Below are positions 1-64,000 of a DNA stretch of 64,000 bases, piece after piece. The position numbers and the translations under genes were made by a program. The stretch is from a virus (taxonomy: Duplodnaviria > Caudoviricetes): IMG/VR virus record IMGVR_UViG_3300036803_000075, positions 32,001-96,000 of that record; one strand, given 5' to 3'. Below the pieces are notes generated by a model that ran no database searches, had not been told where the DNA came from, and worked only from the letters and a program-made list of their open reading frames with translations. How positions within the stretch are numbered: the first letter of the stretch is position 1; each line of letters opens with the position of its first letter.

Positions 1-236
1 TTGAGCGCCCGGCGTACGGTCGGCTGGACGCTACCGAAGAACGACGGCAACCCCTTGAGGGCCACCTTCACCTGGTCTGTCAGGGTTTGCCTGCGGGGAA
101 CGTCTGGGAACGGCTGAGCGGACTCCACTGGCTCATCGTCCACCAGCGTCCGCAGTACCTCCGCGAGGGACTTGCCGTCCTTCAGCGCGATGGTTCCCTT
201 GCGGATACTGACCTCTAAGGCGGTGGTTCGTGACAT
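1..236 (-). CDS. Hypothetical protein (partial, runs off the left edge): MSRTTALEVSIRKGTIALKDGK...
   Basis: ATG at 236 preceded by GGGAGG SD, a CCAGAGAT motif and a TG-G-TATGAT extended -10; frame is open to the window edge. Confidence 0.7.
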   Translation of the reverse strand, partial: MSRTTALEVSIRKGTIALKDGKSLAEVLRTLVDDEPVESAQPFPDVPRRQTLTDQVKVALKGLPSFFGSVQPTVRRAL

Positions 237-351
237 CTTCCTGCCTCCCTTGGCTGGATCTCTGGCGTCAGGTGATCATACCAAGGAAACCAGGGGCGAG
301 GAAGAGAATCCCGGATACGGTTAGTACCCGGGATTCCTATACCTACGCAGT

Positions 352-651
352 TCAGAGGGGCTTGGTCGGGTCCACTGGAGGTACCACAGGCGCGGCCGGC
401 GGGTCGACAGCCAGCCGTACGGTGTGCTTGGCGTACCAGCCGGCCAGAAAGGTCAACCCGGCGGTCACCGCACCAGTCACGACCGTCACCAGGGCGGTCT
501 GGATGGCACTGGGCATCATCGCAATGAACGGCAGACTGCCCAGTGCGTACAAGATCAAAGACACCACGGCCGCCGTGATGCCACCGGACACGGTGGACCA
601 GACCACCTTGGATTCGATCTGATTGTCGAGCCGGGGGAGATTAAGGGACAT
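352..651 (-). CDS. Putative holin
   Basis: 99 aa with two hydrophobic helices, directly downstream of the endolysin. Confidence 0.7.
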   Translation of the reverse strand: MSLNLPRLDNQIESKVVWSTVSGGITAAVVSLILYALGSLPFIAMMPSAIQTALVTVVTGAVTAGLTFLAGWYAKHTVRLAVDPPAAPVVPPVDPTKPL

Positions 652-660
652 GGCCGCTCC

Positions 661-1782
661 TTACGGTGTCTGACCCAGGCATTTAGCCCAGAAGGCAGTG
701 GTGCAGATTCCCCGCTTGACCGAGTCGTCGTCTACGGGGATCCCCTGAGCCCGCGACCAGGCCATCACACACAGCCGCAGATCCTCGGTGAAGTAGCCGT
801 TGACTGCTTTGGAACCACCCGGCTGGACCCCGAAGTGGGCGGCATACGAGTAATGAACTCCATCAGCGGATGCCAGCGGCCATACCGTGAAGCCCATGAG
901 GTCCCGGACGAAGTTGACCCACAGCGACTGCAGGTAGTCGCTCTTGCCCGGACGAGTGCCAGAGCCGATCCAGACCTTGGCGGCGTTGGGTGCCGGCACC
1001 AGCCGGGCATCCCACGTGCTGTGGTGGACCACGCCATTGGAGTCCACCGACCGGATGACCACCGGCACGAGGATGCCGTAGACCGGTGGGTCGCCAGCCT
1101 TCCAGCCGCCGTGAGCGGCAATCTGAGCCACTGTCAGCGGCTTGTAGCTCGTGGTAGGAGTGCCGCCGCCGGGCTTCGCCAGAATGGCGTTCAGGTCCAC
1201 GCAGACATCAACGTCGCCCGGCCGGCCCGAACCCGGAATGCTGCCGGTCGAGGTGTACTGCCAGACCTTCCAGCCGGACATCGCCGGCCGCGCCGCCGAG
1301 GTGTAGTGCGCTACCCAGACCGGTACGTCAGCGGCCTTCCAGCCGGATCCGCCGCGTAGCTCGTTGTTGAAGAAGCTGGCCGAGCAGTAAACCGTCGGTG
1401 CGCACCCGAACTGGTTCCGACACTCAGCGATGAACGCGGCGGCAAATCCGGGAGCATTGGAGCTGCTCCAACCCGAGCCCTCGATGTCCAGTACCGGTCG
1501 GAGATCGCCCGGTTGCAGAACGCCGACTACCGAGCGCATGAAACGGACCTGCGCAACGGCGTTGCCAGGATGGGCGTAGTGATAGGCACCCACATGGATG
1601 CCCCGACCCCTGGCCTGGGCTGGGTATCCCCAGCTGACCCAGGCCGGTGACCGGTAGGTGGTCCCTTCGGTCGCCTTGATGTAGACGAAGTCCCAGTTGT
1701 ACGCGGACCAGTTGATGCCGGGGTCGTAGCCTGACACATCGGCGCCACGCCAGACCGTCATTCCCCGGAAGGCCACGGTCAT
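661..1782 (-). CDS. Endolysin, GH25 muramidase catalytic domain plus C-terminal putative cell-wall-binding domain
   Basis: GH25 motifs GADVSGY, FVYIKATEG, GAYHY, PVLDIE, VWVAHY, WQYTSTG, DVD. Confidence 0.92.
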   Translation of the reverse strand: MTVAFRGMTVWRGADVSGYDPGINWSAYNWDFVYIKATEGTTYRSPAWVSWGYPAQARGRGIHVGAYHYAHPGNAVAQVRFMRSVVGVLQPGDLRPVLDIEGSGWSSSNAPGFAAAFIAECRNQFGCAPTVYCSASFFNNELRGGSGWKAADVPVWVAHYTSAARPAMSGWKVWQYTSTGSIPGSGRPGDVDVCVDLNAILAKPGGGTPTTSYKPLTVAQIAAHGGWKAGDPPVYGILVPVVIRSVDSNGVVHHSTWDARLVPAPNAAKVWIGSGTRPGKSDYLQSLWVNFVRDLMGFTVWPLASADGVHYSYAAHFGVQPGGSKAVNGYFTEDLRLCVMAWSRAQGIPVDDDSVKRGICTTAFWAKCLGQTP

Positions 1783-1934
1783 GATGCATCACCCGTTCCC
1801 ATCCGACCCTCTTTGTCGTCGGAGATCGGAACGTCGTCGGGGTTGATCGGATCGAGATCTTCCACGTCATCGTCCGTGGGAAGTGGGTGATCTGGCTCCG
1901 GCTGTACGGACTCAGTGATGTCGACGCCTGACAT
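1779..1934 (-). CDS. Small acidic hypothetical protein (51 aa) heading the lysis cassette
   Basis: ATG at 1934 with GGAGG SD; stop overlaps the lysin start; follows a late-promoter motif. Confidence 0.6.
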   Translation of the reverse strand: MSGVDITESVQPEPDHPLPTDDDVEDLDPINPDDVPISDDKEGRMGTGDAS

Positions 1935-1952
1935 AAGACTGTCCTCCTGCCT

Positions 1953-1989
1953 CTCTAACCCTTCCGGGCCCTGAGGTTCAGGAGGACAG
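1953..1989 (-). promoter_or_regulatory. Putative late promoter CTGTCC-N19-GAAGGGTTAGAG (representative of 7 copies)
   Basis: Same bipartite motif with exact 19-nt spacing at about 23939-23975, 31576-31612, 42351-42387, 48660-48696, 53369-53405, 55869-55905, always upstream of lysis/structural genes. Confidence 0.7.
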
Positions 1990-2007
1990 TGCGATCAATT
2001 CAAACGA

Positions 2008-3945
2008 TCAACGGTAGAAGGCCTTGACTTCGTCCAGGCTGGTGGTCCGCTTTGCCGGCGGCAGCCCCCGCAGGATCTGGGAGCCCCAGCCGGTGGCGAG
2101 CCGGCTGTCCAGGATGGCAACAACCGCCCGGTCGTCAGTCCGGCGGATGGCCCGGCCGAAGGCCTGCAGCAGCACCAGAGTCATGTTCGGAATGGTCAGG
2201 CCGAAGAAGGACTTGCCACCGTTGCGCTCGAAGATCTCGGTGCGAGCCTCCACAATCGGGTCGCCTGGGATAGCGAACGGCATCTTGTCGATGACGACCA
2301 GCCGGCAGCACTCGCCCTCGAAGCTGACACCGGTCATGAAGCTCTTCAGCGCCAGGAGCACCGAGTTGGGCTCCTCGACCTTGCGCTGGGCCAGCTCCTT
2401 GTTGGTGAATCCCTCACCCTGCATGTAGACGGTGTAGCCCTTCTTGCGGAGCTTGGCACCGACCGTCTTGTACGACAGCTGCATGGACTCGTCGCTGGTA
2501 AACAGCAGCAGGGCGCCGCCGCCGGCAGCCTCCACCATCTCCTGGGTCATCGCGGTGGCGTAGGTGAGCCAGGCGCCCCGCAGCTTCGGGCTGGGAGCCT
2601 CCTTGGCCGGAGTGAACAGCAGCGCCTGCTTGCTGTAGTCGAACGGCGTTCCCACGTCCAGGGTGCGCGCGCCCTCCAGACCCAGCTTCTGGGAGACGAA
2701 GTCGAAGCGGTTGTTTACCGTCAGCGTGGCGCTCACCAGGACGGCGGAGACGCGCTCCCACAGCCAGGCCTTCAGGAACGGGGCCACCGAGATCGGAGAG
2801 GCCTTGAAGATCTTGACCTCGACCTCTTGGCCGCGCACCGTACGAGTCTCGGACTCGGTCCAGCGGACGTACTCGCTGTCGTCAGCGGAGACGACCTCGC
2901 CGAGATGGGTGGCGTAGTTGGAGGCCCGCTTGGCCAGCATCCGGCGCTTGATCTCACCCTTACGGGCATCGCCGTTGCGGATGTCCATCTGACGGATGGC
3001 CTTGGCCAACGACTGCAGTGCGTTGATCAGGTCGATCGGAGCGTCCTGGTTCTCCACGAACCAGGACAACGGCAGCCGGCGAGTGGAGGGGAGGGAGTCC
3101 CAGAATCGGTCCGCCGCGTCCATCACCCGGTTGCCGTGCTCGCTCTGCTGGTGCTGTGCCCGCTGGAAGCCGTCGACCTCGGTCAGCAGGTGCACGATGC
3201 CGGCCCGCTTGACCTCGAAGGTCAGCGCGTTGGTGACGATCTCCTCCAGCTCGTGGGCCTCGTCGATGATCACGGCGTCGTACTCGCCCAGCATGCTGAC
3301 CTCGCCGTCCGTCATCCGGCGGAGGTTGGTGTCGGTGGCCAGCAGCGCGGTGTTGGTCACGACCAGCTGGGCCTCTTTGGCCGCAGTCTTGGCCTTCTCG
3401 GCAAAACAGCCCTGGGCGAAGGGGCATTGGGTCTTACCAGGGCACTCGTTGGAGGTCGAGGCCAGTAGGCGGAACTGGTCCTTGGTGACCACGGTGGAGA
3501 AGTGCTCGCGGTCTCCCGAGTGCTCCGGATTGGCGTCCAGCTCGGCCCGCATCGCGTCCAGCGGCACCTTGGTCTTGTCGACGCTGGCGGCCTTGGCCTC
3601 GCAGAAGTAGTTGCTACGACCCTTCAGGAGAGCCCACTTGAACGGGACGCCCAGGTTGGCCTGAAGGAAGGGCACGTCCTTGTTGGCGTACTGCTCTTGG
3701 AGCGCGATCGTGGCGGTGGCGATGATGACCCGCAGACCGGACAGGATGGCGGGAATCATGGTGGCCAGCGACTTGCCGACACCGGTTCCGGCCTGCATGA
3801 GGCCCAAGGTCTGCTCCGCCAGTACCGCCTCGACGAACGTAGCGCCCTTGGTCTGCTGCGGCCGGCGCTCGTATCCAGGCAGTTTGGCCTTCAGCACCTT
3901 CTCGGCATCGGCGAAGTTGGTGGGGATGAGGGCGGTGGCGGTCAT
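2008..3945 (-). CDS. DinG/YoaA-family ATP-dependent helicase (Fe-S type)
   Basis: Q motif ERRPQQ, Walker A QAGTGVGKS, KGRSNYFC, Cys cluster, DEAH box, VLVSATL, QAFGRAIRR motif VI. Confidence 0.93.
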   Translation of the reverse strand: MTATALIPTNFADAEKVLKAKLPGYERRPQQTKGATFVEAVLAEQTLGLMQAGTGVGKSLATMIPAILSGLRVIIATATIALQEQYANKDVPFLQANLGVPFKWALLKGRSNYFCEAKAASVDKTKVPLDAMRAELDANPEHSGDREHFSTVVTKDQFRLLASTSNECPGKTQCPFAQGCFAEKAKTAAKEAQLVVTNTALLATDTNLRRMTDGEVSMLGEYDAVIIDEAHELEEIVTNALTFEVKRAGIVHLLTEVDGFQRAQHQQSEHGNRVMDAADRFWDSLPSTRRLPLSWFVENQDAPIDLINALQSLAKAIRQMDIRNGDARKGEIKRRMLAKRASNYATHLGEVVSADDSEYVRWTESETRTVRGQEVEVKIFKASPISVAPFLKAWLWERVSAVLVSATLTVNNRFDFVSQKLGLEGARTLDVGTPFDYSKQALLFTPAKEAPSPKLRGAWLTYATAMTQEMVEAAGGGALLLFTSDESMQLSYKTVGAKLRKKGYTVYMQGEGFTNKELAQRKVEEPNSVLLALKSFMTGVSFEGECCRLVVIDKMPFAIPGDPIVEARTEIFERNGGKSFFGLTIPNMTLVLLQAFGRAIRRTDDRAVVAILDSRLATGWGSQILRGLPPAKRTTSLDEVKAFYR

Positions 3946-4011
3946 GGTGTCCTCCTATTTAAATCTCTGGCAGGTCTCCAGATTAGCACAGCAGGAGCCA
4001 CCATGGGGACA

Positions 4012-4374
4012 TCATCCACCATGTTCCTGGAGCCAATGCCAGGTCGCCAGAGCCTCCTGTCGGAGTGTCCGAGCTGGATGTAGGACGACACCGCCGCCAC
4101 CATGACAAGTGCAGCGCCCTTCCAGATGATCTACCGACCCCACCGTCGAACGGATCAAGCACTCTTTGTGGGTATACCCGTGCTTGGGTGTCGGCTTACC
4201 ATCCTCATCCGTGGCGACGATCCCCATAGAGACGCCCGAGTCTTCCTCCCAGAACTGCTCCGCACACCACAGGCAAACCTCGCCCACCGGGACGGGGACT
4301 CGGTCATTCCACCGCAGATAGTTGTTGTCGTCGTAGCAGATACCGCTCGCCCACGGTTCGCCAAACCAAAGCAT
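4012..4374 (-). CDS. Hypothetical Cys/His-rich protein
   Basis: ORF with GAGG SD; CxxC...HxxC motifs. Confidence 0.6.
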   Translation of the reverse strand: MLWFGEPWASGICYDDNNYLRWNDRVPVPVGEVCLWCAEQFWEEDSGVSMGIVATDEDGKPTPKHGYTHKECLIRSTVGSVDHLEGRCTCHGGGGVVLHPARTLRQEALATWHWLQEHGG

Positions 4375-4390
4375 GATGCCCTCCTCAAAG

Positions 4391-4464
4391 AGCCGCCTGG
4401 AGGATTCGAACCCCCGACCAGCGCATTACGAGTGCGCTGCTCTACCAGGCTGAGCTAAGGCGGC
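4391..4464 (-). tRNA. tRNA-Thr(CGT)
   Basis: Reverse complement GCCGCCTTAGCTCAGCCTGGTAGAGCAGCGCACTCGTAATGCGCTGGTCGGGGGTTCGAATCCTCCAGGCGGCT folds as a canonical cloverleaf. Confidence 0.93.
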
Positions 4465-4533
4465 GAGTGATCCGACAGCGGTACGGGAATGGATATCGTC
4501 GGTTCTGTGGCCGCCGGATCAGTCCATAACAAA

Positions 4534-4563
4534 CACCTCGGAGACATCATTGTCTCCGAGGTG
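4534..4563 (-). terminator. Intrinsic terminator downstream of the Ro60 gene
   Basis: 13-bp inverted repeat CACCTCGGAGACA/TGTCTCCGAGGTG followed by TTTGTT on the minus strand. Confidence 0.65.
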
Positions 4564-4574
4564 CCTGGTTCCTG

Positions 4575-6170
4575 CTAGAACGGCCAGGTCGCAGACTGCC
4601 GAGCCTCCAGGAGGCCGATCATCTTGAACGTCTGGTCATTCATACCGCCAAACTCGTGGCGGTTGTCCTTGCCGGTTCCAACCTGGGTGTTGGCGTACCC
4701 ACCCAAGTTGAACCCATAGATCGGGATGTTCGCCGGCACCAGCGTGTCCGCCGGGTCGAGGGCAGAGCCTCCCCACGAGGAGCCGAAGGTCTGCATGTCG
4801 CTGATTACGACGACCCGCTGGTGTACGCCCCGCTTGAAGTGCGTCTTGAGTGCCCGGTGCATCTCCGTACCGTGACCGACCTCGCCGACCCGGTTGACGA
4901 ACCTCTCGACCTCCTTGAGCAGCGAACCGCCCTTGGGGATCTTGTGCGTGAACGTGCTGTTGGCGAAGCCGACCAGGTCCACGTCCTGACCCGCCTTGGC
5001 CAGCGCCACCCCGAAGATCGCCGCCGAGTGAACCGGCGAGACCTTGGAGCGCTCCGAGTACGTGCTGGTCATCGACGCCGAGGTGTCCACCAGGATCAGG
5101 GTCTTGCCGGACAGGGCCGGGATGTTCTGAACCGAGTGGGTCAGCGCCTCGTCCAGGGCCTGCCCCCACGCGAGGCTCGGAGCCGCCTGGTAAGCACTCC
5201 AAAACCGGTAGGGGAACTGCCGCGACCGAGCAACCTGCTCCGGATCGGAGAGACGCTCTGCGACGGCCTTACGAGCCGCCGGAGAGATCCCCGCCTCGTC
5301 GAAATTCCGAAGGTTCCGAAGCAGAGCCATGTAGCCCATCGACGGCGCGATTTTCTCCCAGACCTCAGCGTCCATCGGACCCTGGATCCAGCCCGAGATG
5401 GCCTCCCAGGTCATGCCAGCGTCCTTGAGCGTCTGCGGCGACATCTCCCGCAGTGCCTTCCGACGGTCAGCGACCGGAATCTCCTCCAGCTTGGTGCGCT
5501 GGAAGATCATCTTGAGCGAGTCCGGGACCTGGAGATCCGCCCGGTTGTGGCGCTTGTCGAGCAGGTACTTGTACAGGTCGGACTTCCAGGGCGCGACCGG
5601 CTGCGGGTGTACGAGGTCGATCACGTCGGCCATCCGGAAGGCCCGGGACTGGCCGTCGTACTTCATCGACGAGTACTCGTTGTAGACCTTGTCCACCGCG
5701 TCCGCGACACCGCGCTTGAGACCACCAGAGACCTTGTAGCCCATGGTCTGGGCGTACGCGAGGATCTCAGCCGGCTCATCCGCCCGAGACACCGCACTGG
5801 CGATGACACCCCGGGGCAGCGGGCCACCGGCCTTGGCGTACTCCACCGCAGCGACGATCGAGGCCGAACGCATGTTGGCCTCGTTGCGGAGCCAGGGGAT
5901 CAGCCGGCGGATCCAGTCCGGGTCTTCCTTGGTGACCTGGCGAACGAGATCCCGGAAGCGCCGGTCGCGGTCTCCGGCCTTCTCGTAAAACGAGTCTTCA
6001 CCCACCATGTTGACCACGGCGAGCATGAACAGGTCGGACTTAGCGTCCCGCGAATACGCGGTCGCGCCCTCATACGAGATGGCGTCCGCACCGGTTGCCT
6101 GCACCGGACTGGTGAGCGTCGCGGTCGCGCCGCGCGCCTTGGCCTTCGAGTCGAACTTACCCATGATCAT
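4575..6170 (-). CDS. Ro60/Rsr-like TROVE-domain RNA-binding protein with C-terminal vWA domain
   Basis: TROVE signatures (SFYE, RADEPAE, MADVIDLVHP, TWE, MGYMALLRNLRNF, SRQFPYRFWSAY); vWA MIDAS LILVDTSASM, GHGTE, VVISDMQ. Confidence 0.93.
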   Translation of the reverse strand: MIMGKFDSKAKARGATATLTSPVQATGADAISYEGATAYSRDAKSDLFMLAVVNMVGEDSFYEKAGDRDRRFRDLVRQVTKEDPDWIRRLIPWLRNEANMRSASIVAAVEYAKAGGPLPRGVIASAVSRADEPAEILAYAQTMGYKVSGGLKRGVADAVDKVYNEYSSMKYDGQSRAFRMADVIDLVHPQPVAPWKSDLYKYLLDKRHNRADLQVPDSLKMIFQRTKLEEIPVADRRKALREMSPQTLKDAGMTWEAISGWIQGPMDAEVWEKIAPSMGYMALLRNLRNFDEAGISPAARKAVAERLSDPEQVARSRQFPYRFWSAYQAAPSLAWGQALDEALTHSVQNIPALSGKTLILVDTSASMTSTYSERSKVSPVHSAAIFGVALAKAGQDVDLVGFANSTFTHKIPKGGSLLKEVERFVNRVGEVGHGTEMHRALKTHFKRGVHQRVVVISDMQTFGSSWGGSALDPADTLVPANIPIYGFNLGGYANTQVGTGKDNRHEFGGMNDQTFKMIGLLEARQSATWPF

Positions 6171-6177
6171 TTCTCCT

Positions 6178-6200
6178 TCCGAGAACAGAACCGCATCGGA
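6178..6200 (-). promoter_or_regulatory. Minimal Y-RNA-like stem abutting the Ro60 ribosome-binding site
   Basis: UCCGAUGCG-GUUCU-GUUCUCGGA has the same terminal motif as the Y-RNA-like elements and overlaps GGAAGGAG. Confidence 0.6.
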
Positions 6201-6265
6201 TAAAATGGAGCTGAAAGGGACGGTGCAATCCTGGGTATCGCAACACTAATGGTCCCTAAAGGTTC

Positions 6266-6336
6266 TGCCGAGAACCAAGCTGGCAATGGGGTTGGTTTCA
6301 TTAACAGTGAAGTACCCAGCGCCATACGCATCGACA
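6266..6336 (-). ncRNA. Y-RNA-like element 1 (short; carries an anticodon-like stem-loop)
   Basis: Terminal stem UGUCGAUGCG...GUUCUCGGCA, GGUACUUC motif, UUCA-CUGUUAA-UGAA hairpin. Confidence 0.7.
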
Positions 6337-6342
6337 AAACAG

Positions 6343-6492
6343 AGCCCCAGATGAGGGTTGAACTCACCTCTAAGGCACACCTAGCGGCGCCGACGTAGGG
6401 CTACTACGCGCTACCTCTATCAACCAGTGTGCCCAGAGTCGCCCTTCGGAAGGTGGCTGATCAACCACCCGTATACCGACCGCGACCGAGGC
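6343..6492 (-). ncRNA. Candidate ~150-nt tRNA-like RNA with a long helical insertion
   Basis: Acceptor-like stem GCCUCGG/CUGGGGC, T-arm GUGAG-UUCAACC-CUCAU, internal helix CUCUGGGCACAC/GUGUGCCUUAGAG. Confidence 0.45.
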
Positions 6493-6498
6493 ATGGGG

Positions 6499-6629
6499 TC
6501 CGCTGAGGACAGGTGCTGCAGGAGATGCATTAGGCCGCTCTGCCACGACCAACCCCACAGGGCTGGCGGAGGGATTCGAACCCTCGATTCCTGTTGAAAG
6601 AAGTAACCCGCGTGCGACGCTTCAGCGGA
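6499..6629 (-). ncRNA. Y-RNA-like element 2 (YrlA-type tRNA mimic)
   Basis: UCCGCUGAAGCG...GGUUACUUC...T-arm GAGGGUUCGAAUCCCUC, loop-closed acceptor stem, D-arm UGGCAGAGCGGCCUAAUGC...GUCCUCAGCGGA. Confidence 0.85.
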
Positions 6630-6657
6630 AGCAAAACTATGGAGTTATCAAGTTGGA

Positions 6658-6789
6658 CGGAGCTGAGTACCAATCGAGAAAGGTAACGTAGCGTGCGGCC
6701 ATTACACTACAGACCGAAGTCCGCTGGGATTCGAACCCAGACTGCCCTTTTATCAGAAGGAAGTAACCCATCTCTGCGCTTCAGCACCG
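6658..6789 (-). ncRNA. Y-RNA-like element 3 (permuted tRNA mimic with a GAU anticodon-like loop)
   Basis: GCUGAAGCG...GGUUACUUC-CUU-CUGAUAA-AAGG, T-arm CUGGGUUCGAAUCCCAG, acceptor closed by UUCG, D-arm UAGUGUAAUGGCCGCAC...GUACUCAGC. Confidence 0.85.
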
Positions 6790-6811
6790 AAGCTATGGAG
6801 TTGTTGTGGTT

Positions 6812-6946
6812 GTCGCTGAGAACCAAGTCGATCTAGGACTTGAGCCTGCTGCTCTACCAATTGAGCTACACCCCGAAGGGTGACCGGACTTGAACCGGCA
6901 ACACGCAGATTAGGTTAGAAGTAACCCAGATCTCCGCATCAGCGAC
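6812..6946 (-). ncRNA. Y-RNA-like element 4 (YrlA-type tRNA mimic)
   Basis: GUCGCUGAUGCG...GGUUACUUC...GCCGGUUCAAGUCCGGU-CACCC-UUCG-GGGUG-UAGCUCAAUUGGUAGAGC...GUUCUCAGCGAC. Confidence 0.88.
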
Positions 6947-7013
6947 GAAGTCTTACTCCTGGCGACGAGTAACCCATGGGCATCGTTCATTACTTAGTCG
7001 CCAGGAAATTGGT

Positions 7014-7145
7014 GCTGCTGAGTACAGGTTGACCAGCGGTTGGACCCGGTGCACCGGAGGACCGGGTGGTGGGTATCTCGACCCACCCTTGCGTAAGAGC
7101 CCTGGGGCTCTGGTGAGAAGTAACCGATGACCGCGCTTCAGCAGC
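7014..7145 (-). ncRNA. Y-RNA-like element 5 (divergent internal domain)
   Basis: GCUGCUGAAGCG...GGUUACUUC...GUACUCAGCAGC terminal stem; several internal hairpins including a degenerate T-arm GUGGGUCGAGAUACCCAC. Confidence 0.75.
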
Positions 7146-7161
7146 GTTCATGCTTTGGGGT

Positions 7162-7300
7162 TGATGCCGAGAACCAAACGATGCAGGTACGTACGCGCGC
7201 TACCAATTGCGCCATCGCCCGAAGGAGCCGGGCGACCTGGACTCGAACCAGGAACCTCGTCATCCGATATGAAGTATCCCGCAAACACACATCGGCATCA
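7162..7300 (-). ncRNA. Y-RNA-like element 6 (YrlA-type tRNA mimic)
   Basis: UGAUGCCGAUGUG...GGAUACUUC...CCUGGUUCGAGUCCAGG, closed acceptor, D-arm UGGCGCAAUUGGUAGCGC...GUUCUCGGCAUCA. Confidence 0.85.
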
Positions 7301-7394
7301 CAATATGGAGTTGTGAAAGTGCTAGGAGGTGCAGCCGGGGGTCTAGCTGTCGACTCCGTGGAGTCCGTCGCCGGTCCCCCTGGCTGCGAGTGCA

Positions 7395-7423
7395 ACCCTG
7401 TCATCGCTTCAAACGGTTGTCAA
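7395..7423 (-). promoter_or_regulatory. Sigma70-type promoter for the Y-RNA/Ro60 operon
   Basis: TTGACA-17 nt-CAGGGT with a TG extension, pointing into the Y-RNA array. Confidence 0.55.
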
Positions 7424-7710
7424 CCCGTTTTGGCATCCGGGATTAAAAAATCTTGGTGGAGGACATCCTTCATCAGCTCGTCTATGGCCGCGACCACCAG
7501 ATCCTGCGAGTCAGCCACATGGACCACCTCCAGTTCCACCTTGGCATCGGACCGCGCCGGACCCAGGGTAATCCCCAGATCGATCTGCCGGAGGAACTGG
7601 TGTCCCTCGCACAGGTCGTACGCCCGATCCATCAGCTCGTCCGCCTGCTCTTCGGTGAGGCCAGCGGGCTCCAGATACGTCAGCACCATGAATTTCAGCT
7701 CTTCGTCCAC
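7420..7710 (-). CDS. Hypothetical acidic protein
   Basis: 96-aa ORF with protein-like composition between the tRNA-Leu and the Y-RNA promoter. Confidence 0.6.
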   Translation of the reverse strand: MDEELKFMVLTYLEPAGLTEEQADELMDRAYDLCEGHQFLRQIDLGITLGPARSDAKVELEVVHVADSQDLVVAAIDELMKDVLHQDFLIPDAKTG

Positions 7711-7711
7711 G

Positions 7712-7785
7712 TGCTCCCGACAGGAGTCGAACCTGCAAACAACTGGGCTTGAGCCAGCCGGCTATGCCATTTCGCCTACGGAAGC
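7712..7785 (-). tRNA. tRNA-Leu(CAA), short variable loop
   Basis: GCTTCCG-TAGGCGAAATGGCATAGCCG-GCTGG-CTCAAGC-CCAGT-TGTT-T-GCAGGTTCGACTCCTGT-CGGGAGC-A. Confidence 0.8.
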
Positions 7786-7835
7786 GAGAGACGCGATGGG
7801 TTATTGGGTATCGCAGGCCGTCTGGCATCTCTCTG

Positions 7836-7909
7836 TAGCGGGGGCCAGATTTGAACTGGCGACCTACGGGTTATGAGCCCGCCGAGCTACCAAACTGCTC
7901 CACCCCGCC
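7836..7909 (-). tRNA. tRNA-Met(CAT), initiator-like
   Basis: GGCGGGGTGGAGCAGTTTGGTAGCTCGGCGGGCTCATAACCCG...; three consecutive G-C pairs in the anticodon stem, typical of tRNA-fMet. Confidence 0.92.
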
Positions 7910-8003
7910 AAGACCTGGCCCCGCCGAACGAGTACCAGGTGGTACGCGCCGGTTGCCTAAGCCGGCGGTTTGTGACTAGGTCACAGGCTGACTGACGATA
8001 CCA

Positions 8004-8417
8004 CTAGGCGGTCGGAGCCGCCGGGGTGTTCGCGGTGACCGCGTCAGCGACCCGCTGCTTCTCAGCGTTGATCGTGTCGATGACAGCCTGAATCTTGGCC
8101 GGGTCGGTCTGGGCCGCAGCGAGCTGGGCCGCGATGTTGTCCAGGAGCGTGATGATCGACTCGTCCACGGTGGACGCGTCGGCTACCGCCTGGGTGAGGT
8201 CGTCGAGAGTCGCCATTTCGGCAGTTTCCTTTCGGTCTACATTGGCCAGCAGTTCGTAAATGATCCGCTGGTTGTACAGGATCGCGCCCTGACCCTGGGC
8301 AATCGCCACGACCCAGTCGTACAGGTCGTTGTACGGGTGAGGGCGTCGGTGGAGATTCAGCAGCTCTTGGGGCTGCCTCAGGGGATCGGTCACGGAGTCA
8401 GTGTAGGCCCGAGCCAC
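8004..8417 (-). CDS. Hypothetical helical/coiled-coil protein (an internal start at MATLDD is possible)
   Basis: ORF track; amphipathic Ala/Asp-rich C-terminal half. Confidence 0.65.
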   Translation of the reverse strand: MARAYTDSVTDPLRQPQELLNLHRRPHPYNDLYDWVVAIAQGQGAILYNQRIIYELLANVDRKETAEMATLDDLTQAVADASTVDESIITLLDNIAAQLAAAQTDPAKIQAVIDTINAEKQRVADAVTANTPAAPTA

Positions 8418-8488
8418 GCTTATCGCGCAACCTGTACGATCGCCGGCCGGAGCGGAATTACCGCTTCAATCGACCAAAAGGAGAACTC

Positions 8489-8710
8489 ATGGGCTTTTTC
8501 GACGACGACAAGCCGTACCGGTCCGGACCCAACCGGCGGGAGACCCACCGCCAGCAGTCCGACGGCTCCTGGCTGCCGGACAACGACCTGACCGAGTGGG
8601 ACTGCAACCGCCAGGCCAAGGTGCTCCTGCTGATCGGCGTAGCGGGCCTCAGCGCCATCCTGGGGATCCTGGGAGTAGGTATCTGGGGACTGGTGACCTG
8701 GCTCAGCTAG
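8489..8710 (+). CDS. Small membrane protein
   Basis: AGGAG SD; C-terminal hydrophobic helix. Confidence 0.65.
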   Translation: MGFFDDDKPYRSGPNRRETHRQQSDGSWLPDNDLTEWDCNRQAKVLLLIGVAGLSAILGILGVGIWGLVTWLS

Positions 8711-8817
8711 AGTACGGATACAGGCCCCGAGCGTCGCAATCGCGCTCGGGGCCTGGCTATGAGTTAGCATCTGACTCAGCCTCGGGACGGAAACCATTCC
8801 CCCGGTCTCGGGGTCAT

Positions 8818-8886
8818 AGGGGAGCCTTCGGCAAGGCGGCTGGTCTCCAACACCGGCCGGAGAGGGTTCGACACCTTCCTCCTCTG
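8818..8886 (+). tRNA. Atypical tRNA-Trp(CCA) with reduced D-arm and 6-bp anticodon stem
   Basis: AGGGGAG-CCTTCGGCAAGG-CG-GCTGGT-CTCCAAC-ACCGGC-CGGA-GAGGG-TTCGACA-CCTTC-CTCCTCT-G. Confidence 0.7.
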
Positions 8887-9026
8887 CTTGGGCGAGTCAA
8901 CGCGCGGTGTCCATGAGGGTTTAGTTGCGCGAAGGCTGGTGCAAGAGGGGCCAAACCTTACGCTCCTGGGTCCAAGGCCCAGCCTGCTCGCCCGTTTTCT
9001 TCCTCGGTACGGCCGACTCCCGATGT

Positions 9027-9269
9027 TTATATCTCGGGATCACCTGTTCGTTCAGGCCAGTGCCACGTGCCGCCCACCCGCTGCAATCCTCGGTCATCAA
9101 GATCAAAGCCGCCAAGCTCTAGCGGGTGGTGGTCCATCTTGTACTCCATGAAGACCGTCGCGCCGATCCGCTCGGGGTGCCGGCGGTCTACCTCGGTCAC
9201 CATGGCCGCGTAGCAGCGGTACAGGTCTGGGGTGGCGATATGAACGATCCGGCCGACGGAGGGGTTCAC
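9027..9269 (-). CDS. Hypothetical protein (PSVGRIVH...AAMVTEV...WHWP type)
   Basis: GTG start overlapping the upstream stop; motif pattern I recall from small actinobacterial phage proteins. Confidence 0.65.
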   Translation of the reverse strand: MNPSVGRIVHIATPDLYRCYAAMVTEVDRRHPERIGATVFMEYKMDHHPLELGGFDLDDRGLQRVGGTWHWPERTGDPEI

Positions 9270-9436
9270 CAGCGGTACCAACGGCCGCCGCCGCCACTGG
9301 ACCGCACGAAGAACCCGACCAGCCAGATCACCAGCACGACCACCGCGATGATCCAGAGGAAGTGCAGGGCTGAGCCCAGGAAGCCGCCCCCGAAGAGCAG
9401 CACGATCACCAGCAGTACTACCAGGAGAGCAATCAT
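9266..9436 (-). CDS. Small hydrophobic membrane protein (56 aa, MIALLVVLLVIVLLFGGGF...GRWYRW)
   Basis: Hand translation; translationally coupled at both ends (ATGA/GTGA overlaps). Confidence 0.7.
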   Translation of the reverse strand: MIALLVVLLVIVLLFGGGFLGSALHFLWIIAVVVLVIWLVGFFVRSSGGGGRWYRW

Positions 9437-9912
9437 GTCCGCAGAGTACCCACATTTTGGCCGATGGCGCGGTCTTCTTCAATCTCACTCCAGAAGTCGT
9501 CCCAGAACGGCTGCTGTGTAGCTAACCAGCTCGGCGGAAACATCACCGTCCGCAGCGGAACGACTGCGCCCCACTCCTTGATATTCACCCATTCCCACCC
9601 TGAGCAGCGATGAGGCTCTCGATTGACCGGATCAAGGTCACCTGGGCGGGCGCTGACATAGAAGTGAACGTAGTGGTCATGGCCATAGAGGCCGGGGTCG
9701 TTGACAACACCTCGAACTCGCACGTCAGTGAGCAGCAGCCCGCACTCTTCCTCAGCCTCCCTGAGGGCGGTCTCCTGGATGGTCTCTCCATATTCCACAT
9801 GGCCGCCCGGAGCTGCCCAGAGACCGTCTCCGACACCCTTACGCCTGCCCAGGAGTACCTTCCCCTCCCGGTAGATCCAGATGCCTACTCCTACCCGGAT
9901 GTGTCTCTCCAT
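9433..9912 (-). CDS. Nudix hydrolase
   Basis: Nudix box GGHVEYGETIQETALREAEEECG; NREPHRCSGWEW tail. Confidence 0.92.
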   Translation of the reverse strand: MERHIRVGVGIWIYREGKVLLGRRKGVGDGLWAAPGGHVEYGETIQETALREAEEECGLLLTDVRVRGVVNDPGLYGHDHYVHFYVSARPGDLDPVNREPHRCSGWEWVNIKEWGAVVPLRTVMFPPSWLATQQPFWDDFWSEIEEDRAIGQNVGTLRT

Positions 9913-10427
9913 GGCAGACAGTCTAAACAGACCTTTTTCTAGGTCTACCTCTCTATAGATACCTATTACATCTTGTTATATGTACTTAAACATGGGAAGG
10001 GCTAACCCCACCCCATGCGCCGAGGCTCCGTGAGACCGCTCCTCTGGGCACGCCCATGGGACGGCCGACTTTTTGTGCGTCGTCGACCGCCTCAGGTACC
10101 CGCAGGGCTAGCAAGGCCTCTACGCCGGGAGCCGGTTCTCCCAAGTCTCTGACCGGACCTGCTCTCGTACGCCCTGCCGGACGTACCGGGGTCAGCAGAC
10201 AGCGACCCGTCGTGCTCAATGCTTACTGCGCTGGTGGGGTATTTGATGGGTGTCAGTTGGGTCATCAAGTTGGAAGTTCGAAGACAACGTTCCAAGGCTT
10301 GCAGATTCTTGGGGAACCCGCGTAACCTCAAACCGTTCTCTTCGCCGAGGGAACACACTAGACCTCCAGCCGTAGAGTGGCAATGCCCTCCGGACCTACT
10401 GGAGGTCTAGTGCGGTCTAGGCACAGA

Positions 10428-10456
10428 AAAGCCCCTCAGAGCGAATCTGAGGGGCT
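10428..10456 (-). terminator. Intrinsic terminator
   Basis: AGCCCCTCAGA-GCGAA-TCTGAGGGGCT with TTTT on the minus strand, downstream of 10471-11265. Confidence 0.65.
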
Positions 10457-10470
10457 GACTGCTGTCGGGG

Positions 10471-11265
10471 CTACCTGGCCCAGGGCTCGAAGGGCCTGGT
10501 CTCCCAGGTGCCGTGTCGCATGCCGGCCTGACGCCGTATGGCGTCCAGCTCCTGCATGTGCCGGTGGGCGCTCTTCTGCTCCGCCTGGTCGGCCACCGAG
10601 TCCGGGTAGAGGTGCCGGTACGACTCGTACTCCTTCGGGGCGCTCGTCCCGTACTTGTTGTAGATGTGCTTGTACTTCTCCGCGTGGGCGGCCGGGTCCT
10701 CGTGCCGCAGCGGATCCTGGTGCGGGTCCAGATAGTGATCCTGGAACGTCCCGAGGTTGAAGTACGCCTTCTGCTTGTTCTTCAAGGCGAACTTGCGGAC
10801 GTGGTCCTCTTTGTCGAAGTGCTTGGAGGCGTCCAGGTAAACCGAGCCGTCGGACTTGTCCAGCCAGCCGCCCTGGTGAGCGCCAGGTTCCAAGAGCTTG
10901 TCCTTCATGGCGTCACGGTGGCTGGCGAGATCCTCAGGCTTGAGATCCTGGAGCTTGTGGACCCGACCAAATCCCTTGCCCTCGGTGTCCTCGTACGAGG
11001 CCATGAAGCCCTTCTTGGGGCTGTCCCGCCAGGGATGCGAGGAGAAGCCACCGTTGGAGATCACATCGTGCAGGCGGTTGCGGTCGAAGTCGGAAACGCC
11101 AGGCGGATTGATCTGGGCAGCGGTCCGGGTCGCGGTACGGCCCAGGCCGACCAGCAGCCGGTGTGCTTCGTCCGGATCCTCCGGCAGGATGACATGGACC
11201 ATCCGCTCGCCGCCGCCGGACGCGGCGGTACGGGCAAGCGACCATTGCTCGGACAGAAGGCTCAT
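10471..11265 (-). CDS. Hypothetical protein
   Basis: 264-aa ORF with phage-like codon usage; GGWLD..DG.VYLD motif; followed by a terminator. Confidence 0.7.
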   Translation of the reverse strand: MSLLSEQWSLARTAASGGGERMVHVILPEDPDEAHRLLVGLGRTATRTAAQINPPGVSDFDRNRLHDVISNGGFSSHPWRDSPKKGFMASYEDTEGKGFGRVHKLQDLKPEDLASHRDAMKDKLLEPGAHQGGWLDKSDGSVYLDASKHFDKEDHVRKFALKNKQKAYFNLGTFQDHYLDPHQDPLRHEDPAAHAEKYKHIYNKYGTSAPKEYESYRHLYPDSVADQAEQKSAHRHMQELDAIRRQAGMRHGTWETRPFEPWAR

Positions 11266-11472
11266 GAAAAGATCTTAACCGCCATACCCCAAAGAATCTA
11301 TGATTGCCAGGACGGACCGCCGGAAGTTACGTTTCAGTCCTCGGGAGCTGTCATATGTAGGAGTCTTTGGGGGTCTCTCAATACCACGCTCTACCAAGAA
11401 AACTGGGTGGCGTGATAGCGTGACTACGAGGTCACACAATTCGGGGAGGCAGTTATCAGCATCGACCAGTCG

Positions 11473-11781
11473 GTGGCATCTGCCGTAGCCGGCGCCCATC
11501 TGATCGAGCGGGCCCTGCACGACCCACATAACTGGGAGATCGGCTGGGGCCCCTTCCGCGTACCCGCGATCCGCCAGGTACTCCATGACAAGGTGGTCTT
11601 CACCGCTACCTTCCCATCCAGCTTTGGGTCGTACGAGCCGCTGCTGAGCCTCTACGTCGACGGAGAGCTGCAGTCGGTACGCGCGGTACCGGCGGTTGAT
11701 GACGAGGGCCGAGAGACTGGCTCCGTGCCCTTTGAGGTTCGCTGGGAATTGGCCGTTGGCCAGCAGCCCATCGCAGCCTGA
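11473..11781 (+). CDS. Hypothetical protein
   Basis: ORF track; GGGGAGG upstream. Confidence 0.55.
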   Translation: MASAVAGAHLIERALHDPHNWEIGWGPFRVPAIRQVLHDKVVFTATFPSSFGSYEPLLSLYVDGELQSVRAVPAVDDEGRETGSVPFEVRWELAVGQQPIAA

Positions 11782-13378
11782 GGACTGGCCCGAGGGGGCG
11801 ATTTATCATTCGCGCCTCGGGCTGTTCGCATTTCAAAACGAAGGTGTAGCCCAGGCGTATCTGCGCCGGCAGGCCATGGTGATTTTCGACCAGGGCCTAG
11901 GAAAAACTCACATCGCCATGAGACTAGCCGCCCTCCTGCGGGAGGATGACGAGCTGTCCACCTGCATGGTGGTCTGCGAACGCAACACTCTGCGGCAGTG
12001 GCGAGACTTCTTCGGCCAGTTCACCAGGCTGGACCCGCTGATCATCCATGGGCCCAAACGCCAGGAGCGACTGGCCAGGTACGTCGCCAGCCAAGGTCGG
12101 CTACCGGACGTGCTTATCAGTACGTACGAGACTCTCCGACTCGACACCACGGTCGCCACTGTCGGCAAGAGCAAACGGACCTCGCGTACGGACGGCTGGC
12201 TGCTGGAACGACTACTCCCGGCGGCCGGCAAGATGCTCCTGGTCTACGACGAAGTTTCCAAGCTTAAGAACCGAAACTCCGCCACCTACAAGGCTCACGA
12301 GCGCACGCTGGTCAGGCTACGGCGGGCGAACAAAGACCTGCGGGTACTGGGGCTGACCGCGACCCCGATCTCCAAGGACCGGGATGACGCCTTCAACGAG
12401 TACCGGCTGGTCTGCCCCGGCTCCATGCCGCCCATCGGGCATTACCAGACCTACTTCCACAAGGGCTACGACCGGTACGGCCGGCCGCGCTGGCATTCCT
12501 TCCGACTGGACGAGTTCGACGCTCTGTGTACGCCCTGGACGATCCGCAAGCGCAAGTCCGATGACGATGTACGGGACCAGTTCCCTGAGCTGGTAGAGCA
12601 GAGCTGGCAGATCGAGATGAAGGACGACCAGAAGCGGCTGTACGAGCTTGTGGAGGACTTGGGGCTCAAGCCGGACAGTTGGCCTGCCGACCGGCCCTGG
12701 GAGCCTCCTGGTGGTCTCTGGACGGTACTACGGCAGGTCGTGGCCCATCCGGCCTCGCTGACACTCTCCGATGGCATCATCTCCCGGCTGATCGTCGAGG
12801 AGCTGGGCGCCGACTACCTGCGGAGCATCTCCTCCACCAAGACCGAGGCCCTGGTGGAGTACCTACGGCCCATCGTGCTCGGCCAGGGCGCCAAGGCGGT
12901 GGTCTTTTCCTTCTTCGGACAGTCGGTTCTGCCCCTGTTGGCCGAGGCGCTGCGCACGGCCAGGATGCTGGTCTTCACCTACCACGGCGGCATGACCGAC
13001 ACAGAGCGTAACCAGGCCATCGCGGCATTCCGCTCTTCAGCTGAGCCGTGCGTCTTCCTCTCATCCGACGCCGGAGCCAGGGGGATCAACCTCCCCGAGG
13101 GCGAGTACGTGATCGAGTACGAGTCGGCCGGCACCCATGAGATTCGGGAGCAGCGGATCAACCGCTGTAGCCGGATCGACGGCACCAAGAAGCTGCTCAC
13201 CGCCATGACGTTCGTGGTGGACGGGACGGTCGAGGTGCCCATCATCAAGAAGATGATCGAGCGCAACCAGGCCCATGACAGTGTCCGGGGAGACCAGGAC
13301 GCCGAGGGTACGTTCATGTCTGCCGAAGAGCGGGCCGAGGTACTCAGACTTTCCTTGATGAGTAGGAGAAAAAGATGA
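11696..13378 (+). CDS. SNF2-family helicase (true start probably TTG at 11756)
   Basis: DQGLGKT Walker A, ISTYETL, VYDEVSKLKN, GLTATP, SSDAGARGINL, QRINRCSRI. Confidence 0.9.
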   Translation: MMTRAERLAPCPLRFAGNWPLASSPSQPEDWPEGAIYHSRLGLFAFQNEGVAQAYLRRQAMVIFDQGLGKTHIAMRLAALLREDDELSTCMVVCERNTLRQWRDFFGQFTRLDPLIIHGPKRQERLARYVASQGRLPDVLISTYETLRLDTTVATVGKSKRTSRTDGWLLERLLPAAGKMLLVYDEVSKLKNRNSATYKAHERTLVRLRRANKDLRVLGLTATPISKDRDDAFNEYRLVCPGSMPPIGHYQTYFHKGYDRYGRPRWHSFRLDEFDALCTPWTIRKRKSDDDVRDQFPELVEQSWQIEMKDDQKRLYELVEDLGLKPDSWPADRPWEPPGGLWTVLRQVVAHPASLTLSDGIISRLIVEELGADYLRSISSTKTEALVEYLRPIVLGQGAKAVVFSFFGQSVLPLLAEALRTARMLVFTYHGGMTDTERNQAIAAFRSSAEPCVFLSSDAGARGINLPEGEYVIEYESAGTHEIREQRINRCSRIDGTKKLLTAMTFVVDGTVEVPIIKKMIERNQAHDSVRGDQDAEGTFMSAEERAEVLRLSLMSRRKR

Positions 13379-13587
13379 GCCCGACCGTACACTCAGCCGA
13401 CGACGGTTACTACGACCCCTTCGCCGAGATGGACGCCACCAGCGAGCGAAACTGGGTAGCCGATCATCCCGGATACAGCATCCAGACGCCGCCCGGGTTC
13501 CTGAAGATCAACCGGTTTCCGGTCTGCGACCGCTGTGGCTCGCTCGTCGTGAACACGACCAAGCATGACGAGCGCTGCCCTCTCTAG
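13375..13587 (+). CDS. Small putative zinc-binding protein
   Basis: CxxC...H..C; ATGA overlap with the helicase. Confidence 0.6.
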   Translation: MSPTVHSADDGYYDPFAEMDATSERNWVADHPGYSIQTPPGFLKINRFPVCDRCGSLVVNTTKHDERCPL

Positions 13588-13645
13588 GCATACTGCCCAA
13601 CATTTTTAGAGGATTGGCTAGACCTGCATCGTTTGAAGTGGTTCA

Positions 13646-15004
13646 ATGGCCGACGTGAGCCACTCTTACGATCAAACTCCGGTAGCCGAGATCGAGCAGG
13701 TTACCCGCATGTTCCACAAGGGTGCGACCATTCGCGTCTTCGTCATAGGCGGAAAGTACTGGTACGCGGCCGTCGACATCGGCAAGGTGCTAGGCATCGG
13801 GCGTAACGGGCCAGAAGTCCGAAGGTACCTGGAGACCGGCTTCATGACCGTCAACCTGACCGGGTTCGCCGAGGCCAACCCGGGTCTGGTGGACCTGGCC
13901 CAGACCAAAAACGGTCTGCTGGTCCTGGTGAACGACCCAGCGGTCGACACCCTCACCCGCTACGGCATGCAAATGGGCCGGTGTGTGGAGAAAGAGGGCT
14001 GGTACATGATGGCGAAAGAGGAGCCTCAACAGCAGGTCATCCAGACCGCAGCCAAGCCGTTGTCGCAGACGCCGGTCACCGAACTCATCGAGCAGGAGGA
14101 GACCACAGAAGAGATCCTCAAAGCTTTCGAACAAGCAGAGAAGGTACACGTGACCATCAGGCCAAAACCGAGACCGCCAAGGAAGGACACCCGCATGCCC
14201 AACAGCCCCATCAGCATCCGTCCGGAGAGGATTAGCCCGGACCAGGCCCGTCGATACCTGGCGGCCAACACCAGCAACCGCAACATCCGCCGTGAGCTGG
14301 TCAAGGTTTATGCCCGCGATATGGCCGAAGGCCGTTGGAAGGACAACGGCGAGACGATCAAGTTCTCCAAGGACGGCGTCCTGATAGACGGCCAGCACCG
14401 GCTGGAGGCCGTCGTCCAGGCCAACGTGACCATCTCCATGGTGGTGGTGCGAGGGCTCAACGCCGACGTACAGGCCACCATCGACGCCGGAGCCAAGCGG
14501 ACCGCAGGCGACGCTCTCAAGCTGCGCGGTGAGATGTACGGGCGCACCCTCGCTGCCGTCGCCCGACGCTGCCTGATCTGGGAGGCCAGCGACCGCAAGG
14601 ACATGGACCCGTCCCATCGGTCGGTTTCCCACCAGGAGGTCATCGATTACGTGGCCGCCCACCCCGACCTGCAGAACGCCACCGACTTCGCCCAGCACAT
14701 CACCGGAAGCCGGCCGGCTCCGTTGTCGGTCATGGGCTTCAGCTACTGGGCGCTCGCACAGATCTCCCAGGATGATGCCGACCTGTTCTTCGAGGGCCTG
14801 ACCACAGGCGTTAACCTGACGCCGGGCAATCCCGTACTGGCGCTGCGGAATCGGCTGCTGGATGTCCGCTACCGCAGGTACTCAGCTCAGGATGACCGAG
14901 AGAAGGTCGCGCTGATCTTCAAGGGCTGGAACTTCTTCCGGGCCGGTCGCCCTGTCCAGATCCTGAAGTTCATGAAGTCCGAGTCCTTCCCCATCCCGAA
15001 GTAA
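13646..15004 (+). CDS. BRO-N-like domain fused to a ParB-like (DGQHRL) domain
   Basis: N-terminal IRVF..GGKYWYAAVDIGKVLG (BRO-N-like); NRNIR...YARDM..G.W..NGETIKF...GVLIDGQHRLEAVV. Confidence 0.75.
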   Translation: MADVSHSYDQTPVAEIEQVTRMFHKGATIRVFVIGGKYWYAAVDIGKVLGIGRNGPEVRRYLETGFMTVNLTGFAEANPGLVDLAQTKNGLLVLVNDPAVDTLTRYGMQMGRCVEKEGWYMMAKEEPQQQVIQTAAKPLSQTPVTELIEQEETTEEILKAFEQAEKVHVTIRPKPRPPRKDTRMPNSPISIRPERISPDQARRYLAANTSNRNIRRELVKVYARDMAEGRWKDNGETIKFSKDGVLIDGQHRLEAVVQANVTISMVVVRGLNADVQATIDAGAKRTAGDALKLRGEMYGRTLAAVARRCLIWEASDRKDMDPSHRSVSHQEVIDYVAAHPDLQNATDFAQHITGSRPAPLSVMGFSYWALAQISQDDADLFFEGLTTGVNLTPGNPVLALRNRLLDVRYRRYSAQDDREKVALIFKGWNFFRAGRPVQILKFMKSESFPIPK

Positions 15005-15050
15005 GCCCCCTCTACCCACCGTCCCTTTTCTGCCAGGAAGGCAAACCCTC

Positions 15051-15686
15051 ATGCAGATCACTCGTAAGAAGGTGGCCATCGCGGTCACTGCGGCCGTCAT
15101 TGCCGCCATCGGAATCCTGGCCGGCTGTACCAGCCTGCCGTCAGCCCAGCAGGCCGCCGTCAACCGGTCCCAGACCCGGGCGAACTACGTCCCCAAGAAC
15201 GACGTGGAGGGGCGCAACTACAACGCCCGCCAGCGTCTGGCCGACGACCCCACCGCGATCGTCTGGTGCTCGGTCTACCCGAACAACCAGACGGTCAAGC
15301 CCTACACCGTCCCGATCGCCGGCAAGCTCACCTCGGGCAACAAGCGGCCCTACCCGACGAGCCAGTTCAGCAATGGGACCAACGACAACACCAATAGCCC
15401 CGAGCTGCCCGGCACCGACGGCTTCTACGGCAGCTCCAGTGACTACTCCTACGGCTTCGACCCGGCCGGTGTTTACTGGGAGTTCCACAACGCCGATTTC
15501 ACCTGTACGTCCTCGCCGACCTTGATCCAGAAGAACAGCACCACCTTCTCGGTCACCACCGCACCGGACCAGCTCACGTCAGCGGACCTCCGCGCCGAGG
15601 CGGCCCTCAAGGCCTGCCGGGCGACCAACCCGGACCCGTCCGCTCCGTGCCCGGCCGCCGCACAGATTCTGGGGATCAAGCCGTGA
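15051..15686 (+). CDS. Lipoprotein
   Basis: Basic N-terminus, hydrophobic stretch, LAGC lipobox. Confidence 0.8.
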   Translation: MQITRKKVAIAVTAAVIAAIGILAGCTSLPSAQQAAVNRSQTRANYVPKNDVEGRNYNARQRLADDPTAIVWCSVYPNNQTVKPYTVPIAGKLTSGNKRPYPTSQFSNGTNDNTNSPELPGTDGFYGSSSDYSYGFDPAGVYWEFHNADFTCTSSPTLIQKNSTTFSVTTAPDQLTSADLRAEAALKACRATNPDPSAPCPAAAQILGIKP

Positions 15687-16099
15687 GTACTGCCAAAGCG
15701 ATCTTCACCGCGATTGTCAGTCTGCTGGGCATAGCACTCATCCTGGTCGTGTTCGGTTTCTTCGCCGGCTGGTTCCGGGCTGGAGTCGAGGTCATCAGCC
15801 CTGAGAACGTCAAGGCTCAGTACCAGTTCGGCTACAGCTACGACCGTGGCATGGTCGCGCTGGCCGGCACCTGGTGTTCGGCGAAGCAGGCTGAAACGAC
15901 CGAGACGAACCCCGATTACAAGGCCCAGCGGGCCAGCCAGACACTGGCGTACGGCAATCAGTACAGGTCCGTCGAGGCTCAGTACGACGCGGCGATGGCC
16001 AACGCCTTCCAGGCAAAGCACGTCAAGCCCGCAGATCTGCCGCTGGTCGCTCCGACGTTGCCCGAGAGGGTGGCGAGCTTGGGGCTGACCTGCGGATAG
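15683..16099 (+). CDS. Membrane-anchored hypothetical protein
   Basis: GTG start overlapping the lipoprotein stop; N-terminal TM helix. Confidence 0.7.
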   Translation: MSTAKAIFTAIVSLLGIALILVVFGFFAGWFRAGVEVISPENVKAQYQFGYSYDRGMVALAGTWCSAKQAETTETNPDYKAQRASQTLAYGNQYRSVEAQYDAAMANAFQAKHVKPADLPLVAPTLPERVASLGLTCG

Positions 16100-16106
16100 T
16101 AAGACC

Positions 16107-16180
16107 GGGACGGTAGCTCAGTCGGTTAGAGCGGCGCTCTGATAAGGCGCAGGCCGGAGGTTCGATTCCTCCTCGTCCCA
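16107..16180 (+). tRNA. tRNA-Ile(GAT), also the leader of repeat array A
   Basis: GGGACGGTAGCTCAGTCGGTTAGAGCGGCGCTCTGATAAGGCGCAGGCCGGAGGTTCGATTCCTCCTCGTCCCA is a canonical cloverleaf. Confidence 0.93.
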
Positions 16181-16680
16181 CGGCTACTCAGGTAGCTCGT
16201 GGCGCGGTTGGGCATGGCACGGCCAGGCGAGGCACGGCCTGGTTTGGCGCGGCGGGGCATGGCTTGGGATTTACCAGGACGACCGGCAGTCTCTGGGGTT
16301 CGAGACCTCAGCGTCCACGCCCACTTTGGTGGGTCATGGTGCGGTCGGGCGTGGCATGGCGTGGCACGGCGTGATGCGGCAAGGCTTGGGATCTACGGGG
16401 TGACTGGCAGCCATCAGGGTTCGAGGCCCTGACATCCACGCTCGCTTTGGGCGGGTCAGGGCATGGCCGGACGCGGTTCGGCACGGTGGGGTGCGGCATG
16501 GCGTGGTGCGGCATGGCTAGGCCTGGCGTGGGATCTACAGCGGCAGTGGCACACGTCCTGGTTCGAGTCCAGGAGCCGCACGCACGGCTCGGCTGGGTCA
16601 GGTGTGGCAGGGCGACGTGTGGCATGGCTGGGAATATACAGCGGCAGATGCGTCCTGGTTCGAATCCGGGAGTCTGCACG
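16181..16680 (+). repeat. Array A: four GGY-NN pentamer tracts separated by tRNA-like minihelices (putative guide-RNA array)
   Basis: Tracts 16201-16265 (13 units), 16338-16387 (10), 16460-16529 (14), 16586-16630 (9); minihelices 16277-16317, 16398-16438, 16540-16580, 16644-16678. Confidence 0.92.
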
Positions 16681-16808
16681 CACTACGAAGCTGAGTAGGT
16701 TGGCTAAGCCAACCCCTATCAGCCTAACCACTACTTGACGCAGAGTCGAAAAGGTGATTCCATTCCTCTCGTCATAACCGCCAGAGATCAGGGAGAGGAA
16801 CCCCAAAA

Positions 16809-17414
16809 GTGGCGATCAACGATATGAAGCTAAAACTGACCGGGACGACCCCGGTGCTGTTTCACAACAGCCAGCTCGTCAACCCGTTCAACCCGATCAA
16901 CCGGGAGAAGAAGAAGCTCACGGACAAGCGCACCAAGCAGACCGACGAGGACCGCATCCAGGTCGCTCGGCTGGAATGGACAGGCGGCTGGTACTGGAAC
17001 GACGAGCACGGACCCATCCTGCCGATGATCAACGTCTACGCGGCGCTGCTGAAGGCGGCCAAGAGCACGCGCAACGGTCCTCTGGTCGACAAGGGCGTCA
17101 ACTTCTTGCGCCTGACCGAGCCCCTGCAGTACGACGGCCCCCGTGACCTGGACGGCCTGTGGGGCAACGGCATCGGCGAGGGTGGCGACCACCCCTCTCC
17201 GTACGTCGATTACCAGGCCGTCGGCCAGCAGGCGGTCAAGATCATGCGCTGCCGGCCGAAGCTGAGCGAGTGGGAGCTTGACACCGTCTTCGGAGTGGAC
17301 GACACGGTCATCGATCCCGAGGCGTTCCTCGGATTCATGGCCTACGCTGGCAAGTACATCGGTGTTGGGGACTTCCGTGCTATGTACGGTAAGTTCAGCG
17401 TCAAGGAGGTCTGA
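16809..17414 (+). CDS. Cas7/RAMP-like protein, putative effector of the GGY-NN array
   Basis: N-terminal strand LKLTGTTPVLFHN, PILP..NVYAALLKAAK, RCRP...W, C-terminal Gly-rich loop AGKYIGVGDFRAMYGKFSV; flanked on both sides by the arrays. Confidence 0.75.
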   Translation: MAINDMKLKLTGTTPVLFHNSQLVNPFNPINREKKKLTDKRTKQTDEDRIQVARLEWTGGWYWNDEHGPILPMINVYAALLKAAKSTRNGPLVDKGVNFLRLTEPLQYDGPRDLDGLWGNGIGEGGDHPSPYVDYQAVGQQAVKIMRCRPKLSEWELDTVFGVDDTVIDPEAFLGFMAYAGKYIGVGDFRAMYGKFSVKEV

Positions 17415-17415
17415 G

Positions 17416-17970
17416 TTGACTGCTATCTTCGACTCCGAAAACCCGCAGTGGCGGCCGATCTACGACGGTCTTAAGAAGGCCGGTCTCGAATTCGATCGTC
17501 TTTTCAGCTGGGACACACTGAAAGCCATCGCAGGATACGACATCCGGCTGAATCGCAGTGCCTTCTACGCGGCAGTAAAGCAGCTGGAAGAGCACGACAA
17601 GCGTACGTTGGTCAGTGTGTGGGGCAAGGGATATCGCGTGGCTCCAGCGCCCGAGCATCATAAGCTCGGGCTCAAGCACCAGCTCAAGGCCAAGCGTGCC
17701 GTACGGCGCGGCGCGCGCAAGGTCAAGGCGGCTGACACGTCTCATCTCACTGCCGAGCAGATCCACGCCAACGAGCAGCTGATCTTCCGACTCCATCGTC
17801 ACGAAACTCAGCTGATCAACCACGAGACCCGGATCAGCGCACTGGAGAGGGAGACTGGGAAAACTCGCCGTGAGCTGGACGAGTTGAACAAGCAGTCTGA
17901 GCTGGCACGCCGGCTCAAGGCGCTGGGTATCAATGTCCCCAAGAGTGCCCCTGACACCGTCGAGGGGTAA
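17416..17970 (+). CDS. Partner protein: putative winged-HTH plus coiled coil
   Basis: TTG start 1 nt after the RAMP stop with AGGAGG SD; wing-like LVSVWGKGYRV; C-terminal heptad pattern. Confidence 0.7.
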   Translation: MTAIFDSENPQWRPIYDGLKKAGLEFDRLFSWDTLKAIAGYDIRLNRSAFYAAVKQLEEHDKRTLVSVWGKGYRVAPAPEHHKLGLKHQLKAKRAVRRGARKVKAADTSHLTAEQIHANEQLIFRLHRHETQLINHETRISALERETGKTRRELDELNKQSELARRLKALGINVPKSAPDTVEG

Positions 17971-17973
17971 CAG

Positions 17974-19447
17974 GGCCTGGCCTGGCCGGGTGAGGCGGGA
18001 CGAGGCTAGGTGAGGCGAGGTTCGGCAACGTCGGGCCGGGTAGGGCGAGACTGGGCGCGGCGAGGTCAGGCTGGGTTGGACAAGGAAGCACAAAATGGGT
18101 GACTGGCAGTCTCCGAGGTTCGAGGCCTCGGCACCCACGCTCCTTTCGGGAGTCAAGACGGGGCAGGGCGCGGTGAGGTGTGGCCTGGTGGGGTGAGGCT
18201 TGGCGTGGTGAGGCTTGGGATTTTAAAATGGACGACCGGCAGCCACTAGGGTTCAAGGCCCTAGCGTTCACGCTCACTACGGTGAGTTGAGGCCCGGTTT
18301 GGTACGGCAAGGCGTGACAGGGCATGGCTCGGCCCGGCGAGGTCCGGCGCGGCAGGGCGCGGCATGATTGGGCGCCGTATGCCATGGCAAGGTGAGGCAT
18401 GGCAAGGAATTACAGAGCGAGCGGCACACTTCCGGGTTCGAGTCCTGGACGCTCGCGGCCGTCCTCGGGCGGCTCGTGGCAAGCCTAGGTTGGGTTTGGC
18501 ATGGCAATGTTAGGTAGGGCTCGGCTTGGTCCGGTGCGGCAAAGCGCGGTTAGGTTTGGCATGGCAACAAACTGGGTGAGCGGCACACTCTTCGGTCCGA
18601 GTCCGAAGCACCCACGGCTACTCCGGTAGCTCGTGGCTTGGTGCGGCGCGGCAGCGCATGGTTGGGCCTGGCATGGCAGGGAATTTACTGAGCGGATGGT
18701 CGTACGGGAGGTTCGACTCCTCTTGCGTTCACGCCCTCTTTGGGGGTCAGGGCACGGCTAGGCTGGGCGCGGTAGGGCTGGGTACGATTCGGTCTGGCGG
18801 GGCAAGGCTTGGGATATACCAGTGCGAATGGCATACCTCTCGGTTCGAGTCTGAGACGCTCACGCTCTCTTCGAGAGTCAGGGCAGGGCGACGCCAGGCA
18901 TGGTTAAGTTGGGTGCGGCTGGACGCGGTGCGGCAAGGTTTGACTTGACGTGGCAAGGCGAGGCAGAGCTGGGTCAGGCAGGGCAGCAACAACACTGTGT
19001 CGACGGTCTTCGAGAGGGTTCGACTCCCTCTGACACGCGCTCTCTTCGAGAGTCAGGGCGGGGCTAGGCAGGGCAACGTATGGCCCGGCGCGGTAAGGCT
19101 TGGCTAGGTTGGGTTGGGTCCGGTGGAGTGTGGCTAGGTATGGAGTGCCGACGGTCTGCGAGGAGGTTCGACTCCTTCTGGCACACGCTCTCTTCGGAGA
19201 GGCGGGGCTAGGTGCGGCGTGGCTTGGTGGGGCACGGTGCGGTCAGGCCGGGCATGACAAGGATCAAAAATCTGGACGAGCAGCACACTTCTGGGTGCGA
19301 GTCCCAGACGCCCACGCTCACTCCAGTGAGTACGTGGCCAGGCGTGGCATGGTAGGGCACGGTCCGGCTGGGTCGGGCGCGGTAGGGCTAGGCACTGGGC
19401 ATGGTTTGGTACGCCTAGGTGAGATGTGGCATGGCTTGGTATGGCAG
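17974..19447 (+). repeat. Array B: ten GGY-NN pentamer tracts separated by nine tRNA-like minihelices
   Basis: Tracts 17974-18083 (22), 18157-18216 (12), 18291-18405 (23), 18478-18567 (18), 18635-18679 (9), 18751-18810 (12), 18882-18986 (21), 19057-19141 (17), 19201-19260 (12), 19336-19447 (22, one 2-nt slip). Confidence 0.92.
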
Positions 19448-19468
19448 GGATCTGTTAAAATCCCTGCC

Positions 19469-19819
19469 ATGAGCACCTGAAGAGATCGAAAGCCAGCGCT
19501 GTCCGTCACCAAGGACGATTGTGAATGGCAGTATTTTCGAGCCGGCGGCCCTGGCGGTCAGCATCAAAACAAGACCTCGTCCGGGGCTCGGGTGATCCAC
19601 CATCCGTCCGGCGCCCGTGGCGAGTCCCGGGAGGAGCGCAGTCAGCTCCAAAACCGTAAGGCTGCCTGGCGCCGGATGGTGGCCGATCCGAAGTTCAAGA
19701 TCTGGATCAACACCCAGCTTTATGGTCTCGAGCTGGCGGAATCCAAGGTCGCCAGGGACATGGCGGAGAAGAACATCCGGGTCGAAGTCAAGAAAGACGG
19801 GAAATGGATATGCCAGTAG
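19469..19819 (+). CDS. RF-1-domain (GGQ) release-factor/peptidyl-tRNA-hydrolase-like protein with an in-frame TGA at codon 4
   Basis: Hand translation upstream of track ORF 19592: YFRAGGPGGQHQNKTSSGARVIHHPSG...ERSQLQNRKAAWRRM; begins ATG AGC ACC TGA AGA. Confidence 0.8.
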
Positions 19820-20007
19820 AAGTGCAAGGCTGCCGAACCGAAGACGACCCCGAGGGGATGTTGCACTTCAAGGATGGCAATGACCCCAACTTGTATGCGT
19901 ACTGTGGCGTTCGGGTCCAAATCATGACCAGCAATTGGCTTCTAGCCAATTGCTGTCCTATTTGCGAGGCGAAACGTCTTACGGTCTATAAGGAGCAGAA
20001 GATCTAG
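19804..20007 (+). CDS. Small Cys-rich hypothetical protein
   Basis: ORF track; H...CG...CxxC. Confidence 0.5.
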   Translation: MDMPVEVQGCRTEDDPEGMLHFKDGNDPNLYAYCGVRVQIMTSNWLLANCCPICEAKRLTVYKEQKI

Positions 20008-20360
20008 TCTCCGTTCTCCCGCTCCTTGCGCTGTTCCAGCTCCTGGTCGCTCTCGTCCTCGGCCGTCATCAGGTCGTCGCCGTCGTCCACACCCAGTCGG
20101 CGGAGGATCTCGTCGAGCTTGAGATTGAGAGCGAGATTGTCCCGGTTCTGGGTGTTCTGAATGATGAACACCATCAAAAAAGTGATGATCGTCGTGCTGG
20201 TGTTGATCACCAACTGCCAGGTGTCTGAGAAGCCCAACAGCGGCCCGCTGGCGCCCCATACGAGCAGAGCGCCCAGCGCGGCCACAAACACCCAGCCCCG
20301 GCCGAGAATGGCCGAGATCTTGCTGGTGAACCTGGTGAAGACCCCACCCTTTTTACTCAT
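20004..20360 (-). CDS. Low-affinity iron permease (Fet4-like) family membrane protein
   Basis: FSDTWQLVINTSTTIITFLMVFIIQNTQNRD..AL.LKLDE signature; ATG at 20360 couples to the upstream stop. Confidence 0.85.
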   Translation of the reverse strand: MSKKGGVFTRFTSKISAILGRGWVFVAALGALLVWGASGPLLGFSDTWQLVINTSTTIITFLMVFIIQNTQNRDNLALNLKLDEILRRLGVDDGDDLMTAEDESDQELEQRKERENGD

Positions 20361-22435
20361 GCTGTCGGAGTCACCCAAGTAGTTCCATTCCACACCTTAA
20401 CGGGCGCCTGTACCCATGAGGTTCCATTCCAAATCTTTACTGGCGCATGCACCCAAGTAGTTCCATTCCACACCTTCATCGCGCCGCCGGAGGGGGCCGT
20501 GTACGTCTTCGTCAGCGTGATGTGGCTGGCACCCGAGGAGTCATAGCCGGTGCCCGTGACGGTGATCTGCTGGCCATTATCGACAACATCGAACCAGCCA
20601 TATTGCTGGCTGTAGACCGAGCTGCTCTGGGGCACCGGGTAGATCCCAGCGGAGTACGTACCGTTGCCGGCATAGGTTGTCTGGTCCAGCGGTGAGGCAC
20701 AGAAGATCTGCAGACCGCTCGGGGAGTGGGTCCCGTCATCCGCCGCCAGCACATGCAGGTCACCATGGATCATCATCACCCGGACACCGTTGGCGTTGAT
20801 GAAGTTGCCGATCTCCGTACGCTCGGTGTTGTAAGCCGACCAGGTGTCGTCGCCGACGTACGTGGTGCCGTTGTTCCACGCGTCCTCATGGAACCAGATC
20901 TTGACCGGCTCGGGCTGCAGCAGCTGAGCCTTCAGCCAGTCCTTCTGGGTGCTCCCGAGCTTGGTCTTGCTGGAGTTGTCCGTCTGGGCGATCGGACTCA
21001 TGTACGACCGGCCGTCGGTGCAGATATAGCGCACCCGGCCGGCCACGAAGGTGAAGTACGTTCCCGCGTTGTCCGCCGCCGGCAGCGTATAGCTCGGCAC
21101 CCGGTTCCGGTAGACGGACTGGGCAGCCGCGTGGGCGACCGCAGTACCGTCGTTGTTCGAGCCGCCGCCGGAGTCGTGGTCAGACCAGATGTAACTGATG
21201 CTGGTGCTGGAGAAGAGCGACTGCTGCCGCTGGCAGCTCATCACCTCGTCCCACGCCCGGTTGAACAACGTCGTGTCATTGGCCACGATGTCTCGGTAGT
21301 TCAGGTCTCCCAGGTGCTGGAAGAACAACGCCGTCCGAGATCCCGCCCCCACCGAGCCGGTGCGTGTGCGGATCTGGTCGAAGTTGATGTCATTACTGAA
21401 GGTCTTGGCACATGAGGCAGCAGCGAAGGAATAGCTAGCGGGGCTGCCTGCTACCGGGAACGTCCGCACCGTACCGACAGACTGGGTGTCGATCGTTCCG
21501 TCCAGCTCCAGACCGTAGTAGTACGTGGTGTTCGCAGTCAGCCCTGAAATAGCGAACTTAGCCAATCCATTGGCGTCAGGCGTGGCCGCGCTGGAAAAGA
21601 CTGGGCTCGTCAGCAGATCGCTAGTGGTAGAGACCTTCACCCTCGCGGACGCCGTGTTAACCGTTCGAGAGGAGACATTGAATCCAGTAGCGGTCGCTCC
21701 ACCGGCCCAACGGGAAAGGCAGGTCTGGTACATCGCTGGGTATCCGACATCGGAAAATCCCGCATTCGCTGCGTAATAAGCGATAGCGGCAGTGGCGTTA
21801 ACCGTCCCTACCACGCCGCAGTACATAGCCGTGCCGGTGTTGAATGTAGCCGTGCTGGTGATGGTCTGGGCAGGTGAGCCAAAGGCTGCAGTCGGGAAGG
21901 ATCGAACCTCCAGCTGCCCGACCGTGGCAGAGAAAGTCACCTTCCATTCAATGCGACCCCAGGTATTCGCCGTCAAGGCACCCGTGGTGGTCGTGGCGGC
22001 AGACGCTCCTGTCGAATCCCGAGCTGAGATCAGACCACTAGAAAGCACTCGCAGAGTAGCCATGATAGCGCCCGAAGTATTCAAGATCGCCATGACGGCT
22101 TGGGAGCTGCCTGGAAGCGAGGGAAAGTTAACGTCGATCCAGCCATAAATGGTGGTCGCGCTCGTCTGGAACATCCCCGCTGGACTAGCGGCGCCAGTGT
22201 TCCACCGGGTATACGCCTGGGCGTCGGTGGCATTCGCTACTACGTGAAGGGTATTGACTCCGGTCGACCGTACGACCGTATTGCTGTAGGCCAATGCTGC
22301 CGTACCACCGATCGTGGGCAAGAAGTCAAAGGCCCATCCAGGCCCACCACCAGAGTTGCCGGCAGTGGTAGGCATGTTAGGCACCACCAGCGCCGCACCA
22401 TTGGGGCCATTCAGGCTATTGAAAACTCGCGTCAT
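20357..22435 (-). CDS. Virion-associated protein: beta-sandwich + FN3-like + PhoD-like metallophosphoesterase
   Basis: FAAASC, HLGDLNYRD, IWSDHD, TDGRSY, LG..QKDWLK, IHGDLH motifs; C-terminal VKxWNGTxW x3; lies at the end of the tail module. Confidence 0.8.
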   Translation of the reverse strand: MTRVFNSLNGPNGAALVVPNMPTTAGNSGGGPGWAFDFLPTIGGTAALAYSNTVVRSTGVNTLHVVANATDAQAYTRWNTGAASPAGMFQTSATTIYGWIDVNFPSLPGSSQAVMAILNTSGAIMATLRVLSSGLISARDSTGASAATTTTGALTANTWGRIEWKVTFSATVGQLEVRSFPTAAFGSPAQTITSTATFNTGTAMYCGVVGTVNATAAIAYYAANAGFSDVGYPAMYQTCLSRWAGGATATGFNVSSRTVNTASARVKVSTTSDLLTSPVFSSAATPDANGLAKFAISGLTANTTYYYGLELDGTIDTQSVGTVRTFPVAGSPASYSFAAASCAKTFSNDINFDQIRTRTGSVGAGSRTALFFQHLGDLNYRDIVANDTTLFNRAWDEVMSCQRQQSLFSSTSISYIWSDHDSGGGSNNDGTAVAHAAAQSVYRNRVPSYTLPAADNAGTYFTFVAGRVRYICTDGRSYMSPIAQTDNSSKTKLGSTQKDWLKAQLLQPEPVKIWFHEDAWNNGTTYVGDDTWSAYNTERTEIGNFINANGVRVMMIHGDLHVLAADDGTHSPSGLQIFCASPLDQTTYAGNGTYSAGIYPVPQSSSVYSQQYGWFDVVDNGQQITVTGTGYDSSGASHITLTKTYTAPSGGAMKVWNGTTWVHAPVKIWNGTSWVQAPVKVWNGTTWVTPTA

Positions 22436-22445
22436 CTTTTATCTC

Positions 22446-23930
22446 CTACGCGGCCGTGTTGAGAGTCCAGCTGGTGTCGTCGTTCTTGAGCAGGTTCGCG
22501 GCCGACTGCTGGAGGATCTTGTTGCCGCTGTTGGGCGCGATAAGCCCAGAAACCTTGCAGGTGGCCGTGGTGTACACCGCCGGCCGGGTGAGTGGGGTGT
22601 TGGAGGTCTGAGCGGCACCACCCAGGAACGTGCAGCCCTGAACCAAATGGTCCGCCCCGCCCTGGATCTGGATGATTCCCTTGGTGCCAGCGCCGGCCAC
22701 GGCGGTGTTGAAGAAGATGCAACCAATCATGGCCACACCCGCACCGCCCGTGATGTTGATGGCGGGAGCCTGCTGCCAGGTCGTCGAGGTGTTCCGCCCC
22801 GTACCGTCGAACCTCGTTCGCAAGAAATAAAGATCTCCGTACGATCCCTCGACCTTGATCCCGCCGCAGACCTGCGGGGTGATGTAGACCGACCCCACCG
22901 TGGTCCGGGACATGTGAGCGAGGCGCATGTACCAGGACGCGGCGGGGATGTTCACGGCCGAAAGGAAGGACTGCCCCTCCAGCCAGTAATTGTTGTCCGA
23001 GCCCGCCAGGTAGAACTGCGTGTCCGTACCGGCGTTGGTGTACATCCGCTCGATGGAGACCCGCAGATGCCGGGACTGCATGACAGTTTTAAATCCCACC
23101 CAGCCGCCATCCCGGAAGCTGGCGTCCACCAGGATCGGGCCGTTGGACAGATCCGAGGTCGGGGTGAGGAAGTAGTTACTCCCGGTACCGGTGAAGCAGA
23201 TCCCGTGGATATAGAAGTCCTTGGCTCCCGTGCTGGGACCGCCGGCCGGGTCCACCGAGAAGAGGCCGGTGCCGGTGACGTGCACGACGCACTGCCGGCT
23301 GAACTCCCGCTCCATACCGCCCAGCGGACCGGAGATCCGCAGTCCGGAGATGGTCAGCGGGTAGGTGTTCGCGAAGGTGTGCGTGCGGTTGGCCAGCACC
23401 AGGGTCGGCTTGTACGTCTGAGCCCCGATGTAGCTCATGGCGTTGGCCATCTTGATGTCGTCAGAGGCCCCTGAGAAGCTGTCCAGGGCCACGATACCGA
23501 GCTGGGCTAGGTTGGCTGACCCTCCGCCTCCGCCACCGCCAGGCTGGTTCTCAAGCACCGTTACGCGGTTGCCCAGGCTGGTCACGCTGGTCTGCAGTGT
23601 GACGATGTTGCCCTCGTTGGTCGTGACCCGAGTGCCCAGCGCGTTGATGTCGTCCGCCACCGGGACGAGTACGTCCACGTCCTCCACGAAGACCTCGTTG
23701 GAGGCGCCGACCGTGATGCCGATCCGCACCCGCAGTGAGGCTTCGGTGTAGAAGGAAATGTTCCCCGTCAGTGAGGTGAAGGGGTTGGACATCGTGGAGG
23801 CGGTCACCGCGTTCGGGTAGATCGGCACCGTGATCGGTGTCGTCGTACTCGGCTGCAGAAGGCGTACCTGTGCCCCAGCCACCACATTGCCCTGGCTGTC
23901 GACGATCTTGGTCTGGTAATGGGCTCTCAC
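22446..23930 (-). CDS. Tail fibre/spike with adaptor N-terminus, coiled coil and putative beta-helix
   Basis: N-terminus paralogous to 24075-24434; heptad segment; GASDD..MANA start of a pectate-lyase-like repeat. Confidence 0.65.
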   Translation of the reverse strand: MRAHYQTKIVDSQGNVVAGAQVRLLQPSTTTPITVPIYPNAVTASTMSNPFTSLTGNISFYTEASLRVRIGITVGASNEVFVEDVDVLVPVADDINALGTRVTTNEGNIVTLQTSVTSLGNRVTVLENQPGGGGGGGSANLAQLGIVALDSFSGASDDIKMANAMSYIGAQTYKPTLVLANRTHTFANTYPLTISGLRISGPLGGMEREFSRQCVVHVTGTGLFSVDPAGGPSTGAKDFYIHGICFTGTGSNYFLTPTSDLSNGPILVDASFRDGGWVGFKTVMQSRHLRVSIERMYTNAGTDTQFYLAGSDNNYWLEGQSFLSAVNIPAASWYMRLAHMSRTTVGSVYITPQVCGGIKVEGSYGDLYFLRTRFDGTGRNTSTTWQQAPAINITGGAGVAMIGCIFFNTAVAGAGTKGIIQIQGGADHLVQGCTFLGGAAQTSNTPLTRPAVYTTATCKVSGLIAPNSGNKILQQSAANLLKNDDTSWTLNTAA

Positions 23931-24074
23931 GTTGCCTCCTCTACTCCTTCGGTGTGCTGACTACGAGTAGGGAAGTGACGCCATACTCAGGCGGCTGCTC
24001 GACGATCACCGTCGCGTTCGACAGACTCACGTCAGCGACGACGAGAATCGGCTCCAGATAGATCACGGCGTCCA

Positions 24075-24434
24075 TCACAGCCCCGTGGTATCCACCCAAA
24101 TTGTCGTGTAGGAAACGGGGCTCGACGGAGCGGTGTTCTGCACGAACAGGGCCTGACTGGACGGCGGCAGCAGCAGGTCCACGTCCTCAATAAAATACTC
24201 CGGATTGGCGCCTACGGTGACTCCGAAGCGGACCCGCAACGGAGAGTCGCAGTACACGCTCACCGAACCGTCCGCTGAGGTGAACGGGTTGGCCAGCGGA
24301 GTACCAGAATCGGCACTGCCGTAGATCGTCTGGGAGATCAGCGTCGTGGTGCCCGGGTTGAGCAACCGAACCGAGGCGCCCGTCAGGACGTTGCCCTGGT
24401 TGTCGACGACTGTCGTCTGGAAATGGGCTCGCAT
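24075..24434 (-). CDS. Minor tail protein (adaptor module)
   Basis: MRAHFQTTVVDNQGNVL.GA.VRLL.P.TTT shared with 22446-23930. Confidence 0.65.
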   Translation of the reverse strand: MRAHFQTTVVDNQGNVLTGASVRLLNPGTTTLISQTIYGSADSGTPLANPFTSADGSVSVYCDSPLRVRFGVTVGANPEYFIEDVDLLLPPSSQALFVQNTAPSSPVSYTTIWVDTTGL

Positions 24435-24443
24435 TGGTTACTC

Positions 24444-27400
24444 CTAAACCACGATACTGTCGGTGAGATAAACGGTGGAGGTCGTCGGCACCACGAAGGC
24501 CCCCGACAGGTAGAACGGTTTCGTCGGTGGAAGGGCCTCCACCTCGCGCAGGATGCCCTGAGCCAGCCACTGCCGGTACGCGAACCACCAGCTCTGCGGA
24601 ATGGGCTTGTGCCAGGCCTTGAAGCGGGGATCCTGCTCGACCGGATTGAGCTGGTCCTGCGGTGTGACGTTGGGTCCCTGCGGCTGAATGGTCTCGGAGT
24701 GCGGAATGCCCCGGGTCAATGAGTCGTACCAGGGCCTGATAGTGATCGAGGAGACCGCCAGGCCCGGCCGGAATCCCTTCACCCGCCACATCAATGACCG
24801 GCCCACATCCGGGTTGGTGCTCGTAGACGTGGGAAAGATCAGCACGCCGTTGGGATCGTTCCGGATGTCAAAGGCCGGCCACCAGGAAGCGCCCGCGTCA
24901 TTGGAGAACTCCCACCGGATAGGGTCCTCGAAGACCGCGATGTTGTCTACGTACCAGGTGTCCAACGAGGATCCCCGCTGGAGCAGCCGAGCGTAAACCG
25001 CACCCACATCGGTATTGGCCACATTGTCGATCTGGTCCCAGGTTCCGGCCGCCTCCATCGCGGTCCAGGTCGGATATGTGGTTTCGATCTGATCCCAGGT
25101 GAACTCGACGACATCCGGAGGCAGCTCGCCGTACGTGTACCCGACGAACCATTCCGAGATCTGACCTGGCTGCGCTTCCACTTCCTGCTCGGCCAGCACC
25201 TGCCCGCCCGCGTCCACCACCTGAACGAACAGCGGCTGAGTGAGGGCCTTGGGAGTGAATACCCGCGCGGCCACATACAGCCGGCCGGACTGCGATCCGG
25301 TGACGCCCTGATTGCTGGCGATGCCTCCTTCGGGCAGGCTCTGATTCCCCTGGCTCTCCAGGTCATCCCAGACCGGCTTGTAGGGGCTCGGGTCGTCCGC
25401 CTCGATGTCATCCCAGGATGCGTACCGCAGCTCCAGGTTCGCCCAGAAGTTCTCCGAGACACCACGGGTGATCTGAACCGTAGAGCCGATATCCGTGGTG
25501 AAGTCAGTGCTGGACGTAATGGAGGCGTCACCGTAGGGCACCCACCGTGACAACGTCTGATCCACGAAGTCCGGGTCGGTGAGCAGCTGCACAGCCTCGG
25601 ACTGCGTGGTGGCGAACTGAATTCCACGTACCCGCCGCAGAGATCGAAAGATCTGACTCTGCATGGCCGCTATATCCAGCTCCAGATACGGCGGCGTGGT
25701 CAGCCCACCCGGAGCAAAGTCCCAGACGATGCCATTGCTAGCCGCCGCCGCCGCCTGGTCCAGATGAGAGTTGTCGTGGAATACCTCGAGGTACTGATCC
25801 GTGTCATCGTCAGTGAGGTAATCCACCCGGTACATCGCCAGACCCTTGAGCCCGGCGAAGTAGCCGACCTTGTTGGTGTTGGTGACCTCGACCGTCTCGT
25901 AGTAATGCTTCCCTGTCTGGGAAAACCCAGGCGTCCAGGTCGTGGGCTGCCAGGTCTGGAAGTTGAGCAGATTGCTCTGCTGGGAGATTGTCGCGGCCAC
26001 CGACGGGTTCGGTGCGTAGAGCGCCTGCGTGGGAGTATAGGTGGGATATTTATTTCCCGACAGGTCCGTGCTCAGGCGGGTGCTGTCCGCATAGGCGATA
26101 GTGGTGGCCGCATCCTTGTTGACCGTGACTCCGGAACCGCCAGTGTTGTTGCTGTAACTGGTCGTGCGCGGAACGGCGTTACTCATCACCTCTGAGGTGA
26201 ATGTCCGCACGGTCCTGCTGATCGGCCGGGTACTGGTGTAGGGCTGCGGGTTCAAGTCGGTGAATTCGAACTTGAAGAACCGAGCCTTGACCGCGTCGAA
26301 GGCCATGATTCCCTTGTTGGCCTTGAAGTCCCGGTTGATCGGATGCCAGACCAGGTCTTCGTACTGCAGGCCGGGACCGCCGAGCATCCCGTAGGGATTG
26401 ACGCTGCTCTCACCCTGTGTTTGGAAGCTCGGGTCATACCTCAACAGGGAGTTCATGGTCGTGCCGGTGTCGTCGCCCCAGTAGGTCGCCTTGGTGACAT
26501 AGCCGGTGGGATCTGACACGTAGAGGTCCAGCTCGCCGTCCGGCAGCATGCTCTGCTTGATCACCAGACCTTTGAGCCGGTAATTGCCAGGAGCTGGCGT
26601 GACGTTGTCCGGAGACAGCGACGCGCCCAGCCGGATGGTCGAGGGCGGGGTGAGGTCTCCGGTGACGTTGGTGGAGATCTCCTGGCCGGCCGCCTGCATG
26701 ATCAGCTGGCCATTCTGATACCCGAGCAGAATGGGAATCTGATCATTAAAAATGAAGCTCAAGGGCAGCGAGAGCACCGCCGCGCCCAGCCGGGCGTACA
26801 GAAGCCCTTGCGTTACCCAGATCGATACTGAGCTGGAGTCCATCACCACATAGGTGGTGGCATCGCTCATCTCATACTGGGGCTGGAAAATCATCGCCAA
26901 CCACCAGGGCTGGCGGGTATCCCACTGGATCCTGGAGTTGTCCAGCTGGACGAACCCGACCGGAAGTGGGAACAGCAGCCCCTGGCTGTTCTGGGTCAGC
27001 GCGACACCCTGCCCCCGGCTGGCCGGAAAGGCGAGGACATCATCTGAAGCCTCGAAGGTACTCGGATCCGGAGTGTCATCGGACCAGTACAGGTTCAGGT
27101 GCGTCCCCGAGTAGAGCGGGTCGATCTCAAAGCGATCAATGACCTGAGCCGCGCCCGAGGAGTCCCGCGCGTCCACATAGAAGTTGACCACCGCGTAATT
27201 GACCGGCTGGGCCTCCGACCTCCAGACGTACCCATTCAGGAGGTCCATGGCCCGGTTCTTCCGGATGGCGAACTCTACCGATGACCCCAGGATGTCAGTG
27301 CTGGAAGCGAAGGTCCCGTTCTCGGTAACGATGTTGCCGTCCCGAGGCGTACGCGGGACATCGGTCAGGACATCAGCTCGATACCCGCACAGGAATCCCC

Positions 27401-27998
27401 GGACCCCCAGCGAGTACTGAAAGGCCACCCCAGTGGAGTCGCGGGGGAACTTGTCCGACCGGACTCGCTGAAGGCACAATCGGATCTGGCTGGTGGTGAC
27501 CGCTTGGCAGCGCACCTCAAAGGCCAGCCAGTGTCCGGCGCCGTAATGCTGGGGGTGCTCTCCAGGCTTGAGGTCATTTGCTGGCAGCAAAGTACTGGGC
27601 ATCGAGTCGGTGATCCAGATCAGACTCGGATGCGTCGCTGGATTCCGGGTAGTGGAGTCCGACAGGTACTCCATGCATGGCTTCCACGACTTCGTCTTGG
27701 AGTCCCACCATTCCGTCCACACACGGTGGGGAAAGTGAGCCAGCTCGAAGGCGATGATGTTGATCGGCTTAGGGGTCGACAGGTTCACCTGGAAGATCTC
27801 CAGGGTGCCGTCCTCCTGCCAGCGCCGGCTGGAGGCCCAGAAGCGAAAGTCGCTGGAGGCCCGCTGGTCGATCGGAGTCTCATTGACTCGAATGGCATCA
27901 GCCAGAATCTCCACCGGCATGCCATCGACGTAAACCGGCGCGACCGCACTCTGGGTCCAGGACCCGGGAGGCTGGAAGGTCGAAGAGGGAGTCGTCAC
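24444..27998 (-). CDS. Large baseplate/minor tail protein
   Basis: 1184 aa, beta-rich, downstream of the baseplate wedge genes. Confidence 0.65.
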   Translation of the reverse strand: MTTPSSTFQPPGSWTQSAVAPVYVDGMPVEILADAIRVNETPIDQRASSDFRFWASSRRWQEDGTLEIFQVNLSTPKPINIIAFELAHFPHRVWTEWWDSKTKSWKPCMEYLSDSTTRNPATHPSLIWITDSMPSTLLPANDLKPGEHPQHYGAGHWLAFEVRCQAVTTSQIRLCLQRVRSDKFPRDSTGVAFQYSLGVRGFLCGYRADVLTDVPRTPRDGNIVTENGTFASSTDILGSSVEFAIRKNRAMDLLNGYVWRSEAQPVNYAVVNFYVDARDSSGAAQVIDRFEIDPLYSGTHLNLYWSDDTPDPSTFEASDDVLAFPASRGQGVALTQNSQGLLFPLPVGFVQLDNSRIQWDTRQPWWLAMIFQPQYEMSDATTYVVMDSSSVSIWVTQGLLYARLGAAVLSLPLSFIFNDQIPILLGYQNGQLIMQAAGQEISTNVTGDLTPPSTIRLGASLSPDNVTPAPGNYRLKGLVIKQSMLPDGELDLYVSDPTGYVTKATYWGDDTGTTMNSLLRYDPSFQTQGESSVNPYGMLGGPGLQYEDLVWHPINRDFKANKGIMAFDAVKARFFKFEFTDLNPQPYTSTRPISRTVRTFTSEVMSNAVPRTTSYSNNTGGSGVTVNKDAATTIAYADSTRLSTDLSGNKYPTYTPTQALYAPNPSVAATISQQSNLLNFQTWQPTTWTPGFSQTGKHYYETVEVTNTNKVGYFAGLKGLAMYRVDYLTDDDTDQYLEVFHDNSHLDQAAAAASNGIVWDFAPGGLTTPPYLELDIAAMQSQIFRSLRRVRGIQFATTQSEAVQLLTDPDFVDQTLSRWVPYGDASITSSTDFTTDIGSTVQITRGVSENFWANLELRYASWDDIEADDPSPYKPVWDDLESQGNQSLPEGGIASNQGVTGSQSGRLYVAARVFTPKALTQPLFVQVVDAGGQVLAEQEVEAQPGQISEWFVGYTYGELPPDVVEFTWDQIETTYPTWTAMEAAGTWDQIDNVANTDVGAVYARLLQRGSSLDTWYVDNIAVFEDPIRWEFSNDAGASWWPAFDIRNDPNGVLIFPTSTSTNPDVGRSLMWRVKGFRPGLAVSSITIRPWYDSLTRGIPHSETIQPQGPNVTPQDQLNPVEQDPRFKAWHKPIPQSWWFAYRQWLAQGILREVEALPPTKPFYLSGAFVVPTTSTVYLTDSIVV

Positions 27999-29290
27999 GT
28001 AGCGCTCACCGCCGGCTGCCGATTACCGACGTATGGCGCCGCCACCAAAATGCCGTCCGAGGCGTAACGGACCGCAGCCGCCTGCTTGGCATCCATTACA
28101 CCTTTATCGGGGGTATAGACAGTCCGGGTGCCATTGGCCGCGACAGCGATGTCATTGGAGCTGGTCGCCTGCGGATACCAGACCCCCAAAGAGCCGTCCG
28201 CCGGCCAGTGAGCGTCACGTAGAGCCGATGCGGACCGTACTGAGGTGATGTTCTGGTTGTAGGTCCAGGACGTGCCCTGGGAGCCACTCAGAGGCGGCGT
28301 GGGGGTCGCCTGGCCTGAGACTCCGGTGTAGGGAGACCCGGTCAGCCCCGGCGCCGGCTTGATCTTGGTGACGACCTCCCAGTACTCCGAGTCAGCCTCT
28401 ACCGAAGCGATGGGCACCGCCACATGCATCGGTACGCCGTCAGAGTTGACTGTCAGCAAGGCGCCGGCAGGCTTGAGCACCGAAAGCACCCGAACGACAG
28501 CGATCTCATCCTCTACCCGCAAAGCCTGCTCGTCCGTGCCGTACGTCTTCTTCGGCCGGATGATCACCTCGCCTCGGGTATCCGAGCCCGACCGGCCGTA
28601 CTGAACCGCGCCCTCAATGGACTGCCAGGTGGAATTCTCCATCGGGTCCCAGGTGGCGAAGGTCGCCTCCATGTCATCCCAGGTACGCCCAGCACCCGGT
28701 GAGGCGCCCGTGGAGTCCAGCAGCGCCCAGGTCTCATAGATCTCACAGGGCACACCGGTCAGAGCCTCAGCGGCTGCCCTGAGGCCGGGGATGGTGGCAC
28801 CCAGCGTGATGGCCTTGGCCAGCGCTATGAGTCGCTCGCGGTAACGGGCATCTGAGGCCGCCACCGCGTCCCAGCTGTCCGGCGTGGCCAGATCCGTCAG
28901 AGGGTCGACATCGAGAGTCTCATCCGACCGACGCTGAGCGCCGAACAGTGCTCCATAGAACCGGTCCAGGTCATAAAAATGAGTGCCGGACAGAATCGAT
29001 TGGAACTGGCTCTGCATGTACCGCTTGCGAAGCTGGCCGACCCCAGAATCTCCGGAGAGTGCTTTGATAAACCGCACCAGGTGACTGGTCGGTCGCAGGT
29101 CGTACAGCTCGTCCGGCATGTGCCGCAGTCGGTACTGCAGCGACGTGTCCGGCAGGATCATGCCCGTCGCGGTGGACAGCCCAGATACGTTCGGACTGGA
29201 CGTAGAGGTCTGCTGCGGCAGGATGCCGGTGGTGTTCTTGTCGCTCGTATCAAAAATTGACTGGCTCTGGTGCACTACATCGACTGCCAT
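27995..29290 (-). CDS. Baseplate wedge protein
   Basis: Follows baseplate J; DLDRFYG..F...R...SDARYRERL...GAT..G pattern. Confidence 0.7.
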   Translation of the reverse strand: MAVDVVHQSQSIFDTSDKNTTGILPQQTSTSSPNVSGLSTATGMILPDTSLQYRLRHMPDELYDLRPTSHLVRFIKALSGDSGVGQLRKRYMQSQFQSILSGTHFYDLDRFYGALFGAQRRSDETLDVDPLTDLATPDSWDAVAASDARYRERLIALAKAITLGATIPGLRAAAEALTGVPCEIYETWALLDSTGASPGAGRTWDDMEATFATWDPMENSTWQSIEGAVQYGRSGSDTRGEVIIRPKKTYGTDEQALRVEDEIAVVRVLSVLKPAGALLTVNSDGVPMHVAVPIASVEADSEYWEVVTKIKPAPGLTGSPYTGVSGQATPTPPLSGSQGTSWTYNQNITSVRSASALRDAHWPADGSLGVWYPQATSSNDIAVAANGTRTVYTPDKGVMDAKQAAAVRYASDGILVAAPYVGNRQPAVSAT

Positions 29291-29301
29291 TTCTCCACCT
29301 C

Positions 29302-31137
29302 CTAGTTGTTGAACGTATTCTGGGCCTTGGCTACCTTGACCGCGCTGTTGAAGATCGGTAGCTCGTTATCACCGAACAGCACGTCCTTGGCGTACCCGCC
29401 CGGTGAGTCCACATAGGAGTTGACGACCGCGCCGGCCACCACCTGCTGAATGCCCACGGCGTACGCGTTGGGAGTAGCCGGGTTGTAACCGCTGTAGTCC
29501 GAGCCATGGAGGAACCGCACCGCGTCCACTCCGGACACGTTGTGGACGGCCTGAATCACATCGGACACCTGGACTACCGAGTCGAATCCGACCTTGGACA
29601 GGTAGGACGCCAGGGCGTCGTCGATACTGGCGTTGACGACCGTCTGGCTGGCCGAGCGATCATAAATAATCGCGAAGGAGAAGCGGAGACCGAAGGCCTT
29701 GGCCTGATGTGCTTTCGCATCGACTCCAGCCAGCCGCCATTTGTCGATGGAGTCCTGGATCGAGGCGATGAGCTGGTTGTAGGTGTAATCCTCACTGAGC
29801 GCGAAGACCGAGTTGTTCGGCGGCAGGTAGCCGCTCGCCACCGACCATTCGACGCCGAAGAGACCATCGGCTGTATAGCCGGTCGCACTGTCGTCATGAA
29901 CGATCTGATACGCGTACTTGGTCGAGCCGACCGTGGTGCCCATAGGGTTGGCTGCTGTAGCCAGGGCATAGGTGACACCACCGATGACGATCGTGGCCGG
30001 AATCGTAATGATGGGACCAAAAGCCAACGGCACGAAGACATTCCCGGAGACCGGATGAGTGCCATCCGGACGTACGTACTTGCCGGTGTAGAACTTCGAG
30101 CTGGTGGAGTTGGTGAACACCACGCTGGTATTGAAGACCACCGACTGGCTAGCCTCTACCGCCCGAGCGCCACCAACCCATACGTCCACCCGGTTGGTGA
30201 TTCCGTTGAGGGGGTCATTACGGGAGGCCTGGGGGCTGTACTCGAAGTCCAGATCCACCAGGGTCCCGTTGGGCATCGCGGTGGCGTTCAGGACATTCAC
30301 CACGGGCGGGACCGAGGTCGTCCAGGACCAGTCGAAGTCCCGGAGGAAAACGACGCCGTTGTCAATGTCCGGCCCCACCGCGACCGGGGAGTCGTAAATA
30401 AAGACCGCGTCCTGCACCTGGCTGGTGGCCGCGCCGGAAGAGATCTGGATCTGCTCTCGGCGGCGCTTAGAGGCACCCAGGACGACCGCAGACGTGCAGT
30501 CGGGGTCATCCAGCGCGACTCCGGTGTACATCTGCTCAGTGCCCGCCATAGAGCGAAAGACGGTCCTTTTAAACCGGTCCCTCAGCTCGGTGTCAGTCTC
30601 CTGGCCGACGCCACCGGTAATCGGGTCGATATTGGTGACAGTCCCAATGCCCTCGATGGGGGTGGCGATAACCGTCAAGGTGTTCGCGGCCAGATTGCTG
30701 TTCGGGCCGGCGTCAATGGCCTGTACGGGCACCGTGACCGAGGTAATGCCCGGCAGCATGATGGCCGGAGTGACCGTCTGTACCGACACGGCCGGATCCA
30801 CATCGGTCGTGCGGACCTCGGTGTTCACCGGCACCAGCGCGGTGGTGGTCAGCGAGGCGCCCATCGTACGAGTGAAGACGACCGTACCGGTGGCCCGCTT
30901 GGCAGCCAGTCGGGCGAGCCCGAAGAGTTGGCAAAAGCTGTCCAGATCCGCGTCGGACTTGGAATCGACATCGTACTGATACGTCAGCAGATGCTGTTCG
31001 TAATAGGCCTCGGAGATCTGTTCGGCTACCGCGTCGATGATCTTGCGAGTGGGCGAGCCGATCGAGGTGTCCAGCTCTGGGTCAGTGATAGCCAGCTCGG
31101 AGCGAATCCGAGAGGCGACAACATCAGCTGAGATCAC
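29302..31137 (-). CDS. Baseplate J-like protein
   Basis: LD..C.LFGL.R.AA.RATG.V.F, VTN..PITGG...ETD.ELR.RF, V.NV.GVD motifs. Confidence 0.88.
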   Translation of the reverse strand: MISADVVASRIRSELAITDPELDTSIGSPTRKIIDAVAEQISEAYYEQHLLTYQYDVDSKSDADLDSFCQLFGLARLAAKRATGTVVFTRTMGASLTTTALVPVNTEVRTTDVDPAVSVQTVTPAIMLPGITSVTVPVQAIDAGPNSNLAANTLTVIATPIEGIGTVTNIDPITGGVGQETDTELRDRFKRTVFRSMAGTEQMYTGVALDDPDCTSAVVLGASKRRREQIQISSGAATSQVQDAVFIYDSPVAVGPDIDNGVVFLRDFDWSWTTSVPPVVNVLNATAMPNGTLVDLDFEYSPQASRNDPLNGITNRVDVWVGGARAVEASQSVVFNTSVVFTNSTSSKFYTGKYVRPDGTHPVSGNVFVPLAFGPIITIPATIVIGGVTYALATAANPMGTTVGSTKYAYQIVHDDSATGYTADGLFGVEWSVASGYLPPNNSVFALSEDYTYNQLIASIQDSIDKWRLAGVDAKAHQAKAFGLRFSFAIIYDRSASQTVVNASIDDALASYLSKVGFDSVVQVSDVIQAVHNVSGVDAVRFLHGSDYSGYNPATPNAYAVGIQQVVAGAVVNSYVDSPGGYAKDVLFGDNELPIFNSAVKVAKAQNTFNN

Positions 31138-31138
31138 G

Positions 31139-31567
31139 TCAGACCGCCACGGTGCGCGAGAGGGTAACGGTCTGATTCGCCTGGGTAGTCAAGCTCACCT
31201 TGACGTAGATGGTATCCACTCCCAGAGTGGCATCTACACCGTTGACCTGCTTCACCACGTCGGTCGTGTCATACCGGCTCATGCTGGAGGACAGTGCGTC
31301 CTTCTGGATCTCAGCGGCCTGGCCGTCTACATAGGCCTGGATCACCCGTGCGGCTTCAGAGATCACCAAGGACTGCAGCTCCGGCCCCACCTGTTCGCCG
31401 ATGTAGTTGGGAAGCAGCGATCCCCACTCAGGATGGAAGCGATCGTCGGAGTAAGGCTCTCCCAAGGCCAAGGCAAGATCCTGACGGATCTTCTTGGTAC
31501 CGGAGATCGTGGCGTGGCCAGCGGGCCCAACCACGAGGTCGCCGTTCTTTAGGGCCAGCGTTTTCAC
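31139..31567 (-). CDS. gp25-like baseplate wedge protein
   Basis: GDLV...ISG..KI.QDL..AL.EP...DRFHP.WGS.L. Confidence 0.8.
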   Translation of the reverse strand: MKTLALKNGDLVVGPAGHATISGTKKIRQDLALALGEPYSDDRFHPEWGSLLPNYIGEQVGPELQSLVISEAARVIQAYVDGQAAEIQKDALSSSMSRYDTTDVVKQVNGVDATLGVDTIYVKVSLTTQANQTVTLSRTVAV

Positions 31568-31614
31568 CGCACCTCCTCTACCTCTTCGATGCCCTCACGA
31601 ATGAGCGGACAGGT

Positions 31615-31968
31615 CTACGCCGTCGTACCGTCTAGAACGATGCCCTGGCTCACCAGGGCCGCCAGCAGGGACAATGTCACCGGGTCCGCAGCCGCTCGGG
31701 AGCCGGTCACCTCAGGAGGCGGTACGGCACTCAAGATCGCCTCAAAGGTCCAGCCGCCCATGATCGACTTGGCGATAATCCAGTGCTCACCTTCTCGCGG
31801 CCAGCTGGCCAGGTTGCGCCGGACGCTCATCGGAACCTGGGTCTCCTGGTTGAACTCATCTCGGCACAGCGCGATGCCAGTAGTCGGGTTCACCTGTTCG
31901 ACCTTGACCTGCTTGGAGAAGATCCCCACCGAGGCGGTGCTGGCCCCTACAACTTGCACAGATCCCAT
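31615..31968 (-). CDS. Putative baseplate spike/hub-associated protein
   Basis: Position between the hub and gp25; OB-like P..GE.W motif. Confidence 0.5.
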   Translation of the reverse strand: MGSVQVVGASTASVGIFSKQVKVEQVNPTTGIALCRDEFNQETQVPMSVRRNLASWPREGEHWIIAKSIMGGWTFEAILSAVPPPEVTGSRAAADPVTLSLLAALVSQGIVLDGTTA

Positions 31969-31974
31969 GGCCTC

Positions 31975-34668
31975 TTACCCCTTTGTCTTCGACGGCTCAG
32001 TGGTCGACTGGATGACCTTGGCGATATCCACCACGTAATCCGCCGTCGAATCTCCCGTCACGGTCGGTGCGTAGCCACCTGCCATCGGCAGGCCGATCAG
32101 CACGTTGTTCTTGTCCGTCTTGGACTTGGGCAGCCGGGCGGGAGCCGCGATGTTCGCCGACGTAGTGAAGCTTCCGCCATCTCCGAAGCGGAAGTTGTGC
32201 GTCACGGTGGTGACGTACGCCTGGAAGTCAAAATCGGGGATCTGGATGAGCATCCCCGGAAACAGCTCCGGCATAAACGTCATGGGGACGTTTGCGTTGT
32301 ACTGGTAGGCCCAGTTCTGCATGAACTTGTAGAGCGCATAGAAAAATCCCGCTCGTAGCCCCTGCAGATGATTGGCCTGGTCCAGATTGGGCCGAGCGCC
32401 GAAGCGCTTCAGGACCCAGTGGCTGAAGTTCGAGGCCGCCTGCGCGGTGGTGCTGACACCCAACAGCGCGTACAACACCGAGGGGATCTCCACTGTCACA
32501 ATGCCCATCGTGGTAGCCGCCGCCAGCGGAATGGAACTTCCTGTGACGTTTCCGGTAGCAAGATCTACCTGTGGAGGAGCCTGATCCGGGCCGGCCGTCG
32601 CGTACTGATGGGTGACCAGATAGTCGTCCGACCAGGTGACAGTGAAGTTCTGCAGCTCGACCGGCTCCAGCACCATCACGGCGGCCGTGCCCCAGAGCCC
32701 GTAATAGTCGGGGAACCAGGCGATCAGATCACCATTGGGAGCACTGCAGAACGAGCGCATGGTCGAGGTCAGCAGAGTTTTGAGATAGGGCAGCAAAGGC
32801 TGGTCATTCAGAAGAGCGCGAACACCACTGAGCGAGTTGGCCAGGATGGCGTCCGGATCCGAAGAGGAAGATGGAGTGGCAACCCAGGGCAGAGAACCGA
32901 ACAGGGAATCGAACCTGTCGTTGGGGTCGTACTGCGGCGACTGGTCGTAAGTCGACACCTGGTATCCCGGGTTGATCACACCCGCGCCGTTAGACAGACC
33001 GTCGATGGATCCACCAGTAATCGCTCCGGACGGGATGACGTTCGGCAGGATGCATGCCGCGTTCCAGTAGCTCTGTGAGGTGGTGGCATTTCCGTTACGG
33101 ATACCTGTGCCGTGCGACCCTGTGGTGGTCTTGTTATCTCCCACTGTCAGCTCGACGTGCTCTCCCAGAACGAACACACAAGCGCCTGGGATTTTATAAG
33201 CTTCGGCCACCGAGATCTTCTTGCCACCGTTGGCGATCGCCCAGTAGTACTGAGCCGTCGCTGTCCTGGGAATGTCCGACTTCCCCGTGGTGTGGTAGTA
33301 GCACCATTTGATGAACAGCGAGCAGTCCAGCGCTGTCGGGTTGTTCGTCTTGTAATCCTGGGCGGCCTGGCTGTAAGCGATATTAGGGTGTGCTGCCCAA
33401 AGTGCCTGACCGACCGCCAGCAGGTCTGCTGTGGTCTTGCCTTTGGGGGCTGTACCTGCGGCCGATGCAGCCGTAGCCGGACCGTTCACACGCTTGCCCG
33501 TCAGCGGGTCGATGTGAGTGGTCTGGGCAATGGACTGAGTAGACGCGGATGGTGCGCTGACCTGACTTTTGGACATGGCCGCCACTGCCGCCACTGCCAT
33601 TGGCCAGTACCTCGTATAGCGAGAGACCAGGTCCGACCGATACACCTGGATCTTGAGCGACATGGCGCCCGGATCGACCGTTTGCCTGGCAGCAGTGTTG
33701 GGGTACTTCCCTTTCATAGCCCGGAAGAAGATCCGAGCTGAGGTAAGCGGGTTCATCCGCTCAGCCAGTGAGCCCCAACCGGATCGCTGTTGGAAGATGC
33801 CCCGGGAGTCCGGGCCGGCCGCATCTCCAGAGCTGGTGTTGTGCAAGCTCGATTCCTGTCGAGCGGTCATAATGCCTACCGCGATGTCTCGGAGGGTCAT
33901 TCCCTCCATGACGCCGGCCTGATAGATCTGCTCACAGATCGTGCATTGATCACCCGAGATCGAATAGCCGCCGTACGTCCCAGCCGGCAGCCGAACGCTG
34001 GTACCCGACGCAGCGCCCCCTAGCGAGTCTGTGGAAGACCCCGCGACCTGACCGCCACCCCCGAGCTTGGTGTAGTACTGCGCGGCCAGCTGATTGGCTG
34101 TGGCAGCCAGGCCGTCCACCGAGGTGGCGATCTGGAAGGCGATGTCGAACCAGCTCTTGGGAATCTGGCTGATGTGCACTTTGGACTCCGGCCACCCGAC
34201 GACCTCACGCAGAATGGCCAGCACCACGTTGGTGATGTTGCCGTCGTCGGTAGCGGACTGGCCGGCATTGGGACCGGTCTGCACACGGGCGTTCAGAGCC
34301 TTCTGGATCAGGTTCTGGGTGTAGGTGACGTAGGAGTCCCAATACCAGTACTGAAGCCGTTTGAGAGCGCATGAGGCGGTAATGGGGACCGCCTGGGGCC
34401 ACGCTGTGGCCAGCGGTACCGAGTTGAGATACCCAGTGAAGGTTCGCAGCCAGGTCAGCCGCTTCATCACTACCGCGATGCGGTCGTTCGGAGCAAAGAC
34501 CCCGTCGTACTTCCGCCGAGTGTTCTGCAACGTGAAAGAGAACGAGGAGACCCCGTCCGAACGCAACTCCATGGACCCCTCGACGAGGTCATCGGATACG
34601 TCCAACGTCCCGTTGTTCTCGGTAGAGATATAAACCTTGATACCTGGTTGATACACAAACGTGCCCAA
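31975..34668 (-). CDS. Baseplate hub protein with lysozyme-like and NlpC/P60 peptidoglycan-hydrolase domains
   Basis: TARQESSL.N...DSRGIFQQR.GWG (lysozyme-like); ALDCSLFIKWCY...IPRTA..QY...GEHVEL (NlpC/P60); FMPELFPGM hub C-terminus. Confidence 0.8.
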   Translation of the reverse strand: MGTFVYQPGIKVYISTENNGTLDVSDDLVEGSMELRSDGVSSFSFTLQNTRRKYDGVFAPNDRIAVVMKRLTWLRTFTGYLNSVPLATAWPQAVPITASCALKRLQYWYWDSYVTYTQNLIQKALNARVQTGPNAGQSATDDGNITNVVLAILREVVGWPESKVHISQIPKSWFDIAFQIATSVDGLAATANQLAAQYYTKLGGGGQVAGSSTDSLGGAASGTSVRLPAGTYGGYSISGDQCTICEQIYQAGVMEGMTLRDIAVGIMTARQESSLHNTSSGDAAGPDSRGIFQQRSGWGSLAERMNPLTSARIFFRAMKGKYPNTAARQTVDPGAMSLKIQVYRSDLVSRYTRYWPMAVAAVAAMSKSQVSAPSASTQSIAQTTHIDPLTGKRVNGPATAASAAGTAPKGKTTADLLAVGQALWAAHPNIAYSQAAQDYKTNNPTALDCSLFIKWCYYHTTGKSDIPRTATAQYYWAIANGGKKISVAEAYKIPGACVFVLGEHVELTVGDNKTTTGSHGTGIRNGNATTSQSYWNAACILPNVIPSGAITGGSIDGLSNGAGVINPGYQVSTYDQSPQYDPNDRFDSLFGSLPWVATPSSSSDPDAILANSLSGVRALLNDQPLLPYLKTLLTSTMRSFCSAPNGDLIAWFPDYYGLWGTAAVMVLEPVELQNFTVTWSDDYLVTHQYATAGPDQAPPQVDLATGNVTGSSIPLAAATTMGIVTVEIPSVLYALLGVSTTAQAASNFSHWVLKRFGARPNLDQANHLQGLRAGFFYALYKFMQNWAYQYNANVPMTFMPELFPGMLIQIPDFDFQAYVTTVTHNFRFGDGGSFTTSANIAAPARLPKSKTDKNNVLIGLPMAGGYAPTVTGDSTADYVVDIAKVIQSTTEPSKTKG

Positions 34669-34672
34669 TGTC

Positions 34673-35284
34673 CTAATTCCCTCCGATAGGCGCGGTCACC
34701 GGAGAGGTGTCCGACGCGTACTGGACCGTCGTATAGCTGCCCGACGGAGGTGTGTCCTCACCAGAGAGTTGCGTACCGGACGGATAGAAGTACTGCACGT
34801 CCTTGGCCACGTCGGCCGATACGTTCAAGGTGAACTTGCTCGGGCTGTAAGCGTCTGGGTCTGCCGGATCCTGCAGAGAGACAAACATCAACATCTGCTG
34901 GAAGAGCATCGATCCCACATGATCTCCGAACTCGATGCCCTGAGTGACAATCCCCTTACGAGTGAAGTTTCGGCTCGGCACTGACACAGCCATAAAAATG
35001 TCTGCCGTAGTCGTCAGACCAGGATCCAGAATCCAGGCAGCGTATGTGGCCAACCACGAATTCAGATGGTTGTACTCCGCCGCACCCTTGGTGGCCACCA
35101 GCAACCCAAAAGGATTCGGAGCCAGCCGGTGCGGGTAGTAAGCCTTCCTCGTCCGGGCCTGGGATTCCTCGGCCAACATGGAAAAGCCATGAGAGACACC
35201 CAGTGCCCGAAGCCTGTAGCCGTACGTGTTGCCGTTACGACTAAAGGTGAGGGTGCAGTTGAGGCCCTGACGTGTCTCCGGCAT
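34673..35284 (-). CDS. Minor tail/baseplate protein
   Basis: Synteny in the tail module; coupled start. Confidence 0.6.
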   Translation of the reverse strand: MPETRQGLNCTLTFSRNGNTYGYRLRALGVSHGFSMLAEESQARTRKAYYPHRLAPNPFGLLVATKGAAEYNHLNSWLATYAAWILDPGLTTTADIFMAVSVPSRNFTRKGIVTQGIEFGDHVGSMLFQQMLMFVSLQDPADPDAYSPSKFTLNVSADVAKDVQYFYPSGTQLSGEDTPPSGSYTTVQYASDTSPVTAPIGGN

Positions 35285-35517
35285 CAGATGAATTCCCGCT
35301 CTGGATCGAGGTCCACGTCTCCCCAGATGACCTGGCTCATCGGCGGCTGCGGGGCAAATGTCGGCCGGGAGAGAGTTTCATGTTGGGCATCGGTGATGTC
35401 ATGGCCCAGCCCGTTCTCGGTGAAGGCGAAGCCAAACATCGGCACGCTCAGTACCGCCCCGCTCGGAGGCTGAGGCAGCGATACCCGTACGTCCGAGCCA
35501 TAGTAGACGCCGTCCAT
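35284..35517 (-). CDS. Small tail-module protein
   Basis: Coupled ORF in the tail module. Confidence 0.55.
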   Translation of the reverse strand: MDGVYYGSDVRVSLPQPPSGAVLSVPMFGFAFTENGLGHDITDAQHETLSRPTFAPQPPMSQVIWGDVDLDPEREFI

Positions 35518-35519
35518 GG

Positions 35520-36191
35520 CTACCCCTTGTTCTTCACGATGTCATTGTTGGCGATGTTCGCGGCGGTAAGAGCGTTCGGCCCGTTGAAGGCACTTGCGGT
35601 CCACCCGATACCGTCACTGATCCGAGCGATGTAAGCCTCGATGGCCTGCTGCTTTTTCGTGTCAATGACACCGTTGCTCGTGCCAGCCCGCACTAACTGA
35701 CCAGAGGCATCCTGCTCAACGAAGAGCGCTAGCTGATATTGATAGGAGAACTTCCCCTGCGTATGTGAGATCGCATTGTTTCCGGCTGTCGGGTCAGTGA
35801 TCGACTTGATATAGACCGAAAACCGCCAGCCCTTGGGCGGGTAATGGAAGATGGCCGGCGCAGCCGTCTTGCGACGCACAGGGGTCAGAAGGGAGTAATC
35901 CACCTGGTGCTGCTGCATGTCCCTGATCTTGGCCACGAAGGCCTCAGCGAGCCTCCAAGACCGGCCGGGGTGGTCAACAATTCCCGGAGCCGCCTTGCCC
36001 TTGGAGTGATCCTCTCCGTACGAGCCACTGATGGTGATGTCTGACAGGGTGGCTCCTACGACCTGCACCACACGACCACCCAGGGTGTTGGTCACCGAGG
36101 TGTTGATCTGGAAGTTCCATGAGATCTCATTGGGGTCTACGCGGAAGGCAATTTGAGGTCCGCCCGCGAATCCCAGCGTCGCTACTCCCAT
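35520..36191 (-). CDS. Putative tail-tube initiator/baseplate protein
   Basis: Immediately after the tape measure; F.VDP..I...T.GG.VVQ pattern. Confidence 0.6.
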   Translation of the reverse strand: MGVATLGFAGGPQIAFRVDPNEISWNFQINTSVTNTLGGRVVQVVGATLSDITISGSYGEDHSKGKAAPGIVDHPGRSWRLAEAFVAKIRDMQQHQVDYSLLTPVRRKTAAPAIFHYPPKGWRFSVYIKSITDPTAGNNAISHTQGKFSYQYQLALFVEQDASGQLVRAGTSNGVIDTKKQQAIEAYIARISDGIGWTASAFNGPNALTAANIANNDIVKNKG

Positions 36192-38467
36192 TAGTTGAAC
36201 AACCTCCCCGTGATCACATCGGTGGGATTAGGCGGAGTAGTCGTCGTGCCGGAGTCCGAGTTAGCGCCGCTGATCAGTCCCGCCGGCCAGGTGACGATCT
36301 TGAAGATCTTCTTGGCCTCGTCGGAAAGGTCGACAATGACGTTGCTCTTGCCGTCCGAGGTCGGCAGCGATCCCGAGTAAGCGCTACCCACTCCCGCCTT
36401 GCCCTTGTCCTGGGCCTCCTTGGACCAGTCCGCACCAGTGTCCGTAACGCCAGCGACATCACCACTAGTCTGGCCTTTGAGGTTGCCAGTGGAGAAGGTC
36501 ACCTGACCGGCAGCTACCTCGTTCGGGAAGTTCTTAATGGCATCCGCCAGGCTCATCTCCCGCTTACCCCCGTATGCGGACACGACCACTTTCAGGGAGT
36601 CAATATCGACCCCCTTCTGCTTCAGGCTGGTCAGCAGCTGCTCAATAGCCCCGTACTGCTTCCCACCCGTCTTGGCCAGATCGACATACGCCTGCTCCGC
36701 TTTGCTCGTGGCGCCGCCGCCAGCACCCGCTCCGGATCCAACATCCGGCAACCCCAAGGCCTTACTGATGCCGGGGCTCAAGCCCAGTGGGGAACCCAGC
36801 CCGGAGATACCACTACCCAGCTTCTGCCAGACCGAGGTGTTCGCACCTTGCGTCTTAGTGAACTTGTCCAGACCAGCCTGAGTGGTGGCGTGCTGCCCTG
36901 CCAGCGCCTGGTCCTGGGCCGCCTGGGCACCTTCGGTATTGCCAATCATCTGCTGAATGGCCCACTGAATGGCAGTCGACCGGTCCAAAGTGCCACCGGA
37001 GTACATCGCCAACTGCTGGGCGTCAGCATCCATATTGGGGTGTGAGCCAGCGAACTGCCGGTAGAAGTCCTGGGCGATCTTGGCGACCAGGTTAGGGTCT
37101 TTCTTGACCGCTGCCGCGCCGCCGTACTTCTGAGCTTGTGCCTTGACCCAAGCCTGTTCCTGCGCAGTGAACAGCTGATTGACAATGCTCAAGTCCTGCG
37201 TCGTACGCAGCTGGGCTGCTGCCGTCGGGTTGCTGCTCTGCAGGTTGACGTACTGGGTCTGGCTCATTCCAGCTCGGCCGGCCACCATGTACTCGTACTG
37301 AGCCGACGTACGGCCGGTGAAGTCGGTGTTCTCGAAGGAACGTCCATAGCTCGCCTGAGTCTCGGTGGTGCTCCGAGCAAATGCCACGGCACCTGAGCCA
37401 TACCCACGAGTGGTTGCTACCGCGAGAGTGTTGACGAGCGCCTTGCGCATCATCTCGGCGTTGACGCCGGCCTTACCAGCGGTGTCCGAGACATCCTTGA
37501 GGGCCTTGGAAAGCTCGCCCAGGCTGATGCGACTATCCCGGCTGGCTACCTCTAGCGTGCCCAGACTTTCCTCAACGCTGGCACCGTAGTTCATCTTTCC
37601 AGAGGAGAGGAAGTTCAAGGCACCAGCCCGGCTGTTGTTGTACTGATCCCCCGCCTTGGAGTTGTAGCCGATCCGAGTAACACCCTTGTACGCCTGCCGA
37701 GCCTCCTCCTCGTTGTAGATGCCCATGGTCTGCCAGCGGTATCCCTCTTCACGGATACGCTCACCGAAGCCGGCAAAATTCGAGCCACCTTCGATGTTCT
37801 GGTAATACGCATTTTTGTTTCTCTGGCTGCGAACCTCAGCGATGATGTCGTTGACCGTCCCCACAAAGGGGATGTTCTTGGTGATCGAGTCCATGATGCC
37901 GCTAGAAGCGCCCTGGCCACCTGGAGCTGGACCACCTGAGGGCCCGCCAGCCGGACCACCTGGCTGACCAGGTCCAGGGGGAGGCCTATTGCCGCCGCCG
38001 CTACCGCCACCAGTTCCTCCAGGAGGAGGTGTGCCATTGCCGCCGAGGGAACCAGGACCAGAAGACCCTCCTACGCCCCCTGAGCCGCTCCCTCCGCCAC
38101 CACCGCCTCCACCCCCACCAGAACCAGGCGGAGTCGACCTCGTCTGTCCTGCGAGCAGTGAGGCGGCATTCTGGGTCACCCCCTGCTGGATACCGCCCAA
38201 CGTGCCGATCGTCCGGCCATCGCTACCACCCTTGGGGGCAGCCTTGGTCTGGCCGGCGGTGAAGTCGCGGGTGGTCTGACTGACCGCCCGACGTGCGTCG
38301 GAGACGGATCCAATCGACCCGTCTCCAAAACGCTGCTGCATGTCGACAGCGGCGACGAAGTTCTTGCCCGTCTGCTCCATCGCCTGGGTATAGGCACCGA
38401 GCTTGGTAATGGCAGCGTTCAGTCCCTGAGCGACATCCTGCTGGCCTGCAATCGCGGTGTCAGGCAT
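36191..38467 (-). CDS. Tape measure protein
   Basis: Ala/Gly/Gln-rich helical protein directly after the tail chaperones. Confidence 0.72.
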   Translation of the reverse strand: MPDTAIAGQQDVAQGLNAAITKLGAYTQAMEQTGKNFVAAVDMQQRFGDGSIGSVSDARRAVSQTTRDFTAGQTKAAPKGGSDGRTIGTLGGIQQGVTQNAASLLAGQTRSTPPGSGGGGGGGGGGSGSGGVGGSSGPGSLGGNGTPPPGGTGGGSGGGNRPPPGPGQPGGPAGGPSGGPAPGGQGASSGIMDSITKNIPFVGTVNDIIAEVRSQRNKNAYYQNIEGGSNFAGFGERIREEGYRWQTMGIYNEEEARQAYKGVTRIGYNSKAGDQYNNSRAGALNFLSSGKMNYGASVEESLGTLEVASRDSRISLGELSKALKDVSDTAGKAGVNAEMMRKALVNTLAVATTRGYGSGAVAFARSTTETQASYGRSFENTDFTGRTSAQYEYMVAGRAGMSQTQYVNLQSSNPTAAAQLRTTQDLSIVNQLFTAQEQAWVKAQAQKYGGAAAVKKDPNLVAKIAQDFYRQFAGSHPNMDADAQQLAMYSGGTLDRSTAIQWAIQQMIGNTEGAQAAQDQALAGQHATTQAGLDKFTKTQGANTSVWQKLGSGISGLGSPLGLSPGISKALGLPDVGSGAGAGGGATSKAEQAYVDLAKTGGKQYGAIEQLLTSLKQKGVDIDSLKVVVSAYGGKREMSLADAIKNFPNEVAAGQVTFSTGNLKGQTSGDVAGVTDTGADWSKEAQDKGKAGVGSAYSGSLPTSDGKSNVIVDLSDEAKKIFKIVTWPAGLISGANSDSGTTTTPPNPTDVITGRLFN

Positions 38468-38470
38468 CTC

Positions 38471-38932
38471 CTACACCCATTCTCTGTCACTGTCGGCCGA
38501 GGCCATCGCCCCTTCCGATTCCTCCGGTACGCCCACCCTCTGGTTGTTCACCATCGCCATCAGCAGGCGCTGTGTCTCCTCGAACTCCTCTACCGTGCTG
38601 CCCTCCGTCGGACTGACCCAGTCCACTCCGGAGTAGTCCATTCGATCTTCAACGTCGTCGTCGCTGAGGTATCGATCCGGGAAGGCCTGGGACACCGGTA
38701 CGCCCTGGGAGACCAGGGAAAGCCGGATGTCGAAGTCCTCACGCTGCTCTCTATCGAACACCCGCTGGTCGGACTCTTGCTTGGCTTTCGCCTCGTCCAT
38801 GGCCAACAGCAGCTCGACCGCCAAGACCTGCACGGCGGAGAGGGAAAGACCTGTTAGAAGTCCTCGTCGTTCGGCGAGCCGGAGCTGGCGTTCGAGCCAG
38901 GGGTCGACACCGGCTCGCCCGATGCTTTTCCC
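38471..38932 (-). CDS. Tail assembly chaperone, -1 frameshifted extension (GT-like)
   Basis: The -1 frame is open from slippery G GGA AAA (38932-38926) into track ORF 38471-38833. Confidence 0.8.
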   Translation of the reverse strand, partial: GKSIGRAGVDPWLERQLRLAERRGLLTGLSLSAVQVLAVELLLAMDEAKAKQESDQRVFDREQREDFDIRLSLVSQGVPVSQAFPDRYLSDDDVEDRMDYSGVDWVSPTEGSTVEEFEETQRLLMAMVNNQRVGVPEESEGAMASADSDREWV

Positions 38933-39465
38933 ATCGCGTCGATCACCTGCTGGACCTGCTGCTCCAGGTCAAGGAACTCTTCGTACGCCTTGTCGATGGT
39001 GTACGGGAACCAGCGCGTCCGAACGTATTCGAACCTCTGATACGCCCAGCCAAACCGGTTGTCCGGTTCCTCGAACGGAATAGACAGTTCCTTGCCATCT
39101 ACCGTCACGATCGCCATCGCTACCACCGCCGTGGTGTATGCCTTCATCTCACCTGCGGTGCCCTGCCAGTCCTTTATCAGAGTCGCTGTCGTCAGATGTT
39201 CGTCCTGCCGGAGTGTCCGGATGACGAACTCGTGACCCAGGAAACGAAAGGTTTTGGTGAGGGCTCCGAGATAAAGGAGGCCACTGAGCGGCTCTACATA
39301 TCGCGGGTCGAACGGTACGACGAGATCCTCTGCGTCGGCACCCGGTTGTGGCTCCTGATCGCCCCCCGGAGCTGTGCTCAACGGGGGCGGGCCTGAGAAT
39401 GTGGGGCGAACGCTGTCTGGATCGTATGAGGACAGAAGGCTTCCATCCCCAGGCGTCACCGGCAT
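38854..39465 (-). CDS. Tail assembly chaperone (G-like)
   Basis: Between tube and tape measure; contains MGK encoded by a slippery heptamer. Confidence 0.8.
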   Translation of the reverse strand: MPVTPGDGSLLSSYDPDSVRPTFSGPPPLSTAPGGDQEPQPGADAEDLVVPFDPRYVEPLSGLLYLGALTKTFRFLGHEFVIRTLRQDEHLTTATLIKDWQGTAGEMKAYTTAVVAMAIVTVDGKELSIPFEEPDNRFGWAYQRFEYVRTRWFPYTIDKAYEEFLDLEQQVQQVIDAMGKASGEPVSTPGSNASSGSPNDEDF

Positions 39466-39486
39466 ATGTGTGCTCCTTTCCTGGCT

Positions 39487-40005
39487 TTACGCCTGCTTGA
39501 GCGCCTGGCTGTGGGTGTACGCCACAGTGATTCCCTTGGTCACGGCCAAACTGCCCACCGTGATGGTGTCACCGTCATTGATATCCACCACCACGCAGTT
39601 CAAGTACGTCTTGCCGCGCCACTTGCCGGGGGTGTTCTGGGTCCCCGGCGGCTTGATGATCGTTTGACAGGTCACATAGTTCGGGTCCTGAGCCAGAAAC
39701 TGAAAGATGTCGACGATGTTCTGAGCGGTCGCCAGACCGTCCAACTGCTGCCAAACCGGAGCGTTCCACAGCTCACGAATGGTGAGCTGTAGCGTGCCGC
39801 CCTGCAGTACTCGGCTGGTCGCGATCTCCACCGGGTGGGAGTACCCCAAGGGGTGGATGAACTGGTACGGCTGCCCGAGATCAGAGAAAGCGCGTTGGCC
39901 GCTGTCCTCCACACCCTCACAGAAGGCGATGGGCTTACCACGGTAATTAAATGTGGTAAATCCGCTACCGACGACACGGACTTGCGTTTGCGGCAAGATC
40001 AACAT
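39487..40005 (-). CDS. Tail tube protein
   Basis: ~170-aa beta-rich ORF following the sheath; IHPLG...P.EI...GTL motif. Confidence 0.75.
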   Translation of the reverse strand: MLILPQTQVRVVGSGFTTFNYRGKPIAFCEGVEDSGQRAFSDLGQPYQFIHPLGYSHPVEIATSRVLQGGTLQLTIRELWNAPVWQQLDGLATAQNIVDIFQFLAQDPNYVTCQTIIKPPGTQNTPGKWRGKTYLNCVVVDINDGDTITVGSLAVTKGITVAYTHSQALKQA

Positions 40006-40064
40006 CTCCCTTCATACAGGTCAGGGGCCTGATAAAGAGTTGTGAAGTCGCCCCAGTTTTTACC

Positions 40065-40769
40065 GTGGTAGAGTCGGTCTCCATGATGACTGAAGAAGAA
40101 CTCCGCAGACTCGTTTCCATGAGCGCTCTGGAGCACCGGTTCTGGGCCAAGGTCCAGATCGTGGACGATGACAACTCCTGCTGGGAGTGGACTGCCGCCA
40201 GACATCCTGATGGATATGGCCACTTCCAGATGACCCCTCCAGGAGAAGAAGTCAACCGGGCCGTCAATGCCTCTCGGGTCGTCCTGATGTTTCAGACCGG
40301 AGCTATGCCTGTTGTCGCCTGCCATACCTGCGATAACCCGCCATGTGTCCGGCCTAGTCATCTCTACGACGGGAATTGGGCCACTAACGGTGCGGACAAA
40401 GCTGCCAGAGGACGAGCCCGAGGGAAGACCAACCAGCGTGGTGAATCCAACGACTCCGCCGTCCTCACTGATGCCATCGTGATCGAGGCCCGCCAGCGCG
40501 CCCGTGCGGGCGAAGGAGTCAAGGCCATCGCCCAAGCGCTCAGTGTCGGAAGAGCCACTATCAACTACGCCATCATCGGGACGACCTGGAGTCACCTCGA
40601 CCCCATCGAACCAGCCGTCGCGATCAGCAATCGCAAAGGCCGAGGCAAGCTCACTAATGCCCAGATCGCCGAGATCAAGGCCCTCAAAGGCAAGCGTCTG
40701 GGTATCGAGGTAGCTGCCGAGTACGGGATCTCCCCCTCGGCGGTCACTTACCACTGGCGTCGTCATTAG
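40065..40769 (+). CDS. Free-standing HNH homing endonuclease with C-terminal HTH-like domains
   Basis: RFWAKV...CWEW...GYG.F...ACHTCDNPPCVRPSHL..G....N..D; antisense insertion between sheath and tube. Confidence 0.9.
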   Translation: MVESVSMMTEEELRRLVSMSALEHRFWAKVQIVDDDNSCWEWTAARHPDGYGHFQMTPPGEEVNRAVNASRVVLMFQTGAMPVVACHTCDNPPCVRPSHLYDGNWATNGADKAARGRARGKTNQRGESNDSAVLTDAIVIEARQRARAGEGVKAIAQALSVGRATINYAIIGTTWSHLDPIEPAVAISNRKGRGKLTNAQIAEIKALKGKRLGIEVAAEYGISPSAVTYHWRRH

Positions 40770-42319
40770 GTCACAGCCGAGGTGGCGTTGCCGAGATCAG
40801 AAGCGCCCGTGGACAGGTCGATCGAGAAGGCCACGGTGATGTAGTTCAACGGCACCGCCGGCAGGTACTGGAAGCGGCATTCGATAATCGTCGGGTCACC
40901 TGAGGGGACGGTCTGCTGGCGCACCGCGACATTGGCGTAGTCGACGATGACGTTGGTCAGCTTGGCGGTCTCCAGGATGCCCACCAGAGCCGACTTCACC
41001 CTCGTGGTCATGTCCGCCGTGATCGGCTCGCCGATCAGTCCGGAGTTGTCCATGCCGGCGAAGATGTCAGCGAAGAGCGTGTCGCCCTGCCGGGTGAGAC
41101 TGATCTCCCGGGTGTTCAGGGCGGTCATGTCGGTAGCCACGCCATGCCGGCACTGAAGGTTGGTACTGCGATTCAGCTCGAAGACACAGACGCCATTCCG
41201 GGACAGGTTGTCCTTGTACGACTTGGCCATCTTCTGGAAAACGCTGGACGGCAGCCCCGAGAAGCCATTCACCGACAGCTTGGTCAGGCCACGCTGTACC
41301 GCGCCGGCCGCTAGGAGCCCCGTAGCCGCCGCCGCCAGGTAGTGCCCATCGGTATCCACCACCCGGTTAACCGCGCCGTTGTAGTAGCTCACACGCGCGG
41401 GATAGGTCAGCACAACCCGCTTGCTTGCTACCGCTGTCGAGACCAGAGAGAAGTCCGTAGTGGACTCGTACTCCTTCGGCGCTCCCACAAAAGCGATGCG
41501 GCCATAGCCGTCGTTCGAGGAGTTGACACAATGCGATTTCAGATCGTTGATGAAGCTCGCCAGCGTCGGGGCGTTGGTCACCGAACCGGTCTCGGTGACC
41601 CCCACGAACAGCGGGACGAGCATCGTGACCCGGTAGTCCGCCTCTAGCTTGACGTAGGCGTTCTTGAACTGATCCCGCAAGGTGATGGTGTTGTTGGTCT
41701 GGTCGACCGGTACGCAGAGCACCGAGTTGGCACCGTTGGTAAACGCCATCTGAGCCGCCAGCGTCATGGGGCTCAGAATGGTGCCCGCAGTATCGATGTC
41801 GGTCGAGACGGCGTCTCCGTACCGCTGACCCACCAGATCCGGGTCGTCCATCTCGGTGGGCGTGTAATACGAGCTGTCCGCGTAGGTGTAGGTAATGACG
41901 ATCGGGTCGCCGTCAGCCAGCCCCCCAGGGCTCGCCTGTGCCGGGTTCTGGGGGTTGCTGATGTCTGAGGACAGCCGGCGGATCAGAGTCTTGGCATTCG
42001 ACGGGCCGCCGCCGTCAGTTGTGTCCACTGTGAAGGCATAGTCAACATCGGCCGTCAGCAGCGTGCCATCGGTCTTGGTGACCACCGGGACAGGTGCGTT
42101 GACGGGGTTGGAGCCGCTGACAAAGACGCCCCGGTTCAGCAGCACGGTGTTGGTCTGTGAGAAGAGCTGGAAGCTCTCCGTAGCGTTCTGGTAACCGCGC
42201 GATGGACCAACAATGGTCACCGTTGACGTGGGGATCCCAGTCGCCACCACGATCGGCTGGCTGGTGTCCTCTACGTATACGCCCGGCGGAACGTAGCGCG
42301 TGAAATCCGCGATGGCCAC
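40766..42319 (-). CDS. Contractile tail sheath protein
   Basis: Y.PPGVYVED N-terminus; LAAA..G, L..NGV.V...RHGV.TD, Y.PA.PLNYI.V.F C-terminus. Confidence 0.9.
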   Translation of the reverse strand: MAIADFTRYVPPGVYVEDTSQPIVVATGIPTSTVTIVGPSRGYQNATESFQLFSQTNTVLLNRGVFVSGSNPVNAPVPVVTKTDGTLLTADVDYAFTVDTTDGGGPSNAKTLIRRLSSDISNPQNPAQASPGGLADGDPIVITYTYADSSYYTPTEMDDPDLVGQRYGDAVSTDIDTAGTILSPMTLAAQMAFTNGANSVLCVPVDQTNNTITLRDQFKNAYVKLEADYRVTMLVPLFVGVTETGSVTNAPTLASFINDLKSHCVNSSNDGYGRIAFVGAPKEYESTTDFSLVSTAVASKRVVLTYPARVSYYNGAVNRVVDTDGHYLAAAATGLLAAGAVQRGLTKLSVNGFSGLPSSVFQKMAKSYKDNLSRNGVCVFELNRSTNLQCRHGVATDMTALNTREISLTRQGDTLFADIFAGMDNSGLIGEPITADMTTRVKSALVGILETAKLTNVIVDYANVAVRQQTVPSGDPTIIECRFQYLPAVPLNYITVAFSIDLSTGASDLGNATSAVT

Positions 42320-42403
42320 TCGGTCACTCCTCCCGCCCTGGACTGCCGCTCTCTACCCCTTCGTCGTGCTAGGCAGGAGAGGAACAGGGAGAGAGGCTGG
42401 CGC

Positions 42404-43048
42404 CTAGTGCCAGTCGGAAGGACCGCCTGGACCCACGATCGGGACCTCCACCAGTGGGCCTTCATCGACCTCCGTGGCGGTAAAGGTGACCCCACTCAAT
42501 GGCAGCAGGGCGCCGGTCGCATCGTCCACCACGATCTCGCCGATGACCTCCATATTGAGACCACGCTCGTAGATCAGCTCGTCCGTGCCCCACGGCGTGC
42601 CCGGGGCCGCCACTGACCCCTTGGGCTCGATCTGGTCGAAGTCGAAGTTGCACGCGATGAAGTCGTTGTTCTCTATGTAGGTACGGAACTGCGCAGTGGC
42701 CGGGCTCTGCCGGCCGAAAGCCATGACGCGCACGACCTCGTCATAAAGATCATCTCGCTCCTGGCTGGTGAGGGCCACCAGGGTCAACGAGATATACCCC
42801 TGGAACCGCCACCGGGTACTCGGAACAAAGCCGCCATGGCCGTCCGGGTTGAACTCGGTGTGGTCGATACCGGCGATAGCCAAGCTCGCCGAGTCTTCGT
42901 AGTCCACCCAGATCGACGGGTACTCCTGAACATCGATCGGGTACTCCACTGAGCAGTGGACATTCCTGAACCGGGTATTGGGATATTCACCGTCGAAGGT
43001 CTGCTCAAGCGCTTCCTTGACCGTCGTCTTAAGGAATCGGAGGTACAT
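42404..43048 (-). CDS. Tail completion/terminator protein
   Basis: Upstream of the sheath; YP.I.VDY, ALTSQERD.LYD. Confidence 0.65.
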   Translation of the reverse strand: MYLRFLKTTVKEALEQTFDGEYPNTRFRNVHCSVEYPIDVQEYPSIWVDYEDSASLAIAGIDHTEFNPDGHGGFVPSTRWRFQGYISLTLVALTSQERDDLYDEVVRVMAFGRQSPATAQFRTYIENNDFIACNFDFDQIEPKGSVAAPGTPWGTDELIYERGLNMEVIGEIVVDDATGALLPLSGVTFTATEVDEGPLVEVPIVGPGGPSDWH

Positions 43049-43767
43049 CAGGCGCTCCTCATGGCAGCTCGCCAGCGGTTATCGCACAGATAGATCCGTA
43101 CGGGCAGGATCCCATGCCACTGGGCGGCCAACGTGATCGCGTTGTTGATGAACAGCCGGGGGGAGATCCCCGGGTGACGCCAGCGCACACCCACATTCCC
43201 CCGAGCTATAGCCCCGCCACGCTTTCCGGGTGTGGTGAGTGGTGCGCCGGCCTGACGAACGTTGATGCGACCTGGAGCGCCCGGATAGGAGGCGGGTACG
43301 TCAGAGACGATCCTGGCAATTTTAGTTTTTGGGTCAATCCTTGTCTTCTGGATCCGCTGACCCTGCTTGGCGGCCTTGCGAAAGATCAGCACCTGAGTCT
43401 TACCGGACATGGTGATCCGAGTCTTCGCCTTGGGATTGCGTACGCGCTCTTGGCCCGTAGGGTCATCAATCCACATGGGAACGACCTTGCCGGCCAGCCT
43501 GTTCATCGTAAAGGCCCGGATGCCGTGGTCCTGATACCACACATACGAGTCCATCCACCGCACGCCGAAATAGCCGCGACCCCACACCGGCTGGAGTCGG
43601 TTGGAGCTGGCTCCGGTCGCCTTAGGCATTTTTTTCTTGGCCTCACGGGTGGCCGCCAGGGCGCACATCCGGGCACGTGCAGGATCCAGTCCCTTGACGA
43701 CCATGATGGCTCGGTCTGGATTGGTGGTTAAGGCCAGCTCAGCGGTTTCGAGTAAGATTTTGTACAC
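43048..43767 (-). CDS. Basic head-tail connector/neck protein
   Basis: P.ATG, Y...G..FT, W.HPG..P..F pattern of HK97 gp10-like proteins. Confidence 0.55.
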   Translation of the reverse strand: MYKILLETAELALTTNPDRAIMVVKGLDPARARMCALAATREAKKKMPKATGASSNRLQPVWGRGYFGVRWMDSYVWYQDHGIRAFTMNRLAGKVVPMWIDDPTGQERVRNPKAKTRITMSGKTQVLIFRKAAKQGQRIQKTRIDPKTKIARIVSDVPASYPGAPGRINVRQAGAPLTTPGKRGGAIARGNVGVRWRHPGISPRLFINNAITLAAQWHGILPVRIYLCDNRWRAAMRSA

Positions 43768-43787
43768 CCCCTCCGGTCAAATAGAAT

Positions 43788-44525
43788 CTAGTCATCCCCC
43801 ACCGGCACGAGCGGACTCCGAATGTCCTCGTACGCCGCGAAGTCCTGTGGGGTCTTACCGGCCAATGAGAGCAACGTCAGCAGCGTCTGGTTGGGCGGCG
43901 GTATGTCGTAGGCCACAGACGCGCTGGGGTCCTCCAGAGACGCTCTGGCGTGGTTATAACCGATAGCGGTGGTCGACTGATGCGGGTGACCGAAACCCGA
44001 CCGCAGAGTCACCCTGGCGGGCACGCGCAGAAAGTATCGATCTCCACTGGTGCGGAACACATAGTCGCCTGAGCGAATACGGAAGTCTGGCGTGGACTCC
44101 ACCGACAGGTCGCTGGGATGCACCACACCGCGAGCCTGGACCTGCTCGGACTCATCTGTGTCCCCAAAAATGGCCGGCCGTACGATGAGCGCCTTGTAGC
44201 CGCCCTCAAATGTCGTCCCAAAGCAAATGGGACAACGGTTCTGCTGCGGCTGGCCGTACGCCTCGGAGATCCGACGCTCTTTGTCGTCAGCGCCCCAGCA
44301 GCGCGAGCATCGTGTCACCAGCCCGGCGGTGAAGTCCTGGATGTGCCACATCAGCGCGAACATCGCCCACTCTCCGAGCGAATACAGTGCCTCGGAATGC
44401 CGCAGGTGCTCTTGCTGGACGGCCCAGTCCTGCTGCTCCCGTACGTAATAGGGCTGGTAGGTGATCTTGTCGCCGGGCCCCGGGACCTCTTGGGGGATGG
44501 GAATAGGAATTGCCATCAGACCCAC
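43788..44525 (-). CDS. Neck/head-closure protein
   Basis: CxxCW...CPICFGT.FEGGY motif; synteny. Confidence 0.6.
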   Translation of the reverse strand: MGLMAIPIPIPQEVPGPGDKITYQPYYVREQQDWAVQQEHLRHSEALYSLGEWAMFALMWHIQDFTAGLVTRCSRCWGADDKERRISEAYGQPQQNRCPICFGTTFEGGYKALIVRPAIFGDTDESEQVQARGVVHPSDLSVESTPDFRIRSGDYVFRTSGDRYFLRVPARVTLRSGFGHPHQSTTAIGYNHARASLEDPSASVAYDIPPPNQTLLTLLSLAGKTPQDFAAYEDIRSPLVPVGDD

Positions 44526-44902
44526 ACCCCTCCTCTAGCCGCGTACGTCGTGGTGGAAACCCACACTCCACCCACGAGCTTGTAGACATTGAAATATCCT
44601 TGGCTAAGCGACGGCACCACCAATGCCGCGTACTGCACCTGAATTCGTGCCGTTGAGACAAAGGTAGTCGGTAGCGTCAGGACCCCATAGTGAACCTGCA
44701 GAAAACCCGAGGGGACCGCAACGCCCAGGTCCGCCCAGTGCACCTGAATGGTGGCGCTGGAGGGTGCACTGGGAATGGGCGTACGCAGCCAGGAGAAATA
44801 GGGGATCTTGGCTATCGGACGCAGCACCGTACGCAGAAAGGCAAACCTGACCGGCCGAGTAGTCGACAGGTTCGCATAGTGGACTTGTACGGTGACGGCC
44901 AT
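44516..44902 (-). CDS. Hypothetical virion protein with repeated VQVH(Y/W)A.L
   Basis: Four internal repeats; coupled ORF. Confidence 0.55.
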   Translation of the reverse strand: MAVTVQVHYANLSTTRPVRFAFLRTVLRPIAKIPYFSWLRTPIPSAPSSATIQVHWADLGVAVPSGFLQVHYGVLTLPTTFVSTARIQVQYAALVVPSLSQGYFNVYKLVGGVWVSTTTYAARGGVWV

Positions 44903-44905
44903 GGG

Positions 44906-45970
44906 TCAGCTCGCCGTGGCGGTAAAGCGCAGCCGCAGCGCGGTGTAGTCCGTAATGGACGCACACTGTGGGTCGGTCAGGGTGTGGGTGTAAAGCGTTC
45001 CCAGGCCTCCGCTCAGGGCCGGAATCGTCGTCTCCGTCCAGGTCGCTCGAACGGTGGTGTTTTCCATCAGGTCGACCACCACCGTCGAGGTGGTGGCACC
45101 ACCGGCCGTGGAAAGTACGTACTGAACCTGATAGCCGGTGTGGTTGGTCGGACCCGGGTCCGCCACCGTACTCAGGCCCACATTCAGGACCGAGCTGGTG
45201 GGCGCCGAGCCGGACTGGATGTAGGTGCTGTCATCCCGCGAGGACTCGCCGATATCCAGTGCCGCCGGACTCACCACTGGGACCGGAGTCCAGCCCGACG
45301 TGGCGACATCCGTATTCGGACGGGCGTACTGGCGCAGCACCTTGGGGGAAAGCGCCACCGTGTACATCACGGCCTGCGACGAGGTGTCCGTGGTCGTATA
45401 GGCGTGGTTTCCGTACGTACCGGTGACCTGATCGGCACCTATCCCCGCGATGACCGCCGAAGCCGCACCAGTCCCCGTGCCATAGGTGTCCACTCGCTTC
45501 GTCACCGCTCCTGGAACCGTCCAGGCGGTGTTGGTGGAACCCTTTTCGGTCAGCAGCTCGACAATCCAGCAGTTGTCCTGGGTCGTGGCCACATTGGGAG
45601 TGGTGTGCGTCGTTCCGGATACCGTCTCAGACACCTTGCTGAAGGCGTTGACAGCCTCGTTCAGGTCAGTCCCGGAATAGGCCACCATGACGATGCTGGA
45701 CTTGATGTTGGTGGACCAGGTCAGGGTGATAGTGGCACCCGCGTCAGCGGACGTGGCGATCTTCTTGAGCAGGCCATGGTTGGACGAGGACAGCGTGGTG
45801 GCCGATACCAACGTCCAGCCGCTTGGGGCGGTAATCGCATCCGTGGGGGTGCCATTGTTGGCGATCACCATCAGAAGGGCATCCCCCTGCACGATGGTGG
45901 ACGGAAGCACTATCGAGACGGGCGTGCCGCTCGACGAAACCGCTGCCGAGTCACGAAAGGCAATAGCCAC
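44906..45970 (-). CDS. Virion fibre/appendage protein
   Basis: Thr/Ser-rich beta protein; TAPSGWT motif. Confidence 0.6.
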   Translation of the reverse strand: MAIAFRDSAAVSSSGTPVSIVLPSTIVQGDALLMVIANNGTPTDAITAPSGWTLVSATTLSSSNHGLLKKIATSADAGATITLTWSTNIKSSIVMVAYSGTDLNEAVNAFSKVSETVSGTTHTTPNVATTQDNCWIVELLTEKGSTNTAWTVPGAVTKRVDTYGTGTGAASAVIAGIGADQVTGTYGNHAYTTTDTSSQAVMYTVALSPKVLRQYARPNTDVATSGWTPVPVVSPAALDIGESSRDDSTYIQSGSAPTSSVLNVGLSTVADPGPTNHTGYQVQYVLSTAGGATTSTVVVDLMENTTVRATWTETTIPALSGGLGTLYTHTLTDPQCASITDYTALRLRFTATAS

Positions 45971-45979
45971 TAGGCACTC

Positions 45980-46903
45980 CTATCCTTGATACAAAGCGGC
46001 CAGAGCCGCGAACTTGGCCACCGTGTTGGCGTACGGCCGAAGCCACCAGCCTCCATCAGGGTCACCGACATCGGAATCAAAATAAGCCTGGAAGACCGCA
46101 TGGTTGGTGTTGCCGTAATCCGCCGCCGCTTGCAACCAGTTGGCGCGCCGCAACGGTTGGGTAGGGTCTTCATGGCAGCCGTACTCAGCGATCGCCCACT
46201 GGACGTTCTTCGCTTGAGCAAAAGCCAGTAGCGGCGCTGCTAGTACGGGGAACTCAGTCCAGGGCTTTCCGTTGGTGGGACTCCAGAAGTTGTACGTGTC
46301 CGGGGCGAAGACATCTACGACGTTGCCGACCGGCCACATGTCATTGGCGGTAAATCCGTACGTAGCAATGGCCTGAGGATTAAAAATGTAGTCCACCAGA
46401 CACAGGTACGTACGAACGTTCGGCCGCTTCGCTGACTTGACGACCTGGCAAAACCTCGTAAAGGCGGCCTTCCAGTCCGACAACGTGTACAAGCCCTGTC
46501 GGATCTTCGAGTCAGGCTCGTGATAGAGCGTGATGTACATGGTGTGGTCGAGTGGTACCGAATAAACAAAACTCAGGATGGCCGTGTCCATCGACCCGGC
46601 GGCCAGCCCCGCCATGTCTGCGGGATGCGCTGAATAGACAGACGTTCGGTGACCGTAATCCCACGCCGCTGCTGAGGAGTTGAAGTCCGCCGGCAGCTCG
46701 GTGTCGTACGAACGTCGTACCGCTAGCGGACCCACCGCTGTTTCCAAATCAGCCCAGGACTGCTGGTACGTCTGCCCGATCGGTGGCGTATTGGCAGCGC
46801 CAATAGCCATGGGCAGCACAGGAGGCGGGACGATGGGGCGCTCTGGAGCGAATTCGAATTCCACCCACGTCCCATTCCTGGCGTACAGCAGCTCGACCGG
46901 CAT
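45980..46903 (-). CDS. GH26-like glycoside hydrolase (virion-associated)
   Basis: YITLYHEPD (acid/base), VDVFAPDTYN, WAIAEYG (nucleophile), YFD; start at 46903 coupled to the upstream stop. Confidence 0.75.
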   Translation of the reverse strand: MPVELLYARNGTWVEFEFAPERPIVPPPVLPMAIGAANTPPIGQTYQQSWADLETAVGPLAVRRSYDTELPADFNSSAAAWDYGHRTSVYSAHPADMAGLAAGSMDTAILSFVYSVPLDHTMYITLYHEPDSKIRQGLYTLSDWKAAFTRFCQVVKSAKRPNVRTYLCLVDYIFNPQAIATYGFTANDMWPVGNVVDVFAPDTYNFWSPTNGKPWTEFPVLAAPLLAFAQAKNVQWAIAEYGCHEDPTQPLRRANWLQAAADYGNTNHAVFQAYFDSDVGDPDGGWWLRPYANTVAKFAALAALYQG

Positions 46904-48648
46904 CAGGGAGTCTTCCTCCAGAAGTCCAGTCCATCGGTAGCGCCAATGCCACCGATCAACGGGGCCACGGGGCCGACCCACATCACTGGGGTCGCCAGGA
47001 CGGGCCGGGCCGGGTAGGAGGAGCTGCCGGTGTCGTAGTAGATCACGGGCTCACTTGCGATGGAGGCCCACCGCAGACCCGTGCCCTGGGCGGAGTCCGC
47101 GATCAGGAACTGGCCGTCCGTACCGACCGGCACCCGGGCGGGAGTCGAGGTGCCAGAGGCACCAATCAGGTCGCCCTTGGTGGTGGTGAGCGTCTTTGGG
47201 ACGTACTTGGTAGCGGCATCTGACGCTGCCGCCGTAGTGGCGTTGGACTGAGCGGTGTTCGCCTTGGTGGTGGCGTCTGTCGCCGCCGCCGCGATGGCCG
47301 CCGCCTGGGCCGCTGTGGCTGCTCCTGACGCGTCATAAGGCAGCGTCGGGATCTGGACGGTGGGTACCTTCGAGCCACTGTCGAGCGTGGCAAGACCACT
47401 GGCGGCGCCCTTCTGGGTAAGGGGCAGATACTTCGTCGCGGCGTCCGCGATAGCCGCTGCCTGGGCGGCTGCCGCCGAGCCGGTGCCGTCGTACGGGAGG
47501 CTCGGAATCTGGGCGGTGGGGACCTTGGTGCTGCCATCCAGCGACGCGATGCCGGAGGCCGCACCCTTCTGGGTGGTCGGGATGTACTTGGTGGCCGCAT
47601 CGGCGATAGCAGCCGCCTGGGCGGTCGTGGCCTTGGTCTGGGCACCCGTAGGTGTCTCAGCCCCTATGGAGGCCGGAGAGACCGGATCAGCGCCGGCAGA
47701 GGCATGCTGAGCGGCGTGGGTCTTGGCCGCGTAGACCCCAGAGAGCACCACCACGCCGGTCTGGCCGTCTACCGACAGCACCGAGCCCGATCCGGAGCCG
47801 GCGATCTCTAGCCAGTTGCCCAAGGTCGAGGCCGGGTCACTCTGCAGGATGTAGCTCTTGGACTGGTCGGTCCGGATGGCGATGTCCCCGCGCTGGGCGG
47901 TGAGCGCCAGCATGGCCGCCTGGCTGGACACCACAAAGGTGTCCTTGATCGCCAGCGGGGGCAGCTGGGAGTTGGGGATCAGCCCGTTGGAGTCCAGGGT
48001 GGCGACCCCGCTGGGCGCACCCTTCTGAGTCACCGGAATCGAGGCGGCCTTGGCCGCGTTGGCCTTGTTGGTCGCATCCGTAGCCGACGCGGCGATAGCT
48101 GCTGCCTGGGCGGCGTTGGCCGCCGTCACAGCTGCTCCGACAGCGTCGTAAAGGCTACTCAGACTAGGGATGTTGCTGGCCTGGAGAGTCGCCACCAGCC
48201 TGGGCTTGCCGGCGGTGGCATCCCACACCATGACGGTGCCGTCATTACGCGGCGCGTTGGGCATGTGGATGACATCGGTGGAGTAGCCGGAGTCGTACAG
48301 GGCCTGCAGGATCGGCCCGAACTCGGCTTCCAGCGGATAGGTCACGGTGGCGCCGAACGGCTTGCCGTACAGCCGTTTGATGCCCACCGCGCCGTAGAAC
48401 TCAGGGATCAGGCCGTCCGTACCGACCAGCACCGTGGAGTCGACCAGGATGGTGCCGTCAGCCAGGTGCAGATCCGGAGCCAGCGTGGTAGCCGCCTGGT
48501 CCGAGTAGATCACAATCGGCACCTGAGGGGGCATCAGGATCGGGTCACCCGCGCGGCTGTAGTAGAACGTCAGCCGATCTTGCGGGAACAGAAACCTCCC
48601 CACGGGATCCCAGCCCGGTGGTGCGTCCTGCATGATCGGTACGGGCAT
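46903..48648 (-). CDS. Fibre protein with three KGA.SG.A.LD...K.P..Q.P repeats
   Basis: Internal repeats visible; N-terminal adaptor shared with 51310-51834. Confidence 0.7.
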   Translation of the reverse strand: MPVPIMQDAPPGWDPVGRFLFPQDRLTFYYSRAGDPILMPPQVPIVIYSDQAATTLAPDLHLADGTILVDSTVLVGTDGLIPEFYGAVGIKRLYGKPFGATVTYPLEAEFGPILQALYDSGYSTDVIHMPNAPRNDGTVMVWDATAGKPRLVATLQASNIPSLSSLYDAVGAAVTAANAAQAAAIAASATDATNKANAAKAASIPVTQKGAPSGVATLDSNGLIPNSQLPPLAIKDTFVVSSQAAMLALTAQRGDIAIRTDQSKSYILQSDPASTLGNWLEIAGSGSGSVLSVDGQTGVVVLSGVYAAKTHAAQHASAGADPVSPASIGAETPTGAQTKATTAQAAAIADAATKYIPTTQKGAASGIASLDGSTKVPTAQIPSLPYDGTGSAAAAQAAAIADAATKYLPLTQKGAASGLATLDSGSKVPTVQIPTLPYDASGAATAAQAAAIAAAATDATTKANTAQSNATTAAASDAATKYVPKTLTTTKGDLIGASGTSTPARVPVGTDGQFLIADSAQGTGLRWASIASEPVIYYDTGSSSYPARPVLATPVMWVGPVAPLIGGIGATDGLDFWRKTP

Positions 48649-48759
48649 GAGCGGACCTCCTCTACCTCTTCGTCGTTCTCTGAGAGGCGCGGGCAGGAGG
48701 CCGGAGCTGGGACGACAGAACGACGAAGCCTCGGATTAGGTCACTTGGAGCGGTTCGCC

Positions 48760-48969
48760 CTACGGAGTAGGCGGTACGTAATGAGGCTGCCAAGCCTCAA
48801 TGATCAAGTAAGGCGCATGGGTGTCTTCGGGAGCGCCACTGGTGTTGTTCTGGATAGCGGACCAAGCCGCTTCTTCGAAGGTATCGAACACGGAGCCACT
48901 GGCGAACATGTTGTTGCGCGAAGTGACGATCCAAACTTTCTTCATCTCGAACTTCGGCTGCTCTTCCAT
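48760..48969 (-). CDS. Small hypothetical protein (MEEQPKFEM...)
   Basis: ATG overlapping the upstream TAA; C-terminal part of track ORF 48760-49068. Confidence 0.5.
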   Translation of the reverse strand: MEEQPKFEMKKVWIVTSRNNMFASGSVFDTFEEAAWSAIQNNTSGAPEDTHAPYLIIEAWQPHYVPPTP

Positions 48970-49646
48970 TAGTTCATACCTACCCAGTAATTGAGCGGAC
49001 CTGTGGTGACGCTCGCCATGGTGATCGAAGTGGGAAGAGAAGTCTGGCCGGTCAGAATGCTGCCACATCTAAAGTTGGCCGACGCGGCGGTGCCGCCCAC
49101 GTTGTAAACCGGGCTAGAGCCAAAGGTGCCACCACTACGCGAAAAGGTGGGAACCGTCGTAGCCCCTCCTACGACAATGCCGATGTAATAACGACCTGGT
49201 GTGATGGCATATGTGGAAGAGAGTGGAAGTGTACTAAGGCCAATGCTTTGCCAGGGGGTCGAGACATTGTTGGTCACGGCCAGTCTAGTGCCAGCTGTGC
49301 TGTAGATACCGGCGAAAGAGTTAGTCAAGCCAGCGGGGGTGGTCTGGCTGTTCAGCGCCGTATACAAATTGGTGACTGTAGCAGCGACCGGCACGACTAT
49401 CGCCATAAGGTAGACGACGCCAGCAGTAATGGCGTTCGTGGTGTTGTTGAAGACAATTAGAGGGTCATGTGTCCAAGCTATGAGCCCTTGATCTCCTGGT
49501 TGGAATTGACCTGCCTGGCCGGAGGCTACAACAAGTTCGGTGCCATCCTGGTCCTTGGTGTAAATCCGACGGTCCGTCTTGGCGTAGAGGTCCACGTAGC
49601 CAGCAGACGGAGTGCTGGGGGTAGACATCTGAGGCAGGACCGGCAT
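48969..49646 (-). CDS. Virion fibre-associated protein (starts MPVLPQMST)
   Basis: GAGG SD and TAATG coupling at 49646. Confidence 0.65.
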   Translation of the reverse strand: MPVLPQMSTPSTPSAGYVDLYAKTDRRIYTKDQDGTELVVASGQAGQFQPGDQGLIAWTHDPLIVFNNTTNAITAGVVYLMAIVVPVAATVTNLYTALNSQTTPAGLTNSFAGIYSTAGTRLAVTNNVSTPWQSIGLSTLPLSSTYAITPGRYYIGIVVGGATTVPTFSRSGGTFGSSPVYNVGGTAASANFRCGSILTGQTSLPTSITMASVTTGPLNYWVGMN

Positions 49647-49810
49647 TACCCCTCCTCGGCGCTCTTGAGCTGAGACAGCTCGGCGGTCAGCTTGGCGATG
49701 GTCTGCTCGTACTGGATCACCTGGGCCATAAGCAGGACGCGATCGTCCATCAGGCGCGCCAGCTCCTGCTTCTGGGCCATGACGATGGCCGCCTGTTCCA
49801 GGTCGATCAT
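49646..49810 (-). CDS. Small coiled-coil protein (54 aa), possible fibre chaperone
   Basis: Hand translation MIDLEQAAIVMAQKQELARL...; coupled at both ends. Confidence 0.6.
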   Translation of the reverse strand: MIDLEQAAIVMAQKQELARLMDDRVLLMAQVIQYEQTIAKLTAELSQLKSAEEG

Positions 49811-51306
49811 CCCACCACACAGACCCTGATGGCGTTGGTAGTCGGAGCCGTGGCAAAGCTCAAGGTGACGTTGTTGGCGTCGGTAGCAACGGGGTTAGCC
49901 AGGATCTGTTCATTGGAGGTGTTGTCGTAGACGAACACTCCCGGCGCCGTGTTGTTCAGCGCATGGTTGACCGTGATGGTGGTCAAGCTGCCATTGCCGA
50001 AGTTGGTCGGTCCGTACACACCCGCCGCGACCAGGGCTGTGCGTGCGCCTGCGGCTGTCGTAGCGCCCGTACCGCCCTTATTCAGGGCAACGGTGGTGGC
50101 GGACCAGGTGCCGGTAGCGATCGTGCCCAGGGTTGTGATGGAAGTCTGGCCGACGTACGCGGCGTCGATATCGATCCCCGAGCCCGAGACCGCGATCCTG
50201 CTGGCCGTACCCACGGCCGACATGACCGAGCCGACCTTCTGAAGACCGTTGCCAGCCGTCACGGTGGCCGAGGAGCTGAACTGCGAGAAAACCAATGCGG
50301 TACCTGAGGAACCACCGATGGTGATGCTGTTGTTGGTGCTCAATACCCAACCGGTGTCGGCGTTGACGGTACCCTCTTCGATGAACATAAAGGCGCCGCC
50401 GGTCACCTCGGAGTCAGCGTCAAAGTCCGTCGCCCGATCCCACACACCATTGGCGCCTGTACCCAACGTGGTGACTACATAGATGCCATTCTGGGCGCCC
50501 GCAGTCTGGTCCTTGAGCAGGATCCTGTTGCCCTGGACCAAGGTGACGCTGTCGAGGGAGTTGGGGGCGGCAGTAATCTGACCTCGAGCTGACGTACCGC
50601 CGGTCGCGGTATAGGTCACCGAAACGTTGGCCGTGCTCGCCAGCCGTACCGAGGCCTTCACGTCCAGGCCGGCGGCCAGGTTGTCGACGTAGTTCTTAGT
50701 GGCCAGGTGGGTCGACTGAGTCGGGTCAGACGCGGTGATCGGACTGGTCGCGGCGGCGAACTGATCGAGCCTGTAGGCCTGCACGACCGAAGACAGGTCC
50801 GAGATCGTCGAGGCCGTCTGCGTGCTGGTGTGATTCGCCCGGCTCAGGTAATAGCTCGCCGCCTGGCTGTTCAGGTTCGTGGCATTAGAGGCCGTACCTG
50901 TCAGCGATGCGGTAATCACGCCCGCAGCGAAGTTGCCGCTGCCGTCTCGCTTCACAATGGTACTGGCGGTATTGGTATCGATAGCAGCGTGCAACGTGGT
51001 GTAGTCGGCCGCGCTCATCGTTCCGGGCACCGAGCCGCTGGAGGCCGCGATAGAGATGGCCTGAGACTTGCTGGTGACACTGCCGACTGAGATGGCTCCC
51101 ACCCCGGACACTGACTCCAGAATGGTGGTCAGAGAGTCCGCTGCGGTGCCATTCCACGTCTTGGCTGTGCCGCTCGTGGTGTTGAACCATGTGAGCCCTT
51201 TGTCGGTGCTCCCCAGCCCTCCTGGATCTGATGCCAGGTTCTGTAACTTTGCGTTCTGCAGCTCGGTCTTGCGAAAGTCGATGGGGTTACTGAGCCACAT
51301 GTGCAC
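49807..51306 (-). CDS. Fibre/whisker-type structural protein
   Basis: ATKNYVD..AAGLDVK.SVR, RILLKDQT...QNGIY, W.RATD.D, F.QFS motifs typical of phage fibres. Confidence 0.75.
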   Translation of the reverse strand: MHMWLSNPIDFRKTELQNAKLQNLASDPGGLGSTDKGLTWFNTTSGTAKTWNGTAADSLTTILESVSGVGAISVGSVTSKSQAISIAASSGSVPGTMSAADYTTLHAAIDTNTASTIVKRDGSGNFAAGVITASLTGTASNATNLNSQAASYYLSRANHTSTQTASTISDLSSVVQAYRLDQFAAATSPITASDPTQSTHLATKNYVDNLAAGLDVKASVRLASTANVSVTYTATGGTSARGQITAAPNSLDSVTLVQGNRILLKDQTAGAQNGIYVVTTLGTGANGVWDRATDFDADSEVTGGAFMFIEEGTVNADTGWVLSTNNSITIGGSSGTALVFSQFSSSATVTAGNGLQKVGSVMSAVGTASRIAVSGSGIDIDAAYVGQTSITTLGTIATGTWSATTVALNKGGTGATTAAGARTALVAAGVYGPTNFGNGSLTTITVNHALNNTAPGVFVYDNTSNEQILANPVATDANNVTLSFATAPTTNAIRVCVVG

Positions 51307-51309
51307 TCC

Positions 51310-51834
51310 TCATGACAGGTACGCCTTGCCTGAGAATGCAAGACCGAATTGAAGGGTAAGAGTGTTGTCGTCGACATAGTCAATCGTGGGAGCGAACACC
51401 TGCGTGCCAGCGGTATCTAGCACCGTGACTCCGCCGGGCATGAACCCCAGGTTATGGATGATGGTCCAGGTAGCCGCGTCGGTGTTTTGGGCAAACACAA
51501 AATACCCGGGCCGACCGACCGCGCCCTCTAGGACATCCAGTCGTTGGGCGGCCTCCGCGTAGACCGCATAGCCGCCGGCCGCTCCGGGAGACTTAACGTA
51601 CAGAGTGGAGGTCCCGTCGGCTGGCCCCAAGAACTCCGGAAGCAGGCCGTCGGAGTCGATATGAATGATGGAGCCGGCGAGCGCGACGTTGTTCAAACCG
51701 GTGATATTCGCCAGCTGCGTGCAGTTGGCGTCCAGGTAGACAGTCAAGGCCACCGGGCCTGGCATCAACAGAGGCTGACCTGGCCCGGCATACACGTACG
51801 CCGAGCGATCGTCTGGAAACTTTAGCCTAGCCAT
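51310..51834 (-). CDS. Virion protein (adaptor plus W.I.HNLG..P.V.V domain)
   Basis: C-terminal WTIIHNLG...FSGKAYL pattern. Confidence 0.65.
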   Translation of the reverse strand: MARLKFPDDRSAYVYAGPGQPLLMPGPVALTVYLDANCTQLANITGLNNVALAGSIIHIDSDGLLPEFLGPADGTSTLYVKSPGAAGGYAVYAEAAQRLDVLEGAVGRPGYFVFAQNTDAATWTIIHNLGFMPGGVTVLDTAGTQVFAPTIDYVDDNTLTLQFGLAFSGKAYLS

Positions 51835-52709
51835 TAGTAAAAACGTCCGTAGTAACGAGGTCGAGCAGCCATGTAGCCGACACGGGTCGGGCCGTACCGA
51901 CCGAAGACGCCACCAGAAACCAGCACACGTGGCCGGCCAAGACCCATATGGCGGATCTTGAAGACCTCGAATTCCTTCAGCAGCAGCGCTTCCTCGGACT
52001 GCAGCATCTGCCGCCAGCGGTCCATGTAGTCACGTCGGTCCAACCGGGTGATCGTCCCACCCGTGATCACGTTCGGCTGTTCGGTATACGAGCGCACCAG
52101 ATGCTTGAGGGCCTCAACATAGAGGCACATCTCCAGCAGCGCGCCCCATTGGGCGAAAGGAAACTCCGATCCGCCAACGCCATCAACGGTATAGCTCTGG
52201 AAGGGCTGGGCGGAGGTGTTCATCCGACCCACCGCGATCTTGAGCAGCTGCGCAAGCCGCCCACGGTCATAGTGGCTCTGGAAATAGGTTTGGAGGTTCG
52301 GGCCACCATGCGGTGAATCGAAGCAGTCGGCGAACCGAATCCAGACCGAGTCGACTACGTCCTTCATCTCCGGCGGCAGATTGTCGTACGGAGGAGTGAC
52401 ATCGCCGATGACGTAATACTGCTCGTATCGATCGGCCTGGGCGGCGATCGCGTACTGCCAGACGAGGGTGAAATTCCCGGTGTCCTGCAGATCCGCACCA
52501 GCGAGGGTGACTTGGTAGTCGCCCGTGTCGATCCGGACCGCCATCCGCTGGAATACCTGAACCGGTGGAATGGCCTCATTAAAAAATCCCACGTCCACCT
52601 GACTGGAGTCAGGATCCGTGAGCACTCCGGCGGAATAAATCTTCAGGCCGATGATCTCCCGGCCGTACCGAGAGAGGTAGGCCCTGTTACGGAAGTCGAT
52701 CTCGACCAT
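51834..52709 (-). CDS. Putative head-to-tail adaptor
   Basis: Synteny; LDRRDY..RW motif. Confidence 0.55.
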   Translation of the reverse strand: MVEIDFRNRAYLSRYGREIIGLKIYSAGVLTDPDSSQVDVGFFNEAIPPVQVFQRMAVRIDTGDYQVTLAGADLQDTGNFTLVWQYAIAAQADRYEQYYVIGDVTPPYDNLPPEMKDVVDSVWIRFADCFDSPHGGPNLQTYFQSHYDRGRLAQLLKIAVGRMNTSAQPFQSYTVDGVGGSEFPFAQWGALLEMCLYVEALKHLVRSYTEQPNVITGGTITRLDRRDYMDRWRQMLQSEEALLLKEFEVFKIRHMGLGRPRVLVSGGVFGRYGPTRVGYMAARPRYYGRFY

Positions 52710-52721
52710 GGCCCTTCTTCT

Positions 52722-53351
52722 CTACGTGCGGGCGAGGAAAGCCATCCCGCGAGCGGCTCCGACGAAGATGGAGTTTGGATAACCACTAACGGAAACTCGG
52801 GCGCCAACAGTATGGGTGCCAGCGGAGATGGGGGCTAGGGCAAAGATAGGAATTTCTCGGTGGTCGAAGTAGCCGGTGTTGTCACGGGAGACGAACTGAA
52901 CGTACAGCTGGCCGGCCAGGCCGACGGGAGCGTTGTCCACGATCACAGACACGGCACTCGCGCCGATGGTGTTATCCGCACAGGCGAGCCGAACAGCTCC
53001 GCTGATGAACAGATATCCCGGCTTGGGGGCGGTCAAGGTGATGAAGTTGTAGTTGGCGTTCGCGTTCGGGCTGAGCGTCGCGCCAATGTTCAAGCCGCCA
53101 GCCCACGACAGCGGAGTCTCGGTCAGCGGGTTGAAGGCCGTACCGCTCCAAATGTAAATGCTGCCGGTGTCGGTCTCCAAAATGGCCCGGCCCGCCTGCG
53201 ATCCGGCCCAGGTCGGCCGTGACGAGGACGTGCACACGTGCATCCCGGGTGTGGCATCAAGCCTATTATTATTGTCGACGAAGTCTTGACGCTTGAACGG
53301 GTCGGACCCGTCGTTATTTTTCAGCCCCAGCCGGGGTGTGTACGTTGCCAC
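52722..53351 (-). CDS. Minor structural protein
   Basis: TPRLGL N-terminus; GR.I.ETDT...Y.W.G motif; late-promoter motif upstream. Confidence 0.6.
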   Translation of the reverse strand: MATYTPRLGLKNNDGSDPFKRQDFVDNNNRLDATPGMHVCTSSSRPTWAGSQAGRAILETDTGSIYIWSGTAFNPLTETPLSWAGGLNIGATLSPNANANYNFITLTAPKPGYLFISGAVRLACADNTIGASAVSVIVDNAPVGLAGQLYVQFVSRDNTGYFDHREIPIFALAPISAGTHTVGARVSVSGYPNSIFVGAARGMAFLART

Positions 53352-53432
53352 CTGGTTGCCCTCCCGTCCTCTACCCCTTCGCCGCCCTCAGCAGAACGGG
53401 GACAGGGCAGCGGGACTACCACTCAAAGCGGT

Positions 53433-53464
53433 CAGCCCCAGCCTCACGAGGAGGCTGGGGCTGA
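53433..53464. terminator. Hairpin/terminator downstream of the FN3 gene
   Basis: TCAGCCCCAGCCTC/GAGGCTGGGGCTGA inverted repeat. Confidence 0.5.
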
Positions 53465-53523
53465 CGTGACGCTCGGCCACACATTGGGCATCGCGAGTCT
53501 TGTGGAGCGCTACCGAGATCTTA

Positions 53524-54618
53524 CTAGGCCGGCGTAATGCTGTTGCTCGCGGCAGAGGTCACGGTTCCCCGAGCGTTGGTCGCGGTGACAGTGAACGTAA
53601 CCGGCGTACCGGTCGTCAGACCAGTGACAACCGCCGTCAGAGTGGACCCCGAGACTGATGTCTGCTGGCCGGTCGAAGCCTTGGCCACATAGCCGGAGAA
53701 CGGTGCCCCGAAGGTGGGAGCGGTCCAGGTGACCGTCGCCGACGTAGCGGACGCGATGGCCGCGACCGGTGTGCCGGGATTGGTGGCGTATCCGCCCGTA
53801 CCCGCGACCACGGTGCCATCTGGCCGGTAGATCGGGTTCAGCCTGTTGTCCGTGGTGATGCCGGCCGGCTTGTTCACGTCGCTCTCATCTGGGTTCCACG
53901 GCGCCACCGTCGCGGACAGCGCCGAGAACACCCCGATGCCGTTGTAGTTCCGGGCCGCCACCTTGAACTTGTAAAGCTGGTTCGGCTTGAGGTTGTAGAC
54001 CCGGACGCTCGTGTCCGCCGCTCCGGCGAAGGCCACACCGCCCGTGTCGCCCTCGATCCGATAGCCGAGCGTGGGGGCTCCAGAGACGGGCGTCGGAGCC
54101 ACCCAGGTCACCACGACGTACCGAGGTCCAGCGGCCACCGTGGGGGTGGTCGGGGCCGGCGGGGTGTTGTGGTTGGCCGGAGCGGGATAGGCGCCGATCT
54201 GGTACGTCTCCGTGGTGCCCAGGACGTTGACCGAGGTCGGTACCGGCGGCGTACCGGTGCCGCTGGAAACAGGCTGATCGGTGCGGGTGGTGTCAGCGGT
54301 CTGCGCCGGAGCCAGCAGAAGGTTGGCCGCCCGGTAGACCGGGTTGGCGTCCCGCAGCTGCGTCGCATACTGCGAGTCCCGGGTGCCGGTGACCGGCGGA
54401 GACAGGCTGTCCGGCTGATGGATGTTGTACGGAGTGTTGCCGTACGCGCCCTCGGTGTCCAGGTTGACACCCGGTGGAGTGGCGGGAGCGGCTGTGGTAC
54501 TGCCGCCCGCGCCCGGCGTCTCGGTGTCGGCAGTACTGCCCCGACCAGCAGTACCCGAGGAAGCCGGCCCAGGCTGGCCGGTCGTCCCCGTAGTGTCGGT
54601 GGTTCCCGGTGTCGTCAT
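53524..54618 (-). CDS. FN3-domain virion decoration protein
   Basis: Two FN3 repeats (VTW.AP...GY...L.....Y.F.V.A.N..G). Confidence 0.8.
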   Translation of the reverse strand: MTTPGTTDTTGTTGQPGPASSGTAGRGSTADTETPGAGGSTTAAPATPPGVNLDTEGAYGNTPYNIHQPDSLSPPVTGTRDSQYATQLRDANPVYRAANLLLAPAQTADTTRTDQPVSSGTGTPPVPTSVNVLGTTETYQIGAYPAPANHNTPPAPTTPTVAAGPRYVVVTWVAPTPVSGAPTLGYRIEGDTGGVAFAGAADTSVRVYNLKPNQLYKFKVAARNYNGIGVFSALSATVAPWNPDESDVNKPAGITTDNRLNPIYRPDGTVVAGTGGYATNPGTPVAAIASATSATVTWTAPTFGAPFSGYVAKASTGQQTSVSGSTLTAVVTGLTTGTPVTFTVTATNARGTVTSAASNSITPA

Positions 54619-54646
54619 ATTGTGGCTCCCTCGGTTCTACTCTCGG

Positions 54647-55306
54647 CTATTCGCCGACAACGCCCTTGCGATTTTTGTCAGCGCGCTCGGCCTCCAGGAC
54701 ACGGTTGGCCTCCTCGTCGGAGGTGCTCCCGTCGGTCAGGTAGGCATTGACCTCTTCGACCGTATGATCAGAGGGGTTGAACGGCCCCTCTGCCTCTACC
54801 GCCGCCGGCTCGACACCCGATTCAGGTGCCGGCTCTGAGACGGGCTCAGACGGTCCGTCCGGTCCGTCGAGCGTCTGTGTACCCGAGACCGCTGCGCCGC
54901 CCTTGTACGCGTTGTCAGGCACGTCGTAGCCCTGCTCCTGCGCCTTCAGCACCAGCGGGTCAGGGCTGTCCGGGTCAAGCCGCTGTGCCTGCTCCTGCGG
55001 AGTCAGCACCTCGTCAATGTGCAGGGTGCCCTCGGGGATCGGGTTCGGCACGATCAGCTGGCCGGTCGTGGCCGAGCGCTCCTGAGCCTTCTCCTGTTCC
55101 GCCGCGAGCTTCTCCCGGTCGGCGTCGGAGTAGGTGTCCTCGTCGCTGAAGTCCGCGCCGGCCAGATCGGCATCGCGGGCGGCATCCCACACACCCGAGA
55201 CCTTGCTGGCGTCGCCATGGTCACCCCCAAAGACTCCGGTGGTGTCCAGCGTTCCGTAGTGCGCGGTGGGGTCCGGGACGTGGTCCGGGTTCTCCTGGTA
55301 AGCCAT
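54647..55306 (-). CDS. Acidic virion-associated protein
   Basis: C-terminal FNPSDHTVEEV..YL...E..RVL.AE....NRK motif. Confidence 0.6.
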   Translation of the reverse strand: MAYQENPDHVPDPTAHYGTLDTTGVFGGDHGDASKVSGVWDAARDADLAGADFSDEDTYSDADREKLAAEQEKAQERSATTGQLIVPNPIPEGTLHIDEVLTPQEQAQRLDPDSPDPLVLKAQEQGYDVPDNAYKGGAAVSGTQTLDGPDGPSEPVSEPAPESGVEPAAVEAEGPFNPSDHTVEEVNAYLTDGSTSDEEANRVLEAERADKNRKGVVGE

Positions 55307-55327
55307 GACTAACTTCTCCCTCAGCTC

Positions 55328-55837
55328 TTAGCGCCGTTCCCAGCGCCATACGGTCTTGCCCTCGGCGTCGCGCCCTTCCTGACGAGTGAAGTCAGGCGCC
55401 TGGTAGGCGTGCAGGTCGCATAGCGGGGGTTCCACCTCGGAGCGCTCTTCACGCATCATCAAGGTAGATCCACATGCTTTGCCGCCCTGTTGAGCGACAC
55501 ATTCCAGGGTGATCAGCTCGGACTTGGGCGTGTGGGCGATCGTCTTTTCAATCGCCTCGGTGGCCTTGTCCTGCTGATCGAACCAGGCCGTAGTCTGGCG
55601 GTCCATCGCCTCGTCGACGGTGGCCTCATCGCCCACAACCGCCACGATGCGGCGCTTAAGGGCCTGCTGGAACTCCGGCGTACCGGCGGCATCCTCAGAG
55701 ATGAACTTGATGTCATTACCCTTGGGGTCGCCTGCGGCTTCCCAGAAGATGTAATTCTTCACGTTGTTGGGATCCAACGACATGACCGTTGGGCCCTTCA
55801 TGAGGTTGCGAACCGCGATACGCTGCGCCACCGGCAT
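55328..55837 (-). CDS. Hypothetical late protein
   Basis: AGGAG SD; late-promoter motif upstream. Confidence 0.65.
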   Translation of the reverse strand: MPVAQRIAVRNLMKGPTVMSLDPNNVKNYIFWEAAGDPKGNDIKFISEDAAGTPEFQQALKRRIVAVVGDEATVDEAMDRQTTAWFDQQDKATEAIEKTIAHTPKSELITLECVAQQGGKACGSTLMMREERSEVEPPLCDLHAYQAPDFTRQEGRDAEGKTVWRWERR

Positions 55838-55957
55838 GGTCTTACTCCTGTTCGGTTTGGTCTTTCTGCTCTAACCCTTCCGGGCAGAAAAAGACCTCCG
55901 AACAGGACGAAGCCCCGCCTGCCGAGATGGCTGGCGGGGCTGGGCCAAGGGAGCCGA

Positions 55958-56191
55958 CTATCCGACGATCAGGGCGTGGCAGTCCATGCAGACTATACGA
56001 GCGGGAGCCTCGAATGGACCCTGCGTGGCGAGCTTGTTCTTGTGCTTGCAGATCTGCTGCAGTGCATGCTGGGCCTCATCCTGAGCGGAACAGTTACAGG
56101 ACGAGCCATAGTCCATGCTGCAGGCACAGCCACTCTGCATGATCTTCGTCAGAGCGACGACCGCGATTTCCAGTCGCTCGTCCTTGGTCAT
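55958..56191 (-). CDS. Small Cys-rich hypothetical protein
   Basis: Coupled ORF (MTKDERLE...). Confidence 0.5.
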   Translation of the reverse strand: MTKDERLEIAVVALTKIMQSGCACSMDYGSSCNCSAQDEAQHALQQICKHKNKLATQGPFEAPARIVCMDCHALIVG

Positions 56192-56427
56192 CAGTTCACG
56201 CCCCACTCATCCGGCGAGGGAGGAGCCCAGTCGATGAGCTTTCTTTCGACAACTCCCGAGGGGACTCGGACACCATAGATGTGCGGTCCGAAGATCGTGT
56301 ACGGCACGTTGTCATCCAGCTCAGCCCGGATCCGGATTGCGTCTCGGGGATCCACCTCATCGATCAGATGGGTCACCATCTCGTCGAGCTTGCGTCTCGC
56401 CCAGGCCAGGATCTCGTCCGGGGTCAT
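56191..56427 (-). CDS. Hypothetical protein
   Basis: Coupled ORF. Confidence 0.55.
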   Translation of the reverse strand: MTPDEILAWARRKLDEMVTHLIDEVDPRDAIRIRAELDDNVPYTIFGPHIYGVRVPSGVVERKLIDWAPPSPDEWGVN

Positions 56428-56996
56428 GCCTCGTTGTCCTCCTTGGACTCCAGCGCCTCACAGAAGGCTTCCTTGGAGGGAAGCTCATCCAACGGCCAGC
56501 TGGCGAGCAGCTTAATCGGGTAGTAACCCCTATCCGGTTCGGTGGTCGGCGAAGCGAACCGTCCTGCCGTGTGAGGCTGCTCCTGGAAACCTTTGTAAGC
56601 CTCAAGCACGTTGGCATCCAAGTCGACAACGTAGCCCCACTCGCAGAACAGCGAGTCGTACGGGAAGTCGCTGCCGTCCTCGACATAGCCGGCCTCCAGG
56701 GTCTTGGCCGGATCGCCCTGAGTCTGGTGGAGTAAGACGTACCAGTCCTTCAGGGAGCGAGTGCTGACGTTCGTGTTGGCGTACTGCTTCAGCTTCTCGA
56801 TCTGCTCCGGGGTGGGCTCGGCCTCCGAGTCGACAAGCGTCAGATCACGAGCCTGCTGTTTGATCTTGTCCAACTCAGCTGTCCGGAGGAACTCCAGAAT
56901 GTCGACTCCCAGCCCGGTTGGGTACGAGTCGAAGTGGTTGTAAGCGATCTTCAGCTCGCCATCGATGGCGAACCCCATCGCGCCGCGTGTGCCCAT
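56424..56996 (-). CDS. Hypothetical phage protein (MGTRG...Y.H.DSYP.G.G type)
   Basis: GTRG, HFDSYPTGLG, DSLFCEWGYVVDLD motifs. Confidence 0.7.
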   Translation of the reverse strand: MGTRGAMGFAIDGELKIAYNHFDSYPTGLGVDILEFLRTAELDKIKQQARDLTLVDSEAEPTPEQIEKLKQYANTNVSTRSLKDWYVLLHQTQGDPAKTLEAGYVEDGSDFPYDSLFCEWGYVVDLDANVLEAYKGFQEQPHTAGRFASPTTEPDRGYYPIKLLASWPLDELPSKEAFCEALESKEDNEA

Positions 56997-57055
56997 GTTC
57001 TTACCCCTTCTCAGAGAAGAAGGGCCGGGGAGCTGATCTCCCCGGCCCGGTGTGA

Positions 57056-57379
57056 CTACCAGCGGAAGCTGCCGCCGTCCATGCCGACTACGTCAAAGCC
57101 CGCGCGGAGGAAGTTCCCCGCCTCGTACCGGTCTTCGGCGTAACGCCATCCCTCGCGCTCCTGGGCCTCCAGCGTGACGTGCTCGTGGCCGGCTTCGCAC
57201 TCCCAGCCGCGCGGGGTCTCATAACCGCCAGCGCCACATTCCAGGATGACCTTGCCGCCGTCTTCGTCGTAGCCCCGATCCTCCAGCCAGCTGCACGGGA
57301 ACACGAGACCCTGCGAGCAAAGCAAAACGGTGGCGACGGCGTAGTGGGTCTGGTGGCAGTGTGCGCACTTGATGGTCAT
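57056..57379 (-). CDS. Hypothetical zinc-binding protein (MTIKCAHC...)
   Basis: AGGAGG SD and CCAGAGAT motif. Confidence 0.65.
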   Translation of the reverse strand: MTIKCAHCHQTHYAVATVLLCSQGLVFPCSWLEDRGYDEDGGKVILECGAGGYETPRGWECEAGHEHVTLEAQEREGWRYAEDRYEAGNFLRAGFDVVGMDGGSFRW

Positions 57380-57451
57380 GATGTCCTCCTGAAGGGCTGA
57401 TCTCTGGCTGTCTCCAGTTTGACATATAAAAATCTCTGGCACAAGACCCAG

Positions 57452-58213
57452 TTAGCTGTCGAAACAGAAAATGACCCGGACCTGGTCGGTGCTGGGCTCG
57501 ATCGTCTTCTCGATCTTCTTGCGCATCGCGCCCGAGCCCTCCCACCGAGCGACCTTCTTGAGCTGGGGAAGCGAGAGCAGGTCCCGCAGGGCCGGCAGAG
57601 TCTCGGTGTAGAAGCTGCCCACCCGCTCGCGGATCGGCTGACTCCACTCGATCTCGATGCCCGAGACAGCCTCCTGCTCGGCCGGCGTCATAGCTTCGTA
57701 CTGGGCCTCCGTCACGTCGAGGTTGTTGCCGCCAGTGCGCCAGCTCCAGCCCATCTCTGGAAGCTCGCCGGTCTCCTTGTAGGTGAGGTAGTCGGCCTTC
57801 TCCACGTACATGCAGGAGGTCTTCTGCATCTCCCAGTTAGCCGCCAGCAGCTCGGTGAGCGTCAGGTACGAATGGCTGTGGTAGTTGCCGTCGTCCTTGC
57901 CGTTGCCGTGCCGGTCGCGGAAGGCCGACCAGCAGTTGTCCGGCCAGCCCCGGCAGTCCGACAGCGGCATGATCGGCTCGCCGGTCTTGTGGCCGGCAAA
58001 GCCCAAACCGTTGCGTACGTTCCCCAGGAAGCCGAACAGGTCGTAGTTACGGCCGGTGTAGGGCTCTTCGGTGAACTGCTCCCACGGGAAGTCGCGCTCG
58101 GCGTCGTAATAGCCGTACTTGAAGATCGGACCGACGGGATACCAGTAGTCATTGCGGCTGTCCAGCGAGTTGGCCTTCAGTACCTCGACGGACATGTGGA
58201 TGTCTGCACCCAT
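57452..58213 (-). CDS. Hypothetical phage protein (MG.DIH...RNY.LF..L..VR...HSHS...RVIF.FD type)
   Basis: AGGAG SD at MGADIH; recognisable motif set. Confidence 0.75.
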   Translation of the reverse strand: MGADIHMSVEVLKANSLDSRNDYWYPVGPIFKYGYYDAERDFPWEQFTEEPYTGRNYDLFGFLGNVRNGLGFAGHKTGEPIMPLSDCRGWPDNCWSAFRDRHGNGKDDGNYHSHSYLTLTELLAANWEMQKTSCMYVEKADYLTYKETGELPEMGWSWRTGGNNLDVTEAQYEAMTPAEQEAVSGIEIEWSQPIRERVGSFYTETLPALRDLLSLPQLKKVARWEGSGAMRKKIEKTIEPSTDQVRVIFCFDS

Positions 58214-58403
58214 GAGGGCGTCTCCTTCTGGCAGGGGGGTTGGGTAGTTCGCACTGTAACATCGAACCGGCACCTAGGAAACCAGGTGTTCTGACTCACT
58301 TCAATCGACTAGGTACTTGACGAGTACTCGTAGAGATATGTAGCTTAAGCGGGCCTTCAGCAGTTCTGCTGAGAGTACTCAACACCAAGTAAGGAGATAG
58401 CCC

Positions 58404-58829
58404 GTGGCATATGTGTCTGTTCCCATCCCCGAGGAGCGAGTGGCGGAGGTCTACGCCCTACTCTCTGGGAAGCTCGAAACGATCCCCACCGGTCAGGCGT
58501 ACGAGGAAGAGCCCCTCCCCATCGAGCCCAAGCTCGCCCGCGCTCCCTGGGGAATGGGTCCTGGTCTGGTCAAGAAGGCCTTTCTGGGCGGCGCCTCCGA
58601 GTACTGGAAGCCTTTTCTGACCTACCTGCACGACTACCCCGACGAATGGATCAACCAGGACGACGTTATCGTCCTTTTGGAAATGGAGCCCACCAGCTTC
58701 CCCGGTTTCCTCGGCGCGGCGGAGCGTCGGTGCAAGAAGCGCCCTCCGTACGTCAAGAAGCGCATCAACGATCGGGTCCACTTCATGATGCCTCGTTCAG
58801 TCGCCGAGGTTATCGAGGGTTTGCTCTAG
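58404..58829 (+). CDS. Hypothetical protein, possible DNA-binding
   Basis: AGGAG SD; TTGACG promoter upstream. Confidence 0.65.
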   Translation: MAYVSVPIPEERVAEVYALLSGKLETIPTGQAYEEEPLPIEPKLARAPWGMGPGLVKKAFLGGASEYWKPFLTYLHDYPDEWINQDDVIVLLEMEPTSFPGFLGAAERRCKKRPPYVKKRINDRVHFMMPRSVAEVIEGLL

Positions 58830-58891
58830 GCGGATTTAAAGATCTCTGGTAGGTTGACTCCCGCCAGAGATCTTTGTCTAAGGAGGACACC

Positions 58892-59131
58892 ATGCCTTTC
58901 GCCCGTACGATCCAGCCCGTCGCCATCGACCCACCGCACTGCGGCTGCACCGAGTGCCTGACCGGCGAGTACGTACCGCTGGAGCTGGCGACCCACGAGC
59001 AGGTGGTCCTGATGCTGATGGGCAAGATCCGCGACAACACCAGCGTCGATTTCCGCATCTGCGTCAGGTCCGAGGACTTCGCGAAGACCTGGGACGTAAC
59101 CGACGAGGCGCAGCTCGCGCCGCTCGACTGA
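58892..59131 (+). CDS. Hypothetical protein (CGCTEC motif)
   Basis: AGGAGG SD; CCAGAGAT motif. Confidence 0.65.
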   Translation: MPFARTIQPVAIDPPHCGCTECLTGEYVPLELATHEQVVLMLMGKIRDNTSVDFRICVRSEDFAKTWDVTDEAQLAPLD

Positions 59132-59259
59132 CCGTCACCGACCACTACGCCAACGGTACCCAGGATGCTCGCGTCGGTGACCAAGAGGACCCCGTCTCGG
59201 GGGCGGGGTCCTCGCTTTACGCTCTACTAAGGCCAGAGATCAAAACAGGAGGGAACATC

Positions 59260-59697
59260 ATGGTGCGGATCCACGCCGCAGTCGTCGCCGCCATCGGAGC
59301 GGGGCTACTCGCCTTAGGCCTCGTCGGTGGCATCCTGATCGGCTGGAGTGCGGCGCCGCACCTGAGCCCGACTCCCAAGGCCTCGGTCAAGATCACTACG
59401 GTGGAGCTGATTTACAGCTACCGGGATCTGTCAAGTGATGCCAGTCAGGGCTGCCCGACCAAGCGGATCTCAACGATCTTGGACCCCAGTGGTCAGCTCA
59501 TGGCCTTCAGGGACGTAGAGGCCACCTCTCTGTCCGGCTACTGCACCTACGAGCTGGTCGAGCCCCTCTTTCCCGTCGGCTACGACTTCCACATCGACGT
59601 GGCCAACACCGACAACGTGGGGCATGTCGAGGTGTCGTACTACCAGCGGTGGGCCAACCTCCACGGCAACTACCACATCACCTTCAACAATAAGTAG
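59260..59697 (+). CDS. Membrane-anchored/secreted protein
   Basis: AGGAGG SD; N-terminal TM helix. Confidence 0.65.
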   Translation: MVRIHAAVVAAIGAGLLALGLVGGILIGWSAAPHLSPTPKASVKITTVELIYSYRDLSSDASQGCPTKRISTILDPSGQLMAFRDVEATSLSGYCTYELVEPLFPVGYDFHIDVANTDNVGHVEVSYYQRWANLHGNYHITFNNK

Positions 59698-59702
59698 GGG
59701 TC

Positions 59703-60059
59703 ATGGCCAACGAGCACTTCCCGCTGCGGTCGAAGATCATCCTGACAGTCGGGGGACTGCTGTTCCTGGGGCTCATCAGCATCACTGCGTGGGCTGGCTA
59801 CCAGTACCAGGGACAGACCCGGTCCAATACCGACTTCGTCAACCAGGTCCACGCCCAGCATCTCGGCAACGGGATTTCCGATCCCGAGCTGATCCAGGCC
59901 GGCATGTGGGTCTGTGTTGAGGCGGACCAGCCGACCACCACGGCGGCATTGGTCGCCGGCCTGGGAAAGCGGTCCAACTTCCCAGCCGCCACGGCGAAGG
60001 CGGTGATCAAGCCAGCTCTGCAGAACTACTGTCCCGTCAATGAATCACACGTGAAATGA
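59703..60059 (+). CDS. DUF732-like membrane-anchored protein
   Basis: TM helix followed by F...V...I.AG..VC...A...YCP. Confidence 0.6.
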   Translation: MANEHFPLRSKIILTVGGLLFLGLISITAWAGYQYQGQTRSNTDFVNQVHAQHLGNGISDPELIQAGMWVCVEADQPTTTAALVAGLGKRSNFPAATAKAVIKPALQNYCPVNESHVK

Positions 60060-60079
60060 TCACAACGAAAGGTAGCTAC

Positions 60080-61156
60080 ATGAAGCGGAAGCTTCTCAGC
60101 CTGCTGGGCGCGGTCGCACTCACCGCAGGACTGATCACGATTGGAGCGACGCCGGCTCAGGCGCTGCCCACGTGGCAGGTAAACCAGGCCATCATCAGTT
60201 CACCGGACGATGGCAGCACCCCGTGGGCGAGGGACTCCTTCACCCGCAAGACGACCATCAAGCAGACCGGCACCGGCACCTACCGGTTGGACGTGACCGA
60301 CACCGGCACCTTCAAGACCGGAACTGCTGGACCGCACCTCGGCGGTTCCAACGGCGGTGACATAGTCAACCCCGACGTGGTGGGCACCTTCAGCGGTAAT
60401 CTTCACTTCAACGTGACGGGCACCCTGCTGAACAGTGCCGCGTTGGCCGCGCTGCAGACCTCGTACGACTACACGGGGGTGGCGGACAAGAACAGCGTTC
60501 CGGCCGATCTTCCGACCACGGGAACTTGGTACAAACACTTCTTCTCAGCCACGACTACCGCTGACTTCTTTGGCTGGACGTGGACCTATCAGACTCCGTG
60601 CGAAAAGATGATCCAGTCTGAGGCTGATGGCGTCGATGGCAATGTCGTCGGATACAACTGCGTCACTCCGGGCATCCCGACGTATACCAACGCCACCTGC
60701 TCCAACCCGTACGCGATCTTGCACATCCCAGCTACCGTGGGTGTCACGTACAACTACGCAGACGGTCGCGGTGTGGTCGCCGGCTCGGACGTGGTCATCA
60801 ATGCCACGGCCGCCACTGGCTACAAGATCACTACTGGGGCCACCGCGAGCTGGGAGTATGCCACCCAGCAGGCCCCGCAGCCGTCTGACTGCCACCCGCC
60901 GGTCAACCGCTACCCGGGCAACCCCCGGCCGACCGGTACCAAGGCATACTACGTTTCCACCGCCGGCCAGACCTGGCAGACAGTCCTGAACAACCTGCAC
61001 TACAGCGGCACCAACATCGCCGCCTTGCAGCAGTGGAACAAGACCCACTCCGCCTCATACGCCGGCAAGACCTCCAGTCCGGTGTACTCCAGCTGGTGGA
61101 ACCTCAACAAAGCCTCGGTCATCGCGGTCCCAACCAGCTCTCCGGGCGTTCTGTAG
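60080..61156 (+). CDS. Secreted multi-domain protein (signal peptide, AQA cleavage site)
   Basis: MKRKLLSLLGAVAL...AQA; beta-rich domains. Confidence 0.7.
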   Translation: MKRKLLSLLGAVALTAGLITIGATPAQALPTWQVNQAIISSPDDGSTPWARDSFTRKTTIKQTGTGTYRLDVTDTGTFKTGTAGPHLGGSNGGDIVNPDVVGTFSGNLHFNVTGTLLNSAALAALQTSYDYTGVADKNSVPADLPTTGTWYKHFFSATTTADFFGWTWTYQTPCEKMIQSEADGVDGNVVGYNCVTPGIPTYTNATCSNPYAILHIPATVGVTYNYADGRGVVAGSDVVINATAATGYKITTGATASWEYATQQAPQPSDCHPPVNRYPGNPRPTGTKAYYVSTAGQTWQTVLNNLHYSGTNIAALQQWNKTHSASYAGKTSSPVYSSWWNLNKASVIAVPTSSPGVL

Positions 61157-61177
61157 CTCGGAACACGAAACTCGCAC

Positions 61178-61237
61178 GGCGTGGTTGGGCCAGGTGTGGC
61201 GCGGCTGGGTGCGGCGGGGCACGGCACGGCTAGGTAA
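61178..61237 (+). repeat. Orphan GGY-NN tract (12 units)
   Basis: GGCGT GGTTG GGCCA GGTGT GGCGC GGCTG GGTGC GGCGG GGCAC GGCAC GGCTA GGTAA; intergenic. Confidence 0.88.
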
Positions 61238-61243
61238 AACACG

Positions 61244-61278
61244 CAACAGCCCCGGAGAGCGAATCTCCGGGGCTGTTG
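61244..61278. terminator. Terminator hairpin after the orphan tract
   Basis: CAACAGCCCCGGAGA-GCGAA-TCTCCGGGGCTGTTG. Confidence 0.7.
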
Positions 61279-61473
61279 GCTATCTGGAGCTACTTGCCGT
61301 CTCGCTTGGTGTTCTGGACGCCTGTGTTCGGCCTGGGCCTGCCTCCGGTGCCCTGACGCTGCGGCAGTACCGGCGGATCGTGCTTGGGCTGATAGTTAGC
61401 CGGCCGCTTGGGATTGACCTGACCTGACGAGTCAGAGTGCTTGGCCACGGGGAAGAATCCTCCTAGGAAACGG

Positions 61474-61698
61474 TCAACGGGGATGAATCTCTACCGTAGC
61501 AGGACTTACCGAAGTGATCTTGCGGGCTACCTGGATACCCAGCCAGCCGGCGCCCGCTACGGACACAGTGATGGCACCGAGTACTCCCAGCCCCAACAAG
61601 GCCGCCGTACGCGGGCAGGACTGCTTGGGCGGCTGCTGGGACCTCTCACGGGTTTTCTTGACGTACTCGCCCCAGGACTCCCCCTTACGGCGGGCCAT
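61474..61698 (-). CDS. Small membrane protein
   Basis: TM helix; coupled ORF. Confidence 0.55.
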   Translation of the reverse strand: MARRKGESWGEYVKKTRERSQQPPKQSCPRTAALLGLGVLGAITVSVAGAGWLGIQVARKITSVSPATVEIHPR

Positions 61699-61871
61699 TA
61701 CAGGGCGATCTTCCGGTCGCCCAGCTTCGGCCCGGGCAGCTTGCCGGACTCGTCCAGGTAGATCACCAGCTTCTGAGCGGCAGTGGTGACCACCACGCCG
61801 ACGACCGCCAGGATGGCAGTGTCGACCATCTTGCGCGGGAGGGTCTTCTCGGGCTTGGTCTTGATCTTCAT
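61698..61871 (-). CDS. Small membrane protein (MKIKTKPEK...)
   Basis: AGGAG SD; TM helix. Confidence 0.55.
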   Translation of the reverse strand: MKIKTKPEKTLPRKMVDTAILAVVGVVVTTAAQKLVIYLDESGKLPGPKLGDRKIAL

Positions 61872-62035
61872 CAGATCTCCTTGACGACGTGACGAACTTG
61901 AGCGTTCCGAATGGTGCGGTCGGTCAACCAGACCGCACCGACTGATGCGGCACTGATCATCGCGAGAGCGCCAAGCCCCACGAGGGCAACCATCCGGCAG
62001 CATCCCCAAACCCATCTATCGGGCCTGTCACTCAT
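61871..62035 (-). CDS. Small membrane protein (MSDRPDRWVWGCC...)
   Basis: Hand translation; AGGAGG SD; CCAGAGAT motif. Confidence 0.55.
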   Translation of the reverse strand: MSDRPDRWVWGCCRMVALVGLGALAMISAASVGAVWLTDRTIRNAQVRHVVKEI

Positions 62036-62070
62036 GATCCTCCTATAAAAATCTCTGGACCAGATCTACC

Positions 62071-62703
62071 TTACGGCCCGGAGTCAGAGGCGGGGACTCC
62101 GGGTGACTCGGGTCCGGAAGGAGCGGCGCTGACAGGCGGTACCTCGGAAGGCGAAGGGGTCAAGGTCAGAGAGGGAGATGGAGTCAGGATCAGGGACGGC
62201 GAAGGAATTGAGGTCGGTGACAGCGATGGCGTCGGTCGGTAGGAGCGCCTGATCGAGGGAGAGGGCGTAGAGGTCGGGCGGGAGGGGGCTGGCGCTCCGC
62301 CGCCGACGCTGGTGCCGCCGTCAGGCCTGCCATGCAGCAGGGACGACAGCGAGCCGCCACCGGTCACCTCAACGCCGAAGACGACTCCCATGCCCAGAGC
62401 GAACACCAGGGCACTGACCGCCGCGACGGCCGGCCAGCGTACGCGCCGGAGCAACGTCGACAGCGGCACAGCCTGTCGCAGTCTCTCGTTGGTGGACCGC
62501 AGCGACACCTCGTAGATCGCGGTCCCGACGGTGATGATGATCGATCCGAGGCCTGCTCCGACCAGCGTTCCGGCGATACCGAAGAAAGATGCCGCGACAG
62601 CCGCTGTCACCGCCGCCAGGGCGCCGCCGATCAGCTTGTGGTAGTTCAGACCGAGCTGGTCCTTGATGGAGGGCTTGGGCTTAGTTGGCAGTGGGGAAGA
62701 CAT
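62071..62703 (-). CDS. Membrane protein with Pro/Ser-rich tail
   Basis: GGALAAVTAAVAASFFG.AGT..GA multi-TM region; start at MSSPL. Confidence 0.7.
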   Translation of the reverse strand: MSSPLPTKPKPSIKDQLGLNYHKLIGGALAAVTAAVAASFFGIAGTLVGAGLGSIIITVGTAIYEVSLRSTNERLRQAVPLSTLLRRVRWPAVAAVSALVFALGMGVVFGVEVTGGGSLSSLLHGRPDGGTSVGGGAPAPSRPTSTPSPSIRRSYRPTPSLSPTSIPSPSLILTPSPSLTLTPSPSEVPPVSAAPSGPESPGVPASDSGP

Positions 62704-62793
62704 GATCCTTACGAGGGGGTCGAGATCGGCAGGGGGTCCCCGGAGCATAACGCGGCCAGAGCAGCGTGATCCGTACTGGCCTAATGTCCGGCT

Positions 62794-62838
62794 TGACATT
62801 TTAAAATCCCTGGGCGTACTCTGAGCGGTGCCAGAGAT
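62794..62838 (+). promoter_or_regulatory. Early sigma70-type promoter with downstream CCAGAGAT (representative copy)
   Basis: TTGACA-18 nt-TACTCT, 8 nt, CCAGAGAT, then AGGAGG. Confidence 0.7.
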
Positions 62839-62859
62839 CCGTTCGTTCAGGAGGTCCAC

Positions 62860-63252
62860 ATGCCCACTGTCGCGCTCTTCCGCAACAAGTCCGATGGCTG
62901 GTCCACGCTCTCCAACCTGGTCCGGGAGCGTCGTCCGTTCACCAACTCCACCCGTCACTTCCGGGGAGTCACCTCGGTCGAGCTTGGCTGGGATATCTCC
63001 GGCCGGCTGTCCGAGCCAGACCGGAGTGCCTTCGAGACCGCAGCGGCCATGCGGACACTCGACTACGCGATTTACTCGTACGGCACCCCCATCGCCTGGC
63101 ACACGCCGACCGGCTGGACAGTCCCGGACACCAAGTACTCCGCTACCACCACCGGCCACCAGGCCCTCGTACAGGCCGCGATCGAGCTGGACCGGCCGGC
63201 CGCTGGCTACCTTGGCGAGGGTGAGATCTGTCAGGCCATGGGCTTGGCGTAA
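62860..63252 (+). CDS. Hypothetical phage protein (Y.IYSY.TPIAW...KYS.TT..HQ type)
   Basis: SD and promoter present; recognisable motif. Confidence 0.7.
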   Translation: MPTVALFRNKSDGWSTLSNLVRERRPFTNSTRHFRGVTSVELGWDISGRLSEPDRSAFETAAAMRTLDYAIYSYGTPIAWHTPTGWTVPDTKYSATTTGHQALVQAAIELDRPAAGYLGEGEICQAMGLA

Positions 63253-63263
63253 AGGAGGACATC

Positions 63264-63428
63264 ATGGCCAGAGCCAACTTCGAGCTGATCAAAGAGGTCA
63301 TCGCGGCGATCGCAGGGTGCGCCTGCCGGGTCCGCTATGACTACGACGGAGAGCGCATCTGGACTCACTGTGACGAGCACTGCCCCCGAGTGATCTCAGG
63401 CGACTGGGACCACTGCAACGGCTGCTGA
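63264..63428 (+). CDS. Small Cys-rich protein (54 aa)
   Basis: AGGAGG SD; hand translation MARANFELIKEV... Confidence 0.55.
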   Translation: MARANFELIKEVIAAIAGCACRVRYDYDGERIWTHCDEHCPRVISGDWDHCNGC

Positions 63429-63447
63429 CACCGAAAGGACCCCGATT

Positions 63448-63711
63448 ATGTCCAGCACCTTCATCCGCGTCGACGACTGTTCAGACGACGAGCGCGTCCA
63501 CCTCGTCAACCTCGACCACGTGATCGATGCCCTCCTCGAATGGCACCTCGCATCCGCCCGGCTGCAAAAGGGATGGGCCATTCGGATCACCTGCAGTGAC
63601 CAGAGCAGCATCCTGATCGAGCACCCTCGATTCAGTGGCTTCAGTACGTCCCGAGAGGCACTCTTCGGCCTGAAGGATCTACTTGACGGAGCTGTCACCT
63701 TTAACGGCTGA
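63448..63711 (+). CDS. Hypothetical protein
   Basis: AAGGA SD; VNLDHV motif resembles the next ORF. Confidence 0.55.
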   Translation: MSSTFIRVDDCSDDERVHLVNLDHVIDALLEWHLASARLQKGWAIRITCSDQSSILIEHPRFSGFSTSREALFGLKDLLDGAVTFNG

Positions 63712-63758
63712 CATGTTAAAATCTCAGGTATCCCTAGCCTCCAAAGGAAACCACCCCC

Positions 63759-63989
63759 ATGCACTTCGTGCCCATCTCCAGAGACGAGCGGGACTACCAT
63801 CAGGACACCGCCGAGGACACCTCGGTCTGGTTGAATCTCGCTCACGTCGTCACCGCAGAGGTCATCAAGAGCGGAGACGAGTTTCGGCTGCAGGCCCGGC
63901 TCGCCGAGGGCGGTCTCGTCTTCTTCGGTCAGCGTTACCTGTCGAACACCACCGCGCACATCGCACTGACGAACTACCTGCGCGGCTAA
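63759..63989 (+). CDS. Hypothetical protein
   Basis: AAGGA SD; LNLAHV motif. Confidence 0.55.
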   Translation: MHFVPISRDERDYHQDTAEDTSVWLNLAHVVTAEVIKSGDEFRLQARLAEGGLVFFGQRYLSNTTAHIALTNYLRG

Positions 63990-64000
63990 GATCTGTCTGG

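What the first reader, a model, noticed from the sequence alone, without database searches (positions are those of the whole stretch)
4575..7423. Phage Ro60 with a tandem array of six diverse Y-RNA-like elements
Seen: six minus-strand elements (6266-6336, 6499-6629, 6658-6789, 6812-6946, 7014-7145, 7162-7300) share a terminal stem of the form GYYGA(A/U)GYG...GU(U/A/C)CUCRGC and an internal GG(UU)ACUUC motif but carry different cargo domains. Four show T-arm, loop-closed acceptor stem and D-arm in permuted order. Established: bacterial Ro60 binds Y RNAs encoded next to it, and YrlA-class RNAs are tRNA mimics with this permuted order; usually only one or two are described per locus. Inference: a modular set of tethers or decoys giving one Ro60 ring several specificities, for example to counter tRNA-targeting defences.
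Basis: partly seen in the sequence, partly recalled or inferred. Interest (0 to 1): 0.85.

Follow-up and report, generated by a model that had tools for sequence, protein, structure and literature searches.

The report
Phage Ro60 gene with six Y-RNAs
An uncultured soil phage carries a Ro60 RNA-binding protein gene preceded by six small RNA genes that share one Ro60-docking "handle" but carry different interiors, several of them sealed tRNA look-alikes; such four- to seven-member arrays turn out to be common beside phage Ro60 genes, although the papers I could search describe only about two per locus.

Summary
The ORF at 4575-6170(-) encodes a Ro60 protein with TROVE and vWA domains.

**Shared handle.** All six have a covarying terminal stem, a 5' GNYGA(A/U)G(C/U)G motif, an internal GG(K)(W)ACUUC motif and a 3' UG(K)U(N)CUC(R)GC motif. 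Everything else differs.

**Model test.** I built a covariance model from one window element plus 11 from other genomes. It finds all six, and nothing else in the 64 kb with default filters. With filters off it also finds a cargo-less mini-handle lying over the Ro60 ribosome-binding site.

**Wider survey.** In 170 other Ro60 loci all 328 hits lie on the Ro60 strand.
- Actinobacterial loci hold up to 4 hits.
- Phage loci hold up to 7, including cultured Streptomyces and Arthrobacter phages.

**Cargo.** Three elements carry clear YrlA-type permuted tRNA domains and a fourth carries a weaker one. All score below Rfam's YrlA cut-off. Two carry an anticodon-arm look-alike with a CUNNNAA loop, a signature about 100-fold enriched at this position across loci.

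**Reading.** This is an expanded, modular Y-RNA set for one phage Ro60. Expression and binding are untested, and the anti-defence idea remains speculation. Earlier notes of this scan describe similar arrays beside Ro60-like genes in other phages.

The parts
4575..6170 (-). Ro60 (TROVE + vWA) gene, 531 aa. The true start is probably the second ATG at 6164.
   Evidence: Pfam TROVE E 3.6e-17 and VWA_2 E 9e-7. PDB phiLo Ro60 9KOP/9L5Y at E 7.5e-35. 38-57% identity to Ro60 of actinophages and Actinobacteria. The DxSxS...T...D MIDAS residues are invariant, and M3 is the conserved start in the alignment.
4528..4563 (-). Terminator-like hairpin just after the Ro60 stop: 12-bp G+C-rich stem, 6-nt loop, then UUUGUU
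   Evidence: Read directly from the sequence. It falls below the T-run threshold of the consensus scan.
6174..6204 (-). Cargo-less mini-handle. It keeps the terminal stem, the 5' CCGAUGCG motif and the 3' UGUUCUCGG motif. Its 3' arm is the Ro60 Shine-Dalgarno GGAAGGAG. Candidate Ro60 operator.
   Evidence: R1 with filters off: 20.6 bits, E 7.6e-5, full model ends with the inner 44 positions deleted. Not found in 13 other array-bearing phage loci or by a motif scan that was too strict to recover the window's own copy.
6262..6340 (-). Y-like element 1 (short). Handle plus a single hairpin UUCA-CUGUUAA-UGAA, an anticodon-arm look-alike.
   Evidence: R1 56.3 bits; this element is in the model seed. 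Fold. Loop signature.
6343..6492 (-). 150-nt structured RNA with a 7-bp acceptor-like stem with free ends and a canonical T arm, but no handle. It lies 5 nt after element 2 and 2 nt before element 1. Probable tRNA-like processing punctuation.
   Evidence: Fold -67.6 kcal/mol, z -2.4. The acceptor and T arm were read from the sequence. Not called by ARAGORN or Rfam. No relatives found.
6498..6630 (-). Y-like element 2. Handle, T arm, 8-bp sealed acceptor-like stem and a divergent D-like arm.
   Evidence: R1 24.3 bits, E 8e-6 with filters off. Rfam YrlA only 11.8 bits, E 1.4. Fold.
6658..6789 (-). Y-like element 3. After the handle comes a complete permuted cloverleaf: 5-bp stem with CUGAUAA loop, 4-nt linker, T arm, sealed 5-bp acceptor (UUCG), UA, D arm.
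   Evidence: R1 45.2 bits. Rfam YrlA 19.5 bits, E 0.008. Geometry read from the sequence.
6811..6947 (-). Y-like element 4, the best YrlA-type tRNA mimic: T arm, sealed acceptor (UUCG), UA, D arm GCUCAAUUGGUAGAGC.
   Evidence: R1 35.2 bits. Rfam YrlA 41.4 bits, E 2e-7, model positions 23-85. Fold z -4.26.
6957..7006 (-). Hairpin with an 11-bp stem ending CGA/UCG and an interior GGGUUACUC, but lacking the GAWGYG and UGGUUC motifs. Probably a decayed or truncated handle copy.
   Evidence: Fold z -4.14. R1 gives only 9-10 bits on both strands.
7013..7146 (-). Y-like element 5. Handle plus three hairpins that are not tRNA-like; the middle one is at most a degenerate T arm.
   Evidence: R1 22.4 bits. 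Fold z -3.32. No Rfam YrlA match.
7162..7300 (-). Y-like element 6. Handle, T arm, 7-bp sealed acceptor-like stem and D arm.
   Evidence: R1 32.9 bits. Rfam YrlA 28.8 bits, E 9e-4.
6638..6645 (-). Spacer motif (A)ACUCCAUA, 5-9 nt before elements 2, 3 and 6. Other copies are at 6794-6801 and 7304-7311, and a variant AGCUCCAUU lies before the mini-handle. Its role is unknown: processing signal, -10-like box or duplication scar.
   Evidence: 4 matches in the window against 0.65 expected, 3 of them here. Not a genome-wide motif.
7711..7909 (-). tRNA-Leu(CAA) and tRNA-Met(CAU) upstream on the same strand. tRNA-Thr(CGU) lies at 4390-4464 downstream. The Ro60/Y array therefore sits inside a tRNA cluster.
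   Evidence: ARAGORN and Rfam tRNA.

Best explanation
The locus encodes a phage Ro60 ribonucleoprotein system. It consists of one Ro60 ring protein and six different Y RNAs, read from the same strand as the gene and the neighbouring tRNAs.

**Handle.** Each RNA is closed by pairing of its 5' and 3' ends. Next to that stem it carries the conserved handle: 5' GNYGA(A/U)G(C/U)G opposite 3' UG(K)U(N)CUC. This is the actinobacterial and actinophage version of the GNCGAAN0-1G Ro60-binding motif of YrlA. A second stem follows and ends in GG(K)U, and then single-stranded UACUUC (YrlA's YUAY). I infer that Ro60 docks on this handle.

**Cargo.** The variable interior is the effector module.
- Three, arguably four, are sealed, non-chargeable, circularly permuted tRNA mimics of YrlA type.
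- One is only an anticodon-arm look-alike.
- One is a non-tRNA three-hairpin domain.

**Proposed action.** Different cargos would tether or gate the same Ro60 ring towards different host partners, such as PNPase or other tRNA-binding enzymes.

**Maturation.** The RNAs are most likely cut out of a polycistronic transcript together with tRNAs and a tRNA-like spacer.

**Autoregulation.** A cargo-less copy of the handle over the Ro60 ribosome-binding site would let free Ro60 repress its own translation.

**Shown versus inferred.** Shown: the gene, the six elements, the conserved handle, covariation, the exclusive association with Ro60 loci, and the tRNA-like domains. Inferred: transcription, processing, Ro60 binding, partner recruitment and autoregulation.
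For: Protein and elements:
- Ro60 identity of the ORF.
- Six elements with 21 invariant handle columns and otherwise unrelated interiors.
- Terminal stems of different sequence but conserved pairing.

Model R1 was built from element 1 plus 11 elements of other genomes. RNAalifold finds compensatory changes at 12 of its 14 pairs.
- It finds the five window elements that were not in its seed, at full model length.
- It finds nothing else in the 64 kb on either strand with default filters.
- In 90 viral and 80 actinobacterial Ro60 loci (1.23 Mb, both strands), all 192 + 136 hits are on the Ro60 strand and almost all lie just upstream of the gene.
- In three whole 8-9 Mb genomes, every hit at E <= 0.01 lies in the Ro60 locus.

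On 86 aligned hits, 89% of cells pair against 57% in shuffles. The covariation score is 0.82, against 0.21 in shuffles and at most 0.15 when partners are slid.

The handle motifs correspond to the GNCGAAN0-1G and YUAY features of Rsr-bound YrlA RNAs (PMC4201824).

The Rfam YrlA tRNA-like core matches elements 4 and 6 (E 2e-7, 9e-4) and element 3 (E 0.008).

Precedents:
- Y RNAs processed from one precursor together with tRNA, in D. radiodurans and M. smegmatis.
- A phage Ro60 that binds two upstream Y-like RNAs and host PNPase, in Thermus phage phiLo (PMC12135203).

In Arthrobacter phage Atuin, six R1 hits sit 1-3 nt from annotated tRNAs.
Against: - There are no expression or binding data. The only sequencing run that holds this DNA is a soil metagenome DNA run.
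- None of the six reaches Rfam's YrlA gathering score (best 41.4 bits against 69). The 5' motif departs from the published GNCGAA at one or two positions in every copy.
- No sigma-70-type promoter was found.
- No close relative of this phage is available, so the individual cargos, the mini-handle and the spacer RNA cannot be tested for conservation.
- The covariation alignment A4 was fitted to the model, which inflates pairing somewhat.
- Elements 2 and 5 score low with R1 (22-24 bits).
Confidence: 0.8

Rival explanations
1. Only some of the six are working Y RNAs. The rest are recent tandem duplicates that are drifting and have no distinct function, so the 'panel of specificities' is an illusion of duplication and decay.
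For: - A decayed handle-like hairpin lies inside the array at 6957-7006.
- Elements 2 and 5 score lowest with R1.
- Element 5's middle hairpin looks like a degenerate T arm.
- The repeated spacer motif ACUCCAUA suggests duplication history.
Against: - All six keep every invariant handle position and an intact 8-10 bp terminal stem, while their interiors are unalignable. That is not what neutral decay of recent duplicates gives.
- Arrays of 4-7 with the same mix of short and long elements recur in many phages whose Ro60 is only 40-54% identical.
Confidence: 0.1
2. The shared handle is not a Ro60 site. It would instead be a processing or stability signal, or the binding site of another protein, for a family of phage tRNA-like RNAs that merely sit in the tRNA cluster next to Ro60.
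For: - Ro60 binding is not shown here.
- The elements lie among tRNA genes.
- The handle's 5' motif differs from the published GNCGAA consensus.
Against: - The handle is found only beside Ro60 genes and on their strand. This holds in 170 loci and in three whole genomes, in bacteria as well as phages and with or without neighbouring tRNAs.
- Its motifs and position match those of the Rsr-bound YrlA and YrlB RNAs of M. smegmatis and S. Typhimurium (PMC4201824).
Confidence: 0.07
3. The repeats act at the DNA level, as protein-binding or recombination sites, or are chance matches, and are not RNA genes.
For: None beyond the lack of RNA data.
Against: - Compensatory base changes keep the stems paired across 86 sequences.
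- The strand bias is absolute.
- T, D and acceptor-like arms are present.
- The motif count is far above the shuffle expectation.
Confidence: 0.01

Closest known systems
YrlA and YrlB, the Y RNAs bound by bacterial Ro60 (Rsr) in M. smegmatis, S. Typhimurium and mycobacteriophages (Chen et al. 2014, PMC4201824; Wang et al. 2018, 10.1101/312249; Rfam RF02553)
   Same: - Encoded next to Ro60 on the same strand.
- A terminal stem formed by the two RNA ends.
- A GNCGAA-type motif on the 5' strand, and YUAY opening the interior.
- An interior that in some members is a tRNA mimic in the order T arm, sealed acceptor, D arm (YrlA), and in others a short hairpin (YrlB-like).
- More than one Y RNA per locus, probably processed from one precursor.
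   Different: - Six members plus a cargo-less copy, instead of the two characterised per species.
- None reaches the Rfam gathering score.
- The 5' motif is GNYGA(A/U)G.
- A conserved 3' UG(K)U(N)CUC strand and GG(K)UACUUC are prominent.
- One cargo is only an anticodon-arm look-alike, and one is a non-tRNA three-hairpin domain.
- The hairpin that the literature calls a variable arm has anticodon-arm geometry here.
Thermus phage phiLo Ro60 with Yrl1 and Yrl2 (NAR 2025, PMC12135203; PDB 9KOP, 9L5Y)
   Same: - A phage-encoded Ro60 homologous to this one (E 7.5e-35).
- Y-like RNAs upstream of the gene, identified by a CGAA-type motif within a stem formed by the 5' and 3' ends.
- Binding to the phage Ro60 and to host PNPase shown in vitro.
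   Different: - Two RNAs, not six.
- The paper's text does not use the name YrlA (0 occurrences), and the passages I read describe no tRNA-like cargo.
- A different host phylum.
- No operator-like copy at the ribosome-binding site is described.
D. radiodurans Yrn1/Yrn2 and metazoan Y RNAs
   Same: - Modular design: a Ro60-binding stem plus an effector module that tethers Ro60 to a partner (PNPase, ZBP1).
- Several different Y RNAs per organism, up to four.
- Yrn2 is co-transcribed with a tRNA.
   Different: - A different handle sequence, with both strands of the metazoan-type helix conserved there.
- A different order of tRNA-like parts.

Membership tests
YrlA (Rfam RF02553) | Reaches the family's curated gathering score (69 bits) over the whole model | tested here: not met
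   No match at gathering threshold. The best partial matches are 41.4, 28.8, 19.5 and 11.8 bits and cover only the tRNA-like core, model positions 23-86. The related phage loci also have none at gathering threshold.
YrlA (Rfam RF02553) | Encoded within 4 kb of a Ro60 ortholog, on the same strand (Chen 2014) | tested here: met
   All six lie 92-1130 nt upstream of the Ro60 start on the minus strand.
YrlA (Rfam RF02553) | tRNA-like domain in the order (V) - T arm - loop-closed acceptor stem - D arm | tested here: met
   Met for elements 4, 6 and 3 (alignments; arms read from the sequence). Element 2 has a T arm and sealed acceptor but a divergent D arm. Elements 1 and 5 lack the domain, so at most four of six are YrlA-like.
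YrlA (Rfam RF02553) | 5' GNCGAAN0-1G motif in the terminal stem, and YUAY at the start of the interior | tested here: inconclusive
   Variants are present in all six. The 5' motif reads GCUGAAG, GCUGAUG, GUCGAUG or GCCGAUG, one or two departures from GNCGAA. The interior motif reads UUAC in four, GUAC in one and AUAC in one.
Y RNA in the functional sense (Ro60-bound small RNA) | Terminal stem formed by pairing of the 5' and 3' ends, supported by covariation | tested here: met
   8-10 bp stems in all six. 12 of 14 pairs show compensatory changes. 89% paired against 57% in shuffles on 86 sequences.
Y RNA in the functional sense (Ro60-bound small RNA) | Accumulates as a discrete small RNA and is bound by Ro60 | not testable with these tools
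   No RNA run holds this DNA. Binding needs experiments.
Ro60 / TROVE protein | TROVE (HEAT-repeat ring) domain followed by a vWA domain with a MIDAS motif | tested here: met
   Pfam TROVE 63 bits and VWA_2 30 bits. D362, S364, S366, T435 and D458 are invariant in 11 phage Ro60s. Homology to the solved phiLo Ro60.
tRNA (RF00005) | Standard cloverleaf with free acceptor ends, found by tRNA finders | tested here: not met
   ARAGORN calls none of the six. The only Rfam tRNA match below threshold is an artefact joining the D arm of element 4 to the T arm of element 3 (24.1 bits).

The most novel reading that the evidence does not exclude
Phages of Actinobacteria have expanded the Ro60/Y-RNA system into panels of four to seven RNAs. 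Their cargos are sealed, non-chargeable copies of whole tRNAs or of bare anticodon arms, with a CUNNNAA loop and varied 'anticodons'. Displayed on a Ro60 ring, these would act as decoys, sensors or recruiting baits for host enzymes that recognise tRNA anticodon arms or elbows, such as anticodon nucleases of toxin-antitoxin and defence systems, modification enzymes, RNase P/Z or PNPase. A cargo-less handle over the ribosome-binding site would let Ro60 set its own level.
Probability: 0.2. Interest if true: 0.8.

Novelty: new variant of a known kind. Interest (0 to 1): 0.55.

Why it matters
Ro60 and Y RNAs are conserved from bacteria to humans, yet the partners and purpose of the bacterial and phage versions remain largely unknown.

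- **Natural panels.** Phages carry four to seven Y RNAs with one handle and different cargos. This offers a natural experiment: each cargo should pull down its own partner.
- **Tractable systems.** The same design is present in cultured phages: Streptomyces phages BRock, GiJojo, Alone3 and pSt2308, and Arthrobacter phage Atuin.
- **Structural reading.** The anticodon-arm signature suggests that many YrlA-type RNAs are whole permuted tRNAs rather than tRNAs with a long variable arm. That changes which host enzymes one would test.
- **Annotation.** Several 'tRNA' genes annotated upstream of Ro60 in actinophage genomes are really parts of these RNAs.

Tried and rejected
- **Close relatives.** Megablast of the locus against 50,697 phage records found no match. 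There is therefore no close relative, and no conservation test for individual cargos, the mini-handle, the 150-nt spacer RNA, the 6957-7006 hairpin or the leader. blastn-short against 170 loci returned only T- and D-arm words.
- **RNA data.** No RNA holder is listed; the single run that holds the DNA is a soil metagenome DNA run, possibly the source sample.
- **Rfam.** At gathering threshold on the window and on 12 related loci, only tRNAs were found.
- **Promoters and terminators.** The sigma-70 and terminator consensus scan of 4300-8100 found no promoter and no minus-strand terminator.
- **RNA-repair context.** No RtcB or RNA ligase family is found in the 107.7-kb record, which is 73% complete. 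Neighbouring ORFs give only NUDIX, helicases and an endolysin.
- **Mini-handles elsewhere.** A motif scan found none before other Ro60 starts, but it was too strict even to recover the window's own copy. R1 with filters off on 13 array-bearing loci also found none.
- **First element finder.** A loose pattern-plus-stem finder gave many opposite-strand false hits and was replaced by the covariance model.
- **Papers not held.** The reviews PMC10870794 and PMC6047535, and the supplementary tables of Chen 2014, could not be read. How many YrlA copies per phage were already tabulated there is therefore unknown to me.
- **Rejected readings.**
  - ACUCCAUA as a genome-wide promoter box, since it is local to this array.
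  - The six elements as ordinary or split tRNA genes.


Full report
**Setting.** The window is bases 32001-96000 of a 107.7-kb IMG/VR virus record, estimated 73% complete, assembled from a soil metagenome. It is a tailed phage: endolysin, tail and virion proteins, and helicases. Its closest Ro60 relatives are in phages of Streptomyces, Arthrobacter and Gordonia (38-47% identity) and in Actinobacteria (up to 57%). No near-identical phage record exists.

**The protein.** ORF 4575-6170(-) is a Ro60.
- It matches Pfam TROVE (E 3.6e-17) and vWA.
- It is homologous to the solved Ro60 of Thermus phage phiLo (E 7.5e-35).
- The MIDAS residues are invariant in an alignment of 11 phage Ro60s.
- That alignment and the spacing from the GGAGG box suggest the real start is the ATG at 6164.
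- A 12-bp hairpin followed by UUUGUU comes directly after the stop codon.

**The observation.** Aligned to each other they share 21 invariant columns and nothing else. These columns lie in three blocks:
- G..GA.G.G at the 5' end;
- GG.UACUUC about ten bases later;
- UG.U.CUC.GC at the 3' end.

Each element is closed by an 8-10 bp stem of its own sequence. Inside the array the third stem position covaries: U-A in four copies and C-G in two. GGKWACTTC occurs seven times in the 64 kb against about one expected, and five of those are here. Beyond the terminal stem comes a small internal loop made of the conserved motifs. A second, variable stem then ends in GG(K)U, and UACUUC opens the interior.

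**An independent test.** I built covariance model R1 from element 1 plus 11 short elements taken from nine other Ro60 loci, both phage and bacterial. RNAalifold found compensatory changes at 12 of its 14 pairs.
- With default filters R1 finds five window elements at full model length, four of them not in the seed. It finds nothing else in the 64 kb on either strand.
- With filters off it finds all six, at 56 to 22 bits.
- Over 90 viral and 80 actinobacterial Ro60 loci (1.23 Mb, both strands) it gives 192 and 136 hits. Every hit is on the Ro60 strand, and nearly all lie in the few hundred bases before the gene.
- In three whole 8-9 Mb genomes, all hits at E <= 0.01 fall in the Ro60 locus. Only 150 first-look candidates per genome were scored.
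- On 86 aligned hits, 89% of cells pair against 57% in shuffles. The covariation score is 0.82, against 0.21 in shuffles and at most 0.15 when partners are slid. The alignment was fitted to the model, which flatters it somewhat.

The handle is therefore a real, structured RNA module tied specifically to Ro60 genes.

**What the handle is.** Chen et al. 2014 (PMC4201824) defined two features for YrlA RNAs, which are bound by Rsr in M. smegmatis and S. Typhimurium. One is a 5' GNCGAAN0-1G motif regarded as the Ro60 contact. The other is a conserved YUAY that opens the interior. The window's GNYGA(A/U)G and (K)UAC are the local versions of these. The model consensus, CGAaGCG ... GGuUACUUC ... UUGUUCUCG, shows that this is the general actinobacterial and actinophage form. 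Binding by Ro60 is thus a strong inference from homology and exclusive linkage. It is not shown here.

**The cargos.**
- Rfam's YrlA model matches only the tRNA-like core (model positions 23-86). It scores 41.4 bits for element 4 and 28.8 for element 6. It scores 19.5 for element 3 and 11.8 (not significant) for element 2. All are below the 69-bit gathering score, so I do not file them as RF02553 members.
- Read by eye, elements 3, 4 and 6 have a canonical T arm, an acceptor-like stem sealed by a loop, a two-base linker (UA, or UG in element 6) and a D arm. Element 2 has the T arm and an 8-bp sealed stem, but its D arm is aberrant.
- Element 5 carries three hairpins that are not tRNA-like.
- Element 1 carries a single hairpin.
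- Elements 2 and 6 have sealed stems of 7-8 bp. That is the length that made M. smegmatis YrlA an RNase P substrate. This is a lead only.

**Anticodon-arm look-alikes.** This is a pattern beyond the original finding. The hairpin that follows UACUUC reads UUCA-CUGUUAA-UGAA in element 1 and UCCUU-CUGAUAA-AAGGG in element 3.
- Across 402 distinct handle-bearing elements from all loci, the first hairpin most often has a 7-nt loop. Of the 94 such loops that are not T-loops, 47 read CUNNNAA with a variable middle triplet.
- Elsewhere in the same loci only 0.5% of 7-nt-loop hairpins read CUNNNAA.
- The stems are mostly 5 bp. Where a T arm follows, the linker is 4-5 nt in 25 of 31 cases.
- This is the geometry of an anticodon arm plus a class I variable loop.
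- Chen 2014 and Wang 2018 treat this hairpin as a long variable arm. My counts suggest that many of these RNAs are whole tRNAs, permuted at the D/anticodon junction and sealed at the acceptor end.
- The M. smegmatis YrlA 5' probe printed in Chen 2014 contains CUUCUAA at the matching place.
- This rests on sequence statistics over related sequences. It needs a structure or chemical probing.

**How unusual is six?** In the literature I could read, two Y RNAs per characterised species is the norm. The phiLo phage has two. In the sequences, however:
- With default filters the 90 viral loci hold 0 to 7 hits: 0 in 6 loci, 1 in 20, 2 in 36, 3 in 19, 4 in 6, 6 in 2 and 7 in 1.
- Actinobacterial loci hold at most 4.
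- With filters off, 13 array-bearing phage loci hold 4-7. These include the cultured phages pSt2308 (5), BRock (4) and Atuin (6, on both sides of Ro60 and 1-3 nt from tRNAs).
- These arrays also mix short and long, tRNA-like and other cargos.

The window's array is therefore a large example of a common, phage-enriched pattern. I did not find that pattern described. Earlier notes of this scan report similar handle-sharing arrays beside Ro60-like genes in unrelated phages.

**Extra parts of the locus.**
- *Mini-handle.* A 31-nt element at 6174-6204 keeps the terminal stem and both loop motifs but has no second stem or cargo. Its 3' arm is the Shine-Dalgarno sequence of Ro60 (R1 20.6 bits, E 7.6e-5). 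It looks like an operator for translational autorepression by Ro60. It is unique to this phage among the loci examined, so it remains a hypothesis.
- *tRNA-like spacer.* A 150-nt RNA lies between elements 2 and 1, a few bases from each. It has a 7-bp acceptor stem with free ends and a canonical T arm, but otherwise no tRNA shape. With the tRNA genes on both flanks, this fits release of the Y RNAs by the host's tRNA-end processing enzymes. Yrn2/tRNA-Asp/Yrn1 in D. radiodurans is a documented case.
- *Decayed copy.* The hairpin at 6957-7006 looks like a decayed handle.
- *Spacer motif.* ACUCCAUA precedes elements 2, 3 and 6 and is unexplained.

**Mechanism and limits.**
- *Most likely:* one Ro60 ring and six alternative RNA adaptors. 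Each docks by the same handle and presents a different module to host factors.
- *Shown:* the anatomy, its conservation and its linkage to Ro60.
- *Not shown:* transcription, processing, binding and partners.
- *Anti-defence idea:* it has no contextual support, since no RNA-repair genes were found in the record. Its only hint is the anticodon-arm mimicry.

**Verdict.**
- The finding is real and is correctly read as a Y-RNA array.
- It is a new variant of a known kind, not a new kind.
- Its value lies in the breadth of the pattern and in the availability of cultured phages to test it.

Noticed in passing
L008:2769-2843, L010:2777-2850, L017:2704-2775: Three tRNA genes annotated just upstream of Ro60 lie inside handle-bearing Y-like elements and are not found by the Rfam tRNA model. 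They are GiJojo tRNA-Arg(cct), Alone3 tRNA-Ser(gct) and VanLee tRNA-Arg(tct). They look like the tRNA-mimic cores of YrlA-type RNAs misannotated as tRNAs.
   Followed up: partly
All Ro60 loci L007-L176; window 6262-6340 and 6658-6789: The first hairpin after UACUUC very often has anticodon-arm geometry: a 5-bp stem, a 7-nt loop CUNNNAA with a variable triplet, and 4-5 nt to the T arm. 47 of 94 loops fit, against 0.5% of 7-nt-loop hairpins elsewhere. This suggests whole permuted tRNAs rather than a 'long variable arm'.
   Followed up: yes
window 6343-6492 (-): A 150-nt structured RNA with a 7-bp acceptor stem, free ends and a canonical T arm, but no D or anticodon arms and no handle. It is wedged between two Y elements.
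   Followed up: partly
L043, L044, L047, L056, L068, L159, about 1000 nt into the Ro60 ORF: A handle-like sequence, CCGAUGCG directly followed by GUUCUACUCGG, recurs inside the Ro60 coding sequence at the conserved P-M-R-F-Y-S motif. It may simply reflect coding constraint, or it may be an internal Ro60 site on the protein's own mRNA.
   Followed up: no
L015 (Arthrobacter phage Atuin) 2448-2867 and 4750-5334: Six Y-like elements lie on both sides of Ro60, packed 1-3 nt from annotated tRNA genes. This is a cultured system in which co-processing of Y RNAs and tRNAs could be tested.
   Followed up: partly
window 7330-7387 (-): A long G+C-rich hairpin in the leader between ORF 7420-7710 and element 6. 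Fold -41.9 kcal/mol, z -2.5 for 7301-7423. There is no U tail and its role is unknown.
   Followed up: no
window 6162-6170 (-): The Ro60 ORF has two in-frame ATGs, at 6170 and 6164. Homologues and the spacing from GGAGG favour 6164 as the start.
   Followed up: partly
window 9433-9912 (-): A NUDIX hydrolase gene lies about 3 kb upstream of the array. No RtcB or RNA ligase was found anywhere in the record.
   Followed up: partly

Follow-up and report, generated by a model that had tools for sequence, protein, structure and literature searches.

tRNA-like minihelices separate the guide tracts of a type II-like VIPR locus in a tailed phage

A type II-like VIPR locus with two guide arrays

The 64,000-nucleotide window analysed here (positions 32,001 to 96,000 of the 107.7-kb IMG/VR record IMGVR_UViG_3300036803_000075, Caudoviricetes) contains a type II-like VIPR system, composed of a vipr gene, a putative vap gene, and two arrays with 14 vrRNA tracts. 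VIPR was described in 2026 and has been proposed to be older than CRISPR. Type II includes the systems of Escherichia phage SUSP1 and a P. fulva prophage (10.64898/2026.04.26.720920, 10.64898/2026.04.26.720927, 10.64898/2026.10.15.759431). The vrRNAs of VIPR are same-strand tracts of at least 4, typically 9–16, GGY/NN pentamers flanking vipr. The present locus shares with type II systems the Vipr RAMP and the flanking same-strand arrays of GGY/NN pentamers, and has a small candidate vap gene next to vipr; its tracts are longer, with up to 21 GG units versus 9–16. No close relative of the window was found by megablast in the phage collection, and a search for related loci with the upstream 452-residue protein returned no relative.

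The vipr gene (16809–17414, + strand) encodes a 201-residue Cas7-like RAMP, the AF2 model of which has a pLDDT of 93. The top matches of the predicted fold in both Foldseek and VIA are Cas7, Csm3, and Cmr4 proteins throughout. The best Foldseek matches are type VII Cas7 and Csm3 (E 3e-5, probability 1.0), and VIA gives Z-scores of 10.2, 9.6, and 9.5 to Csm/Csm3/Cmr4. In tblastn, 98% of Vipr aligns with the phiSUSP1 VIPR-locus protein at 27.9% identity (E 2e-17), and the gene of this homolog is flanked by 1 + 3 pentamer tracts, in agreement with the publication. A first-pass annotation of the window, made from its letters alone, had called the tracts guides. Because the protein embedded between the arrays has a Cas7-like fold and is a homolog of SUSP1 Vipr, the term is apt, and the guides are vrRNAs of VIPR. 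The vap-like accessory gene (17416–17970, + strand; phrog_5926) lies directly behind vipr, starts with TTG, and encodes 184 residues. Its product has weak pairwise similarity to the product of the gene beside SUSP1 vipr (26%, E 3e-5) and to LittleE gp33, and contains no Pfam family at the cut-off.

The 14 tracts are all located on the + strand and contain 9–21 GG pentamers each, in a single phase per tract apart from an internal shift in the last one. Array A is headed by a true tRNA-Ile(GAT) (16107–16181, + strand), which is called by ARAGORN, reaches 71 bits with the Rfam tRNA model, and does not encode CCA. It is followed by tracts T1 (16182–16276; 5′ hairpin and 15 GG pentamers in one phase), T2 (16318–16397; 11 GG pentamers), T3 (16439–16539; 15), and T4 (16581–16643; 9). 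Array B begins directly behind the vap stop codon with tract T5 (17971–18095; 19 GG pentamers), and continues with T6 (18138–18228), T7, the longest (18271–18414; 21), T8 (18456–18572), T9 (18615–18688), T10 (18732–18820), T11 (18863–18995), T12 (19038–19144), T13 (19186–19272), and T14 (19315–19447), which holds the phase shift. The 5′ hairpins of tracts T11 to T13 are near-identical, and these units look duplicated. A solitary vrRNA-like tract of 12 pentamers is positioned 42 kb away (61176–61235, + strand) and is followed by a strong hairpin (61245–61277).

Readings of the pentamer tracts as a binding site of a TRAP-like ring protein, as a CsrA- or Hfq-type sponge, and as two-tier G-quadruplexes or R-loop origins were dropped on the grounds of the Cas7-like fold and the SUSP1 homology. 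The predicted targets of five guides, searched under the 1-nt skip rule as exact patterns of 12 dinucleotides, had no match in IMG/VR or the species genome set.

Structure of the minihelices

Thirteen tRNA-like minihelices, all on the + strand, follow tracts 1–13, one behind each. Direct reading of the window places them where the first-pass annotation had located them, and bears out its statement that every tract except the last is followed by such an element. In array A, they occupy positions 16277–16317, 16398–16438, 16540–16580, and 16644–16678 (minihelices 1–4). Array B contains minihelices 5 (18096–18137), 6 (18229–18270), 7 (18415–18455), 8 (18573–18614), 9 (18689–18731), 10 (18821–18862), 11 (18996–19037), 12 (19145–19185), and 13 (19273–19314). 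Tract T14 runs into a plain terminal hairpin, read directly at 19443–19468 (+ strand), that closes array B instead of a minihelix; T14 and the solitary tract are the two tracts of the record without one.

The described layout of a short stem, a linker, a T-arm, and a complementary 3′ strand is present in 12 of the 13 copies. These 12 minihelices begin with a G-started acceptor-like stem of 5 bp, extended to 6 bp in about half of the copies. The stem leads into an 11-nt linker with the consensus A-N-N-G-G-C-A-N-N-C-N, which takes the place of the D-arm, anticodon arm, and variable loop. A T-stem of 6 bp closes a 7-nt T-loop of the GGTTCGA type. The 3′ end is formed by the complementary strand, a discriminator that is mostly A, and then CGC or CGG. 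The deviant minihelix 4 has a linker of only 3–4 nt without GG. The stack measures 5 + 6 = 11 bp in all copies of the window, and a twelfth pair, between N-1 and the “discriminator”, could form in six of the 13. A spacer of variable length, from 0 to 12 nt, separates the final GG unit of a tract from G+1 of the minihelix.

The minihelices share with canonical tRNA the T-arm consensus (G53, U54, U55, C56, R57, A58, C61) and a GG of the G18G19 type. Where tRNA has a 12-bp stack of a 7-bp acceptor stem and a 5-bp T-stem, they have 5 + 6 bp and, in six copies, a possible twelfth pair; a D-arm and an anticodon arm are absent. In searches with ARAGORN and the Rfam tRNA model, the five real tRNAs are detected and all 13 minihelices remain uncalled, from which we infer, as had been proposed, that the anticodon arm is missing.

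The stem sequences differ among the copies and the pairing is kept: 96.5% of the pair cells are standard, a value reached in 0 of 500 shuffles. Double-sided changes occur at eight of the 11 pairs of the aligned copies, and sliding the 3′ partner by 1–3 columns reduces pairing to 29–56%. The minimum free energy (MFE) fold of minihelix 1 is the two-helix fold, and that of minihelix 4 contains 6 bp + 6 bp (z −3.7). Single-copy folding energies are unremarkable, with z-scores from −0.1 to −3.7, and were not used as evidence because of this weakness. The minihelix structure is supported by covariation, not by stability.

We built a covariance model, R1, from 12 of the window copies, leaving minihelix 4 outside the seed. 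Over the whole record, R1 finds the 12 seed copies (40–62 bits) and minihelix 4 (25.5 bits, E 3.6e-4), and nothing else at full length. The seed scores are 58.8 bits for minihelix 1, 56.9 for 2, 57.4 for 3, 61.8 for 5, 53.6 for 6, 57.3 for 7 (discriminator G), 56.6 for 8 (C at the T-loop U55 position), 40.0 for 9 (one extra base and a 7-bp T-stem), 56.1 for 10, 51.0 for 11, 50.3 for 12, and 55.5 for 13. The acceptor stems of minihelices 10 and 13 contain one mismatch each, U-U and A-C, respectively, and minihelix 13 also has AG for the linker GG and G at T-loop position 55.

The minihelix family in other phages

R1 has 64 further matches in unrelated contigs. An alignment of 74 distinct family members is 99.1% paired, with double changes at nine of the 11 pairs and 241 compensatory cells, and the slid controls fall to 34–50%. 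Little or no variation occurs at G+1, C72, C74, and the linker GG, in the U-U-C-R-A of the T-loop, or in the G53-C61 pair. The five T-loop positions are occupied by T in 74, T in 72, C in 74, G in 71, and A in 74 members; the closing G-C pair is present in 73 of the 74, and the two linker G residues in 73 and 74. Of 71 discriminators, 63 are A.

Two readings are hard to reconcile with this conservation. We give almost no credence to the minihelices being decaying, functionless remnants of tRNA genes. The mismatches in copies 10 and 13, the loss of the linker GG and of one T-loop U from copy 13, and the resemblance of the acceptors of copies 1, 6, and 13 to positions 2–6 of the tRNA-Ile would suit decay, but the same reduced architecture and linker recur, 99% paired, in the 74 distinct copies from many phages. 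It is also very improbable that the elements act as DNA-level sites for recombination, attachment, or the shuffling of guide units, or as transcription terminators. The 3′ halves of tRNA genes are common integrase targets, and the hairpins of tracts T11 to T13 suggest unit duplication. Against this, compensatory changes keep the pairing and not the sequence, and all copies are on the transcribed strand; terminators are further disfavored by the missing U-tract and by a scan that found no terminator pattern at any minihelix.

Members of the family are positioned in two settings. The first is between the guides of other, independent actinophage VIPR loci, in LittleE, Trine, MakoManhole, prophiBWHA-1, and metagenomic contigs. 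In Trine and MakoManhole, one minihelix also precedes the first tract. R1 finds no minihelix in SUSP1. In the second setting, known from Streptomyces phage Endor2, its relatives, and other contigs, a minihelix stands between the stop codon of one early gene and the ribosome-binding site of the next. Five minihelix-bearing phage records of this kind have no match to Vipr in a search of which the positive control worked, and there is no Streptomyces phage among 128 tblastn matches to Vipr. The minihelix is not Vipr-specific. Both the Cluster J and the Endor2 papers leave the minihelices unmentioned. The minihelices also explain some annotation errors: a “tRNA-Arg” in Endor2 and, on top of the array in Trine, a “gp40” ORF.

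The minihelices themselves might be the product, as small CCA-tailed tRNA-like decoys or sponges for host factors that read the tops of tRNAs, such as toxins that modify acceptor ends, with the guides merely sharing their transcript. C74, the discriminator, and the elbow nucleotides are kept more strictly than cleavage alone may need, and plant mitochondria contain excised t-element RNAs that are stable and have acquired C or CCA (PMC1920247). We nevertheless regard a decoy function as improbable, as the mimics are strictly inter-unit, both in arrays and in operons, and their stem sequences drift freely, which indicates that no specific partner sequence is kept. Such a function would be compatible with a role in processing and not opposed to it.

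Putative processing by host RNase P and RNase Z

Both RNase P and RNase Z recognize the acceptor/T-arm stack of their substrates, and an accessible stack with a free leader is normally cut by RNase P. RNase P gauges the acceptor/T-stem stack from the elbow instead of reading sequence (PMC4919913). The minihelices retain the features used by the two enzymes: an acceptor stem and T-arm that stack coaxially, the T-loop, and a linker GG able to form the elbow. On balance, we favor, with moderate confidence, the hypothesis that the minihelices are anticodon-arm-less tRNA mimics that punctuate the VIPR guide arrays, and that the guides are released by host RNase P and RNase Z. The first-pass annotation had proposed this route; its guides and the determinants of both enzymes are present, and the cleavage itself is predicted from them. 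Its remark that host tRNA processing replaces Cas6 is fair as an analogy but not literally, since VIPR systems have no Cas6.

The arrays would be co-transcribed as long + strand precursors together with the upstream tRNA-Ile and both genes. Each mimic would fold into an acceptor/T-arm stack, with the T-loop probably locked to the linker GG as in the tRNA elbow. By cleaving behind the discriminator, host RNase Z would expose a new 5′ end on the guide that follows; guides of this phage begin with a C and a small hairpin with a protective role. Cleavage before G+1 by host RNase P would form the 3′ end of the preceding guide, behind an A/U-rich leader of short length. Vipr would then coat the released guides, and the mimic of about 41 nt would be a by-product. 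The hairpin begins at +2 from the discriminator in 12–13 of the 14 units, which fits protection of a processed 5′ end of the guide.

The head of array A has the same arrangement as the positions behind minihelices, with CGG, a hairpin, and a tract following the tRNA-Ile. The tRNA thus fills, before T1, the slot that is held elsewhere by minihelices. The tRNAs of the phage do not encode CCA and also end in A-C-G or A-C-A. Both settings of the family, together with a true tRNA in the same slot, favor a general punctuation of the tRNA type, with RNase P and RNase Z as the cutting enzymes, and the presence of minihelices between ordinary genes of Vipr-less phages is as expected of a general processing signal. 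By analogy, the hammerheads that occupy the inter-guide slot of other VIPR types count for punctuation as well. A search of positions 15900–19700 with Rfam at E up to 10 found no self-cleaving ribozyme between the guides, only tRNA-type hits. No per-unit promoter or terminator consensus beyond chance was detected in the arrays with a promoter scan of sigma-70 patterns, and within the scope of these patterns this also supports punctuation. Independent transcription of single units is possible. We count against punctuation the stack of 11 bp in about half of the copies, versus 12 bp in tRNA, the mismatches in copies 10 and 13, and the ordinary folding energies of single copies. The two tracts that lack a minihelix count for it.

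The main alternative keeps the minihelix on the guide as a 3′ tail or handle: RNase Z or another nuclease would trim its 3′ side, and RNase P would leave it joined to the tract. The mature vrRNA would then have a tRNA-like cap, perhaps CCA-added, for 3′ protection or Vipr assembly, like the SUSP1 pseudoknot. In SUSP1, the last repeat is followed by a conserved tail of about 40 nt. This tail remains part of the mature RNA, where it caps the filament, and is regarded as a requirement for assembly of the complex, the shared tail being taken as a mark of competence for it. The minihelix equals this tail in length and place, one copy lies behind each of tracts 1–13, and a different hairpin closes the tracts that lack it. 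Several observations speak against a retained tail. The same family is present between protein genes of Vipr-less phages. A minihelix stands ahead of the first tract in Trine and MakoManhole, where a tail would lack a guide to cap, and a true tRNA stands there in this phage. A spacer that varies from 0 to 12 nt before G+1 is ill suited to a fixed cap. An accessible acceptor/T-arm stack with a free leader should be cut by RNase P, and the VIPR of P. fulva functions without a pseudoknot tail. A retained tail is possible but doubtful. It is unlikely, although conceivable, that RNase Z alone cuts and the host CCA-adding enzyme tails the mimic, so that the guides have tRNA-like 3′ ends and are treated as tRNA by the quality-control and stability pathways. 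If so, the mimic would be both comma and cap, and in over 100 cultured Streptomyces phages, early mRNAs would acquire tRNA-like 3′ ends.

Comparison with known systems

Cutting of VIPR arrays has so far been described as self-cleaving, by hammerheads, or the units are separately bounded. Arrays of vrRNAs interspersed with hammerheads belong to types I and V (fig. S19 of 10.64898/2026.04.26.720920). The present arrays likewise have an RNA-cleavage module, here putative, in the inter-guide slot. Hammerhead arrays cleave themselves, whereas cutting in these arrays would be left to RNase P and RNase Z of the host. The guides of SUSP1 have a hairpin-pseudoknot tail at their end; in the present phage, as in other actinophages, a tRNA mimic lies between guides. 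The words “tRNA”, “RNase P”, and “minihelix” are absent from the wording, as distinct from the figures, of the VIPR preprint texts and one supplement. Separators resembling tRNA are a guide-array variant unmentioned in the preprint texts, which report hammerhead separators.

Ends of adjacent non-tRNA transcripts are also set by tRNA-shaped units through RNase P and RNase Z in the case of mascRNA, from the 3′ end of MALAT1, and in the tRNA punctuation model of mitochondria. Both are eukaryotic, and mascRNA is a single cloverleaf-like unit and not a 13-fold array. Engineered polycistronic tRNA-gRNA arrays, reported by Xie, Minkenberg and Yang in 2015 and of a design described in PMC4736081, reportedly rely on endogenous RNase P and RNase Z to free each guide. 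They also alternate guides with tRNA-shaped units, but are synthetic and combine full tRNAs with Cas9 guides in eukaryotes; the present arrays are natural, and combine minimal mimics with VIPR guides in bacteria. In plant mitochondria, mapped RNA ends that are credited to RNase P and RNase Z match the ends of t-elements (Forner et al. 2007, PMC1920247). The minihelices resemble them in having an acceptor-like stem on a T-arm with GGTTCRANYCC and, judging from their position, in being parts of a longer transcript. Most t-elements are imperfect cloverleaves, and they flank mRNAs in organelles, whereas the minihelices are phage-borne, uniform, devoid of an anticodon arm, and flank guide RNAs.

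Implications

With LittleE, Trine, and MakoManhole in culture, the processing hypothesis is directly testable. If the arrays are cut by RNase P and RNase Z of the host, tRNA-guide multiplexing would have arisen naturally long before it was engineered. The supply of guides would depend on a pathway that is essential to the host and that it cannot readily switch off, and VIPR arrays would be portable to any organism without a dedicated processing enzyme. In actinophages, among them Streptomyces phages of cluster BD, R1 also marks intergenic sites of early operons, which suggests that phage transcripts are more widely punctuated in tRNA style, a phenomenon apparently undescribed.

Vipr protein and guide tracts of the phage locus

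The stretches between the thirteen minihelices (anticodon-arm-less tRNA mimics; 16277-19314, plus strand) hold a single 5-nt phase, which runs from the base after the discriminator up to the next element. Each stretch holds 9-21 units in which GG and a pyrimidine come after two free bases. The gene between the two arrays (16809-17414) encodes a protein of 201 residues, for which a confident structure model was obtained (pLDDT 93). All of its structural neighbours belong to the Cas7 family of RAMPs: type VII Cas7, Csm3, and Cmr4 (Foldseek E 3e-5; VIA Z up to 10.2). A regular-expression search for pentamer tracts located like tracts flanking homologues of the gene in phage LittleE and E. coli phage wV8. 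The VIPR system described in recent preprints (10.64898/2026.04.26.720920, 10.64898/2026.04.26.720927, and 10.64898/2026.10.15.759431) comprises the RAMP protein Vipr, an adjoining vap gene, and vrRNA guides of 9-16 GGY/NN repeats. The window Vipr is 27.9% identical to the protein of phage phiSUSP1 (E 2e-17), and the neighbouring gene (184 residues, 17416-17970) is weakly similar to the SUSP1 neighbour. As published, the SUSP1 vipr gene is preceded by one tract and followed by three. Because of the Cas7-family fold, the SUSP1 homology, and the flanking pentamer tracts, the locus is a type II-like VIPR system and its tracts are guide RNAs, so that the term "guide" used in the first-pass annotation was right. 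Exact-match scans of IMG/VR and a species genome set found no targets of five guides.

The window occupies bases 32001-96000 of a 107.7-kb IMG/VR virus record, whose G+C content is about 62%, and contains phage-type genes for an SNF2 helicase, a minor tail protein, and an RF-1 domain protein. The nearest protein relatives among cultured phages are from actinophages, such as Mycobacterium phage LittleE; a megablast search of the phage collection found no close DNA relative of the window. A 39-nt tandem repeat (2.7 copies, 77% matches) is located at 20372-20476, at the 3' end of the region of a minus-strand PhoD-like hydrolase gene. At a distance of 42 kb from the VIPR locus, a solitary vrRNA-like tract of 12 pentamers (61176-61235, plus strand) directly follows the stop codon of a 366-residue open reading frame (60056-61156). 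A strong terminator-like hairpin, and not a minihelix, comes after the tract, and the whole feature spans 61176-61277. The tract is similar to the "solo vrRNAs" described in the October 2026 preprint (10.64898/2026.10.15.759431), except that the phage here is Vipr-positive.

Architecture and covariation of the minihelices

Reading of 15800-19800, with the 13 intervals printed together with their flanks, confirmed the position and architecture of all thirteen elements. The minihelix begins with a 5' strand that starts with G and is five bases long, or six in about half of the copies, followed by an 11-nt linker with a central GG. Next come a 6-bp stem closing a 7-nt GGTTCGA-type loop, the complementary 3' strand, and lastly A plus CGC or CGG. 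In copy 4 (16644-16678), the element is reduced, its linker being 3-4 nt long and devoid of GG. Copy 13 (19273-19314) is the only one with A for the first G of the linker GG, and also the only one with G for the second U of the T-loop; the two substitutions may be a linked change at positions that pair in the tRNA elbow, or mere decay.

The minihelices are not tRNA genes and lack an anticodon arm, as had been proposed, since ARAGORN and the Rfam tRNA model call only five real tRNAs in the window. In a MAFFT alignment of the 13 copies, both helices are paired in 96.5% of cells, and 8 of the 11 pairs carry double-sided changes (44 compensatory cells). None of 500 shuffles reached the observed pairing, which fell to 29-56% when the 3' partner was shifted by 1-3 columns. 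The claim that stem sequences vary while pairing is largely kept thus holds. That the elements are dead tRNA remnants is a weak alternative. The folding energies of single copies are unexceptional (z -0.1 to -3.7); therefore, the support comes from covariation and not from stability.

The covariance model R1 was trained on 12 window copies, whose scores hold by construction; it recovers the non-seed reduced copy 4 at E 3.6e-4. Beyond the window copies, no further full-length R1 match was found in the whole 107.7-kb record, and the matches are on the plus strand throughout. A DNA-level site or a terminator is a weak reading of elements so arranged. Isolated T-arm matches to R1 with GGTTCGA-type loops and 5-bp stems are present at 6569-6585, 6724-6740, and 7236-7252 (all minus strand) and at 8966-8982 (plus strand), in the vicinity of the true genes for tRNA-Leu, Met, and Trp. 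ARAGORN calls no tRNA at these sites, which may be further non-canonical tRNA-like genes.

Minihelices in other VIPR loci and in ordinary operons

R1, applied after a pattern scan of IMG/VR, yielded many full-length matches elsewhere, in two contexts: VIPR loci and ordinary operons. A 63.8-kb JGI contig (L132) has seven copies among its tracts, on both sides of vipr. R1 matches are also present in VIPR loci of further metagenomic contigs (L133/L134 and L112) and of the cultured phages LittleE, Gordonia phages Trine and MakoManhole, and the M. abscessus prophage prophiBWHA-1. In Trine and MakoManhole, one minihelix lies ahead of the first tract.

In the Trine locus (L137, NC_047991), three R1 minihelices and a 12-pentamer tract (3081-3356) fall within gp40, annotated as a "hypothetical protein" (CDS at locus positions 3088-3891). 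The gp40 reading frame comes right behind the Vipr homologue gp41 and, at least in its first part, was probably called in error over a vrRNA array. In prophiBWHA-1 (L136, 2421-2490) and MakoManhole (L138, 1697-1760), the tract directly upstream of vipr continues into the vipr ribosome-binding site without a separator. The vipr 5' leader may include this guide, an arrangement that, if true, would make autoregulation possible.

The SUSP1 and wV8 loci have tracts and no R1 match. In these coliphages, a repeated A/T-rich element, annotated DR_4 in wV8, precedes each tract and a hairpin follows it (wV8, L010, 3768-3825 and 5161-5218; phiSUSP1, L135, 3060-3110 and 3215-3260). Because of these flanks, the coliphage guides look separately bounded and not tRNA-punctuated.

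Streptomyces phage Endor2 (L084) and related phages have the minihelix in the gaps of successive genes, after one stop codon and before the ribosome-binding site that follows, with no pentamer tracts nearby. Megablast identified 118 cluster-BD-type records sharing this region. Vipr is absent from five phage records that carry minihelices (completeness at least 91% in four of these) in a search run with a positive control, and no Streptomyces phage is among 128 Vipr-matching records (tblastn). An independent decoy RNA is a weak interpretation of minihelices found in both contexts. The sole annotated "tRNA-Arg" of the Endor2 region (L131, MT711979, 4370-4452) overlaps a CDS end and coincides with an intergenic minihelix; the tRNA call is probably false and due to the mimic.

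In the family of 74 distinct copies, 99.1% of cells are paired and 9 of 11 pairs have double changes, in an alignment that was fitted to R1 and leans towards the model. Conservation is seen at G+1 and its C partner, at the linker GG and the C-A behind it, at the T-loop with its closing G-C, and at the C after the discriminator; the discriminator itself is A in 63 of 71 copies.

Proposed punctuation of guide arrays by RNase P and RNase Z

RNase P reads the stack of acceptor and T-stem, taking its measure from the elbow rather than from the sequence (PMC4919913). The tRNA-like t-elements of plant mitochondria, which share the T-arm motif of the minihelices, set mapped RNA ends via RNase P and RNase Z (PMC1920247). 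Compared with these substrates, the window elements retain the recognised parts. A real tRNA-Ile lies ahead of tract T1, and the trailer and hairpin after it are the same as those after the minihelices. The phage tRNAs lack an encoded CCA and have an A-C-G/A trailer in common, which fits RNase Z-type 3' processing. In 12-13 of the 14 units, a small hairpin starts at position +2 relative to the discriminator, as would be expected if a processed, monophosphorylated 5' end requires protection. The spacer before G+1 is A/U-rich and of variable length (0 to 12 nt). T14 and the tract at 61176-61235, the latter ending in a strong hairpin, are minihelix-free.

SUSP1-clade vrRNAs carry a 3' tail of about 40 nt, which is retained on the guide and caps the filament; the common tail is treated as a mark of Vipr-binding competence (VIPR preprints). 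The minihelix equals this tail in size and position. It could accordingly stay attached to the guide, with RNase Z, perhaps together with CCA addition, shaping a tRNA-like 3' end in a general 3'-cap role, which we consider rather unlikely. Punctuation is favoured by the tRNA-Ile in the minihelix slot, the leading copy in Trine and MakoManhole, the Vipr-less operons, the two minihelix-free tracts, the variable spacer, and the +2 hairpin; the contexts in this list also disfavour a Vipr-specific handle. Hammerhead ribozymes are interspersed in other VIPR array variants (10.64898/2026.04.26.720920), and because they occupy the same inter-guide slot, this slot is a cleavage site in VIPR at large. 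From this comparative evidence, we hypothesize, with moderate confidence, that the minihelix is cut out by both RNase P and RNase Z. The arrays would be co-transcribed as precursors, and cuts by the two enzymes at the minihelix borders would separate the guides.

Punctuation of the tRNA type is familiar from organelles and from engineered tRNA-guide arrays. VIPR itself has already been described in the 2026 preprints, where the wording of texts and supplement, figures apart, mentions neither tRNA, RNase P, nor minihelix. The window locus adds 13 covarying copies at one place, a single model uniting the VIPR and mRNA contexts, a true tRNA filling the same slot as its mimics, and named cultured phages bearing the element, which can be used for testing.

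Follow-up and report, generated by a model that had tools for sequence, protein, structure and literature searches.

tRNA-like spacers between the guide tracts of a phage-encoded VIPR locus

Introduction

The 64,000-nt window analysed here (positions 32,001 to 96,000 of the IMG/VR virus record IMGVR_UViG_3300036803_000075; Duplodnaviria, Caudoviricetes) contains, at 16201..19447, tracts of five-base units in which a constant GGY is combined with two variable bases (NN), raising the question of what this pentamer code specifies and how the individual tracts are set apart. VIPR, first described in 2026, is a phage system for silencing DNA whose guides read two target bases and skip the third. 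That the NN pairs address DNA while one base, at the codon wobble position, is passed over has been shown experimentally, with skips of 0-3 nt compared in silico, in vitro and in a GFP-repression assay (10.64898/2026.04.26.720920). The pentamer code itself is already published (bioRxiv 10.64898/2026.04.26.720920), so that decoding it at a further locus is no discovery.

The locus encodes a Vipr protein and carries a vap1-like gene together with 14-15 guide tracts of the GGY/NN kind (Table 1), and is virtually certain to be a phage-encoded VIPR system. Its form is that of known VIPR loci, being minimal, provided with a vap gene and located in a virus, and neither a CRISPR array nor cas genes were found at the locus. 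With 15 guides, counting the solo tract, the set is large for what is probably a phage of an actinomycete, a group on which the main text of the VIPR discovery paper is silent.

Guide tracts and their grammar

Fifteen tracts between 16201 and 19447 contain 211 units, of which 186 are GGY (126 GGC and 60 GGT) and 25 are deviants (GAC 7, GAT 4, CGT 4, GCC 3, AGC 2, CGC 2, AGT 2, TGT 1). The original prediction, that about 28 deviants change a single G and keep the pyrimidine at position 3, is reproduced by all 25 deviants together with three edge units at 18079, 18157 and 19256, the exceptions being in-phase units of the leader hairpins at 16196, 18473 and 18630, which have both Gs altered and lie outside the chosen tract starts. 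Assuming evenly spread single changes, the probability of finding no purine at position 3 in 25 deviants is 7.5e-4, and the pattern is not an artefact of the caller, since the scan admitted any unit type within a run. Related loci follow the pyrimidine rule strongly but not absolutely: in 249 tracts from such loci, a purine occupies position 3 in 57 of the 403 deviants, as counted by a caller that penalises such units.

The phase is broken once, as noted earlier, by 2 nt at 19396-19397; a public contig is identical across 15900-19600, this break included, but may be the source of this DNA and does not count as independent evidence. Most tracts had been noted to end in GGR, as 12 of the 14 guides do, two of them after one extra GAC unit, while T8 and T11 end in GG followed by a C/A-rich linker. 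In 15 of 16 tracts the base three positions 5' of the initial GG is a pyrimidine, and framing the unit as YNNGG accounts for the GGR ends. This framing, like the tRNA-mimic nature of the spacers, had gone unnoticed in the earlier reading.

Tandem Repeats Finder lists parts of the tracts as 5-, 10- and 15-bp repeats, as might be expected of slippage microsatellites or of degenerate repeats devoid of guide function. However, NN takes all 16 values while GGY stays fixed, the majority of the 87 related loci that were scanned contain such tracts, and the family has been characterised by experiment, which makes that reading extremely improbable. The NN strings given as examples for tracts 1 and 8 match the sequence. 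Tract 8 had been singled out as A/T-rich; with 27 of its 36 NN bases being A or T, it is so relative to the genome (p 1e-5), whereas against the pooled NN of all tracts (55% A/T) p is 0.011 and it is therefore not special among the 15 tracts. A promoter and terminator scan remained at shuffle level.

Table 1. Coordinates of the VIPR locus and associated features in the window.
Feature	Position	Strand	Description
tRNA-Ile(GAT) gene	16107..16180	+	RF00005, 71 bits; no encoded CCA; slot directly before guide 1
vrRNA tract T1	16201..16265	+	13 units
tRNA-like spacer 1	16277..16317	+	5-bp stem, 11-nt loop, 6-bp T-stem, 7-nt T-loop, discriminator
vrRNA tract T2	16338..16387	+	10 units
tRNA-like spacer 2	16398..16438	+	
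vrRNA tract T3	16460..16529	+	14 units
tRNA-like spacer 3	16540..16580	+	
vrRNA tract T4	16586..16630	+	9 units
Variant tRNA-like spacer after T4	16635..16677	+	T-arm intact, loop altered; missed by model R1
vipr gene	16809..17414	+	201-aa RAMP-fold protein, between the arrays; phrog_4652
vap1-like accessory gene	17413..17970	+	185 aa; start read from sequence, overlaps vipr stop; phrog_5926
vrRNA tract T5	17974..18078	+	21 units; begins directly after vap stop
tRNA-like spacer 5	18097..18137	+	
vrRNA tract T6	18162..18216	+	11 units
tRNA-like spacer 6	18230..18270	+	
vrRNA tract T7	18291..18405	+	23 units
tRNA-like spacer 7	18415..18455	+	
vrRNA tract T8	18478..18567	+	18 units
tRNA-like spacer 8	18574..18614	+	
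vrRNA tract T9	18635..18679	+	9 units
tRNA-like spacer 9	18690..18731	+	10-nt loop subtype; 22.4 bits
vrRNA tract T10	18751..18810	+	12 units
tRNA-like spacer 10	18822..18862	+	
vrRNA tract T11	18882..18986	+	21 units
tRNA-like spacer 11	18997..19037	+	
vrRNA tract T12	19057..19141	+	17 units
tRNA-like spacer 12	19145..19185	+	
vrRNA tract T13	19201..19255	+	11 units
tRNA-like spacer 13	19274..19314	+	
vrRNA tract T14	19336..19447	+	12 + 10 units around the 2-nt phase break; no tRNA-like element 3'
Solo vrRNA-like tract	61178..61237	+	12 perfect units; 42 kb from vipr

The Vipr protein and its relatives

Vipr matches the Vipr of SUSP1 (PDB 36PP) with an E value of 2.1e-17, its predicted structure (pLDDT 93) finds its best fold matches in Cas7/Csm3, and it displays the features of the family, a minimal RAMP with an RRM core, a thumb and a G-loop. 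The residues H17, K33, R138, D177, W178 and R179 of SUSP1, named in the VIPR cryo-EM paper, align with H19, K35, R149, D188, F189 and R190, respectively, and H19, R149, D188 and R190 are invariant among 24 Vipr homologues, so the alignment indicates that the GGY-reading residues are retained. The vap1-like protein resembles the product of the gene beside SUSP1 vipr (26% over 124 aa, pairwise E 3e-5). As regards type II features, the locus has this vap1-like neighbour, and SUSP1 sits on a long branch in a quick Vipr tree.

By analogy with the published SUSP1 work, one Vipr protomer would coat each YNNGG unit, burying GGY and offering NN to double-stranded DNA, each unit passing over one target base, usually the codon wobble base, and the complex would silence genes of rival phages or mobile elements. 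This binding model explains the kept register, the kept pyrimidine, whose pocket admits no purine, and the GG with which tracts end; the published cryo-EM accounts for the pyrimidine rule. Expression of the guides, their binding by Vipr and the silencing of targets are expected at this locus from what is known of the family.

The type II systems of SUSP1 and a Pseudomonas fulva prophage (10.64898/2026.04.26.720920,.720927; PDB 36PP) share with this locus a vipr and a vap1-like gene flanked by GGY/NN tracts, the kept GGY-reading residues and the lack of self-targets. They have 4 guides compared with 14-15 here. The tracts of the locus range from 9 to 23 units, and four of them have 18-23, where 9-16 is typical. 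The spacers are tRNA mimics here and a pseudoknot tail in SUSP1, and the locus also differs from both systems in the tRNA gene at the head of the array and in its host, probably an actinomycete. The tail sheath is closest to those of Mycobacterium, Gordonia and Rhodococcus myoviruses, endolysin matches are at about 30% and taxonomically mixed, and a Vipr search of 401 Actinomycetes genomes returned 2 matches, one of them strong.

Target rule and target searches

The proposal that the NN pairs encode targets, skipping one base at codon wobble positions, agrees with the published VIPR rule and with the adjacent vipr gene. A one-base skip in the guides of this locus can be assumed with great confidence, because of family membership and not because of a target found at the locus, our own target searches being negative and weak, and the VIPR assignment and the skip are very likely to hold jointly. 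None of the guides searched yielded a natural target, and the skip length given for this locus is the one expected from the family.

Against the genome of the phage itself, 17 queries at skips 0-3, each compared with 30 shuffles, gave best scores at shuffle level, trivial self-matches at skip 3 aside, and the lack of a self-target is as published for VIPR (10.64898/2026.04.26.720920). Against the 87 related loci (10 shuffles each), scores exceeded the best shuffle by at most 1, with 29/42 for T5 at skip 3 and 27/42 for T11 at skip 1, far from 80%. The search of NN strings with 0-3-nt gaps against shuffled controls put forward in the original prediction thus yielded no gap model clearly above shuffles in these two sets, and is a weak test. 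Sequence collections were covered by seven scans of 6 of the 16 guides, with an exact seed at skip 1 only, and hits were judged by unseeded NN. All best matches were at chance level: in IMG/VR, 8/18 unseeded NN for T8 (12 hits), 14/30 for T7 (55 hits), 10/26 for T11 (17 hits), 7/18 for T12 (12 hits) and 4/10 for T1 (15 hits), and in GTDB, 12/28 for T7 (39 hits); T5 gave 0 hits in IMG/VR. By our arithmetic, an exact 16-base seed catches a target with 85% per-base match about 7% of the time, making these scans weak tests. A supposed resemblance of antisense T5 to a recombinase-like motif received no support from the empty T5 scan of IMG/VR.

When NN composition was compared with codon positions 1-2, the log-likelihood was -12 at skip 1 against -34, -30 and -34 at skips 0, 2 and 3, a preference arising mainly through lower GC; within the window, dinucleotide odds freed of composition showed no correlation with those codon positions (r -0.21), and strand polarisation in the window was not significant (p 0.75). 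The lack of a target under a 1-base skip, and a protein only about 28% identical to its homologues in Felixounavirus-type coliphages, could point to a VIPR branch with another spacing (contiguous, or with 2-3 skipped bases) or to RNA targeting. This is improbable, as the thumb and G-loop residues are retained, skips 0, 2 and 3 are equally empty in the phage's own genome and the 87 loci and fit the composition worse, and 1-skip matches are published for VIPR types II, III and V (10.64898/2026.04.26.720920).

The spacers are tRNA mimics

Thirteen spacers of the locus are 41-nt tRNA mimics with strong covariation, tertiary pairs included. Each consists of a short acceptor stem, a D-loop-like loop, a T-arm and a discriminator base, and has neither D-stem nor anticodon arm. 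An alignment of 31 copies from 10 sources gave a covariation score of 0.833 with 123 two-sided cell changes, reached by 0 of 500 shuffles. Its stems were preselected for pairing, so the percentage paired is inflated; two pairs outside this selection also covary, columns 7-13 with 17 two-sided changes and columns 14-29 with 13. Alignment A3 excludes 14 of 45 candidates, one judged false and 13 whose loops measure 10, 12 or 13 nt. Single-sequence folding of the spacers was not significant (z -1.6, -1.8), and the structural evidence is therefore the covariation. Rfam holds no family for the spacers, with one tRNA-Sec match below threshold, and ARAGORN and Rfam RF00005 called only 16107-16180 a tRNA in the region, the spacers having no full cloverleaf. 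The locus thus has a conserved, covarying, tRNA-like structured 3' element after its tracts, absent after T14 and the solo tract. The trailer of the tRNA-Ile (16180-16202) is identical at 22 of 23 positions to that of the mimic at 18574 (18614-18636).

Thirteen further VIPR loci contain this element. Model R1 gave 38 matches in 1.12 Mb of 88 sources, every one beside tracts, and none in the SUSP1 loci L001 and L083. In locus L239, found by its protein alone and not part of the model, the element separates the two tracts (50.7 bits, all three tertiary pairs). Cultured phages LittleE, Trine and MakoManhole carry the element, which makes it directly testable. On the quick Vipr tree the element label requires 5 changes compared with 13 in shuffles, from which one origin does not follow, and L006, a staggered array, falls together with two loci that bear the element. 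In the literature searched, tRNA-like VIPR spacers were not described, and the word "tRNA" is absent from the main texts of the three VIPR papers, whose figures and data files S1-S4 may bear on the point.

Guide processing

In mascRNA and menRNA, plant mitochondrial t-elements and engineered tRNA-gRNA arrays, a tRNA-shaped element marks RNase P and RNase Z cuts between RNAs. The VIPR mimic is smaller (41 nt), encoded by a bacterial phage and placed between natural guide RNAs, with cleavage predicted. The mimics are probably processing signals: both arrays would be transcribed as one RNA and then cut into single guides at the mimics, host RNase P cutting at the mimic 5' end and RNase Z after the discriminator base, and the real tRNA-Ile would serve as the processing element before guide 1. 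According to PMC11143913, bacterial RNase P cuts acceptor-stem/T-arm hairpins and reads the T-loop. The predicted structure of the mimic is compatible with RNase P and RNase Z cleavage, although its stack has 11 bp compared with the 12 bp that the enzyme is thought to measure in that source, and there is no CCA.

Alternatively, the elements may be retained 3' tails capping the guides, like the SUSP1 pseudoknot, with release by nuclease trimming around the Vipr filament or by a cut at the element's 3' side only. All SUSP1 tracts have a structured tail that caps the filament, and neither the 11-bp stack nor the lack of CCA is ideal for RNase P. Placement speaks in both directions, since 42 of 55 tracts are followed by an element within 45 nt and the 44 elements include 35 flanked by tracts on both sides and 7 behind a last tract, the latter fitting a retained tail equally well, whereas 13 tracts have no downstream element and 2 elements (in L085 and L086) precede a first tract with none upstream. 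Retained tails are further disfavoured by the real tRNA-Ile in the same slot with the same trailer, and by the variable length of the linker between tract and element, and we consider them possible but doubtful. With modest confidence we favour processing, in which an actinobacterial VIPR branch would have evolved a 41-nt minimal tRNA elbow, held by a covarying D-loop-like/T-loop clamp, as an RNase P and RNase Z signal, a natural tRNA-gRNA cassette in which the tRNA-Ile with the same trailer would represent interchange of tRNA and mimic.

Ribozyme-interspersed and staggered VIPR arrays are known from figs S18 and S19 of the VIPR discovery paper, and they likewise combine several guides per transcript with built-in separation; their separator is a hammerhead or a 1-nt overlap, whereas the T-arm/acceptor-stem mimic would need host enzymes. 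The spacers suggest an additional route of guide release, one that relies on neither ribozymes nor staggered overlaps. Should the host's RNase P and RNase Z indeed cut at it, the 41-nt element would be a natural tRNA mimic of very small size that could serve directly to separate multiplexed guides.

Solo vrRNAs are defined by a distance of more than 20 kb from vipr (bioRxiv 10.64898/2026.10.15.759431), and the tract at 61178-61237 is farther away than that. Unlike published solo vrRNAs, it shares its genome with a vipr gene, and it is followed by a plain 15-bp hairpin (61244-61278) in place of a tRNA-like element.

Locus identity and setting

The window belongs to a phage contig that is 107.7 kb long, has a GC content of 62% and carries myovirus-type structural genes; the nearest named relatives of these genes come from phages of Mycobacterium, Gordonia and Rhodococcus, which makes an actinomycete host likely. 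The 201-aa ORF between the two guide arrays matched Vipr of Escherichia phage SUSP1 (PDB 36PP, E 2.1e-17), the sole match among 177,635 sequences, and its predicted model (pLDDT 93) showed likeness to Cas7/Csm3 RAMPs. According to the accessible text of 10.64898/2026.04.26.720927 (cryo-EM), SUSP1 residues H17, R138, D177, W178, R179 and K33 read G1, G2, Y3 and the skip-base backbone; by hand count on the alignment, they correspond to H19, R149, D188, F189, R190 and K35 here. The ORF after vipr resembles the gene adjoining SUSP1 vipr. The locus fits the definition of a VIPR system given in 10.64898/2026.04.26.720920, and the pentamer code itself is already known.

Repeat grammar

A phase-locked scan of the entire contig for runs of at least five perfect GGY units returned 18 on the + strand and one on the - strand, comprising 15 at the arrays, one solo tract of 12 perfect units and three weak runs regarded as background. 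With tract starts placed 3' of leader hairpins, 15 tracts contained 211 units (186 GGY, 25 deviant), and three edge units raise the deviants to the ~28 of the original prediction. All 25 alter a single G and retain the pyrimidine (p about 7.5e-4). This rule stands for the window tracts, but in-phase leader units with both Gs altered occur outside the chosen tract starts, and 57 of 403 deviant units in related loci carry a purine at position 3. The Y3 pocket excludes purines, according to the accessible text of the structure paper (10.64898/2026.04.26.720927), and the mutants tested include GGY-to-GGA (figure legend, 10.64898/2026.04.26.720920). Also correctly read beforehand were the example NN strings, the single phase break, which recurs in a public contig, possibly this very DNA, and the GGR terminus of most tracts (12 of 14 guides). 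Insertions would displace every later contact, because one protomer would hold one unit. Since the unit is framed as YNNGG (10.64898/2026.04.26.720920), the last unit finishes with the GG of a closing GGR; because a pyrimidine stands three bases 5' of the first GG (15 of 16 tracts), the predicted strings, though right in sequence, may be short of a first NN. Tract 8, described as strikingly AT-rich, is ordinary against an NN pool of 55% A/T.

tRNA-like spacers

The spacers share a fold comprising, 5' to 3', one strand of a 5-bp stem, a loop of 11 nt in which a GG is conserved, a 6-bp stem that closes a TTCGA-type T-loop, the first stem's second strand, and an unpaired A or G. These parts correspond to the acceptor stem and T-arm of a tRNA, plus a D-loop-like linker, the anticodon arm being absent. 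For covariation, 31 of 45 candidates were aligned, 14 being dropped (13 with loops of 10, 12 or 13 nt, one judged false). Two-sided changes occurred in 10 of 11 stem pairs, which had been preselected for pairing, and the covariation score was reached by 0 of 500 shuffles. Column pairs 7-13 and 14-29 (17 and 13 two-sided changes) lie outside this preselection, but were spotted by eye in the same sequences; we take them to resemble tRNA elbow contacts. A model built from these spacers gave 38 matches in 12 of 88 sources, all adjoining tracts and 31 of them training sequences; the match in the related VIPR locus L007 was weak, whereas that in L239, a held-out locus, was strong and had each of the three tertiary pairs. 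The model found no further match in the rest of this phage and none in SUSP1, from whose VIPR system the present one differs in this shared spacer fold. Cultured carriers include LittleE, Trine, MakoManhole and prophiBWHA-1, and carriers group together in a quick Vipr tree, in which a single origin is unproven. A literature search returned no description of tRNA-like VIPR spacers: the word tRNA is absent from the main texts (as distinct from figures and data files) of 10.64898/2026.04.26.720920, 10.64898/2026.04.26.720927 and 10.64898/2026.10.15.759431 and from the supplementary PDF of the first, and the accessible part of 10.64898/2026.10.21.760802, on VIPR arrays, does not link arrays to tRNA.

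Among related loci, gp40 of Gordonia phage Trine (L085), annotated as a hypothetical CDS, overlaps the vrRNA array together with the three tRNA-like elements in it, and may be a mis-annotation. Locus L008 has three in-phase tracts of 43, 50 and 46 units and one tRNA-like element, against 9-16 units described elsewhere for VIPR. L006, whose Vipr clusters with those of the element-bearing L007 and L008, carries large staggered arrays with 1-nt overlaps, like fig. S18 of 10.64898/2026.04.26.720920. In another Vipr clade (L060-L062, L065-L070, L072-L076, L079-L081), the tracts are followed by a conserved spacer of another type, ~60 nt long and with putative nested hairpins.

Putative role of the spacers

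By position, 35 of 44 elements lie between tracts, seven after a last tract and two before a first; none stands downstream of 13 of 55 tracts. A real tRNA-Ile gene without CCA occupies the slot ahead of guide 1 in the window, its trailer being identical to that of spacer 8 at 22 of 23 positions. RNase Z acts on tRNAs without CCA. The spacers are probably processing signals for RNase P and RNase Z, putative punctuation at whose ends cuts would free each guide, RNase P cleaving at the 5' end of the spacer stem and RNase Z after the discriminator. RNase P does cleave acceptor/T-arm hairpins, according to the accessible part of PMC11143913. Against processing, the spacer stack has 11 pairs rather than 12, CCA is missing, and SUSP1 offers a precedent for a retained tail, the less likely alternative for the spacer. 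A short hairpin of 5-7 bp stands between most elements and the next tract and is mostly missing in related loci; were the spacers processed, each freed guide would begin with this hairpin at its 5' end.

Targets and the skipped base

Among 0-3 skipped bases, matches, binding and repression came with one only, mostly the wobble base (10.64898/2026.04.26.720920), the same proposal as had been made for the present NN strings. A search of the kind suggested for these strings, with gaps of 0-3 nt against shuffled controls, found no target for window guides in the phage's own genome or 87 related loci, all four skips staying at shuffle level; the solo tract gave none there either, and no self-targets were found in published systems either (10.64898/2026.04.26.720920). 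Seven exact-seed scans, covering six of 16 guides at skip 1, gave 0-55 matches each, none extending beyond chance. Such searches miss most diverged targets, and the rule stands unrefuted by them.

As an indirect test, NN strings were scored by log-likelihood against this phage's codon statistics. Window strings fitted skip 1 best (-12.3 vs -34.4, -30.4 and -34.4), as did 48 guides of element-bearing loci (-31 vs -122, -118 and -122), with codon positions 1-2 the best fit for 12 of 16 window guides. The fit to these positions accounts for part of the NN A/T excess too, codon positions 1-2 being 54% GC in this phage, but the composition signal is mostly GC content. Instead of a skip-1 origin, the NN bias could reflect A/T-richer targets or avoidance of C, a base that could pair with the GG scaffold. 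Composition-free odds showed no correlation in the window (r -0.21) and a correlation in 131 guides of GC-rich loci (r 0.65, p 0.04). Strand polarisation, not significant in window guides (p 0.75), was seen in related guides (p 0.001; positions 2-3, p 0.004).

Neighbouring features

Coordinates of features in the window and in related VIPR loci
Feature	Position	Strand	Remark
phrog_850 'RNA-binding protein' match	4578-6170	-	between tRNA-Thr and tRNA-Leu/Met genes
Short hairpins	16180-16200, 16318-16337 and similar		
Runs at the arrays	16191-19447		
Phase break	19396-19397		
Release-factor-like (GGQ) gene	19452-19819		starts directly after last tract
39-bp repeat	20362-20476		2.7 copies, coding; end of tail-type gene
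Solo tract	61178-61237		
Solo tract with closing hairpin	61178-61285		
Trine gp40	L085:4588-5391		
Long in-phase tracts	L008:1591-2956		
Staggered arrays	L006:1676-4968		

The solo GGY/NN tract directly follows a secreted-protein-like ORF and has a 15-bp hairpin (z -7.1) at its end. The phrog_850-matching gene is possibly Ro60/TROVE, and there may be a Y RNA near it that has a tRNA-like domain.
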